From contig NC_047077.1 in NCBI RefSeq assembly GCF_902459465.1, positions 5,828,001 to 5,892,000 of the forward strand: a stretch of 64,000 bases of DNA, written 5' to 3'. Below, one piece after another: positions 1 through 64,000 of the stretch. Position 1 is the stretch's first letter. Each line of letters starts with the position of its first letter. The DNA is from Asterias rubens. Lineage: Eukaryota. The notes under the pieces are model-generated. The model saw nothing but the letters and a program-made list of their open reading frames with translations, made no database searches and was not told the DNA's origin. The position numbers were made by a program, and so were the translations under genes.

Positions 1-14
1 GTAGTATACAGCCA

Positions 15-164
15 GGTAAACTGTAGCGCTCCAAAGGCTTTTTGATACACAATATCAACCTCTACCCTCACAGGTACCCATTTATACCCCTGGGTGAAGA
101 GAAGCAGTTATAGTTGAGTATCTTGCTCAAGGACCCAAGTGTCACAACAGGGACCCCAACCCAC
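15..164 (-). mobile_element. tRNA-derived SINE fragment (CORE-like central segment)
   Basis: The minus strand reads GTGACACTTGGGTCCTTGAGCAAGATACTCAAC...CACCCAGGGGTATAAATGGGTACC. The GTGACACTTG(T/G)GTCCTT(A/G)AGCAAG motif recurs in the SINE copies at 19731, 56679 and 60365. Confidence 0.6.
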
Positions 165-182
165 TTTCTTCGCTCCGCAAAC

Positions 183-380
183 TTATCCTAGCTTCATGAA
201 ATTTGGAACCGGTGAGAGAATTTCACTAACCTCTCCGATGGACATTGAATTCTTGACCTCAATGATGGAATGGGACCTCTCCGCCACAGGGGTGATGTCA
301 GGATGCTCAAAGGCTGAACGACTGAAAGTCACGACACCGTCTTCAACGGTCAAGTTGTGCGACTGACAGAACTCAGAGGC
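183..380 (-). CDS. Candidate terminal coding exon of an unidentified gene (ASEFCQSHNLTVEDG...PNFMKLG*)
   Basis: Polypyrimidine tract and CAG acceptor (catttttgttgttgtgcag) at 382-381, then 65 open codons ending in TAA. Higher GC than the flanks. No upstream exon found and no protein family recognised. Confidence 0.3.
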   Translation of the reverse strand, partial: ASEFCQSHNLTVEDGVVTFSRSAFEHPDITPVAERSHSIIEVKNSMSIGEVSEILSPVPNFMKLG

Positions 381-610
381 CTGCACAACAACAAAAATGT
401 TAAAAAAGAGTAACTATAAATATAAATATGAATAGTGAACTTGCGGGTAAAACCATGGGTAAAATATCTTTGAGGGAGTGCTGGCTCTGGAAAGAGCCGG
501 GTTGGTTTCAAACAGTATACTCTGACGATTCAAATTCATATTTATAGTTACTCTTATTCTCCACACCATGCAAAGCTTCAAACACCATTTAGAAGTTTAA
601 CATATGTTAA

Positions 611-716
611 AGTTGCATCAAGGATGAAGAATATTATTTGGTTTTACCCGTGTACTTTTCCCGAGTTCAGTGAAAAAAAATCACAGGTGCATTACTCGGT
701 TGAGATTCAAACCCCC
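611..716 (-). mobile_element. Fragment of a tRNA-related interspersed repeat
   Basis: TTGCATC..GGAT.AAGAATATT...TTTTACCC...CCCGAGT...GTGAAAAAA..CACAGG...TTACTCGG.TG.GATTC.AA also occurs at 51915-52050 and 53170-53345, and in part reversed at about 41000-41040. It contains a reverse B box. Confidence 0.6.
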
Positions 717-781
717 GTTTTGGCCTCGGGAATATTGCAATGGTAAGAACTAGCAGGGAAGAGAGGGCACGCTGTGGTCTA

Positions 782-881
782 NNNNNNNNNNNNNNNNNNN
801 NNNNNNNNNNNNNNNNNNNNNNNNNNNNNNNNNNNNNNNNNNNNNNNNNNNNNNNNNNNNNNNNNNNNNNNNNNNNNNNNN
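782..881. other. Assembly gap (100 N)
   Basis: Run of N. The tandem array starts immediately to its right. Confidence 0.99.
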
Positions 882-3800
882 GGGGACAGAAATTTATCAG
901 TAGGATTTTTCCATTAAATTTCAACTGATCAAGTTGGTCTAGTGGTAGAACTAATTGCCTCCGAAGTCGGAGGTCCTTGGTTCAAATCCCAGGTGGGGTC
1001 TACAACGTTTTTGTTACAACTTCAAAGTTTGATGGGGGACAGAAATTTATCAGTAGGATTTTTCCATTAAATTTCAACTGATCAAGTTGGTCTAGTGGTA
1101 GAACTAATTGCCTCCGGAATCGGAGGTCCTTGGTTCAAATCCCAGGTGGGGTCTACAAAGTTTTTGTTACAACTTCAAAGTTTGATGGGGGCGGAAATTT
1201 ATCAGTAGGATTTTTCAATTATTTTTCAACTGATCAAGTTGGTCTAGTGGTAGAACTAATTGCCTCCGGAGTCGGAGGTCCTTGGTTCAAATCACAGGTG
1301 GGGTCTACAAAGTTTTTGTTACAACTTCAAAGTTTGATGGGGGTCAGAAATTTATCAGTAGGATTTTTCCATTATTTTTCAACTGATCAAGTTGGTCTAG
1401 TGGTAGAACTAATTGCCTCCGAAGTCGGAGGTCCTTGGTTCAAATCCCAAGTGGGGTCTACAAAGTTTTTGTTACAACTTCAAAGTTTGATGGGGGACAG
1501 AAATTTATCAGTAGGATTTTTCCATTAAATTTCAACTGATCAAATTGGTGTAGTGGTAGAACTAATTGCCTCCGGAGTCGGAGGTCCTTGGTTCAAATCC
1601 CAAGTGGGGTCTACAAAGTTTTTGTTACAACTTCAAAGTTTGATGGGGGACAGAAATTTATCAGTAGGATTTTTCCATTAAATTTCAACTGATCAAGTTG
1701 GTCTAGTGGTAGAACTAATTGCCTCCGGAGTCGGAGGTCCTTGGTTCAAATCCCAGGTGGGGTCTACAAAGTTTTTGTTACAACTTCAAAGTTTGATGGG
1801 GATGGAAATTTATCAGTAGGATTTTTCCATTATGTTTCAACTGATCAAATTGGTCTAGTGGTAGAACTAATTGCCTCCGAAGTCGGAGGTCCTCGGTTCA
1901 AATCCAAGTGGGGTCTACAAAGTTTTTGTTACAACTTCAAAGTTTGATGGGGGACAGAAATTTATCAGTAGGATTTTTCCATTAAATTTCAACTGATCAA
2001 GTTGGTCTAGTGGTAGGACTAATTGCCTCCGAAGTCGGAGGTCCTTGGTTCAAATCCCAAGTGGGGTCTACAAAGTTTTTGTTACAACTTCAAAGTTTGA
2101 TGGGGAGGGAAATTTATCAGTAGGATTTTTCCATTATTTTTCAACTGATCAAGTTGGTCTAGTGGTAGAACTAATTGCCTCCGAAGTCGGAGGTCCTTGG
2201 TTCAAATCCCAAGTGGGGTCTACAAAGTTTTTGTTACAACTTCAAAGTTTGATGGGGAGGGAAATTTATCAGTAGGATTTTTCCATTATTTTTCAACTGA
2301 TCAAGTTGGTCTAGTGGTAGAACTAATTGCCTCCGGAGTCGGAGGTCCTTGGTTCAAATCCCAAGTGGGGTCTACAAAGTTTTTGTTACAACTTCAAAGT
2401 TTGATGGGGGACAGAAATTTATCAGTAGGATTTTTCCATTATTTTTCAACTGATCAAGTTGGTCTAGTGGTAGAACTAATTGCCTCCGGAGTCGGAGGTC
2501 CTTGGTTCAAATCCCAAGTGGGGTCTACAAAGTTTTTGTTACAACTTCAAAGTTTGATGGGGGAGAGAAATTTATCAGTAGGATTTTTCCATTAAATTAC
2601 AACTGATCAAGTTGGTCTAGTGGTAGAACTAATTGCCTCCGAAGTCGGAGGTCCTTGGTTCAAATCCCAGGTGGGGTCTACAACGTTTTTGTTACAACTT
2701 CAAAGTTTGATGGGGGAGAGAAATTTATCAGTAGGATTTTTCCATTAAATTTCAACTGATCAAGTTGGTCTAGTGGTAGAGCTAATTGCCTCCGAAGTCG
2801 GAGGTCCTTGGTTCAAATCCCAAGTGGGGTCTACAAAGTTTTTGTTACAACTTCAAAGTTCGATGGGGGACAGAAATCTATCAGTAGGATTTTTCCATTA
2901 AATTTCAACTGATCAAGTTGGTCTAGTGGTAGAACTAATTGCCTCCGAAGTCGGAGGTCCTTGGTTCAAATCCCAAGTGGGGTCTACAAAGTTTTTGTTA
3001 CAACTTCAAAGTTTGATGGGGACGGAAATTTATCAGTAGGATTTTTCCATTAAATTTCAACTGATCAATTTGGTCTAGTGGTAGAACTAATTGCCTCCGA
3101 AGTCGGAGGTCCTTGGTTCAAATCCCAGGTGGGGTCTACAAAGTTTTTGTTACAACTTCAAAGTTTGATGGGGACGGAAATTTATCAGTAGGATTTTTCC
3201 ATTAAATTTCAACTGATCAAGTTGGTCTAGTGGTAGAACTAATTGCCTCCGGAGTTGGAGGTCCTTGGTTCAAATCCCAGGTGGGGTCTACAAAGTTTTT
3301 GTTACAACTTCAAAGTTTGATGGGGCGGAAATTTATCAGTAGCATTTTTCCATTATTTTTCAACTGATCAAGTTGGTCTAGTGGTAGAACTAATTGCCTC
3401 CGAAGTCGGAGGTCCTTGGTTCAAATCCCAGGTGGGGTCTACAAAGTTTTTGTTACAACTTCAAAGTTTGATGGGGGACAGAAATTTATCAGTAGGATTT
3501 TTCCATTATTTTTCAACTGATCAAGTTGGTCTAGTGGTAGAACTAATTGCCTCCGGAGTTGGAGGTCCTTGGTTCAAATCCCAGGTGGGGTCTACAAAGT
3601 TTTTGTTACAACTTCAAAGTTTGATGGGGGCGGAAATTTATCAGTAGGATTTTTCCATTAATTTTCAACTGATCAAGTTGGTCTAGTGGTAGAACTAATT
3701 GCCTCCGAAGTCGGAGGTCCTTGGTTCAAATCCCAGGTGGGGTCTACAAAGTTTTTGTTACAACTTCAAAGTTTGATGGGGGACAGAAATTTATCAGTAG

Positions 3801-4844
3801 GATTTTTCCATTAAATTTCAACTGATCAAGTTGGTCTAGTGGTAGAGCTAGTCGCCTCCGAAGTTGGAGGTCCTTGGTTCAAATCCCAAGTGGGGTCTAC
3901 CAAGTTTTTGTTACAACTTCAAAGTTTGATGGGGAGGGAAATTTATCAGTAGGATTTTTCCATTATTTTTCAACTGATCAAGTTGGTCTAGTGGTAGAAC
4001 TAATTGCCTCCGGAGTCGGAGGTCCTTGGTTCAAATCCCAGGTGGGGTCTACAAAGATTTTGTTACAACTTCAAAGTTTGATGGAGGACGGGAATTTATC
4101 AGTAGGATTTTTCCATTATTTTTCAACTGATCAAGTTGGTCTAGTGGTAGAACTAATTGCCTCCGGAGTCGGAGGTCCTTGGTTCAAATCCCCGGTGTGG
4201 TCCACAAAGTTTTTGTTACAACTTCAAAGTTTGATGGGGGACGGAAATTTATCAGTAGGATTTTTCCATTATTTTTCAACTGATCAAGTTGGTCTAGTGG
4301 TAGAACTAATTGCCTCCGAAGTCGGAGGTCCTTAGTTCAAATCCCAGGTGGGGTCTACAAAGTTTTTGTTACAACTTAGATTTCAAAGTTTGATTGGGGA
4401 CGGAAGTTTATCAGTAGGATTTTTCCATTATTTTTCAACTGATCAAGTTGGTCTAGTGGTAGAACTAATTGCCTCCGGAGTCGGAGGTCCTTGGTTCAAA
4501 TCCCAGGTGGGGTCTACAAAGTTTTTGTTACAACTTCAAAGTTTGATGGGGGACGGAAATTTATAAGTAGGATTTGTCCATAATTTTTTTTAACTGATCA
4601 AGTTGTTCTAGTGGTAGAACTAATTGCTTCCAGAGTCGGAGGTCCTTGGTTCAAATCCCAGGTGGGGTATACATAGTTTTTGTTACAACTTAGATTTCAA
4701 AGTTTGATGGGTGACGGACATTTATTAGGAGGATTTTTCCATTATTTTTCAACTGATCAAGTTGTTTTAGTGGTAGAACTAATTGCCTCCGGAGTTGGAG
4801 GTCCTTTGGTTCAAATCCCAGGTGGGGTCTACAAAGTTTTTTTT
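882..4844 (+). repeat. Tandem array of about 26 copies of a 152-153 bp unit containing a tRNA-like Pol III module
   Basis: Unit core AACTGATCAAGTTGGTCTAGTGGTAGAACTAATTGCCTCCG(A/G)AGTCGGAGGTCCTTGGTTCAAATCCCA(G/A)GTGGGGTCTACAAAGTTTTTG is repeated head to tail. It has an A box (TGGTCTAGTGG), a B box (GGTTCAAATCC) and a T5 run downstream. The ORFs called here are frame-shifting artefacts of the repeat. Confidence 0.95.
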
Positions 4845-6369
4845 CAACTATTGCTTTTCTAAACATTGTAATATCTGTATTGAAGAAATTCTTTTTTTTA
4901 ATATAATAATTACATGTAAAAAGAATAATCACATGTGTACACAATGTGTACTTTTATACCGTCTTCTTGTGACTAGTTTTAGTTAGCGGTCTAACCACCG
5001 CCAAACTCAGTTAACTTTGAGGAAAAGTGTCCGAAGTTTATTCTTAGTCTTAGTTTATTCTTACCAAACTAAAGGACAAAACAATTGCTATGTTGGGGGT
5101 CAAAATAAAGTTGGAAACATCAGAACCAAATTTCATAAAGCTGGTAACAGATCACATTTTTGGTTTTTGCTAAGCAAACTAGTGGGATGGGACACTAGCA
5201 ATTTGGCTGATGTTTCTGCTAAGGGATACTATTTCTGTGTTTATAGCAAGCTTGTGTGCTTACAAAAGTTTTTACAAATTTGCCCCAGCTCACAAACAAA
5301 TGTTGGAGTTGTAAACAAAGTTTGAGTTCGCACATATTGGTAGTTTGTTGCAAAAATTGGGAGAGAATAATACTTGAATCTGCGATTCAATATTTAATGC
5401 AGACTTAAAGATAACGGGTTTCCACTTGTAAAATACCTATTATTAACACATTCTTATTGATTCAGATATGTTTTGGTTAATTGTTTCAACCGTTCCTGAA
5501 AATGTAGCATGAATAAAGACACACACTAGTCTTACTTTGGGGTCGTTATTTCAGGAATAGTTTTCCCGACTGCAGACTTCAAGATAATAACAAACGGTTA
5601 CAAACGCTTTTTATAGACAAACTCGTCCGATCCAGGCAACGTGTTCCTTTAAAAGAAAATGGGTTTTTGTATTGATGCAAACCTCTAAAAATAACAGAAA
5701 CACATCCCCCCCCTCCCCACCAACAAAAAAACAAAAACAAAACAATTTACAGCAAAATAAAATCACCAAGTCAAATCTTCGCCGCCACATCCTTTAGCTA
5801 AAAGTAGTAGTTGAGAAGTTGAATTTTGTCTCAAGCATTATTTTAATTTAATTTTATTTTATTTCAAATCTTCGGACATAATTTTTTTTGGCCAGGGGCC
5901 GTCCAGGGTAGGGTAACAATTTTAAAAACTGTCATCAAAGCGATGTGCCCTCCCAGACCCCTCCAACAATAAACATACATTGTTTGTATAAAAAATACAG
6001 GAAAATAAAAAAACCTGCATTTTAAAAATGTATATAATTACATAACTAATAAAAAGTTGACGACAACTACTCTGTATCCCCGTAACAATAAAACAAAACC
6101 TCATGGGTTTCTCTGTATGCACATTCAACATTATTGTAACACATTTTTGTTGATGAGATGTTTTTTGTTTGTTTTTATTTATGAAATTTTGCCGTCCACA
6201 AAAGTATCCTCGAAAAAAAAGGTTAAAAAATTGCTCTCCATAAAAAAACGTCGCCTCTTACTTATAAATCCAGTTTTTTTTTCACATAAGCTTGTCACCA
6301 TGCTGGTATACTTGCCTCTGAATAAAATAAATAATATTTGACGGACATTCCCTCCGTACCCTGTTACCA

Positions 6370-6530
6370 CTAGGCAGGACCCTCGCGCCTCAAGCCCTGG
6401 GTGCTGCTCGGCCCTGGACCTCCATTACTCCTCGGCCGACACCCTGCTCTCCGGTGCCCGTACTCCGGACCATTCTGCTCCAGCCAGTTCGTAGATAACG
6501 GTGCTCCACCAGGCCCCACGAGGGTCTCCC
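6370..6530 (+). repeat. GC-rich local repeat, copy 1
   Basis: GGCAGGACCCTCG..CC..GGGTGCTGCT.GGCCCTGGACC...CTCGGCCGACACCCTGCTCTCCGGTGCCCG.ACTCCG matches 7295-7455 directly and 7824-8006 in inverted orientation. Confidence 0.85.
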
Positions 6531-7029
6531 GGAACAAGATTATTATTATAATTTGTATTTATTTATAGGTTTCTCGGTCAATTTCGGCAAATGAGCAGCC
6601 AACTTAACCACCAAGCTATTCTATTTCGCGCGAAATCGAATGCTACTGAAAAGGGTCTCGTTTTATGATTAGTCAAATGTAATGTTGCGTCATTCGATTT
6701 AACAAATTCATTTTAACAATTCGTCAAAGCAGCATTCAAATTCGCAGACGCTTCTTTAGGCGTGTGTGGCACGAAAAAGAATGACGATACGCTAAATTGA
6801 ACAAAGTGCTAAAGGAATTTGACTTGACTCAAAACGAAATTGAATGACCGAATTCTTAATTTGAATCGCAGTAACAACTGGAGAGGCAAAACAGCTTTAA
6901 TTCGAACGCATGAAAACGAAATTGACTGCTTATTTGCCGAATTCGAACGAGAAAACCTATATTTATTATTATTATTATTATTAAAAAAAAAAAATGACGA
7001 ACCCGCTATGATGAATACGTTTTCTTAAA

Positions 7030-8260
7030 GTGCAATAAAAAAGCCTTGCATTGTAATAAGAAGTACACACTAAATTGAAAAAAAAATCACAAGAGGTGAG
7101 CATTAAACTTTTAGCCAACTTTCCCCTCCAAAAATTACCTTTAAAAAATGTAATGCCCCCCCCCCCCCCCCAAAAAAAAAAAAAACGTCTTCTCAAATTT
7201 AACCCAGGGTTGTTTCCACAATTGTTGTTACCGTGAATGTCGGTTATTTTTCTGAATACTAAAACTTGAGGAATTACTCCATACCCGGTCCATCGGGCAG
7301 GACCCTCGGGCCTTGGGTGCTGCTGGGCCCTGGACCCACATTGCCCCTCGGCCGACACCCTGCTCTCCGGTGCCCGGACTCCGCACCCTTCTACTCCTGC
7401 CAGTTCGTCGGTAACGTAGCTCTGCCGGACCCCACGGGGTATACCGGGGTTCATTAAGATTTAACAGACTAGAAGTGTAATAGCTTAAAAATAAACAAAC
7501 ATGGTTTTCTGTAATGGTCCGCACCCTTAACAATAACACAAACCCATTTAGCACCTCCCCCCCCCCCAAAAAAAACAAAAAAACAATTAAACAAGTTGCA
7601 ACAAAATGACTAAAACTTCGCCGCCACATCAATCTCAAAGGGGGGGGTATCGTAAGCTTTTGAGATGTACGGCAAAGATTTTGTCGTTTTTTTTGGGGGG
7701 GGGAGGCTGCAAAATGTGTTTCTGTTATTATTATAGCGTGGGATCGATACAAAACCCCCCTTTTTTTTTCCTTTTTTAATTGATTTTTAAGATTACCATC
7801 TTACACTAGAATTTTAAACCTCATAATGAACCCCGGTATACCCTCGTGGGGCCAGACGGAGCTCCGTTATCGACGAACTGGCTGGAGGAGAAGGGTCCGG
7901 AGTCCGGGATTTTCGGCCGAGGGGCAATGGGGGTCCGGGCCCAGCGGGGCCCAACAGCACCCAAGGCCTGAGGCACGAGGTTCCTGCCCGATGGATCGGG
8001 TATGGATTAATATTCGTCAGATGTTAGACAAAAATGACTGACATTCATCACGTGTACAATATTAATGTGGAAGAAAATGAAACTGGAGGTGACTTTTTTT
8101 ACTGGGGGGGGGGGGGGGTTAGGCGTAAAATTTTCTTTTCTTTGGGCGACTTTTTGAGGGCAACATTATTTGATATGTTATTCGTTCAAGGCTCTTGTGA
8201 TTTGTTTTATAATCAAGGATGGAATTCTTCTTACAATGCGAGACTAATGTATTTTCATTA
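7030..8260. repeat. Long degenerate inverted repeat (arms about 7030-7500 and 7775-8260)
   Basis: TCCATACCCGGTCCATCGGGCAGG (7278) is mirrored by CCTGCCCGATGGATCGGGTATGGA (7983-8006). GGGTATACCGGGGTTCATTA (7437-7456) is mirrored exactly by TAATGAACCCCGGTATACCC (7824-7843). The AT-rich outer flanks also align in inverted orientation. Confidence 0.8.
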
Positions 8261-8420
8261 GGATAATATTGCTGAACATGGGAATTGTTTTAACGACGTA
8301 TACAACATGTACGTAAGGCTTCAAAGAATGTATAGGGTCAAGTGGAAACAAAGCGTAAGTTACAAAACCTGAATAGATTTACACTATTATTGTAAAACAA
8401 ATCCCTCATTGGGCCCAAGG

Positions 8421-8575
8421 GAGCTCCGTCCCTCATGGAACCCTGGCGGAGCTCCGTCCCTCATGGAACCCTGGCGTAGCTCCGTCCCCATGGAACCCTG
8501 GTGGAGCTCCGTCCCTCATGGGGCCCTGGCGGAGCTCCGTCCCTCATAAAACCGTGGCGGAGCTCCGTCCCCGGC
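8421..8575. repeat. 28-bp GC-rich minisatellite (GGAGCTCCGTCCCTCATGGAACCCTGGC, about 5.5 copies)
   Basis: Direct tandem copies read from the sequence. The tract runs into another inverted, diverged copy of the GC-rich local repeat. Confidence 0.9.
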
Positions 8576-10561
8576 GAACATGTAGAGTAGAAGAGTCAGG
8601 AGTTCGGGTACTGGAGAGCAGGGTCTAGGCCAAGGACAATACGGGTCCAGCTGTACAACTGCTCCTATTCCAATTGTTTTTAAAGGAACCACTTATTGCT
8701 AGGTGGCTCCCCCGTAATTCGTTACATAACGCTTAAGTTACGGATTAATTGACCCTATTCGAAATTTGGCTAGGTGGTATTTTGGGTACGTAGAGTTGAA
8801 ATCATGGTGGCATGGATATCGGACGTAAATTAACGTTTTACATCAATTATTTTCCACGTTAAGCAGATCTTATATATCAATATAAACCGCAAATCTTTAA
8901 TATAACATCTGCATCTATCTTTAGCTTGTTTAGAGAGCCATTTTTCTTCGTGGCTCCCGGTGGTGATGTTTTTTATCATTCTTGTAAGGATATTGCATGT
9001 GATTAGAAATTTGGCAAGGCGGTAATTTGGGGACGTACTTGAAGTCATGGTGTGAAAGTAGTTTCCAAAGTAGGAAATCGGGCGTACAACAAACGTTTGA
9101 AAATAATTATTCACTTTATGCAGATCTTTAGTGTAACGTGACCAATGATTTTTATAATGCGAATAATTAGTATAAAACGTTTACTTCATGTTTTCTGCAA
9201 ACTACCTCCACACCATGACTTCAACTACGTCCCCAAATGACCCACTTGCCAAAATTTCAAGACTGGTCTAAAGAAAGATGGAAACTTTCACCCCGGGGGC
9301 CATGAAGCACAAAGTGGCTCCCTAAAGAAGCTAAAGACAGATTACAGAATAAAACGTAGTAAAAAGGAATAAAAAGGAAACTGTCACTATAATTGACAAG
9401 CGAAAGAAAAAATGAATTTTTCAAAACAATTATATAACTCTACACTGAATTTCCGTTCAGAAAACAAACCGAGTGATTTTCCACTTCGTTCGGTGGTAGG
9501 TTATAATTATGTAGCTGCCTTAGTACGTAAAGATCATCCCTCATGGGGCCCTGGCGGAGCTCCGTCCCTCATAAAACCGTGGCGGAGCTCCGTCCCCGGC
9601 GAACATGTAGAGTAGAAGAGTCGGGAGTTCGGGTACTGGAGAGCAGGGTCTAGGCCAAGGACAATACGGGTCCAGCTGTACAACTGCTCCTATTCCAATT
9701 GTTTTTAAAGGAACCACTTATTGCTAGGTGGCTCCCCCGTAATTCGTTACATAACGCTTAAGTTACGGATTAATTGACCCTATTCGAAATTTGGCTAGGT
9801 GGTATTTTGGGTACGTAGAGTTGAAATCATGGTGGCATGGATATCGGACGTAAATTAACGTTTTACATCAATTATTTTCCACGTTAAGCAGATCTTATAT
9901 ATCAATATAAACCGCAAATCTTTAATATAACATCTGCATCTATCTTTAGCTTGTTTAGAGAGCCATTTTTCTTCGTGGCTCCCGGTGGTGATGTTTTTTA
10001 TCATTCTTGTAAGGATATTGCATGTGATTAGAAATTTGGCAAGGCGGTAATTTGGGGACGTACTTGAAGTCATGGTGTGAAAGTAGTTTCCAAAGTAGGA
10101 AATCGGGCGTACAACAAACGTTTGAAAATAATTATTCACTTTATGCAGATCTTTAGTGTAACGTGACCAATGATTTGTATAATGCGAATAATTAGTATAA
10201 AACGTTTACTTCATGTTTTCTGCAAACTACCTCCACACCATGACTTCAACTACGTCCCCAAATGACCCACTTGCCAAAATTTCAAGACTGGTCTAAAGAA
10301 AGATGGAAACTTTCACCCCGGGGGCCATGAAGCACAAAGTGGCTCCCTAAAGAAGCTAAAGACAGATTACAGAATAAAACGTGGTAAAAAGGAATAAAAA
10401 GGAAACTGTCACTATAATTGACAAGCGAAAGAAAAAATGAATTTTTCAAAACAATTATATAACTCTACACTGAATTTCCGTTCAGAAAACAAACCGAGTG
10501 ATTTTCCACTTCGTTCGGTGGTAGGTTATAATTATGTAGCTGCCTTAGTACGTAAAGATCA
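8512..10561. repeat. Near-perfect 1025-bp tandem duplication (8512-9536 and 9537-10561)
   Basis: Identical ORFs at 8830-9114 and 9855-10139 are offset by 1025. I saw only about three substitutions between the copies. Confidence 0.95.
8915..9345. mobile_element. Fold-back / MITE-like element with about 150-bp inverted arms (second copy at 9940-10370)
   Basis: TATCTTTAGCTTGTTTAGAGAGCCA...GGGGACGTACTTGAAGTCATGGTGTG is the inverse of CACACCATGACTTCAACTACGTCCCC...GGCTCCCTAAAGAAGCTAAAGACA. Confidence 0.65.
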
Positions 10562-12450
10562 TTTTGTATACAACGGTATGAGGACATCGAACACTAACTA
10601 GAAAAATGAATCCAGTCAATATGAAAATAACACTCAAATACAGTTGTTGAGTTTTGGTGCATGTCAGTCAAATGCGTGAGCGCCGCTGCCCCCCCCCCCA
10701 TATCTCTTGAGGACTTTAAGCCTCTGAACTCTACCCGAATTTCAGAACCTCTGAGAACTCTTCCTTATTTGTCTGCATAAGTATTGGGTCACTTTTTCGC
10801 CAAAATCCGAGAACTTTTGCGATTTCACTCCGGAAGCGTGCACGACCGATTTTTCGAGCAAAATAATCGAACACAGACAATCGATACATCCAATTATTTA
10901 TTAATAGGTTTATTTCGTTTCTTGGGTAGATAAACATTACAATAATGTTCATACTATAACAAGGTAAACACATTCAAAGATCACCAATGAGCAATTAAAA
11001 CACAGAGGAATAAGGAAAAGGAAACATTTGGAGTCTGGAGGATTGCCTTAAAGTAAACAAAGTTCCCTGGTCTTGATCCTAACATTCTAAAAATTTGAAG
11101 AAAAAAATATTTCCATCCCATTATTATTACTCTTTCGTTTATTTACTTTGAGAAAGACACTGAAAAGTTCGAAATGTGATGAGAGGCTATAGTCTTGTAC
11201 ATCTCGTCGCCCCGCGTGTGGTGCCAATAATCTCGAATGAAATAGCGCCGCTGATCAAACTGAACTCTAGAGGGCGCTAGTAAAAGTTAATGGTGCAATA
11301 TTTCTTGAAATTCGCGCAAGCCGATCCAAAAGTTTGCCTGCGCGCAGTTTTCAAACTGTAGTTTGTCGATACAAACTTAAGAATTGCGCGTTTTGGATAC
11401 GCAATTGACCGGAATTACTACACGGTTCCGTTTACAGAAGTTTCTTCCACAGCGTCACATTGGCGGGTTCAGAATTTAGGAAGGATCAAGGGGAACTTCG
11501 ATTTTGCACCGAGGCCCCCAATTCCACCCGACCGAATTGAGAGTCCAATTAATTTTAAATGCCTACAAATAAAAAATTGCCAAACAGTGACACGGCTGGC
11601 TTCATTGACTAAATTCCAACTTGTATTTTTTAGATAATGCAAATAAATAGAAAATTAATTTGCTTAGAGATTAAAAGGCCTCCTAGGCCTAATCCTATAT
11701 TATAGAAACATTTTTCGATATTCCAAGAATCGTTTGGAAACATTAAACCGGGTGTTTGTGAATGTAACTTGGTAAATTATATAAATCGATGGCCCAGTGA
11801 ATGTAACTCATATTATATCAACTCCCAGCAGAGAACAAACGTTCAAGCGGAAACAAATTGTCCATTCACTGTAAAAATCTGTGAGACCTCTTAAGTATTG
11901 TTTCTGTGTTACGAATTATTTTGTGTCTATACGGGCGGGACTCATTTTAGTGAGATAGGGGTACAAACCATCACAACGCGTACAAACCAGCCGCTCCCGT
12001 TGGCAAAATCAATTATAAACTTACAGTTCATGAGAAACCCTGTTTTTACAACATTCTCCAAATATTTTAACAAAAGCAACTTAAACAAAAGTTGACAACC
12101 AGCATTTTAATAATACAAAATGAACTAACCTTTGAAAACTGTTCGGGTAATTTTTCTTCATAAAGCTCTCAATTCACTTTAAAGTGGTGAAGAACAATCA
12201 GCTCTATTGTTGAACGGCAAGTATTGCGTGGTGTACAAAGTTTGCGCCAAGGGTACCTCCTGCGCAAATCACGTAAGGAAACTATACTAACTTTGCGCAG
12301 TTAAAATATGGCAGCTTGCGCGAATTAATTTTAGAAATTAATAGCGCCCTCAAGAGTTCAGTTTGACCATCATTGGCGTTTGTTGCACGTTTGAGAAAAA
12401 AAGTTACAATTTTATGATTGTTTTTCTTCCGATTTTACACACATAAATAA

Positions 12451-15400
12451 ATGCCGATGTTGGAAGGAAAGCGGAAAGCTGAGGAGGGGGCATTGGTCCA
12501 CCTAAAGAGACCCAGGAATGAGTTGGTCTCATCGGCCGTAGGAGGTGGAACGATGGTCCAAGCGGTAAGTTTTTTTGGAACGATATTGTATTACTTTTGC
12601 CCAGTATCCGGACAATAGAAAGAGTTTTCTTCAACACAAAAAAAACCCAGCATAAACTTAAGTAGTTATTTTGGATTCAACATTAACAAACCAACTTGTA
12701 GGCATTGCGATTGTCTTTATATGCGCACGGTTAACGTATTTAACGGACTTGCACAATCTCAATCTGCAGGTTTCTCCACTCGATCATCATCATGTTGATT
12801 GTTATTATTAATATTAATAATAAAATATAGGAGAAACAATCCATCCTACTTAATTTATTCTTTGTTTAAAATTAATAATTTTTTTTTTTTTTTAAAGCTA
12901 ACGCCACTTCATGCGCGCCCTAGGCCGGCTATATAATTTTTTTTATAAGATTCAAATCATCAAAACAAGGAGTGACAATAAACTCACCTGATCGACTGAG
13001 ATCGAGACGCCGAGAGGCAGTAGTTTAGTTTACACATATTAGAGGGTTTTAGTAAGATTTTGTCAAATAAATTTCTTTGAAACAAAAGAAAAAACTTTTG
13101 CTAAAATCCTGAAATATGATTGATTGTGTTTTTTTTGTATTTGTAAACAGGGACCACCGCGAACATCGAGCCTTCTTGCTCCGATCATGCTGCTGTCTGG
13201 TCATGGAGCAGAAATCTTCTCCGCTAAATTCCATCCCGATGGAAACACTCTAGCATCAGGATCATTTGACAGGAATATCTGTAAGTATAATTAGGGAATA
13301 ATAGTTTGGGGGGCCAGCCTTCACTCTGCATGATATGGATCTGAATAAATATGGGTGCGTTGGATTTAAAAGCTTCCCTGTGTCGACCCTGGTACTCATT
13401 CGGGTGAGCCCCAGACAAGAGCTAATAGAACGATCACTCGCCCTCTAGTGGTAGCGTCTTGCACCTTGGGCCAGCCCCAAGTGACCCTTTCCACAAGCAG
13501 GGTACTTGGGGCTGACCCAGGTGAGCCCCTGGAATGACGTCAAAGCTATTCGAACGTACCGGGGGCAGATACGGGTCAACCCGGGGAAGCTAATCAAACG
13601 CACCCTATATTCACCGCTCTAATAAAAAGACGATGAAGAAATTTCATTTTTAAATTTGTGAAAACAACTGGCCTGGAATTTAATTTTTGAAAGGGCAAGG
13701 CCAATTTTCATTTTGCAAAGTGCACTTCCATTGGAAAATCTTAAAGTCAATGGGAAACTTTTGAAGGGACACCAAGGCCAGGACCAGGGGCAACAGGGGC
13801 CATGGCCTCCGTGCCCTGAATGTAATACCAGGCCTGAAACAACCTTATAAAACAAACCCATCAGTCAAGTAGGGACTTAAAACCCAATCTAGGTGCCCCT
13901 GTGGGATTCGAACCTGGGTCCCATAGGTGGAAGGCAAGGGAAGACACCACTACACCACTGCATACACCTTATCGCAAATAATCGGAACACACACGTTAGG
14001 CATGGTAATGAGGTGCATGCTGGTCTAGCTAGGTATCAAGTGCCTCTATTTATCACAATGATGGCACTGTTTTTTTATGATTTAAAGCGTTCAATCCTAG
14101 TTAGTAACTTTTTTTTCATTGTGAATTTGTGTTGAATAGTTTTATGGAGTGTGTACGGTGAGTGCGCCAACTATGCAGTGCTTTCTGGGCATCAAGGAGC
14201 AATCATGGAACTACAGTATACGACTGACGGGTAAATTTGTTTTGCTTTTTTCTCTCTTTTGCGATTTTACCAGTCCAGGTGCAAATCTAAAGGTGTCGGT
14301 AGCTATTTGTGACTGGTAAGGTTAATTTTAAATAAGGGAATAAAAGAGTTGGCAACGAGGTCTTAAACTGCAATTTAAAACATTGCAGGGGCATGATACC
14401 TTATCAAACTGCAAACCCTTCAAGGTTTAAAACAGCAGTTTAAGACTAAGTTACCTACTGTTTTCCCATTCATAAACAACCTTCCTTTAAGAAAACCCCC
14501 AAAACCTTTAAAAAGTTGAAACATTTTGTGTGCAGCCATTCTTTTTACTTCACCTAACTCATCAGGCTCTGGTGTTTCCAACCAGCAGAATGTGGGCTCT
14601 GGCCCCTCATGACATTTGTGTGCTTTTTAGGCTAGACACTTAACCATTATTGCTTCAACGTTCGGATGGAACATGAAGCCGTTTGTTCCATGTGTTGTGT
14701 AACTCATGTGAAAGAAACCTGTTGCTCCTATAGAGAAGAGGTTCGCCCCGGTGTTCCTGGTTTGATTGGCTGCATATTGCACCATGACTTTTTTTTTTAC
14801 TTTTTTTTTATGCAAGTCGCCTGACACACAAGGCCTGAAGGCCACTTCAAGGTGTGGGCTACAATTATTTTTTCCAGGGCCGTGCTACGCCTAGGGCTGA
14901 AACAGGGTTACCCCTTTCACAGTCCATACGAATGTAGGCTTGGGTATCATCAATTCGAAGCCTGGCCGGTAGAGCAGAAAGCACTCAGGCCTCGATCTTT
15001 ACCGCGGCCACCGCGGCAAATGGCCGCATGCCCTTCCAACTTTGCCGCATGCCCCTTAAAAAAATACACACGTTGCGGCCAACTTGGCCAGCGTGCCCTT
15101 TTGTATTTTACCGAGCTACATACCGTCATGACAATATGACAATCATACATGTACATATCACGAACATTGTGTAGAGTTTCCGTGCATACAAAACACCATT
15201 CAACAAATGTTTGCGGTGAATATACTCCACGTCGGTATCGATATAACGTGTGTCGTAGCTAGCTTGCTCGTAGGATCACTTGAGACTCACACCCGCTCGA
15301 TCTCCCGGCCGGCCCCACACACGCTGATAATAAGCGGCTCCGAAATGCGGCTTGATAAGCACGGGTTGAACAGCCGGCTGTATTTGTACAAGGTAACCAG

Positions 15401-18400
15401 TGTTGTAATTGTAAAATCACTACAACTGGGTCGGATGCCAGCGCACGTTTTAGCCCGGCCCGCGGCCACGTGATATACATGAACGCGCGGTAACCAGCGT
15501 AGTGATAATAAACTCAGCACAAATGAGTTAACGTCCGTCGATATATCGAAAATACTCAAAAACTCGATATTTTTTTGACATCGAAATCGCCGATGTCACT
15601 TTTATAATCATATCGTAATATCGGATTTTCGATATATATCGAAAATTTCGATGTTTTGAAAATTTCGATGTTCCTAAATGGTATCGAAAATACCAAAAGA
15701 GTGTCCGATTATTTAAAAGAAATCTGTGTTTGAGTATTAGAAAAGCCGTCGTCGTTATGTAGTTTCATCATTTTGAGTTGCCCTATTAAATAAAATACAT
15801 TTTACAACCAAGTATGTCTGCATGTTCTTTGTGTTTTCGCCATCAGCCGCCGGCCCGCCGCAGAAGTTCACGACCCCGCGGCGAGCACACGGTAAAACCT
15901 CAAAAGAAACCGCTGCTGCTGCCCTAGCCTATCGGCTGTTTAAGATGCAACTTCCCTCGGCATGTGATCAAAATCAATGCGTCTTCATCACAGCATTATT
16001 GACTTTGCAAAAATACCCCGCAAAAACTTCCCCGAATCAACAAGACAAAACAAAACAAGGAAGAAAACAATCTTACGTTATACAGTAAAATAATCTTTCT
16101 ATCAATCCAAGGTATCGTAATGGCGTCATTTTGGTCAAATAAAGCCTACACGTTGTGTTGTTTTCGGTAAACAAGCTAACATTTCCGAGGAACTATATGC
16201 TTGGCAGACCACGCTGTCGGCGGCTATTGCGTGCGTACCAGCGAAGACTATGCTGTTGTACGGTTTAAGCGTGCACACCAGCGTGTATGGTTATTGCAAT
16301 TCGGGGGGAAAACCCGTTTGCCCAAGCATGCGCAGATACATGCAGTCTTTGGTCAAGGCTATTGTGATCGCTGAGTGGTAGGTCTGTGTTTTGCGGGACT
16401 TTCTAGTGATTTTTTTTCGATGATTATCTCAACCATTTTCAACCGTAAAAAGAAGGTAGTCCGCGCGCCCGTCGGACAACTTGATTGACACTTCTACGTC
16501 AATGCATCGGCAACTGACACCTTAATGTCGGCGAGTCACGCAACTCACAAAGGCTCTGTGTCATTTTGAGACGGCCAATCATGGCCAATCACGAATCGAG
16601 AATTGTGGTGAGCGTCCACCAATTGGCCAAGCCAGCGGTAGCGGCGATCATACTTTGTTGTAAAACCAGAAATAATCGGGGCGGGACTACGCAATCTGAA
16701 ATTGTTTGGACTACAAACAAGTTCGGGGGATCAGACAAAAACAGGTTGAAATGTAACCCTATTAAACTGTCAGTCTATGGTATATATATTTCTACCTCCA
16801 TGAGTATACCAAGTGCTGTTTTTAGGCTTCCATCTTGCGCGCGGGAAATACTCGATATATCGAGTATACTCGATATTAAATTTTCGATATATCGGTTATG
16901 GGAAAAAACCGACATCGACGGACGTTAAAATGAGTCGGATACCAGCGCATATTTTTTATGAATGGAAAAAGTTCTGACCATTCACATCCAACGTTTGTAC
17001 ACGCTGATCTCCAAAAACTGAAGTTCAAAAGTAAGCATCATGCCTTCACACAATCGTGTAAAAAAGCGCAAAAAGGATGCTTTTCTCAAGGAAGGCTCAA
17101 AATATTTATAAATTAACCAGTCAGTACAGGATTGTACTAATTGAATAATTGAAAGTAAATATTTTAAAGGGACTCCACATTTCATTAAAAAGGAACACAT
17201 TTTAAGTGTTTATATCAAAGGTATTAGAATGTTTTAAGGTTTTTTATAATAATCATTTCTACTGGATCCATATTTTAAAGAGACCATACATATAAATTGT
17301 TTAAATCTACATTTTAAAGGGACACTATACATTCTATTAAAATCAAAGGGTTCACATATTTAAGTTTTGTCTAAATTTTAAAAAGTATCATACATTTTTA
17401 AGTTAGTTAAATGATTCGAAGTTGTAGATGGGAATTAAATTCCTTTTTTGACAAACTGCGGTTGCATGCCTGTGTAATAAATAACAAATAATACACCTTT
17501 ACCATGGTGCAGCCATCTTGTTTTTTACCATTCAAAACAATTTAACAAAACTAAGGCTGGAAGGAAAAATAGTCTGGTACCATTTTATGTTATTATTTTA
17601 ATTTACTATCAACATTTTCATTTGGTATAAAGGGAATGTGACCAATGGCTACATTGGCTCTTTGGATACGGTGTTACACATGTGACCTAGAAAATAGGCA
17701 TTTATACACAGGCTGTAAATAAAGGTTATTTAAATTAAAGGTTTTGAAATGAATGGCCTTGGTGCCCCCTTGAGTTGGCCTTGGTGCCCTGTTGAATTTT
17801 GATGAGGGCAAGGCCAAAGTGGCCTGCCCCTTTTTTGCCCAAGATCAAGGCCTGAAGCACTACCTCCCCAATTTTATGTAGCAAGCGTCACGACCGGGAT
17901 CCGAACCCACACCCTGCTGATCAAACACCAGTGCTTGAATCCGGTGCTCTTAACCGCTCGGCCATGACTTGATTATATGTAAAGGAATGGGTCTTATACT
18001 TCAAATGTAGCCCCACATACCTTGCAGAAAAAATGTTGGAAGTTGACGGCATTGAGTGTCACTGAGTTACTGACATGAGTGCTGTGTACAAAGCTACTGC
18101 TATTACTATTCATGTTTTTTTCCTTCTCCACAGTCAGCTTGTGTCATGCAGCACAGATAAACTGCTATGTCTCTGGGACACCGAGACAGGGACTAGAATC
18201 AAGAAGATGAGAGGACACACGGCGTTTGTTAATTCAGTTTATCCAGCAAGACGAGGACCTTCGTTGATAGTCAGTGGTGGGGATGATGGAACTATAAAGG
18301 TAATAAGGAATTATGTGATGCTAGAAGCTTTGTAAAAGAACACAGTGCACTTATCGAAAAGAGAAGGGGTTCGCCCTGGTGTTCCTTGCATTGGTCGCTG

Positions 18401-21400
18401 AATGCACCATAGCACCCTCGATAGCTATCTTTCCCGGAAGTTTGTATATTATACTAAGCGCCTTGAGTACCTTGTTTGGTGCGCTAAACAATGCTTTGAT
18501 ATTACTATTATTAGTAGTATTATTTGCATGCACTAAATGGTTTTCTAAAATGAGAAAAAAAATCTTAAATTGTATGGCATATCCAAACGTCCTCTACCCC
18601 GCCGACGGAAGTTACAGATTAAGGCTGCTTGTATTGTGTTCATGAAGCGTCGTAGTGATAGTGTTAGCCCTCTTTTGAAGAAACACCACTGGTTTCCTGT
18701 CACTAAGTGTGTTGACTTCAAAATCTGTCTACATATCTTCAAAGCACTCATGCTGCAGCTGAATTATCCAGCTTGCAACGAACTTGCAATCTACATGTGT
18801 GAAGGAATCCAGCGATTAACTGTCATGTCCACACTTGTCATTATTTTGTTTAAAGGCAGTGGACACTATTGGTAATTGTCAAAGACTAGCCTTCACAGTT
18901 GATGTATCTCAAGATACTTATAAAATAACAAACCTGTGAAAATTTGAGCTCAATCGGTCATCAAACTTGCGAGATAATAATGAAAGAAAAAGCACCCTTG
19001 TCACACGAAGTTGTGTGCGTTAATAGATGGTTGATTTCGAGACCTCAAGTTCTAAATCTGAGGTCTCGAAATCAAATTTGTGGAAAATTACTTCTTTCTC
19101 GAACTCTATGGCACTTCAGAGGGAGCTGTTTCTCACAATGTTTTATACCATCAACCTCTCCCCATTACTCGTCACCAAGAAAGGTTTTATGCTAATAATT
19201 ATTTTGAGTAATTACCAATAGGGTCCACTGCCTTTAATAGCTGTTTCTAGTGTTTCTTTGTGCGCCTTGGGTGCCATTATAGGCAGATATATGCGCTGTA
19301 CAAATCTTTAAATATTGTTATTATTATGTATGTTCTTCCCCACGCAACGTTCTCTTTGAGCATCGAACAAACACTAAACAAAAGGACGAGCCTTCTTCAA
19401 TGCAGTTCCGCTGGAATAGAGTAGTAGTGTGGAAAGATTCCAGTGATTTTAACAATTAACTTTTATTTTCTGTTTTCCTTGACAGCTTTGGGACAGTAGA
19501 AAGAGAGGAGTGGTGCAAACTTTCCAGAATACTTACCAAGTTCTCTCTGTTACCTTCAATGATACCAGCGATCAAATTGTCTCAGCTGGAATTGATAACG
19601 ATATCAAGGTAAGTAGAGCCATGAATTTGGGCCAAGCTTGTCAGGACTAGTCTGTCTTTCCCGCACTTATCACGGCTTTTGAAAACATTAACTGCACAAG
19701 CTTTAATCGCTGAGATGTTAGACTAAATCTGGCATGTTGTGGCCAAGCGGTTAAGCGCACTTGACTCAAGCTCTGGTGTTTCTGATGAGCAGAGTGTAAG
19801 TCTGAATCCCAGTCATGACACTTGTGTCCTTAAGCAAGACACTTAACCATTATGCTTCATCATTTGGATAGGACTTAAAACCGTTGGTCCTGTGTGTTGT
19901 GTAATGCACATAAAAGAACCCTATGCACTTATCAAAAAGAAATGGGGTCTGTCGCGGTGTTCCTGGTTTGATTGGCAGCATATTGCACCTTGTAAACCAT
20001 TACATGGTGCTATATCACATGTACTTCAGGCTCCAAAATATCTTATAGGAAAAAACTGAATATTGAAGCGCCTTGAGCGTCACGGAGAGACAGATAAGAG
20101 CCCTATATAAAAAGCCACTATTTTTGTTATAACATCATGCCTTTAATTAACCCACGGTACCCACAGCAATTGTTGTGGTTAGTCCTAGTTGTGATGCCCT
20201 GTGCTTTTGCTGCGGTGCCCTTTGCAAAGTCCTATTACAAACTTACATTTTGCTCATAGAAGTGCCCCTTACCAGAGGAAAAATTGCTGTGCCCCTCCCA
20301 AGAGGGAAGTTCAAGGCCTGTTACATGAGGAGAGTTCAAGTGTTGATGTTGAATTTTTGTTTTCTGTCAGGTTTGGGACTTGAGAAAGAATGGGATGTTA
20401 TATAAGATGCCTGGACACACAGACTCAGTGACTGGTTTATCGTTGAGTGGTGATGGGTCGTATCTACTCTCCAACTCTATGGACAATACATGTAAGTCAT
20501 CAAACAGCTTTTTGAATTCAGCTACAGGCAGTCAAAGTTGACACTCGGCTTTAAAAAAAAAAGGGTTTCAATCAGTATGATAGAGAGGTTTGCGATGATA
20601 ACACCTTGTGAAAATCTCTTTGGGTAGTGTTGGTTTTGAAAAGAACTGGTGGTTGACTTTAAAGACAGTGGACACTATTGGTAATTGTCAAAGACTAGTC
20701 TTCACTGTTGGCGTATCTCAACATATGCATAAAATAACAAACCTGTTAAAATTTGAGCACAATCGTTTGTCGAATTTGCGAGGTAATAATGAAAGAAAAA
20801 ACACCCTTGTTACACGAAGATGTGTGCTTTCTGATGCTTGATTTCAAGACCTCAAATTCTAAACTTGAGGTCTCACAATCAAATTCGTGGAAAATTACTT
20901 TTTTTCTTGAAAACTACGTCACTTCAGAGGGATCTATTTCTCACAATTTGTTATACCATAATCCTCTCCCCATTACTCGTAATCAAGAAAGGTTTTAAGA
21001 TGATAATTATTTTGAGTAATTACCAAAAGTGTCCACTGCCTTTAATGTTTTAATCAGTATGTGATCGTTTTTAGGAAAAGTTTTATTATCTCCAGTTTCA
21101 ACCCTAGCAAAAGCTAAATTACAGCAAATAAGTAAGAGAGGTTTTAGGTAACACCATGTGAAAATCTCTTTTCAGTAGTGTTAGTTCTTGACAACTCAAC
21201 GTTTCGATCAGCATGTTCTTTTCAGAACCAATACCACTCCAAAGAGATTTTCACGAGGTGTTACCGCAAACCTCTTTTAGATGATTTGTGCAAGAAACGT
21301 TTACTAAATGTACCTAACGACTAGTGGTTTTTAACGACTCAAAGTTTTGATCAGTATGCTCTGATGGTCTTCACATGGTGTTACCGCATACCTCTCTAAG

Positions 21401-23156
21401 TTATTCTTCCACCATGCAAAGTTTCAAATCCTACCGGCCGGTAATCATTTATGTTGTAATATTTACATTGCTTTTTGCTTACAGTACGAATTTGGGACAT
21501 TCGACCTTTTGCTCCTCAAGAAAGATGTGTAAAGCTCTTCCAAGGCGCACAACATAATTTTGAACAGGTAACATTTACTTTTCATAAATGTTTATAGATC
21601 GATATATTTTTGTATAAGGGTAAATTTTTAGGGTGTATTTTTGTATAACATATTTTTAGACACGCAAAACCACAATGCATTTCACTGTACATTTATATTT
21701 TACAAGTGACAATAAAACATTATTTGTCAACAAGGATTGGATTAATGACATTAGACAAGTATTCATTAATACCCTGAATATTATGAAGGTACATTTCCCA
21801 TGTGTTTATCATTTCAAACCAACATTGATGAGTGACATTTCTTAATTCTAGAACCTGTTAAGATGTGCTTGGTCACCCGATGGTAGTAAGATAGCAGCTG
21901 GTTCTGCTGATAGATTCGTCTACGTATGGGACACAACATCAAGACGTATTCTCTATAAACTACCAGGACATTCTGGATCTGTTAATGACATTGCATTCCA
22001 TCCAAATGAACCAATAAGTAAGTACTTCCTTTAAAATACATTTGGTTTGCAGTAACACCATGTCTGTTTCTACTTGCCAGGTAGATTTTGTTCTTTAAAA
22101 AAACTGTCTTGCTTTGTATTGTGGTACTACCGGGGGGTAGAATTTGGGAGTCTTCTCAGTTTTGAAAAGAACTCTCCTGCTTTTAATTACTACCAGAGGG
22201 CGGAATGTAGAAAATCAGCTTATGGCAGATCGTTATTAACTTCACTACCGCAGAGTGAGTTCTTAATTGGTCTAAACGATTCGACTAGCTTGCTCTAGTC
22301 ATCGTCAGTCTCCTGAACAAAATCTACCTAGCAAGTAGATACACACACGGTGTTACCGCAAACCAAATATATATATATTGAAACCTCACCATGCAATGCC
22401 ACAGATCCCATACCCTTCCTTCAACTATAGCAGTAAACTTAAAGATACAACAGTGTATACAACTCTTTAGGGAGAAGTGTTTGATTTGGATTAACAGTCC
22501 AAATCAATTTAATACCACTCCCCTTGAAGTGGCCGCCTGGCATTGTGATGTTAGACAAGTAACTATGAAACCAGTGAATGTGTTTTCCGTTATTGGCAAA
22601 TCTTGTACTTGTCTGAAACGATAAAGGTTGGAGCTAGGAGAAACAGTTGATTGTAACGATTAACCTGAGATTAAAATCACTCCATCACCTTTATAAGTGG
22701 TGTTTGAAGAACGAGCATATCTCATACATAGACTCATCCAAGTCACTGTCAAATTATGGGTTTGATCATCATGTAGATGGAACTCCCTGACTTGACTGGA
22801 TACATTTCTTTTGTTTCTAATCCAATCCGCTAAGCAAAAATGGTTGGCTCTGTCGTAAGACATTGAGAGCCTGCCTAAGGCCAAATCTGAATTGGCGGAC
22901 ACGGCTACGGCTGTTGCTAAGAGTGTTGCTAAGGACGTCCTATACCTCAATGCATAGTGACGCGGAAATCTAGCCATAGCCGTAGCTGTAGCCGCTAATT
23001 TGGACACGACCTTACTCATCTATGATCAGCCAGTTTCTTTTAGCAATACAGTTTTAAGTTTCCTTGTTCTGATAAAATGTGGGGTTTTTTTTCATTTTAT
23101 TTGCAGTTCTCTCATGCTCGAGTGATAAACAGATGTATCTTGGAGAAATCATGTGA
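12451..23156 (+). CDS. SNRNP40: U5 snRNP 40 kDa WD40-repeat protein, 347 aa, 9 exons
   Basis: Exons 12451-12564, 13151-13280, 14140-14230, 18134-18299, 19486-19608, 20371-20491, 21485-21567, 21852-22017 and 23107-23156. All introns are GT-AG, phases are consistent and the total is 1044 nt. The translation contains [58 protein letters not shown] and [12 protein letters not shown], closely matching human SNRNP40 as remembered. Confidence 0.97.
13353..13605. mobile_element. MITE, possibly PIF/Harbinger-type
   Basis: Terminal inverted repeats GGGTGCGTT.GATT..AGCTTCCC / GGGAAGCTAATCAAACGCACCC, flanked by TAT on both sides (3-bp target duplication). Confidence 0.7.
13668..13836. mobile_element. 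Short MITE of the CAGGCC...GGCCTG family
   Basis: Ends CTGGCCTGGAATT and ATACCAGGCCTG. Internal GGCAAGGCC and GGCCATGGCC motifs resemble the right end of the 14986-17854 element. Confidence 0.55.
13850..13957 (-). mobile_element. tRNA(Gly)-like SINE head or tRNA pseudogene
   Basis: The minus strand reads GCAGTGGTGTAGTGGTGTCTTCCCTTGCCTTCCACCTATGGGACCCAGGTTCGAATCCC. A and B boxes are present with a TCC anticodon-like loop, but the stems pair poorly. Confidence 0.55.
14558..14788 (+). mobile_element. SINE, partial and degenerate
   Basis: GCTCTGGTGTTT...GACACTTAACCATT...GGTTCGCCCCGGTGTTCCTGGTTTGATTGGCTGCATATTGCACC aligns with the full copy at 19731-20125. Confidence 0.75.
14986..17854. mobile_element. 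2.87-kb non-autonomous DNA transposon with 7-bp target duplication, inserted into a SINE
   Basis: TIR CAGGCCTCGATCTT / AAGATCAAGGCCTG. AAGCACT is repeated at 14979-14985 and 17855-17861. Removing the element rejoins a minus-strand SINE (GGCCGGTAGAGCAGAAAGCACT|ACCTCCCC). No transposase-like ORF recognised. Confidence 0.85.
15532..16924. mobile_element. 1.39-kb TTAA-flanked non-autonomous element nested in the 2.87-kb transposon
   Basis: TTAA-CGTCCGTCGAT at 15528-15542 and ATCGACGGACG-TTAA at 16914-16928. Dense CGATAT/ATATCG subterminal repeats at both ends. Confidence 0.75.
17855..17969 (-). mobile_element. SINE 5' head (the other part lies at about 14880-14985)
   Basis: The minus strand reads GTCATGGCCGAGCGGTTAAGAGCACCGGATTCAAGCACTGGTGTTTGATCAGCAGGGTGTGGGTTCGGATCCCGGTCGTGAC, a tRNA-like head with A and B boxes. 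Confidence 0.8.
18335..18512 (+). mobile_element. SINE 3' half
   Basis: GTGCACTTATCGAAAAGAGAAGGGGTTCGCCCTGGTGTTCC...AGCGCCTTGAG...(TAT)n tail. Same family as 19731-20125. Confidence 0.75.
18854..19233 (+). mobile_element. About 380-bp TTAA-flanked MITE (Kolobok-like), full copy
   Basis: TTAA|AGGCAGTGGACACTATTGGTAAT ... ATTACCAATAGGGTCCACTGCCT|TTAA. The RR termini plus TTAA target are consistent with Kolobok (inference). Confidence 0.9.
19731..20125 (+). mobile_element. Near full-length tRNA-derived SINE
   Basis: Head GGCATGTTGTGGCCAAGCGGTTAAGCGCACTTGACTCAAG, B-box-like TCTGAATCCC, GTGTCCTTAAGCAAGACACTTAACC core and 3' AGCGCCTTGAG...TATATAAAAGCC. Confidence 0.85.
20155..20320. mobile_element. 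Short interspersed repeat (inverted copy at about 23700-23858)
   Basis: ACCCACAGCAATTG...TGTGCTTTTGCTGCG.TGCCCTT...AAGTGCCCTTACCAG.GGAAAAATTGCTGTGCCCCT occurs here and reverse-complemented downstream of the SNRNP40 stop. Confidence 0.7.
20663..21041 (+). mobile_element. Kolobok-like MITE, full copy, nested in another repeat
   Basis: TTAA|AGACAGTGGACACTATTGG ... CCAAAAGTGTCCACTGCCT|TTAA. Same family as 18854-19233. Confidence 0.9.
22037..22375. mobile_element. MITE with TTTGGTTTGC(A/G)GTAACACC termini
   Basis: ATTTGGTTTGCAGTAACACCATGT..CTACTTGCCAGGTAGATTT is mirrored by AAATCTACCTAGCAAGTAGA..CACGGTGTTACCGCAAACCAAAT. Related pieces lie at 21135-21430, 28340-28545, 40060-40240, 57320-57590 and 59500-59790. 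Confidence 0.75.
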
Positions 23157-24530
23157 TTTGCCATATCGACCAATCACAGAGAAGGATGTTTATCATGTGA
23201 TGTATATTAACCAATGAAAGACTTTTTTTATAACATGGAAAGTGCCTTAGAGTGTTGCTTTCTAAGACTTTCAAACCTTGGTCTTTGGGAAAAATGAAAA
23301 GCTGACCAAAATTTGTTTTTCAGTGGATGGTCAGCAGGACCAGTTAGCTTGTCCGTCAGCCTTTTTATCAGTGCATAATTCATATTAAATAAGGATGCTT
23401 TTCAATACTGACCTAGCCAGCCAGACTACTTGGATAGAACATTTGGCCAGCGGACCACTGTTAGGGAGAACGCAGCTGAAACGTTTCGGAAATCCTCAGT
23501 TCAGTGTTATATTGTCATATGAAAGCTGTCGGTTTTTATGCTGCAGTGAATGTACATAACATGTATGTGCCTAAAACGGGGTACAATGTGGACCATAGTA
23601 AGGCATGCCAGAGACATTTTAGACAATGCATTTAGAACTAAATATGAAAGCTGTCGGATTTATGCTGCATTGAATGATACATGTATGTGCCTATAAAGGC
23701 AAACCTTAAACTTCCTTTTTGAAGGGGCACAGCAATTTTCTCCTGGTAAGGGGCACTTTATGGGGAAAATGGAAGTTTGTATTTTAGCCTTGGAAGGGGC
23801 AGCGCAGCAAAAAGCAAAAGCACAGGTCACCACTGCAATTGTTGTGGGTGCCATGGGTCATTTTAAACCTATAAAGGGGTTATAGTTTGGCCACAATAAG
23901 GCATGCCATGAAGTCACAGAGGCATTTCGGACATCCCCCTTTAAAAAAAGAATTCCATTTTTTTTTCCAAGGCATATAGACGATGTGACCTCTGACGTCA
24001 CTCAAAACCATAACATGAATTGGGCGCATACCACCGAGCAAAACCTTTGTGTTTTGGCAGCCAGCTAGAAAGTGCACACAATCTTACCGTGACTATGTGT
24101 CTTTTTGCCCGGCGCGTGAACAGTGTTTTGTCAACAGAGGGAGGTTTGAATGTAAACATAGGTCACGTCGTCTGTAAAGTGACATGCCTGCAAATAAACA
24201 TTTTTGGGCCAGAAGCAGGATTGCATACATGACGGCTAAAATGTTAGCCATGTAAGAGTGCTCGGCCAAAATGTTTTAAATGACATTGTGTTCTAATTTT
24301 TTTTCTTTGATTTCTTTTATTCTGATGATAGAATGTGCAAACGGTATGTTCAAGAAGTAATTACTTCCAATTGTTTTGATGGTCCTTGGCGGGCTAAAAG
24401 AGCATCATGATCTTTGTTAAAATCCACACTTTTTGTCAAGTATTATTTTGTCTTTGTTACTGACTGCTCTTTGATGGCTGCTCCATCTTCCGACAGCCCC
24501 TTATGATCTATATGCAAGGGTGAGTGTCAA

Positions 24531-24708
24531 GCTCTGTTCGTACTTCCTACAAATGCGAAGCAAATTTTGACGTCGAAGCTCCATTTTTCGCTGCGAGGGT
24601 TTCGCAAGAGTTGAGCACACTTCAACTGATGTGAATAATTTGAGGCGAATTTATGACTTAAATATTTGTATCACATTCACATTTGCGGGAAGTATGAACC
24701 GGGTTTTA
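24531..24708. mobile_element. MITE
   Basis: Inverted ends GTTCGTACTTCCTACAAATGCGAA / TTCACATTTGCGGGAAGTATGAAC. Confidence 0.6.
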
Positions 24709-25499
24709 CAGTTCGGAAAATGAAACCTTAGGGTTGTCGAAACATAAATGTGTTTCATATGTTTATACTGGACTGAAAGTAAAGGGATGATTTGCCAAAA
24801 CATACAGTAAGTTTAAGTGTCGGGTACATTGTCAACATATTTTAACTACGTTTGAATTCTTGGATTTCAGATTAAGACTTCACTGTACTTCATATTCATT
24901 TTTTGTTTGTCTCAAATTTGATCCGACCTTTTAGGATGTACATGTACTTTTGTTAATACTTTGTGTAGTTTTACTTTCAATAAAACATTTTGTACAGAAT
25001 ATTGATTTCATCTCTGATAATCTTTTGAAATTGCAGTGAACTAGTCAAGGAAACTGTACAGGTTGATGAGGGTGTACATGTAAGTGGAATCATAATGGAG
25101 AAAGATTATTTAGTTGTTGGCAACAAATGAACGATCTAGAGGAGAGAAACCAGGGTGTGGCCTTGAGCAGGACCCCTCCTCCCACTTCCACCCAATGCTT
25201 ACGAAAATATAGCCTTGATTCAAGGCTGTTGGCGTTGTAGTGTGCCCCGGCCCGGTGTGCGGCACGATTTAGAAAGTACTCATGTACCGTACGTGTACCG
25301 TACAGATGGTACATGTACAGTACGTATGTGTACATACGCTGTACACGTATTATATGCACTGTGTTATGTATGGGGGTGTGCTGGCGAAATTCAATGATGG
25401 GGACTGGGATTTTGCAGGTCGCGGCTGGCTGGAGCGCCTTGATCAAGGCGAATGAAAATATAGCTCTGTATATATACAGCCCCACCCATACAACAAATT

Positions 25500-25821
25500 A
25501 TCACTTAAATAGTGAGTTTGAGACCTCACCTGAGGTCTCAAATTCAAGGCAGTTGAAAGCACACAACTTGTGCGACAAGGGTGTTTTTTCTTCCATTATT
25601 CTCTTAAGCAATTTTCCACTAAATTATTTGATTTTGAGACCTCAGGATTACATTTTGAGTTCATGAAATCAAGCATCTGGTGTTTTTTCTTCTATTATTA
25701 TCTCGCAACTTCGACGACCAAGTGAGTTCAAATTTTCACAGTTTTTTTATTTTATGCATATGTTGAGATACACCAAGTGAGAAAACTGGTCTCTGACAAT
25801 TACCAAAGGGGTCCAGTGCCT
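25500..25821 (-). mobile_element. Kolobok-like MITE, truncated reverse copy
   Basis: Ends ...GACAATTACCAAAGGGGTCCAGTGCCT|TTAA. The body is the reverse complement of the 18854 family. Further degenerate copies lie at about 27060-27378 and 31500-31818. Confidence 0.8.
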
Positions 25822-25950
25822 TTAAGTAGACAAGTTTTAAGACCGGGACTCAAACCCCACTCTGCTGATCAGAAAGACCAAAGCTTGAGTCAAGTGCGTT
25901 TGACAGCTTGGTCTCACATGACTATTGAGAGCTACTATTGTAAACCCTAA

Positions 25951-26199
25951 AGCAAGTTCGAGTGTGCACAATGGTTAACTAAAGGTTGACCATTTTGACG
26001 CGAACCCAGGCTGGTCGAACATTGGTTGGCTACTGTGGTCGACCATTTGGAACCAGCCTCGAGCCCATGGTTTCTTCACTGGTCCCAACAGCATGTGCTA
26101 TTCTAACATGTGTTAAGTGCAGAGGGGAACCAGTGACACTTTAGCAAAAAGGTGGAAGGTTGACCACTGGTGGACTAAATGTGCGCACTCGAACTTGCT
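25951..26199. mobile_element. MITE
   Basis: TIR AGCAAGTTCGAGTGTGCACA / TGTGCGCACTCGAACTTGCT. Confidence 0.75.
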
Positions 26200-29194
26200 C
26201 CTAGTCATCCATGCTATGTGTTTGTGGTTCTTAAATGTGCACTACCAATCTTGTACATGACTTGGACTCGAACCCACACTCTGCTGATCAGAAACACCAG
26301 AGCTTGAGTCTGGTGTGCTTGACCAATTGCCGCAACATGTCCTATCAAATGTCAGTATAAAAAATGTACAAATATACCACAGTGTTATATTTATGCCTTT
26401 TATTCAGTGGAAATCAACCAGAGAATGTCGGAAGCTAACAATAATTCATTGCTGGCATACTCTTTCACTACTTCCATATTATGGTTATTACTGTGTCAAG
26501 AAGTACAAAAGATTGCTATTTCATTTTCTCACATTACATACATACATATACAGATAGTTTTAATTATGTGTTTTTAAAAAACAGCACTTGAAATTTGCGT
26601 CTATCGCTTTTGAGTATCCTGTTTATAAGTGTGACCTAATTCCAGTTTAAGCCGCCCCAACTTCATACCAATTGGCTCCACTGATTACCAAGGCCCAATT
26701 TCATAAATCCTGTCAGCATAAAAACTTGCTAAGCACAGACAAATCTTGCTAAACAGAAACTTGTAAGCAGCCAAAACTCCATAAAGTTTACATTGTTGCA
26801 ACTGGTGCCATGCTTATGTTTTGCTTAGCAAAGAGATTTACTAAGCAATATTCAGCTTTGGAGCTGGAAGAATAAACAAACTTTGGACATGCAGCAGATG
26901 CACTCGTGTGGCTCAATGTTTTAACAAATTGATACTCTTGCAGTCAGCTTAATATATACAGATAGTAAACTAGCTGATTATATAGTTTCAAGTTATTTAT
27001 TTATTTATTTTCTGTTTCATTTACAGGAAGTTATTTTGACACAGTTGAACTTTCTTTCACAGGAAACCGTGTTAAATGCACTGAACACATTTTGTTTTTA
27101 CTCACAATATTAGCATAAAAACTTCCTTGGTTACGAGAGCTGTTGATAGTACAATCTCAGATTCAAATATTTTAGTGAGAAGCTACCTCTTTCTAAAAAC
27201 TACAGTACTTCAGAAAGAGTGTTCTCACGAAGTGTGATACTACCAACAACTCTCCATTGCTTGTTACCAAGTAATTTTTTGGGGAAAGAGCTAAGAATAG
27301 TCTCATCTCGACTTAGGACAAGTTACTCATCTTAAGTTAGTAACTCCTAACTCTTTGTGAAATCGACCCCAGTGCCTTTAAGTATGGGAGCATTTTGGGG
27401 AGGATGACACCCTCTGCCACATGTTCAGCATGGTATAGACTAACGTCTGAATAAATTTGTTTGCTCAACAGAATGCCTGTACACAAGTTGCTCATTGCAT
27501 AATGCCAATACTTACTCATTATATTCTCCCATTGTAACGTAGAATCAATATTTACACATAGACCTTAAAGGTATTACACAGGATTGGTAGAGCTGACGAA
27601 ATAGTCACAGCAAGGAAGGTAGTGGTAGCACTTACAGACTAACTAATTATACATGTATACAAAACTGCATGAGTTTTGGTAGTAACAACTACTTCATCGT
27701 AGGATGCAAGGATGTAGTTGTTGCTACAAAAGCTCTTGAAGGTTTTTATATAATTAGTTTAACTGCAAGTGCTACCACTACCCTTTCTTGTTTTATCTAC
27801 TAAATTAAAACTATTTTTTAATAGTCATAGAAATAGTGTGTATGTTCTGTGATCAACCATATACATTAAGTAACAAACAAGTGAAAATTTGGGCTTAATC
27901 CTTTGTGCGAGTCAGGAGAAAACAGTGACAAGCATGCACAATGTTACAGCATGTACACAGTGTTCTTAATTTTGGTTGTAACAACCAAAATCAGCTATTG
28001 TATTTTGTAAGGGTTTCAATGAGCCAGAAACAGTTTTCTTGATCAATTCATTTCAGTGGGAAAAATTTCCAAACAAAAATGGTTCTAGTCTGAACTTCAT
28101 AATCAGTAAACTTTGAAACTAAATATTAAACAATGTTTTCTATCCGTATCAATCCTGTATTACACCGTTATAAGAAACCTATAGACCCTTACTATTTGCA
28201 TTCTAAATAATTATTTGCGTAATATATGTCTTTAGAAAATATTCACTATAAAATATGTAAATCTACTGATGGGCTAATGATCTGCTTGCGACAGTTGTCA
28301 GAGCTTTTATCTTTCAATTTACACATCATGACTTGTTGGATTTGAAACTTTGCATGGTCAGGGTATAAACTAAGAGAGGTTTGCAGTAACAAGTGAATAT
28401 CTCTTTTGAGTAACATTGGTTCGGAACGGCACCGGTGGTTAACAACTCAATGTTGCAATCAGTTTGCTCTGATCGTCTTCAGGAGTGAATATTACTCGAA
28501 AGGAGATATTCACATGGTGTTAACTCAAACCTCTTTTAGACGTCATGATATTGATTTGATCAAGAAGCATCACATGATAAAATCAAAATCATGGCCTTAT
28601 CAATAAGAAACTTTTTGTTTGTGCCCTTAATTTATGCCCTTAATTTCTGACTCGGAAATCATTTTTACAAATCTGCCTACATTTACTGAAAATGAACTTG
28701 TACAATCTAGTTCAATTTAAATATACCTTTATAACAGTACTTTACAGTAAAGATGATGTGATCGTACGTTAATGTTTGAAGCAGCCATTTTGTATTTTCG
28801 TTCATTGTAAACCACTCGAGTCAAGGTGAGGCTGTGATGAAATAGTCTGACAGTACTTGGAGGAATGTCAGTCAACCATTTGGTAATTTCATGTTGATGG
28901 TAAAAATATCACTATCATTATAGTTTTCCAAATGTTTGACCGATTAGAAAGATCTATGAGGCACTAAAAGGTTTTAAATGACGAATGAAATTTACAGCTT
29001 ATAATAGAACCTTAACTAGTCTTTATCTTAGAAATATACATAAGTTTTAAGTTTATAATAAAAAAATTAAAATCATAAACTCCACGGTCTAATTTAGCAA
29101 TTGCATTTTGTAAAATAAGTTTTCCTCTTGTATTTATAAGCAAGTATGAGCTGCATCATAAATTTACATTGCGTTTAACAGCCAAAAGGAAGTG

Positions 29195-32100
29195 TTATTT
29201 AGGTCGCCACCCTCCGAGGAATTTCATGATTTTTTGGCTGTCAAACTCAGAGACTTTAAACTCAGTGCGAAGAATGTCCTTGCTTAATGTTATCATCATT
29301 TCACCATCAACCTGGTTATTCTTGAAGACCTCTGCGTACTTATCCAGATTAAGAAGACGCAAAGACTGCGTGACTTGAGCCACTGTTAATCCCTTCAGAT
29401 TAGTTGGGATATCCTCGACTTTGCTGAAAGTATCGCTGCTTGAAGAAGCTTTGTTGCCAACTTTGAAGCGACCTGGAGTCGGCTTTGGAGCTACAGAAGG
29501 AACGTTACCAGGATCAAGAATTCTGTCGGTTGAAGTCTTCCTTAGTCTTGAACTCAGGATAGATTGCAGCTCATTAGTGCCAGATGGAGCTTGCGTCTTA
29601 AGAGCACCTGTGGATCTTGGGCTTTGTTTTGAGGGACCAAATGTCACTTTGCCGCTATCCACGGCATCTTCTAGAATGATCCCAGTAGACATCCGGCGTT
29701 GCTGTGCCTTTTTTAACTCCATCATCATTGTGTTCATAGATGGTTCATTGTTCCTAACTGGTTTGGGTTGCGGTTTAGCAATGGGTGTGTGAGATACTTG
29801 TTGTGATGGAGCCTTCCAATCTAATCCAGGAGGAGGAGGGGGTGGTGGAGGGGCTGGTAAACCTGGGGCTGGGGCAGGGGGAGGTGGGGGCGGGGGGCCT
29901 GGAGGGGGAGGAGGAGCAAGTGCTAATGCTCCAGGGATAGACGACAAAGAAGAGGCAGGGGAAGACAGTGTTGAAGATGACCCAGCTTCACCCACTTGGG
30001 ATATTTGTGGTGAGAAAGTCGGCGCTGGGGCTTTTGGCTTGACAGGTATTGAGGAGATTGGTGGAGGCGTGGGAGGAGGGCCTTGCTTTGCCTCCACAGC
30101 TCCTGGGTATTGGAATACAGTTTCATTTGGGTCATAATCTGGAGCTGGTATGTCGACAGGTAATGTTTTAAGATGCGTGTAATCATTGGAGTCAGTTGAG
30201 CTGGTTGAACTGACGCTTCTTGCACCGAACGTCTCGTTGATTGTTGGTGAATTACTTGAGATGGGACCTTTTCGGACTCGTCCGGCCGATGAGACAAGAA
30301 TTTGATCTGGTCTTGCTCCTACTGATGGTGAACTATTCCTTTGGTAGCTCGGTACATTTGATGGTGTGGAGTCAACAGACGGGGATCTTTTGCGGGAATA
30401 ATGTGCAGGAGTTGTCGTTATGGGCGGGGGCTTTTGGACACGCCCTCTAGTCGCTGTTCCATCTTGTCTTGAGTTGGTTGCTGATGTGTGATTGTGAGTT
30501 ACTACAGGTCTTTGATCCTGTGTAGGGCTTCCTTTTGTTGGTCTTGCTGATGTTGGCAAAGGAGGAGGTTGTACATTGTTCTTTAAAGCTTCCTGGCTAG
30601 GACCTCTCTGTAGGATGGATCTTGGCATGGTTGCACTGGATACAGGTAGAGGTCTGGTAACCGGAGGCGACCCTTTGCTTACCACTTTAGCAACAGGCCG
30701 AGAATTCCTGGGTACAGTATCTGTTGACATCATAATGGAAGCTGAAGCAGATTTGGTCATTTGTCGACCCCGTCCAGCATCTCCATTCTTGGTGACCTGT
30801 GGGCTCGGAGAGGCTACTCTTCGGACAGCTGTGGCTGATGCAGCGGTGTGGCCCACTGTCCGAGAGACACCTGCACCAGTTGTTGTCTTACTGCGTAACC
30901 TCTCGTTAGCTGAGGTGATGTAGAGGGTTCCGATTGGCCAGATCTTCTCATAGTCTTCTTGACTCTCGGCTTTTTCAAGACGTTTGTCGGAGAAGAAGGT
31001 GATTTCTAGAAAAGTGAAAAATCAAACATCAAATTATTATTTAGTGGAAGCAATTAGCAATGTTTATATCCAGCCAAAGTCTTTATTGGTTTAGCGATTT
31101 TCTTCAGCTTTTGCATTGAAAAATGAGATGGAAAATGCACTTATAACTGAAAATGAAACATAAGTGTTTTCAAGTACATGTGCACTGAATAAGGCGTAGT
31201 TCAGTCTTTATGCATTATCATTTTAGTATTTGCTTATTTCTTTATTTTATTTAATCACATATTTATTCATTTATAAATAATTGTTGGGTGTTCATTAATG
31301 CCCTCTTATATGTTGGTAAACAAAGATACAGCTCAAGTTTTTGCCAACCGATGTTGGAAATCTATGAAAATCTATAAATGCAAAACGAAAACAGATGGCT
31401 ACTGTTTGTAACAATGTCAATAAGATATTTAAAAAACAGTGTTGAGATTATTGGAAGGTCCCAACTAATTGGAGGTAATTCACAGTTTGCAGAGACTGTT
31501 GAATTCGGTAATTACTCAAAATAATTGTTACTGTGTGTTAGCATAAAAACGTTGTGAGAAACAGCCCCCTCCGTAGTTTTACAGGAAGAGGTAATTTCTC
31601 ACACAAATAATGAAAGACTTTAGCTGAAGCTTTTTATTTTACATCTGAAGAAAGCACACAAAACTTTACTCACAACTGCTGCAACAAGGGTCGGTTTTCT
31701 TTCGTTCTCGTGCAATCGATGGGCCCATTTCAAAGGTTTGTTATTTTCTGCATAATATTGGGATACACCAAGTGAGAATACTGGTTTCTGACAATTACCA
31801 AAATGTCCAGTCCCTTCAGTTTGTTTATCACCAATTTACAGACCAATTACTTACTCTGGTTGCCAGGGAAGAGCTCAAAGGTCACGTGTTTGGAGACTAG
31901 CTTCTCAAGCAGTGATTGATAGCGCCCCCATTGTTCAACCGAGTGCTTCGTGAAACCTTCGGCTAGATTGACTTCGATTGGAAGATGTAGTGGAATATTT
32001 ATCACTTGAGTATCAAGATGATCTGGAAGAAAGAAGAAAATACAATTGAAAATTATTAATAATACACCGATAATAATTTCAGATTTGTGTTTTGTTTACG

Positions 32101-35015
32101 TTTTTCTTAACCAGGAATCATTTTTAGAAATCTGTTAAGCAGAAATACTGGCTTAGCAAATTTCTTTGAGTGGAGCACCAGTTGCAACAATGGAAAACTT
32201 AATTTAATTTTAACTGGTTAAACCTGTTTCTCTGTACATCAGCAACACTTGTCTCATTATGTGTTTAGCAAGTTTGATTGTGCTAACAGGATTTATAAAA
32301 TTGGTCACAGTTTGTGTCAGTGATAATAATGTTGTTTTGTTTGATAATTCTTTTCTTTGCAATGAAGGCAGCTCGTACTTTTTTGACCCGTAGCTTGTAT
32401 AGAATTTATCAATAACTATTACCTTCACAGACTTGAGAAAGCTGTAATATTTAATTTAAGGTATATTGCGCTATAATTTTTGTTCGTAATTTAGTTAATT
32501 TAAAACTAAAAATCTAAATTTTGTAATAATTGTTCGGATCTCGGCATTAGCGCGCGTCAATCACCAAAGAATAAAAATTTAACATGTAACAAGCAAAGTT
32601 TAAATAGTATAATCTTTCAAAATAAGAAATATAAAATAAACAAACAATATTAGTTTTCTATATCCCCGAAGCAAATTTACCAATAAATTTCTGTTGTTAT
32701 GCTGTCACAGTTTTATTTCACAGAGCAAGGTTTAATTCAAGTTTACCGCGTGATAGCTTTTTCGAAACCAGGCTGAATCATCTATTTCAATGCTTTATGA
32801 GTGCATTGACTCTTTGGCATTTAAGCTCAAAGCCTGAAGAAGTCAGACGGTTCGCGAAAACACCTGGTGACGTCACGTTCCAGATTTGGGGGCGGCAGCC
32901 ATTAAGGAACTCGTTTTGTGTGGCGTACACGTGTGTTTGTTTCAACAACAAAAACTGACGGTTTTTATCATTTTGGAGCCGTAAAACAACACTTGTGCAC
33001 CCAAAACAGCCCCAATGGATAGAGTGCAAGGTACTGACTTCTTACAAAGGTAAGCTCTTGAATGAAATGACTTATTTGACCTCATAAACATCGGTTTGTA
33101 ATTTGAATTTTGGCGGCAAGAAGTCGTGTTGCATCTATTTCGTGAAAAAAAATAAGTCCGATAATTATTTTGGTTGTTGATAACTTCTATTGAATTTGAG
33201 AAAGATGTGTAGATAATTCCTGCTCGCGCATCACGGTATTTTGGAAAGGTTTTGGGGATGTAAAGAGCTTGAACAATTTTATAATTGCGCTTACACGTTT
33301 CACTTTGTGCCCGTTCCTTTTTTTAGTATGAAACGAAATAAGTGCCGAATTGTGAATTACTAAAAATAAAAAACAAAGCATTTCCCAAGCATTGTCTTTG
33401 TACAACAACAAATATATTTGCCTCCATACCTCACCCAAATGCACAACCAATAAAAATGGCCGCTTGTGCCATTGCCACCCCCCACCCAATATTAAAGGTC
33501 ACTCTGGATCGAAATAATGTGAGCAGACAATATTGCATAACTACTTTGTTAAGCAGACTAAATAACATTGAATCGAGCTGCTTTATATAATGTACATACA
33601 TTTGCAGAAACCTGTCAGCTAAAATTGTGTTTTGTTTTGCTCCACACAAATATAAATATCTTTTATTGGGATGTATATTTGACAGGTAAGCAGTCAGTGT
33701 TGCACAACAACTTTGTTGAGCAGATTGATTAAAATTGTGAGCTCACTGAATACGGGTACCGGTACATAAGTTTGCAGACATTTTTTGTTGTGCTAAGCAA
33801 AACGTTTTTGTGCTCAAATTTTGTGTTGTAATGCTTCACACAAAATATATCATAAACTGCTTATAACATCGGGTGTAATGGTAGGATAGGTGACTTACTG
33901 TGGTAGATAGCGTTTCCTTGTAGGTAGCTTACTTCATACATATTCCTCAATAAAAGAGGACTCAACTTCTCAGAAACACTCCCCTTAGCAGTTTGAAGGT
34001 CAAAGGTTAAATCGTCTCCAAAATGGAAAGTAACTTCTTGCGGCAGGAGGGATCTGTCGATGACGTCACGCATGTACATTGGCTTAGAACCTTAAGTACA
34101 AAAATAAATATTGAATTAATGATACAATTTCCATAAGTTGCAAGTGTGTGATGTTGGACATTTATCGTTGGAATGATATAATATAATTATATAAACTTAT
34201 AGCAATCCAGGGCTACTATGTTTCCTGCAGGATAAGTTAATTGCATTTTTGAATTTTCTTCTCCGTCGTTTTGAAATTCAAATAAAGGGGAAATTATTGA
34301 GTAGAAACACAAAAATAACTCACGTTTTTTGCTGGTCACGACCTCAAATCGTGCGTCTGCATATCGAAGAGGGATACTAAGAAATTTGTTTTTCTTTGTA
34401 CCGGCCAGGACACGGGTCTGTGTGTGGTTTTGATGAATTCGAAGAATCTGTAATAAAATTAATTATAGAAACATAATCTCGAAGTTTACATTAGAAAATG
34501 TGGCACTTTTTATACAATTTTGGCGATAGTTTCAGACACTGTTTTCCTTTCTTTGTTCAATTTAATAGGAGCTGCTTACGCACAAAAAGTAGCTATGCAC
34601 AACATTATTACGATTACATGTGTATTGTGAAGAATGCTATTTTGGAAATTTGTTTCTAATGTGGGATTTCTGTACATAGAATATAAAAACAATTGCTCTT
34701 TGCATAAATATTTAGTTAGTAGCTTACATTGTAGCCTATAGTACACAAAATTTGACATATTATTTGTTCGTGATAAAACAGTTAGCACGTCTGTTTTGCA
34801 TGTTGTCATCCATTATGCCCGTCGCTTTTGCCCTTTTGCATTTATTTTAGAAAGCTTCAAATCCTTACCTGATCTTTACTAAGTGTCTCATTTTCATCCG
34901 AAGACACAAAGCCGATTGACACTTTCATAATCTGTGGGAATGTACATCTCTTGAGGGCTTCACGCAGCGTGTAGGAGCGTTTGGACCACCGTATATCTTC
35001 CACTTTAGACCCCAT
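29195..35015 (-). CDS. GAREM-like adaptor: CABIT-like N-terminus, Ser/Pro-rich region, polyproline tract, C-terminal SAM domain; 813 aa, 5 coding exons
   Basis: Exons (minus) 35015-34869, 34447-34324, 34090-33899, 32022-31855 and 31005-29195. All introns are GT-AG, phases 0,1,1,1, total 2442 nt. The N-terminus VEDIRWSKRSYTLREALKRCTFPQIMKV resembles GAREM1 LKDVKWSS..LDLLVSTYRLPQIARL. The C-terminus LTVAQVTQSLRLLNL...VDGEMMITLSKDILRTEFKVSEFDSQKIMKFLGGWRPK resembles the GAREM SAM domain ending in GWRPK. Orthology is not established, so no symbol is given. Confidence 0.85.
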
Positions 35016-38000
35016 GGCTTCAGTGGCGTGCTACGGTCAGTAGGTCTTGCTCATGCAGCCTCTCATCAAGGGGAAACAGTTCTCGCATATACTTATTTAT
35101 TCTGGAATGAAAACATAAAATATTTATTTTTTATTTGTTCTAAAACCAGTAAATGATACAACGATCATCGTGTTTTACCACTATTGGATCTGATATTGAA
35201 CTATACAAGGAAAAATCGAACATCAAGTTTATTCCAAAATGAAATCACATAATCGTTCATTTTAATTTGATTAATACTTCGTTCTAAAATTGAGCTTCAG
35301 TAAATTAAACCACAATAACCTTGTGTTATTGTGTCTGGTCTGGTATTGGATGCTGTGTAACTCGGATGGGACTCGGGGGGGGGGGGGGGGGTCTGACCAA
35401 CACAGGGAATTCACTGAAGTAGGGCAGGGTATGTTCACATTATAGCATACTTAAACAAAAATCTTTGATGAAGGTGTGTGTAATAATTTAAGGCTCAATC
35501 TTGCACAGGCCTGAAAACAAGGCTCCTTAGATATTGGTTAATTACAAAATATAAGCAGCCATGTGTTGAACTGCAACAATAACAACAAAATTGAACAACA
35601 GGTTTTTTTAATATAGTTTTAAAAACTATATTAAATATTAAACTTCAATTTTGAAAAAAAACCAAAACGTCATAACCATTTCACAAAAATATAAAGTATT
35701 ACTTGATGAGAAATCGAAAAGGTATAGGAACTGCAGTAATGATCGGGCAATACGAAACCATCATGCTTCTGATTATCATGCAATACCATTATTAGCAACC
35801 GAAGGTTTTCAACTCTACAAAACGCTTATTGTTTAGTGAACTATTCATATATGACGTCGCTATAGACGTTTACGGCGAAGTGAAGGCCTAACTAGTCGTT
35901 TGATCATTGAATATAGGGAACTGATAATGGTAGGCCGTGTGAATTTGTCCTGTATTATAACAAGCAACAATAAACCAGCCTTGAACTTTTCACTCCATTT
36001 AACCTTCCCTTTACCAGAGCTATGACAAAAATGTGACATCTATTCGAGATCGCGACACAAATCAATACTATAATTTACTTTATTTGTTTGTTTTAGGTTC
36101 AATAGATGAAAATCACTATAAAACTAGTGCAATGATTAACCACTAATAATTTTTTTTTTTACAAAATTGCCAAAAGTTTGTGTCATCGAAATTGTTCAAG
36201 TTCATGAAGTAACGAAATTCTTCTTAAATATGGCGATAGCTACATTTTTGTGTGTGTAAAGAGATACAGACATTAAAATGTCTGCATTTCCTCTTCGCGT
36301 TATATGCAGAAATAATTGTTGTCTTTGTGATGAAAAAGAAAATATATGACAACACATGTAAATACCTTTAAAAACACAGGGTAAGTTTACTTTGCGGCAA
36401 TATTATATTGAAAGAAGAAGTTACATTATCCACTTATTGTTGTTCAAAATTATGCCTGAGATTTCATAACATCATGCTTGTACTTAAAAACAATGGACCC
36501 TATGTTAAAATAATAAACTAGGTCAACCATTGCTTCCAATCAACGCAGATGTTCGTAACATCCCGTTCTTTACGAGAACACAATTGGTTATTAATTGTTT
36601 TCAGTTCTGGAAAGGGTGCAACAACAATACAAACGCATTGTGCTTTATTTTTCTTATTTAAATACATAACTGAAATGTGCGACACAATGTCTGTCGTAGA
36701 AATTAGCATTCCATTTTTATAGGAGCAGTATACACGCGTAATATTAATAAATGCATTTTGGGTCAAGGTTTACTATGCTGCATTAAAATATTATTCAGAT
36801 ATGCCATGGGAAATCTGCAGAAGATTTCACATTGGTCATGATGGATGTCAGCGTTTAAAAAATATATTGAAAATTAATTTAAATGGGTATCTTGTCCGGT
36901 CGCAACGCTCTTTCTTTAAGAAAGTATTACATTTAAAATGTATACCTGTTGCATGACAGACTATTTTGTACCTTGTGACAAATATTTATAATCAATTTCA
37001 GATTTATTGCCTATAAGTGTTGTACCATGAAATTGCATTAATGTCTTAATTGATATCAACTCAATACCAAAATATCAAAATATCAAAACCCTTTCGTGGA
37101 AGGGGACACAGAAGCCCTTAATTATTTTGAGTTGTTGATGAGCTGCACGCAAGCTCATCACAACCTATTATTCCAATGAACACTTGATATGCAAATGATA
37201 TGCAAATAAGGGTAGATGTCAGCAGCTGTAATCATTTGAAATCCATCATGATATATTAGATAAAAATTATGACTAGACGCTCTTCAACACGCTCATGCAT
37301 TATTCATGAGAAACACCTGTTTTTATCGAGTATACAAGGTTTATGCACACTTCAGTTTTCCACTGTATATAACCAGATCAAAATGGCGGTTCTCAGATTA
37401 TAAAACTAAATGGAATTCTTTGGCACTAAGTCATTGTTACTGTGTGGGTGGGAAGCAATGCCTGCTTTTCATATAATGTAAACGATGTTGCCAATTTATT
37501 TTACAGACTGGTTGAGCTTAGATTAACAGATGACCTTCACATTAGACGTGTTTTATGTTCACTGAAACAAAATCACTTTATTGCTTATTAATTGCAATGT
37601 AAACAAAGCAAGACACAGGTTGGCATTGTCGCATAGTCCATTACCACATCGTATAATTATTTTGTTTTATGATGAACTGCAATTACAATTGCCCTGATAA
37701 TTACTAATGTGGACATTGACTTCTACCAGTATGGTCTTTAGGCCACATTATCATTCAAGACAACATGTCAATCATTTAATTGATGTAGAATCAAACAATA
37801 ATTGTTGCCAAATGTTATAATCATCAACGATTGTCATTTTGTATAGCCCAAATACTTGTTAATGATAATCATAAGTTTTAGTGCTATTGAAAACAAGATC
37901 ATTCTCATTAAAATCATCACCAATCCCATCATTTAATATTTCCAGAATCAAAATCACAGGAAAACACTATAATAATAAAAGAATATATAAAACATCAAAT

Positions 38001-39291
38001 TGGCAATTGCCAATAAGGGGTATAGGCTACCCTTAAAATTCCCTTTGTGTCAATTTCTGGACTCAATCTAACTATAAGTTTCAATATTTAGATCACATTT
38101 TTAGTTTTAAAGACTGTTATTAAATCCAGTCATTATTAATTATCAATTTTACTATCATGAACATTTCACAGACAAACCGCATCCAATAAATATCTTAAGG
38201 AAGATGTCTCACTAAAATTAAAGGTTGATACACATCACTTGTTTCAAAAATCATGTAATTACCCAAATAACAGTTAAAAACTAAGCCCCTGTAGTTTCAC
38301 TTAGTATTCTTTGTAAAAAATAACTGTTGAATTTAATTGAATTTACTCGGAAATTATAGATTTGTAGGTGGCGATGTGGAGTGAAAAATGACAGTACATA
38401 TGGGAATGTGTGTGGGCGTTACGCAGATGGGTTAACAATGTATTAATAATCTTCAAGTTCGGATTCCAAACTTATCTTGAGTTTATAACACCATTTATGA
38501 GTAACTTCATCGCGCTTTGCAATTGAGATTTTCTTTGGTTTTGCAATTTTATCGAGATTAAATATATATCACGTAGTCCCTATGTGGGTTTGGCATTCAG
38601 TACATGCAGCAGGAAATGGGAAAAAAGATCTCAGAACAGGAAACGGGAGACAATTTTCTACAAAAAGTTGGAAATGTCAAAAATTAGGAACTTACCAACT
38701 AGTCCAAGACGTTACTCCAAATACATCTTCGCTATATCATCTTACATCTTATCAATCATAACTCCTTAAAAACAGCTGGAAATGTAAGGTAGTTTGAGAT
38801 CGCCTTGGTTAACATCATTCCATTAGTCGATAGGATCCGATTGGGGCTGGTCCCATACAATATGGCTCCTTCTAAACCTTAAACCCATTCAGATGGTAAT
38901 AAGGTACCCTCCTATGGACAATAGAGGTACGGTGTGTATGGGACGTGGGTACAGGGTGAAGAAATGTCAGCTAGGGTGCATTCAACCATAGAGTAAGGAC
39001 AGAGCTCTATGATTCAACCGACCACTAAAGTCTTTCACATCAGTTCCCTCACTGGTACCCGTTGTCTACGTACCATTCTATTATGATCCATAACACCCTA
39101 TGAATAGAATGCCCATAGCTAACGATGACTGGGTAAATACAAGTTCGTCGATATGGTTCATATGAAAGCAACAACAGATGACTGATGTATAGAGAAAGTC
39201 CTTGCTCTATGATATGATATCTACCATTTTGTGCTGTTTGGCAAAGCAGAATTAGTATGGCACAATTGTGTGGATTTTAAGTGTAGTCTAT

Positions 39292-39628
39292 AGGCCCAAT
39301 TTCATAGAGCAATTCCATTACTAAAGCACACACACATAGATGTGTACAACCAAAGACAAAATACCATTCCATCATCAACCATTAATTTTATGATTGGTAT
39401 AATTGTTTTGCTTAGCAGAGATTTGTTGTAAAGCGCTATTAAAATACCATTCCATCGGTGCACCAATTGTCATTGGTACCCTAATCATTTTGCTTAGCAG
39501 ACATGTTTTTGTGTTAAGCACTATTAAAGTACCATTCCATCATGCACCAATTGTAACTGGTATAATCTTGTAACTGGTATAATCTTTTTGCTTAACAGAA
39601 ATTCGTTCAGCAGCTCTGTAATTTGGCC
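39292..39628. mobile_element. MITE (GGCCCAATTTCATAGAGC family) with internal repeats
   Basis: Starts AGGCCCAATTTCATAGAGC and ends GCTCTGTAATTTGGCCC. Three internal copies of ATACCATTCCATC..CACCAATTGT..TTGGTA..TTTTGCTTA. A partial relative lies at 26692-26850. Confidence 0.7.
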
Positions 39629-42087
39629 CGGATTTGAGCACGCGATATCCACGCGGTCTTGTTGGTCTCTGATGACACCCCTTTCAACAGTAAACTGTTT
39701 CGGGCAATCTATGCAGTTTAAAAAAAAGTTGTCTTCTTTTTTTTTTGAAATATTGATTCATACATTCACATAACAAACATGGGTGTTCCAGAGCTTTAAC
39801 AATAATCCCACCCAGGGTAGGCTAGTAGTAGGGCGGTGCTTAACTCTTTGTTCAAACAAAGAGGGGGTACGCCCTCAACGTTTGTGTAGGATGACTCATC
39901 GTGATACAGGATTACAATACAGACCATGGTGATTCGGGTCGTCCTTGAAAATACCTGAAAAGAGACTACTACCTTCACCTGTCGTGACGTGAAAGTCAAA
40001 TTACTAGACTAATGGCATAGTGAAACGTTTCACACCCATTGAAACTTACCTGAAGCGATGTCTCCAATAATTGCTTTAACAAAAGTTCAGATTTGTCGCA
40101 ATTTAGTGAATGGTTTGCAGAGTCTGGCTTTCCACAAACTTTTTTCCTGAAGACGAGCAGAGTATACTGTCCGAAACGTCGAGACCACACTGGCTCTTTT
40201 CAGAGGCAAGCCTCCCACATAAGAGATTTACTTATGGTTGTACCTGCAAGTTTACTATTTATTAATAGCTTCCTCCGACTTTCCACAATTCCAAACCAAC
40301 ACATTTTCTTTTCTGTCTGTTTCTGAACTTATTTGGGGACTTTGAGACTCTGTACATTTGTGTTTTTATGCGATTGGTGCTTAGTCAGATTAACACTGTT
40401 CACCATAATAAAAAATAATTAAAAAAAATAAACGAAAACAAGCAAACAAACAACGTAACACCCCCAACAAACAACAACAAGTTGACACAGAGAGACAGGC
40501 TAATAATATAAAGAAGTATTTATATAATCCAAGTCATTATACTTTCATCTTTTCATCAAATTTACACAATATTTCACAAATAAATCACACTAAAATATAA
40601 TGACAATAATCGTATGGAAACATACTACACATTTTGTTTGTGAAATTAGAAGGCAAAGCCAAACGGGTTGGCAAATATATAGAAGTAGACATTGTACATA
40701 ATTCCACTACATTTTGTTTGGATTATATTTGATATGGTCGAAATGTATCGACATATTGGTCCGAGACAATGCTTATGCATGACATGTGCCTAGAATGTCA
40801 GAGGTTATTGTTAGTTACCAGTTAACACATATTCTGTAATGACTTTATAAAATAATAGGAATAACAAACTTTGATAATAATTTGTCATATTTTGGCAGCG
40901 AGGGAATGCTATAAATTCCCTATAAAATAATAACAAGTAATTTTATTATTCATGACAATAATTGGTAATTACTCAAAAAAGTTCTTATTATGACTCGGGA
41001 GAGTACTGAGTGTACAGTGATTTACACACATCGGTTTATTGTGAAATAAGTTACATTGTTGATAATAATCACGAAGTGGTTATAGTTAAAAAGAAAGAGT
41101 TATACTAGAAGTTAATAATTTACATTAAATACAAGTTGCTTTTGTAGAAAACAGTATTTTTGCTTCAATTAATGGGATTTAAGTCTAATCAAAATCAGAA
41201 TCTTTTTATGTTATATATTGGGGGGGGAGCAACTTATAACATTCCCAATTAACTTAACTGTTTTGACATCGATGTATATCTGTATAATTCATCTTATTGT
41301 ACACAGCTATCCATTCATGTGGAATAAATTATAAAAACCAATTGGAAATACTTGTTATAAATTATGTCAACACAACTTTTATAGCACTTGTTCAACACCG
41401 CTATAGGCTTCTTATAAATAGATGTAGAAAGAAAGATATACATAATATTATAATGTTGATTTGTCCACGTCATAAATATAGAAACTTGGCTTCCATTGAC
41501 CAATAATAACATAAGAAGTAAAAAAGTAAATGCCTTAGGCAATAATTACATGTATTGTCTTACTTTTAAACCATTAGTGGTATTGGGTGTATTGTTTTAT
41601 GACCTCCCCTTTGGTATTGCGGTACGGTGGGGCAGATCGGGTTACATTTCCGGGGATGTGTGCATTATATACTTTTGACAGTCAGAGTATATGTAACGCA
41701 AAATATAATTAGCAATAGGGCCAGTGCAGATTTAAACATTAAAGTATGGTTAGAACAGTCAACTTTTCAAAATTTCCAAAATGGCTGTCGTGAACATGAT
41801 TAGCATAATATGGCAAGGTCTAGCTGGGATCCCATCAAAATGTATAATAAGCTTGTGGCTTTAATTTAACCTTGTAAACTCTCCCGTGTGCAAACAAATT
41901 ACTCAGTTTGAAATATCAGATAGTAAAATGAAACCATGACATGTAGGCTATAGTGCGTAGTTAGTTAAGGATCACTTTAAAGTCCATTATTTCAGATGTA
42001 GTTGTGAACACACGCAGCATTGTATGGATCTTTCACTCTATAGACTAATCATTTGAATGACATTGGAGTTCTGTGGCCTCTAGAGGG

Positions 42088-45000
42088 CTATAAGTCAGTT
42101 GACTCTTCTACGTCATCGTCACTAACGACCGACCGCCCATCCGGACGTCCTCTTCGCTGAACAACAGGCTCACTATTTCTCTTCGTCCTACCCAGGCTAT
42201 TTAAATCCCCCATGCTTATACTAGTCCCCATACTAAGACTACCAATACTTCCCCTTCGTTTGCGTGCATTATGTTTATCCTTCATGGCTTTCCATCCTTT
42301 AGGCTGGTGGCTGCCTATCCCAGCATCATTGCTTGTGCCTCCTGCACTCCAGTTTGCTGGACGAAATAATGAGAGTCTGGACACCGAACCGAACAATGAG
42401 CGTGGCGTGAAGTCCTCAGTGACGTCATCATCTTGGGTGATTTCACTCTTGTCGTCATCATCGTCGTCATCACCATGGAAACCATTTGACCAGAATTGTT
42501 CACTGTCTTCTGTTGTTGTCTCAGATACATTTGTTGATGTACCCGACAAACTGTCTGTATTTGTTCGAGTTAGCTTTGGGTCTTTCCGCTTAGCAAATCG
42601 CTGTCTGATGTTGAACTTGGTCAGAGACATTGTCTGCGCATGCCCATCACTTGAGTCCTGATTGGTCGCTCTGTCTAAAACTCCCATATCCACAGAATGA
42701 CTGATTGGTCGTGCTTTCTCTTTAGCTTTTATTCTTTGTAATGTGCCGTAATAGAATGCACGGCCTAGGGATTGTTGCCGTTTCTGCACCACGGGCGTCT
42801 CTATTGATTTCCTTGTCTCTTTTTTGATAATGTTTGCATCTTCCGACTTGGAATAAAATATTGTGATTTCTGAAAAGAAAAGACAAAAAGTAGTTTTTTG
42901 TGAGTTGGCAACGATTTTATTGTACTTCAAAACAATGGCATACTAAATCATATTCAGATTCAGAGCAACATGAAAATGATGTGCGTATTAATTATTACAA
43001 TTTCTGCCCAAACCCTCTGCTTAATGTTTTTAGGATGAATTTTTTAGATGTGGGGGGGGGGGTGTACTTTTTTTCGTCTTTCTAATGAAAAGTGTGGAGG
43101 GGGTGTTTCAAACAATGACTCGTATGTTGTTAATGTAAGTTATATATACCATGCCTGATATATGGCAGAGGCTTCCCCCTATCCTATAACTTAACACAAT
43201 CAAATAAAAAAATATAAAAAAATAAAAATTATTTCAAATACCTGAAAACAGTTAAATTACTTACTTTTGTTTCCATGTACAGTGAATCGTACCCTCGTAG
43301 CCACCACATTATCAAGACCTCTCATGAGTCGATGCCAGTTTCTATCCCCACTAGATAGACCCATTGCTACTGACATCTCGAGCTCGTGGTGGATAGGGAT
43401 GCTTAGTATAGCCGCATCTAATTCACCTGTTATCAATAAGAAATAATTGTATTGATAAAACACTTAACCCAGCCTTCAACTTGATTTCCGTGTTTTAACA
43501 TCTCTTTCCAATAACTCTTAGAGGAGCTATATAAAAAGCCCTGTGACGCCATCCTCAAAAACTCGCACGACTAGAAAAAAACTGTGTTAAAACTCACCAA
43601 AATTGACTGCATTTCCATTCAGGTAAACTTCTTGCTGTAACCGTAGGAGGTCAATGGGCTCCAATGGAAGACGGATACCGAACTGCCCCACGTCTTTGAG
43701 AGACTTGACATGACTGAGTGAGAATCGAACCTTCTTAGGGAGTGAGAATTGACGGATGATACCAGCTATGGGCATTGTCTTTAACTTGGATACTGAAAGG
43801 AAAGAGGTAAGCGCATTTATTTTACTCTTTGGTACCAATTGATAAAATAACCTAAACTTTGTATACAAGACTAGCATCGTTTACTAATAAGAGATGTTTA
43901 TAAACATTGATGGATTTCACAAAGAGTAAGTCTTATCTCGAGTTAGGACGAGTTACTCTTCCTAACTTAGGACTAGCCATACATGTTTAATGTATTATAG
44001 GACTAGTCCCAACTCTTCGTGAAATCAACCCCAGGAAAGATACCAAGTTATTGTTTGCCCGACCGATTCCGTTTTACTTGATGTTCACGACTCAATTATT
44101 ATGTCATGTGAGTCAAATTCCTTGATTTCCTAGACTAATGAACCATTCCACATATCTAAGAGGTGGTCTGGTCCCAGAATGTTTCTACACAAATTTTGAA
44201 ATGGGTGGGAATACAGCTAAAATGACAAATCTGCAAACAGATACATCGCAATCTTGATTTTTTGATTTATTATTTTGTAAACAATGCTGTGATTTTTGTT
44301 TAAACCCAGAGATCCCCATCCTATGTTTTTTTTTCTTAGTGAAAAAAAGTTTCCCATATTAAAATAAATTTAATTCTTACAAGTTCTTCTCTTGTCTGGA
44401 ACTACCTCAATTGGTATCTCAAAGTCAAGAGGAATACTTAAATAGCGCCCTCTTGCATCCATAGCAATCACTCTTTGCTGTTTTAGCCATCGATGGATAC
44501 GGATCACCTGGTTTGAAAATAGAACGACAAAACTTGGATTATATTCGAGAAAGCAATTAAATCAGTTGACCTCAAGTTTACTGTTCTGGATATTCATCCT
44601 ATAGTCCTTCATGGGTAATTTCTTTCTGGAAGTCGAGACAGGCAAAGGGCAGTTGAAGATCCCCAAATCACCATTAGCTTATGTCCTCGGTTGCCGCAAG
44701 TGAAATAAGAATATTATGACATGTCTATTATAAAGGACGTGCCAATGAACAGCTAAACTCAGTCCCTTTTCAATATCCCCCACTTCAACTGTATACCAGT
44801 TAGTTTGAAATGTTTGTCACATGATGGCAATGTTACCTGAAAACTGAAGGATATAAAACTCCTCAAAAGACTAGTGAATTGAATACTTATTTTCATGCAG
44901 ATGTTGCGATATTGTGCATCGAATTGTTACAAAAATATTAATTATCATGCGTACAAAAATATCATAAATATATCGCTTGATCAAACACACATAAAAACTT

Positions 45001-47322
45001 ATTAAAGTAAACAGGATGTCAACAGTGTTCATGTTTTGTAATGTAACCATCCGTCAAACTGTCGAAGATGTGGGCTTTCGATGTGTGAGTCATACAGGGG
45101 GAAATGGTGAACAACAATAGTCTTCATTCCAGCCACTTTTGGCATGATTCCGGCTTGTTATACACAGCTATAATTTACACGGTTACTTTTAACTACTTAA
45201 AGACACTGGACACTATTGGTTATTGTCAAAAACCAGTCTCCTCACTTGGTGTATCTCAACATATGCATACAAATACTAAACCTGTGAAAGATTTTGAGCT
45301 CAATTGGTCGTCGAAATTGCGAGATAATCATGAAAGAAAAAACACCCCTGTCTCACGAAATTGTGTGCTTTTAGATGCTTGATTTCGCATCCTCAAATTC
45401 TGATTCTGAGGTATAGAAATCAAATTCGTAGAGAACTACTTCTTTCTCGAAAATTACGTTACGTTTCTCACAGTGTTTAATACTATCACCCTCTCCCCGT
45501 TACCAAGTAAGGTTTTATGCTAATAATTATTTTGAGTAATTACCAATAGTGTCCACTGCCTTTAAGCATGAATAAATTGTACTCATAACAATTGTGGTTA
45601 AACTCAATGTGTGTGAACCCAAAGCCCTTAGGTGTGCCAACGTGTAAAGAAAAGTATAACTTATCGGTTGGTTGAATCGCAGGCATCCAGCATTGGGGGC
45701 ATTATATCCCATAATAGTTATGCTCTATGTGTGAACTCAAAGGGATGTAAATATCATTGTTGGATTTTAGTCTGAAAGTTTCTGCCGAAGTTCATACTAT
45801 AGAAAAAAATTCTGGATAGTAAGTGCATTTTGAGAAACATTTCACTTCGAAGCACTATGGTTATGGAAAGGTATATCACTTTCTATGCCCCCCCCCAAAA
45901 AAAAAAAACACCAACAAAAAACAACAACAATTGAGTAAAAGAAGCGTTACCGCGGAAACGCGTCTCAGATTGTGTATTCCTACAGGGATTATTCTTTCTG
46001 CATGGACATTATTCGCTACAGAGTTACGGTGATATCTTTAAAAACTGTCGCAGCTTAATTGTATTGTATTCTACTGTAATCGAATGGTTCCAAAAACAAA
46101 ATTTACACTGCCTTTTTACATGCGATTTTTTTTGGTATCCCATCCTGAAATATTACCCCATTTGTTTTGTTTACAAATTTCACTTTCTGAGTTCAGAATC
46201 AACACAAATAAAGCAAAGTGATAAAAAAGTAACCACACAACAACAACAACGAAATAATGCCAATCCGCATTGTATAATAATACACACAGGAATTTTAATA
46301 GACCATCAAAAGCCTAAGTGAACGGCAACCCAGGCCACTTTTTGATTTGTTTACCTCTGCTTCATTTTCATGGAATCCATGAAATCGTCATGATTCCTTA
46401 TTGTATTACAAGGAAAATAAAAACGTGCATTTGCTCAAGTCTGTAAAAGTCAATGCTGTGGTGTTTTAGACAAACAACGAAGGGGTAAATTTCCTTCATA
46501 GTGTAATTGTTTGTGGGGTTTTTTCCCAATCATCCAAGAAACATAAATTTGCCTCTGGAAACAATTTGCGGAAAATACGGTCGACCGCCATTTTTTGGAT
46601 AATCTAGCAATTTTTTTCTAGCAAATTTCAAGGAATACTTATTTGAATCAAATTTGTTTAAAGGCAGTGGACACTATTGGTAAAATAATTATCAGCATAA
46701 AACCTTTCTTGGTGACGAGTAATAGGGAGAGGTTGATGGTATAAAACATTGTGAGAAACGGCACCCTCTGAAGTGCCATAGTTTTCCACGAATTTGATTT
46801 CGAGACCTCAGATTTAGAATCTGAGGTCTCGAAATCAACCATCTAAACGCACACACCTTCGTGTGACAAGGGTGTTTTTTTTTCTTTCATTCATATCTTG
46901 CAAGTTCGATGACCGACTGAGCACAAATTTTCACAGGTTTGTTATTTTATGCATAAATTATGTTGAGATACACCAACTGTGAAGGCTTGTCTTTGACAAT
47001 AACCAATAGTGTCCACTGCCTTTAACAATTACCAATAGTGTCCACTGCCTTTAATTATTATATTACAATTAGTATATCTTTCCAACAATATTCATTATAA
47101 AAAAAAAAATTTTTTTTTAATTATAGCCCAATCTGAATGTGCCCCCTTTATGCTGAACCAATAGTTTCTTACCTGTCCCTGCCCTAGTGAGTCTGAATCT
47201 TGAAGTCCACAATGGCCGTGGGTTACCCGGACTAGTAATGGAGCCGGGTACCTGGACATGAGTTCTCTTGTATTATAAGACTCATTAGACCACGTGATGT
47301 CACTGACTGGACGAGCAAACAT
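42088..47322 (-). CDS. Second CABIT-like protein (paralogue of the GAREM-like gene, no SAM domain); 471 aa, 5 coding exons
   Basis: Exons (minus) 47322-47173, 44507-44381, 43792-43598, 43426-43265 and 42869-42088. All introns are GT-AG, phases 0,1,1,1, total 1416 nt. The ATG sits in GCGGCCATG. The first four exons align with those of the 29195-35015 gene (ITWSNESY/IRWSKRSY; VIRIH/ILRIH; YLSIPL/FLSIPL; YLNGNAV/YLQGNAI; ILSIPIH/VINIPLH). A probable 5' UTR exon has its donor at 48572. Confidence 0.8.
43905..44033. mobile_element. Short MITE (GATTTCACAAAGAG...CTCTTCGTGAAATC family)
   Basis: Inverted ends with TTAGGACGAG / CTAACTTAGGACTAG internal motifs. Related pieces lie at 27285-27372, 55075-55210 and 55530-55700. 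Confidence 0.65.
45201..45561 (+). mobile_element. Kolobok-like MITE, full copy
   Basis: TTAA|AGACACTGGACACTATTGG ... CCAATAGTGTCCACTGCCT|TTAA. Confidence 0.9.
46662..47021 (-). mobile_element. Kolobok-like MITE, reverse copy with an extra terminal repeat to 47054
   Basis: TTAA|AGGCAGTGGACACTATTGG ... CCAATAGTGTCCACTGCCT|TTAA, followed by a second CAATTACCAATAGTGTCCACTGCCTTTAA. Confidence 0.9.
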
Positions 47323-49860
47323 GGCCGCTTATAGCTGTCTGTAAAATAATCACAATAATTAGAGATGTCATATTAGAGATTTCCAAAAACAATGATCTTC
47401 GCGTATTACATCAAGAAGTACTAATAATTAGATAACTCTTTATTCAACCCCCAAAATCATAATTATCCAGTCAGTTTCCCTATTGATAGATAAAAAGTAC
47501 TGACAAAATATTACATTACTAGCAAAGTCTACATACAAGCACAATTTTTACATACAGCAAGATTAAAAAGAAAGGTCTCTTCTCTTTTCGCTTATACCCA
47601 TGGGTTGAGAATGTTGAATGTCAGATGGCATAACTGATGAAATGGATCTGTAGAAACAATTAGGGTTTGTGATCACTCAAAAACATGTCAACAAAAATGG
47701 TGAGCATAAAGGCAATTTTACACTTAGGCAACCATGCAGAGCAAAATGTTTTAAACAAATACTGCTAAACAATTTTCTGCTGAGCAGGGATATCTTACAA
47801 GTCATAGTCATAAGGTATTATAGAATAGAAGGTATAATAGTCAGTAGAAGATATTTTGGCTGTAGCGATAATAAATGCAATCTTTCAAAAGAAAAACCAT
47901 GTTGACTAATGGGTCACACAAGATAGAATAAGGTTACTAGAGAGTTATCAAAATTGTATCCAAACAGAATTCATCTTCTTTTACCACAACTAGTCTAGTA
48001 ATTCTCTAATTTTGAGGCATATAAACTCAGAATTATTAAAAAAGACTTCTATTGTAGAAAACTTGTGTTTTATAGGGCTGAACCCATTAAAAATGAATAA
48101 GCCCTACCCAATAAAAACATCAACCAATTGTAAATACTCAGTTCAAAAATACATACTACGAAGAGAAACTTGACAAACGTTTTACCATCACTTATTGTTG
48201 AACACAACTTATTAATAAATTTAAATATGAAATTGAAATTCCAGAATTTCGCTTCTTGATTCCGCACCCAAGGACACATGAGTGTACTCCAGACGTTGCA
48301 CAAACACTTGGCTAACATTTGAAGTGCTGGAACAACATGTTCATGCGAAAAAGAAAAAGAAAAAACAGAAAAAAACGAAAGCAGTCACTTTTACCCTGAA
48401 GCTTCATCTTCCATTAACTTCTTCCTACCGAAGTATTCTACAAATTAATAAGCAAAAACATTAATTGATGTAGATTCCTGTTTTTATAACTAACAGTTCA
48501 GTAAATATAAATATAAATCTGTCTGAAATTGAGAACCTTGATTTTTGAAGTCAAATAATTGACAAACTTACCTGATGTTTGTTTCTAGACACTGCTCTCT
48601 GTTCAACTAAGGGGAAACGCCAGCCACGAATAAGTGTATTACAACTCGTACAACTTTTCAAAACCATCAAGGACATTTAAAAGCTGATGTACACATGGGA
48701 TAAAGTCAGTTGATATTTCGTCTCTCCGGTGTTCTACATTTGCTGAGAGTTTATTTTGAATGTCAATACTCATAGTCATAGCACAATATTGAAATATAGG
48801 CCTATCTGTTTTTCATAACTTGCACATGTACACATGATTGCTTGAAATGCATTGAGTTGGGTTTACTGCCATAATTCACAGTTCAATGATCTTTGATAAT
48901 AAACGCCTTTCTCTACAAACAAAATAACTCGGCTCCCTATACAAGAATAAAGGTCATGTATGCACACACACCCCAGTGTGTAGTCTCAACAAAAGTTTGG
49001 GTAACCACTGGTACCCTTGTTGTGTTTTCTTGTACTGCAATGAGACTATGGGAATCATGGGAACCGCCCGAAGACTTTCACAATTAATGCATGCAGTGCG
49101 TAAGACCAGAAGCTTGGACTAGTCCATTATGTTGAAGGTAAATAATAGGATAGCCCAACGCGCAGTGGGTGAGAATTAATGTAATCTACAAATTGCAGTG
49201 GACGTTGGGGGCACACAATTAATTTTACACGAAGAAAAGAAAGGTTTGACTATCATTGAAAACGTAGCTCCGGAGTGATCGGTTTAGGCAGGTGCCTCTA
49301 CTCCCGACCTGCGGCCCATTTGAACAAGTTAGTGTAACCTTTTTATTCTCGGAGATTATTGATAATTTGGGCCGCAAATGATGACGTCAGCTTTTGTTTA
49401 AAACTTAAGAATTCCCAGTCACTAAAAGCCAAATTTCTCTGAACACTGAAGGCGATTACAGCTCATAACGACACCATGTTAATTTGAAATCTGTGACCCT
49501 TTTATTCTCGGAGATAATTGAGGGTTTTGGGGCCAAAATGATGATGACGCTCCGAGTGCAACAATGGCATAATTCCGTCGTATGAGGGCGGTATACCAGT
49601 CTAACGGAGGATCAGGAGGGGAACAAACTTTTTTTTTGCGGGCTCTCAAAACCACACGAGCGGTGCAGAATCTAGTCTGGTTCCCTGACCAAAGATTCCT
49701 TGACGTCTCTTGTTAAAAATTGCAGAATCATGGAGCAAGAAATAACAGATTGACACCAAACGTCTAAACAGTGAATAACTTGGTAAGTTTTCTTCCTCAA
49801 ATGATGACGTTTGTAATTTTTGTGACAACTAGTGTAATACTAATGAACAATTCGAAGATT

Positions 49861-49993
49861 GGAAAAGTTTCCGTTTGGCGCCACCACTTTTTCATTCGAT
49901 ATGAAATAATATAGTATCTAATTTACCTCAATGAGATATCCTTTTTTGTAAAAATTTGTGAAAAAGTGGTGGCGCCATACGGAATGTTATCCC
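49861..49993. mobile_element. Short MITE in the first intron of the TIR gene
   Basis: TTCCGTTTGGCGCCACCACTTTTTCA / TGAAAAAGTGGTGGCGCCATACGGAA inverted ends. Confidence 0.75.
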
Positions 49994-50877
49994 GAAGATT
50001 TAATGATTTCTGATATTTATCTGAATGAAACTAGTCAGATAACAACTACTGATGAGCAATTAGGGTGTATCATACGATTGTTTATCTGACATCTGAAGTG
50101 AAACTGAGTGAATGCAAAATAACAGAATTTCTCACACGACGAATGGGCATATTTTTATAATAATTTCCCATTATTCGATAGGAAACGCGTAGTGACAGGA
50201 CCATTACCTAAATTGTTATTCGCTAGGGGGCGGGTGGGGGGGGGGCGCTGGATGTGCTCTTTTTAGTTGTTAAAACACGTACTGCTTCATTCTCGCCCAT
50301 ATTGACATACGTTAACATGTGCATATTATTTTTATTGAATTGAAATGATGTGCTATTTTATTTTGAGTCATGCACATTGTAAGTTTACGATGTAGAAATG
50401 TGAATAATGTCACTGTGAACTGCTAGCTACAAACAGCAAATTTTGTATGAATATAGAATAACAGTCTGAGGGTTAATGTAATTTTGATAAAAAAGTCTGA
50501 CCCAACCTTCAGCTAAACAAAAGTTTAATAATACTGATCGGTTGATCCCGTGCGGATTTTTATCTGCAGTGTGCAAGTAAAGTTAATGTACACATGGTGA
50601 TCTTGTAAAAATAGCAATGTAATTTAATGTTGTTACATTAACTTGTTATTAACAAAGACAATAATAGTGCAACTTCATAGCAAGCAATGCTCTGTTTGGC
50701 TTTACATTTTTAAATTGACATTTAGTCATCTTATAAGTGCTTTTATTTTGTATTTTCACAGATTTAACGAAGCTGTAAGGTAACTTGGCACCTCTCCACA
50801 TTGGCAGCAAAGACTTCATCTGGTGAGGCCACTTCTACATCATCATATTGGTTCATCTGTTATAAAAAAATTGTAAG

Positions 50878-51798
50878 ATGTCTACAAACTGCTTTCGTGA
50901 GATTAGTTCCAGTGGACCAGACAATATGTCTGATGATACTAAACTAAATAAGACTCGGACTCAGAGAGGCAGTTTGGAAACAGATGCAGTTGTTTTTAAT
51001 GATGAGCGTCTTAGCTGTAAACTCAAACAGGTCAAGATTGATTCTTCACACAGCACCGATGTAGATGACCAACAGATACAACCTTCTGAAGCACAACTAG
51101 AGGAGAATCATCCAGGTACCAAGACACCTGGCTCACCTGCAGGAGGAGCTGTTGGTGGTAGTGCGAATGCAGAAACGACACACAAAGAATCACACAAAGA
51201 ATCACTGCCTCCCACCACCAAACCTAAAGTCACCGATGATGCTACATCTCGGGCGCTTCAACAAGACCAAGTGCCTCGCACGCCATCACCAATCCAGGAG
51301 ACAGCAGCTCAACCACCGCTAAAACCAATCGCCCAGAAACCTCCAGAAGAAGATGATGAACATTATGACATTTTGCTGCTGTACAGTGAGCACGACCATA
51401 GTGTAGCCAAGCAGTTCCTTGGTGTTGCAAAGAAAGCAAACTGGAAAGTTGCCACATCTAATGATTTCCTCCCAAATCGAACCAAAATCAAATCTTTTGA
51501 AGATGTGTACCAGAATAGTTCTTACACTGCTCTTCTTCTTACTTCTAAGTTCTTTGCAGATGTTTGGTGTGATAGTCGCTATCAAGGAGCACTTACACGG
51601 GCAATAGAAGACCCTAAAAAGAAAGACACAGTGATCCCAATTATTTGTCAGGATCAAGGCCTTGAGATGCCAGTAATGCTGAGTTCTTTAAATGGGGTCA
51701 ATCAAAGCAGTACTTTATTTGCAGACAGATTGAAAAAATGTATCAAAGTAGAAAAGAGATTGGAAAGAGAAAAAGCAGAGAGAGAAAAACAAACATAA
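50878..51798 (+). CDS. TIR-domain adaptor, TICAM (TRIF/TRAM)-like, 306 aa, single coding exon
   Basis: Disordered N-terminal half, then YDILLLYSEHD (box 1), VATSNDFLPN (BB loop), SSYTALLLTSKF, DTVIPI and LNGVNQSSTLFADRLKKCIKVEKRLEREKAEREKQ. These parallel the TRIF segments FVILHA..D, ATFCEDFQVPG, SAFIILLLTSNF, DCVIPF and LSGLVRLDEHSQIFARKVANTFK..RLQARKAMWRKEQ as remembered. There is an acceptor at 50761 and a probable 5' UTR donor at 49782. Confidence 0.8.
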   Translation: MSTNCFREISSSGPDNMSDDTKLNKTRTQRGSLETDAVVFNDERLSCKLKQVKIDSSHSTDVDDQQIQPSEAQLEENHPGTKTPGSPAGGAVGGSANAETTHKESHKESLPPTTKPKVTDDATSRALQQDQVPRTPSPIQETAAQPPLKPIAQKPPEEDDEHYDILLLYSEHDHSVAKQFLGVAKKANWKVATSNDFLPNRTKIKSFEDVYQNSSYTALLLTSKFFADVWCDSRYQGALTRAIEDPKKKDTVIPIICQDQGLEMPVMLSSLNGVNQSSTLFADRLKKCIKVEKRLEREKAEREKQT

Positions 51799-52677
51799 AT
51801 TGGGACTACACCAAATTTGTTTTAAGTACTGTTTATCAAAAACAAGTCATTCAGTTTGAGTCCATATAAACGTATGTAATACATGTATAGATAATTAAAT
51901 AATTGCTAGATGTTAAATTTGCATCGGGGATAAAGAATATTAATTTTGGTTTTTACCCATACACCGATGTGTGTTAGCACTGTATACTCAGTACTTTCCC
52001 GAGTCCTGTGAAAAAATATCACAGGCATGTTACTCGGGTGGGATTCGAATATAATTGCTATGAACTTTTTGTAAATGTAAACAAACAAACAACGTCAGGT
52101 TAATTTTAAGTCAAGTGCCTTCTAAAGAAACTTGCATAACCTTGTGTATTAAATACACATACTATTATTTGTACATGTATAGTTATTTTGCTTAAGAAAC
52201 ATTAATTGATTTTAATCTGTAGATGATTGTTGAATTGATTAGTTCTAAATGCATTGATTCGTGTTCTAATACGACAAGCCAAATTAGCAGCTGACTTAAG
52301 GTTCAAACATTTTAAGCCATACACTGACAAACAACTCATACAACAATAACAATGTAATGTTGAGTACATTATATTTACATTCCATAATGACTAAAGATGT
52401 GTGTAAAGGGAAAAGCGTATTCATACATTAAGCCCTGTGCAAACAGATCATGAGATGAGAACAATGTGACCACAAAAAACTTGTTGATGGTAATACTTTA
52501 TGTGCATCATGAGAATATTTTTTTTGAGGACTTGTAAGCAACACAAAAATATAGTAGGACCAGAACGTGCTCAAAATAATAAAAAATCTTTAAGTTTAAT
52601 ATTATAAAATTCTTGCCTTGTTTCTGGAGAAACATGTATTGGAATTCAAGGCTTTAAAGAGCATTTGTGGCGCTTAA

Positions 52678-53133
52678 AGCCATTAGACACTTTCTGAACA
52701 GAACAAAAATTAAAAGTTCACAGATTTACAAATAACTTGCAGGGTTTACAGAAGGCAATGGTGAAAGACTTCCCTTGAAATATTATTCCATGAAATGCTT
52801 TACTTTTTGAGAAAACATTAAAACAATTATAAATTCTCGATATCGGGAATAAACCACCACCCTTGTTTCCGCACGTTTTGCCGTGTCATGACATGTGTTT
52901 AAAATAAATCTGTTATTTAGGGTTTTTTTTTAACTAAAGCTAAATAACATTTATTTTAAACACATGTCATGACATGGCAAAACGTGCGGAAACAAGGGTG
53001 GGTTTTCCCGTTATTTTCTCCCGACTCTGATGACCGATTGAGCCTAAATTTTCACAGGTTTGTTATTTTTTATAAGTTGTGATACACGAAGTGTGGACCT
53101 TTGGACAATACTGTTTACCAATGTGCGATTGCT
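52678..53133 (+). mobile_element. TTAA-flanked MITE (second Kolobok-like family) with an internal fold-back
   Basis: TTAA|AGCCATTAGACAC ... GTGCGATTGCT|TTAA. A near-perfect internal hairpin spans 52858-53000. Confidence 0.7.
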
Positions 53134-55710
53134 TTAATGTGTGAATAGTTTTAATAATTTTTTAATTTGCATCGTGGATAAAGAATATTCATATTAGTTT
53201 TTACCTATATACACAGATGCGTGAGCACTGTACTCAGTACTTACCCGAGTTCTGTGAAGAAAAATCACAGGCATATTACTCGGTTGGGATTCGAACTAGA
53301 CCACCGAGATTGCCCCGGTGGCTAGAGGCAGTTCGAATCCTTTGTTTAAGCAGTTCTTAATTAGAGAGGAGGAGGGGGTAGAAGAAGGGCAATTCTATTC
53401 ACTGGGACAGCATCACAACCCTTACTGCCTTTCCTATATTTCTATTACCTTTTGACAAAGCATGTTTGTCTGAAATAGAATGCAAACTTTCCCAAGATGA
53501 ATGTTAATTTTCTTAAATGGAAAACCATTGGCTCAAACTCAAGAAACTGGTTGTATTCAAACTCTGAAATGTCAAAAAGCATAAACTTCTGGCTCAAGAA
53601 GTCAAGTTTTTTACAAAATTGAATAAAACAAATAAAGTTTTCAATTAAATTAATTCTCAATTGTCATTTTAAAAATAATGTTAAATCTGCATACGTAATT
53701 TTTTTAACTCTATTTTCACAACTATATTTTGTCATTAAAATGCTGTATAAAGTAGCTTGAATGAAGATAATTTCTGAAATAAATTGTTGTTTAAAACATT
53801 GGCAAAATTGGTGTAAAATTGATTTTAATAAAACATTTACATTATACATTACCTACAACTGTCTGATGGGTCTCAAGTTCTCTTGTATTTGATGTCAAAA
53901 GCTCAGATGCATTTCTTGACAATGCTATACCTTGCAGGAAAAACTGTATGTTAAAGCACCTTGTGTGTCAATGAATGACGTATATTCGCGCTGTAAGAAG
54001 CCACTATTATTATTAGCAGCAATTTGACCCATAAAATGGCACAAAATGTAATTATTAATCCAATTCTAAACTTGCAGCATCACCCATGATAAATTTGACC
54101 AATCATGGTTGGGCTTTTGATTTAACTTTTCAATGTGTTACTGTGCAAAAATGCTATGCAACATGTGCGTTAAAGGCAACTCTACACAAACTGAGAAGCA
54201 TTATGCAAGAATGTTCTCAGATTCAAATTTTGGGGCATAAAAACACGTTACTTCGAAGTAGATTGTTCAATAAAACTAACATCTAGACATTTCATTTCAA
54301 AAGGTGGTTGCGTTTTTGAGACATTGACAAAAATCTGGTGCGATTATGTCCACACAGGAAGACTAATCCCTATAGGAATACACAATCTGAGAAGCATTAT
54401 GCGGTGACGCTTCTCATATTCAAATTTTGGGGAATATTGGAGTTTTTTCTTTTTACATAACCGCATAACTTAGAAGTGAAATGTTTCAAAAAAATGCTTT
54501 ATACTATCAAATATTGCTGTGGGCTTCAGTAATAACCAAACATATAGCAGTGTGACCTGTGACATCACATGTTTACAAAAGAGCCACCAAGCCCGGACTT
54601 CCTGCAGGCACAATTTGTACACAGCCTAATCTTGCCTGCCAGACTAGCCAAAGTATGTACAAGGTCACATATATTGTACACAAAGTTCACATGGTCTATA
54701 CCCCTCCCTTTAAAGGAAAACTTTAGGAAGAACAAATGAACAGACGGATCAGAAACAAATTATTACAAGTTCACAAATGATTTATTGTACAGGATTTAAT
54801 GGTAACCCACTCATTTTCTCCCATAACTTCACACAAAATCCACTTTCCGTGTAAGGGTTGGGGCAATTTGTTCAAAAATTTTTTGAAAAAAACAAGGCCC
54901 CAAAACAAGGTCAAACTTTACATTTTTAAATACGTTTATAAAATCTTGTTAGTATAACTTTATGACTTGCATTTAAACAAATTGATGTACTCTTATCTTG
55001 CGGGATTTTTTGTTAAATCTCCAATGAAAAACAATTTTAATTGACAGTGACTATTGGTTTTAGAAACACAAATAGTTAGAACTTGTCTTGAGTTAGGACG
55101 AGTAAGTTGGGGCGAGTTACTCATCCTTACTTAGGACTAGCCTTTGTTTTCAATAACCCCTGCCCTATGACTACATGTAGTCCATGTTAGGACAATCTTT
55201 GTGGAATCGACCTAGCGCCTACTTAGAGCTGCCGACCTGTTTTTAAGTAAAGACTTGACACTTGCTTCCTTATTACCCTTTGGCAAGTTGATGTTATTCC
55301 AATGTTAAACTGTCTCGACACCCATGTCCTCTGTGTTGATCATAAGTGAATAAGGAGTGTTCGATAAACTGTTTAAAGATTTCCATATTTACCCCGAGAA
55401 AGTACGCAGAATACAAAAGACTTTTAATTAGTTTGTTTTCTACTTTACGAAGCCATGGAATAAATGTAAAACTAAACCCTGCTGTATGCTTGGTTTGCAG
55501 ACAGAATTGTTGTACCAAGTCCAGCAGCCGATTTCACAAAACACTAGGATTAATCCTAACTCGAGTTTATTTTAGGACGAGTAACCCGTCCTAACTTGGG
55601 ATGGGTTCAATGCATGCTACATCTTTGAATAGGGAACTAAACTTAGCTCCTAAGTCCTAAGATAAATCCTAAGTTAGAAACAGTTTGGTGAAATCGATGA
55701 CAGGTTCCCT

Positions 55711-56029
55711 AAAGCCCTTTTCACACTGTATCTCTTTCCCCGTGGAATACAGCCCCGGGGAGGCCCTAGGACTCTTTCCCCCAACGGTAACCCCGGCGCA
55801 CTTTTCCACCCGCGTCCCTATTCCACAGGGTTCAGGTTGCACATTTCAATACCGGCTATCCGCTGTTGGATATCAATAATAAAAAAAAACATACTGCATA
55901 GCTGGGGTGGCTATTCCCGGATCATTCCCATTTGCTGAGGCAGACAGGGGTAGAGATCATAGTGTGAAAAGGAAAACCGTTATTCCCCTGGGTTGCCCCC
56001 GGGGAATAGAGAAGTGTGAAAAAGGCTTT
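55711..56029. mobile_element. MITE
   Basis: AAAGCCCTTTTCACACT..CTCT.TTCCCC / GGGGAATAGAGAAGTGTGAAAAAGGCTTT inverted ends. Confidence 0.7.
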
Positions 56030-56110
56030 TGTGTACAGCTTCCATATTTCTTCTTTTAGCACATTATTCGTACTGATGCACGAATGCAATGTTTATTTAC
56101 AGCACTATCA

Positions 56111-56264
56111 CCCTTTTCAAAACCACAGCTTCGGCTCAAGATTCGGCTCAGGCTAACTTGGCGCCGCGGTTGTTTTTTTTGTGCGCGCTTTGCATATGTG
56201 CTAAGGGCTTCAGACCAAAGGACGGAGTCTGAAGCCGAATCCAAAGCTGAGGATTTGAAAAGGG
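56111..56264. mobile_element. MITE in the PSMD14 3' UTR
   Basis: CCCTTTTCAAAACCACAGCTT...GATTCGGCTCAG is mirrored by CTGAAGCCGAATCCAAAGCTGAGGATTTGAAAAGGG. Confidence 0.7.
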
Positions 56265-56291
56265 CCCTTGAGTGACTCGATCCAATATGAG

Positions 56292-60108
<3,817 letters not shown>

Positions 60109-60364
60109 TCTGGAATGCTGAGGATATAACAAAACAATAAAGTCAATTTATTTTTTTATATATTTCAGGTTATAAACCAAGGATGCCTCATAAAAGAACT
60201 AATCACTGCAACACAAAAAACCCTGAGAAAACCTGTCTTGCCAGGAACCAGAAACACCAGACTTAACTCACTATTCTATGGTAAGTTTTCTATGTTCTTT
60301 AAGTTCGCGTGTGCTAGCGTTATCCTTTTACATACACACATAATTCCTGGCTTAATGTCCAGTC

Positions 60365-60505
60365 CGAAGGACAAAGCAAACTATAGGACAGCATCTTGCT
60401 CAACGACACAAGTGCCATTTCCGAGACTCTGGGAACTCAAACTCACACTCTGCTGATTAGAAACATGTTACTCTTAGTGTTAAAAAACTGCTCGACCTTG
60501 GCACG
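60365..60505 (-). mobile_element. Degenerate SINE head and core
   Basis: The minus strand reads CCAAGGTCGAGCAG...CTAATCAGCAGAGTGTGAGTTTGAGTTCCC...GGCACTTGTGTCGTTGAGCAAGATGCTG. Confidence 0.6.
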
Positions 60506-61884
60506 TCACAACGACTAATGACTATTTCAATGTTATGACTGACTTTTGTCCAATTTGATGGTACTGCTGGCAACCTATCAGTATCATCAGTGTAAGATGT
60601 CACACTTCTACTTCTAGTCTACAGTACTTGGCTTGCAGTAAATTTTAAAGGTCTGTTTTCCCTGGTTAAGACGTGACCTATACTATAGGCCTAACTATGT
60701 TACACAAGTTGGTTGATTCCTTAATTTAAATTGAGACCAATAGATTAAATGTTATGTTAATTACATTGTTAATAACTGTAATTAATATTAAATTTTAGAC
60801 CCAGTGACTGGGGCGCTGTACTCCTTTTTTTTAAATTTGTCATTATAATTAAAGGTTGTGCTGGAACTTTAGAAGTGCAAACGATAATGACAAATGACAA
60901 AAAACCTGAATTTGTCCGAAAAAGGAGCACAGCGCCCCAGTTACTGGGCAAAATTTAAATATTCCTTCAAATTCAATAACAAAAAATTTTAAAAAGTAAA
61001 GTTCAAAATCAAATAACTTAAAAAGGGAACAAAAGGAAGAAACAAATAATATGTACACTACCATGACTACAGTCGACATCATTCCATTATGCAAAGACTA
61101 GTATTATTAAATTTAAGTAAAACTAAAAAGTATTTATACTTATATAGAAGAGTTTGATAATTGCGTGAACAAAATAACGGAAAAACCTGAACAAGCATAT
61201 TATTATAACGTGTAGGTAGTGTAGTAGGCTATCATCCACTATGGATGGTCTTATTTTAATATGGATTGTTGAATTCAACTCAAGACTCTGGACCGTTATT
61301 GAATTCTAATTGCTCTAGTATATATACTTCTACTTCTACTTCTACTTCTACGTGATATAGTTTCTTACTCAATAGTCATACACAAATCAAAACATTAAAC
61401 AATAAAACACAACAAAAGAACAAACTCAAACTGATTTTGAAACAAAAGATCAGAGCAACCTGTCGGAAATAAACGACTTTGGCAATCCATCACCATTTTC
61501 AATGCACAAAACCCACAATACAATCCTATCTTTTACAAGATAACTAGAAAATAAATACATATTATGGTAACATTAAACCACTTAACAAACAAATATGATT
61601 ATAATCTAGTGAAATATATTTGTGAATGGTCAGAGAAAGCCTTAAAACTTACAATATTTGTGGGGAAATTTATTTAGCGTCAAAACTTCGGTGAAAACTG
61701 CTCGCTCACTATTTGCTTGGCTCCTAGACGTGACTGATGTAAATACCTTTACGTGTTTATTATATATCAAGGAGCCCGACTGTCAAATTATCAACCTCGT
61801 GTTCATTACAACCTCTAGTTAAATTTTGCTCGCCTCCATGCATAAAGCACGACTGCCCGTAATCTGTGCACAAAGTAACGGGTA

Positions 61885-62370
61885 AAGGAATATTGCCATA
61901 TCATGGGTCCACGGCCAGTAAATGTAACGGTCTGCCTTCTCATAAACTGTGTACAAGCATAGGGTACAGGAATATTGTCATAATCACGGGTTCACTGTGG
62001 CCCGTATCCTGTGAACAAAGCGTTGGGCATAGGAATATTGCCATATCATGGGTGCACTATTGCCCGCACTGTGCACAAGCAATGGGTACAGGAATATTGC
62101 CATATTACGGGTTCACAAACTGACCAAGGCCCGCACATTGTGCACAAGCAATGGGATCAGGAATATTGTCATATCACGGATTCACCAAGGCCCATACACT
62201 GTGCACAAACGAATGGGTACAATCTGAAGACGGACCGTTACAATTTACGTGCTGTCAACCCGGGATATTGGCAATATTCCTATTCCATTGTTTTGTGCAT
62301 GGGCCTTCACGAAGCGCGCACCAAGCAATGGGCATTGGAGAATATTGCCGTATCATTGGTCCACCACTAG
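61885..62370. repeat. Degenerate 60-80 bp tandem repeat (AGGAATATTGCCATATCATGGG core)
   Basis: About six direct copies (near 61887, 61969, 62031, 62090, 62159 and 62338) plus one inverted copy (GGCAATATTCCT, about 62270). Confidence 0.75.
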
Positions 62371-63488
62371 TCACTGCACCTAGCCTACACACTGTGCACT
62401 TTACTTGTTGGTCACCGTTAATTGATTGCATAGCGCCCTCTATCGTGCGATATATGCCAGGTCCATCCAAAACATCACTGGAAATTGTATGCTGAATCCG
62501 GTGAAAAGTATCTACTTGTAAGTATGTAAGAATGAATGTTTTGACTTATTTCTGCCCCAGGCAGACCCTCATATGTAGGACTATAAATAGGGCTAGAGTA
62601 AAATGTGTATTTTGTTTGTAGCGTGGGAGGAACGCTCCTTAGAATCAGGGCCGTATTAATTATCCATTGAAAAATTAAAGCCCAGGTGTTTGAGATTTGA
62701 CGGTGTTGTAGATGATAATGATAAGAATGACAACAAAACTTGCTAAGCACAGAATGATAGAATTGCTTAGCAGAAACAGTTGGTTTTAACGGTTTGCTGT
62801 GTCTTTGGAATGTAAATTATTAAGTTAGTTGGGATCATCATTGCCAGTCAATATGTGTATAATTAATTGGCCAAGGAAAGGAACTTGTTAACTGAATTGA
62901 AGTGTCATGTCTAAAAACATTTGTGCAGTGATCTGTCTGATAGACTAGCCCTGGTAGGAAGTCAGTCAGTGCCACTGCGTTGCATGCAACGGAGGAGTCC
63001 AACCTGGGCTAATGATAGGCCTACCGCGTACACCACCACGTCCACAGGTTTACTTAGTAACTTAGTGAAGTTAGTCACTGGGCCTATAACTTAAGTCTAT
63101 TATTTTAAGTGGTACACATAACTAAAGGCTTACCTTAACGTTCAGTAACAACTTTAAGCCTACATCAGATAGAGTGTTCGTATACATGTACATTACATAT
63201 TCAGATTTAACTTTAAGTTAAGGAGTGAGGCTTGCACTATTGTGGTGTAGAGTATATAGGCCTAACTGTTAATTTGTTTTATTTGTATTGCTTGTTATTT
63301 GTATTGTAATCAAAGCGTTGTGGTACCTCTTTTTTGTGTAAGAATGCTACAAAAATGCTAAGATTATTGTTATAACTGGGTGAGAGTTCACAATTCCATA
63401 GTACAGCTACATGCCTGCTTGGTCAAGACTATGACCCTTTATTTACTTTTTTTCCAGGCAACCTTTGACCCCCAAGAGCTCCATTGTA

Positions 63489-63692
63489 ATGTCATTGAGA
63501 CATCTACATCTTCCCCTGGCTGCAGCGTCTCTAGTCGGGACAGCCTTAGTCAGCTTCCTGATCTATAAGTTGCTCAAACCACAACAGAGAAGATCAAGAA
63601 TGGATTATTCCAAAAAAGCAGTTGTCGTGGAAACCATTGATGTCTTAGAAACAGCTATGACGAGAATTATTGAAGACACATCAAGTTTTAAG
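63489..63692 (+). CDS. EXD2: First coding exon of a probable EXD2 (3'-5' exonuclease domain-containing 2); the gene continues beyond the window
   Basis: Acceptor at 63457, ATG at 63489, phase-0 donor AAG|GTATGA. MSLRHLHLPLAAASLVGTALVSFLIYKLLKPQQRR is an N-terminal transmembrane anchor with a basic cap. KKAVVVETIDVLETAMTRIIEDTSSFK parallels human EXD2 KAKVVTVSQEAEWDQIEPLLRSELEDFP, just before VLGIDCEW. The catalytic motif is not in the window. Confidence 0.55.
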
Positions 63693-64000
63693 GTATGAGT
63701 CAAAGACTGAATGTTCAAGAACTCACTCAGCCAGCAATAGTGAAGTTAACAGTACGAGAAGTCCCCTTGATCACCGGCCGATTTTCTACCTTCCATTGTT
63801 ATAAAGTAGGACAGTGCCTTTTAAAACTGAGAAGTCTTTGGAGTTCTTCAAAAAATCTACTGTACAGTAGTAGAATTATAGCAAGACAAGTTTTCACAAG
63901 AACATTCTACCCAGCAAGTACTCCTAGAACATTGAGGTTCGTTTCAATATGAGTCTCCACGTTCTAGGAGTACCTAGTAGATTAAGACTGAGTCTGCTTC

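Follow-up and report, generated by a model that had tools for sequence, protein, structure and literature searches.

Two papers (PMC10702118, PMC9659126) list newt PolIII/TAN, Xenopus OAX/satellite 1, Hy/Pol III and Rana/Pol III as tandem families related to tRNA. PolIII/TAN of Cynops pyrrhogaster (Nagahashi et al. 1991) is given with a unit of ~360 nt that was traced to tRNA-Glu and transcribed in vitro (PMC10702118), and OAX/satellite 1 of Xenopus laevis (Ackerman 1983; Lam and Carroll 1983) is described there as abundant and transcribed in oocytes (PMC10702118, PMC9659126). For SINE-derived satellites of squamates, a particular section of a known SINE can be aligned with the unit (PMC10702118). 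The array analysed here lies in a 64,000-nucleotide stretch of the sea star Asterias rubens (the window: contig NC_047077.1, positions 5,828,001 to 5,892,000). With PolIII/TAN it shares a tandem unit that combines a tRNA-derived segment with Pol III boxes and for which no matching SINE is known; it differs in its unit of 153 or 159 bp, in its echinoderm host and in a transcription that is only predicted. OAX/satellite 1 is likewise a satellite that carries Pol III signals and has a tRNA-related segment at its centre, but its unit is much longer and it is abundant, whereas the sea-star family has only ~470–480 units. Tandem arrays with tRNA-related promoter heads are common to the squamate satellites and the sea star, whose dispersed tRNA-like family is also arrayed; the satellite unit, however, aligns only over a generic A-box-to-B-box stretch. 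Earlier descriptions of the class come chiefly from amphibians and, for satellites derived from SINEs, from reptiles; the locus would add an echinoderm example with two subfamilies.

Tandem Repeats Finder (TRF) reported a single array at 882–4849 with a period of 153, 25.9 copies and 95% matches. Our own anchoring gave 26 head-to-tail units of 152–153 bp, ~95% alike, with a unit-to-unit spacing of 151–153 bp and of 155–159 bp for the last three. The array is directly preceded by a run of 100 N, so that '26 or more' units, as an earlier note on this DNA had put it, is the right wording. The following features were placed (window positions):

782–881: run of 100 N hiding the left end of the array, which starts, in unit phase, at base 882
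882–4849, forward strand: tandem array of 26 units, assigned to the 153-bp subfamily of a probably tRNA-derived satellite (TRF, unit alignment, family assignment)
2407–2559, forward strand: unit 11, representative unit and search query, composed of a 45-nt 5′ spacer, a 75-nt tRNA-like segment and a 33-nt 3′ spacer
2452–2526, forward strand: tRNA-like segment of unit 11, 75 nt (tRNA-sized), failing tRNA models; the homologous 159-bp segment is called tRNA-Gln/Arg/Glu by ARAGORN
2460–2470, forward strand: A box TGGTCTAGTGG of unit 11, with no fixed difference between the subfamilies
2473–2508, forward strand: predicted hairpin of unit 11, with an outer stem of 7 bp, a 2×2 internal loop, an inner stem of 7 bp and the tetraloop G/A-AGU (energy, pair counts)
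2504–2514, forward strand: B box GGTTCAAATCC of unit 11, sharing bases with the T arm in the cloverleaf fold and with the 3′ strand of the hairpin's outer stem
2533–2537, forward strand: T5 run of unit 11, 18 nt downstream of the B box and a candidate Pol III terminator; units of the 159-bp subfamily carry T4 at this point
4551–4862, forward strand: two degenerate edge units (25–26) with 6-bp insertions and damaged A boxes (unit alignment)

The A box, B box and T5 run claimed for the units were all recovered, the exact A box in 23/26, the exact B box in 24/26 and a run of at least five T, 18–19 nt past the B box, in 24/26 window units. The array ends just past a T run. TRF also gave a 305-bp period, and a higher-order repeat was rejected, as units at lag 2 are neither more nor less alike than those at lag 1 and the variants follow one another without regular alternation. 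Open reading frames of 72–153 aa within the array are artefacts of a period divisible by three.

The genome was scanned with a 28-mer allowing ≤3 mismatches, which returned 419 matches against 0 for the reversed control pattern and thus far more than chance would give. The check for dispersed copies that the earlier note had proposed, done by searches with the unit and with patterns, showed nine arrays whose units repeat every 153 or 159 bp. They hold ~470–480 units on seven chromosome-scale and three smaller contigs (about 75 kb in total, 0.02% of the genome) and range from 5 to about 111 units and up to 17 kb. The window array, C28 and C33 belong to the 153-bp subfamily, and C10, C1, C65, C17b, C23 and C12 to the 159-bp subfamily. 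Identity is 93.6–95.6% in the 153-bp subfamily, being the same within its three arrays as between them (about 94%), 87–97% in the 159-bp subfamily, within and between arrays, and 79–83% between units of the two. Departures from the consensus are 5 times more frequent at CpG sites than elsewhere, and the edge units of arrays are degenerate. The arrays end at differing unit positions, and their borders carry no target-site duplication, fixed 3′ end or poly-A tail. Flanking sequences are unrelated: all-against-all BLAST of the 2-kb flanks revealed no shared termini, only small unrelated repeats, and a transposon carrier was rejected on this ground. One of the nine arrays is embedded in another satellite. 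A marine metagenome scan with a 26-mer from the unit gave 0 matches.

No tRNA was called in the window array by ARAGORN, and the Rfam tRNA model (RF00005; threshold 29 bits) had no match at E≤10 in 600–5200, in agreement with the claim that the array unit is not a tRNA. The poor pairing of the acceptor and anticodon stems noted at first inspection was confirmed: folded as a cloverleaf, the window unit pairs 5/7 positions of the acceptor stem, two or three of them as G-U, and 3/5 of the anticodon stem, two of them as G-U; over the 153-bp subfamily the two stems are 71% and 58% paired. The sister subfamily is closer to a tRNA, since ARAGORN recognises 75-nt tRNAs in 58 units from the 159-bp arrays and in none from the 153-bp arrays, and the minimum-energy fold of the 159-bp consensus is cloverleaf-shaped, while in that of the 153-bp consensus a tetraloop stem replaces the 7-nt anticodon loop. 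Under the cloverleaf model five pairs are changed on both sides, and pairing in the T arm stands at 95%, following a C-G > U-G > U-A path. The best Rfam tRNA score among the 159-bp units was nevertheless 20.7 bits, under the threshold. The called anticodons are CTG, CCG, CTC or TTG (Gln/Arg/Glu), and as they shift into one another by CpG transitions, no decoding identity is retained. Possible resemblances to tRNA-Pro, tRNA-Gly and tRNA-Gln are given no weight here. A genome pattern search for the parent tRNA gene, excluding the satellite, returned a dispersed SINE-like family and no true tRNA. Real tRNA clusters are present in the same genome, as seen in an RF00005 scan that scored 63 of ~77,000 candidates, too few for a working catalogue of tRNA genes. 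The satellite is like such gene arrays in that a tRNA-sized Pol III unit is repeated head-to-tail with a short spacer, but the window units are not recognised by the tRNA models and carry a tetraloop where an anticodon loop would be (153-bp consensus), and the 'anticodon' drifts among four triplets. Annotation should keep satellite units out of the tRNA gene count, including those that ARAGORN calls.

The 14-bp hairpin proposed in the earlier note is indeed a favoured fold. For a predicted transcript of 94 nt it lies within the minimum-energy fold (−29.1 kcal/mol, z = −2.6), and for the 75-nt consensus of the 153-bp subfamily the minimum-energy fold is the long hairpin, which contributes −20.3 of −28.6 kcal/mol. 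The exact hairpin string, with the A/G and C/T variants allowed, occurs in 18/26 window units. Unit variant counts also agreed with what had been said of these variants: A and G, roughly half and half, occupy a tetraloop position, and C>T converts a G-C pair to a G-U pair. Comparison among units was less favourable to the structure. No hairpin pair is changed on both sides, covariation is below that of 491/500 shuffles, and RNAalifold, the check that had been suggested, did not recover the hairpin across the family, in which the T arm is kept. Owing to CpG decay, variation within the unit peaks in the inner stem, where 2.8% of sites differ in the 153-bp and 10.3% in the 159-bp subfamily; the overall figure is 2.6%. 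Of the 159-bp units, 97% lack the outermost pair of the outer stem, beside the internal loop, and 38% have G-A as the apical pair. On the sequences compared, the long hairpin is a condition derived within the 153-bp subfamily.

In all, we consider it likely that the window array is one array of a low-copy, multi-locus satellite whose unit derives from a decayed tRNA gene or tRNA-like Pol III module. Such a gene or module, with about 80 bp of the DNA beside it, would have given rise to the unit, and the family would then have split into its 159-bp and 153-bp subfamilies, the arrays presumably growing and being homogenised by unequal exchange and gene conversion while they decayed, as observed, at CpG sites and edges. 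RNA of the 159-bp subfamily would fold into a four-armed, tRNA-like shape with a 7-bp/tetraloop stem at the place of the anticodon arm. Three substitutions in the 153-bp subfamily may have let the 3′ strand of the former D arm pair with the 5′ strand of the T arm into the long hairpin, which would be a by-product of drift and not a selected structure, and is not a vault RNA. The two subfamilies would thus represent stepwise loss of a cloverleaf and the chance birth of an alternative hairpin, and perhaps a useful case of tRNA-module decay in satellites. The unit retains an intact type-2 Pol III promoter and T-run, so that TFIIIC could bind it and an RNA of ~85 nt could be made from it.

An attractive alternative was an amplified locus of a functional structured Pol III ncRNA, vault-RNA-like or another small RNA, with transcripts of ~85 nt carrying the 14-bp hairpin. 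It is suggested by promoter boxes and T5 runs intact in 23–24/26 units, by the dominance of the hairpin in the minimum-energy fold, by the C>T variant that still pairs and by the relative invariance of the A and B boxes. A vault RNA (RF00006) is also a short Pol III RNA of similar predicted length, with internal A and B boxes and a T-run. The satellite unit, however, misses the Vault model, leaves its A box unpaired in the hairpin model and lacks a terminal panhandle, the 5′ and 3′ ends of the predicted unit RNA being without one in the minimum-energy folds. No Vault, Y RNA or other Rfam family was credibly matched on the array, where the scan at gathering thresholds and at E≤10 gave only chance matches to snoR26 and ToxI. 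The Vault model instead identified four genuine vault RNA genes elsewhere in the genome (C37, C23; 49–58 bits, threshold 34 bits), which fold with a terminal panhandle and share no sequence similarity with the satellite unit. Together with the hairpin's missing two-sided changes and covariation, the pairs lost in 159-bp units and the high variability of the inner stem, this makes a functional hairpin RNA very unlikely. Of the two readings put forward in the earlier note, the vault-like Pol III ncRNA was therefore given up; that of a tRNA- or SINE-head-derived satellite stood, as a multi-locus tandem family with a tRNA-like sister subfamily, and the locus was filed under tRNA-derived satellites with Pol III signals. 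That the satellite goes back to a dispersed SINE and its tRNA-related head, as squamate ones do, rather than to a tRNA gene, is unlikely, though less so than a functional RNA. The dispersed tRNA-like family (about 985 matches to a 27-mer with ≤3 mismatches) has the A box, the variable-loop AGGTC and the B box in common with the unit, itself forms tandem arrays of 77 and 116 bp, scores 30–36 in local alignment against 17.5 ± 2.4 for shuffles and has a fragment adjoining the window array at 653–717. The likeness is limited, however, to a generic tRNA-like core of 58 nt from A box to B box; the anticodon-arm region matches only at about 40%, and in alignment with this one ~985-copy family the unit spacers are no closer to the element flanks than chance. 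Insertion of the arrays by reverse transcription as head-to-tail multimers, like the Penelope-mobilised tandem retroposons with a tRNA-like module, would account for nine unlinked loci with unrelated flanks. It is nonetheless the least probable reading: both array ends vary in unit position, a target-site duplication, fixed 3′ end or tail is absent at the borders, and nearly all copies lie in nine long arrays of up to 17 kb instead of thousands of short inserts.

Other possibilities concern use at the DNA level. Insulator activity is known for tDNAs and a B2 SINE, in yeast and mammals, and the tandem A and B boxes of the satellite may similarly recruit TFIIIC, in the manner of tDNA or ETC sites; transcribed or not, the array would then mark a chromatin boundary or a site of nuclear organisation. 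The boxes are among the least variable segments of the unit: in 469 units extracted without A-box anchoring, the pair ranks 8/159 among circular placements for low variation and the B box alone 9/159, and no fixed box difference separates the 153-bp from the 159-bp subfamily. The signal is weak (about p = 0.05) and was inflated to rank 2/159 when units were picked by A-box anchoring; moreover, the nine arrays lie in unrelated contexts, one inside another satellite, and show no tie to gene boundaries. A TFIIIC site of this kind is accordingly improbable, somewhat more so than the SINE-head origin. On a par with that origin, and hence also doubtful, is the broader view that the family has been kept because its A and B boxes are used, either as TFIIIC chromatin or nuclear-organisation sites or as Pol III clusters whose RNA was tRNA-shaped in the 159-bp subfamily and switched to the hairpin in the 153-bp subfamily; the latter, if true, would be a structural switch in a young ncRNA family of an echinoderm. 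Within the preferred reading of a decaying tRNA-derived satellite, the low variation of the boxes and their lack of fixed subfamily differences hint that the Pol III signals may be under some constraint instead of drifting freely. Weak as it is, this excess conservation of the A and B boxes is a testable hint of TFIIIC or Pol III use of the arrays.

A single array was located in the window at 882-4849 with Tandem Repeats Finder (period 153, 25.9 copies, 95% matches). Anchored on the A-box region, 26 units were spaced at 151-153 bp, the final three at 155-159 bp because of 6-bp insertions. The left end of the array is hidden by 100 N (782-881), which the visible units follow immediately and in phase; 26 units is therefore a lower bound. 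The sequence had been described accurately in the earlier note: the exact A box (TGGTCTAGTGG) was present in 23 of the 26 units, the exact B box (GGTTCAAATCC) in 24, and ≥5 consecutive T, 18-19 nt past the B box, in 24. The exact string of the 14-bp hairpin proposed there (two 7-bp stems around a 2x2 internal loop, with a tetraloop) was found in 18/26.

The assembly (417.6 Mb, 150 contigs) containing the window, G000:C17:5828001-5892000, was searched with a 28-mer of the unit at ≤3 mismatches, which gave 419 matches versus 0 for the reversed control. Satellite copies formed nine arrays genome-wide, with units of 153 or 159 bp; these account for almost all 28-mer matches, and hence solo copies do not form a population of their own.

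Satellite arrays by contig (C-number)
153-bp units, this window, 26 units
153-bp units, C28:1-6500, at contig end
153-bp units, C33:292.9-310 kb, 111 units, 17 kb
159-bp units, C10:9.378 Mb, ~60 units
159-bp units, C1:23.222 Mb, ~30 units
159-bp units, C65:90-98 kb, ~50 units, at contig end
159-bp units, C17:6.641 Mb, ~42 units
159-bp units, C23:5.8165 Mb, 5-6 units
159-bp units, C12:6.923-6.940 Mb, ~106 units, 17 kb

BLAST-based extraction, independent of any single motif, yielded 469 satellite units (~75 kb, 0.02% of the genome). The three 153-bp arrays were 93.6-95.6% identical, both internally and to one another; for the 159-bp arrays the range was 87-97%, and between the two subfamilies it was 79-83%. 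A marine metagenome scan returned no match to the unit.

The tRNA-like segment is tRNA-sized. Its A box occupies tRNA positions 8-18 and its variable loop reads AGGTC; it also has a T arm, and a T run lies 7-8 nt past the discriminator position. No tRNA was called in the window array by ARAGORN or Rfam, even at E≤10. In the 159-bp arrays, ARAGORN called 58 units as 75-nt tRNAs, mostly Gln(CTG), with some Arg(CCG), Glu(CTC) and Gln(TTG), and Rfam scored one unit at 20.7 bits, under the 29-bit tRNA threshold. On these features and calls the family is tRNA-derived, its unit is a decayed tRNA, and the 153-bp subfamily of the window is the more degenerate branch. The 'anticodon' varies by CpG transitions, so decoding identity is not maintained. 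The array belongs to a known class, tandem families that are related to tRNAs and carry Pol III promoters; PMC10702118 and PMC9659126 list the tRNA-Glu-derived PolIII/TAN of the newt Cynops, which is transcribed in vitro, OAX/satellite 1 of Xenopus, Hy/Pol III of Hydromantes, Rana/Pol III and the SINE-derived satellites of squamates. No paper on a tRNA-related Pol III satellite in sea stars was found in the literature.

The proposed hairpin was compared with a cloverleaf. For the 75-nt segment of the 153-bp consensus, the minimum-energy fold was -28.6 kcal/mol, the hairpin contributing -20.3, and the cloverleaf was worth +0.6. The 159-bp consensus folded at -26.1 into a tRNA shape of four arms: the acceptor has 4 bp and the T arm 5 bp, a third arm is D-like, and the inner 7-bp/tetraloop stem occupies the place of the anticodon arm. 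Three substitutions create the long hairpin of the 153-bp units: GT became AA immediately 3' of the D arm, and a C in the 5' strand of the T stem became T. Pairing and covariation were tested on 48 non-identical units representing each of the nine arrays: the hairpin was paired in 89% of cells, with 0 pairs changed on both sides and covariation below 491/500 shuffles, versus 78%, 5 pairs and covariation above 500/500 shuffles for the cloverleaf. The cloverleaf's shuffle control is subject to a stated caveat, relatedness among the sequences. The cloverleaf T arm was 95% paired (series C-G, U-G, U-A), and RNAalifold, a check suggested in the earlier note, retained this arm and not the hairpin. 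Among 159-bp units the outermost pair of the outer stem (beside the internal loop) was missing in 97%, and the apical G-C was replaced by G-A in 38%. The inner stem varied more than any other part of the unit (at 2.8% of sites in 153-bp units and 10.3% in 159-bp units, versus 2.6% overall) because it holds two CpGs; departures from consensus were five times as frequent at CpG as at other sites, and the C>T variant previously read as preserving pairing is one of these transitions. The long hairpin is thus real as a fold, derived in the 153-bp subfamily, but is not a conserved structure.

The observation in the earlier note is real; the vault-like RNA that it proposed is not supported, and the unit is not a vault RNA. 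The Rfam Vault model (RF00006) gave no match in the window array at E≤10. Over the whole genome four loci exceeded its 34-bit threshold (49-58 bits), three within 1.7 kb on C37 (G000:C37:142745-145840) and one on C23 (G000:C23:2578729-2581819). These are genuine vault RNA genes of 90-96 nt with the expected terminal panhandle and T run, and their local alignment score to the satellite unit equalled the shuffle mean.

The A and B boxes had zero fixed differences between subfamilies and low within-family variation. With unbiased extraction the box pair ranked 8/159 circular placements for invariance (B box alone 9, A box alone 23); a rank of 2/159 came from units picked by an anchor overlapping the A box. 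This hints weakly (~p = 0.05) at better preservation of the Pol III signals than of the remaining unit sequence. A role at the Pol III/TFIIIC level is possible.

The other suggestion of the earlier note, a tRNA- or SINE-head-derived satellite, agrees with a tRNA-derived tandem family. A separate dispersed tRNA-like, SINE-type family (~985 matches to a 27-mer at ≤3 mismatches, on every chromosome) shares with the unit only the A-box to B-box core (score 30-36 versus 17.5 ± 2.4 for shuffles), and the spacers gave no alignment to it. It has arrays of its own, with periods of 77 and 116 bp (G000:C13:5506151-5507874 and G000:C12:14414065-14415947); in this genome, therefore, satellites have arisen from tRNA-like modules on more than one occasion. 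A partial copy lies on the minus strand at 653-717, just left of the N run (score 47 versus 16 ± 2). No relationship was found between the flanks of the nine arrays, whose ends fall at differing unit positions without a visible target-site duplication, poly-A tail or fixed 3' end. These features argue against a transposon carrier and equally against Penelope-type multimer retroposition. The nine loci may have been seeded by reintegration of excised circles.

The C23 satellite array (L036, G000:C23:5813001-5821000, ~3640-4590) begins at the B box and stops 5 nt before completing a whole number of units. It is embedded in a 66-bp satellite, part of whose unit (…CTACAATTGTTTTTGTTAT…) is similar to the 3' portion of the 159-bp unit. 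The array at C17:6.641 Mb is adjoined by a 250-bp long inverted repeat (L035:1960-2208, G000:C17:6639960-6640208), probably a MITE-like foldback; its score against the plant MIR2646 model, 95.5 bits, is far under that model's threshold of 245 bits. True tRNA gene clusters (66-74 bits on RF00005, copies every 300-1800 bp) occur at G000:C12:17.870-17.912 Mb and G000:C13:8.536-8.550 Mb, so real tandem tRNA arrays coexist with the decayed satellite. ARAGORN called a 91-nt tRNA-Leu(CAA) on the minus strand at window 26252-26342; Rfam at gathering score found no tRNA there or elsewhere in the window, and the call is either an intron-containing tRNA or false. Two identical 94-codon ORFs (window 8830-9114 and 9855-10139), 1025 bp apart, indicate a ~1-kb direct repeat, and are adjoined by a 28-bp minisatellite of 5.5 copies (8420-8571).
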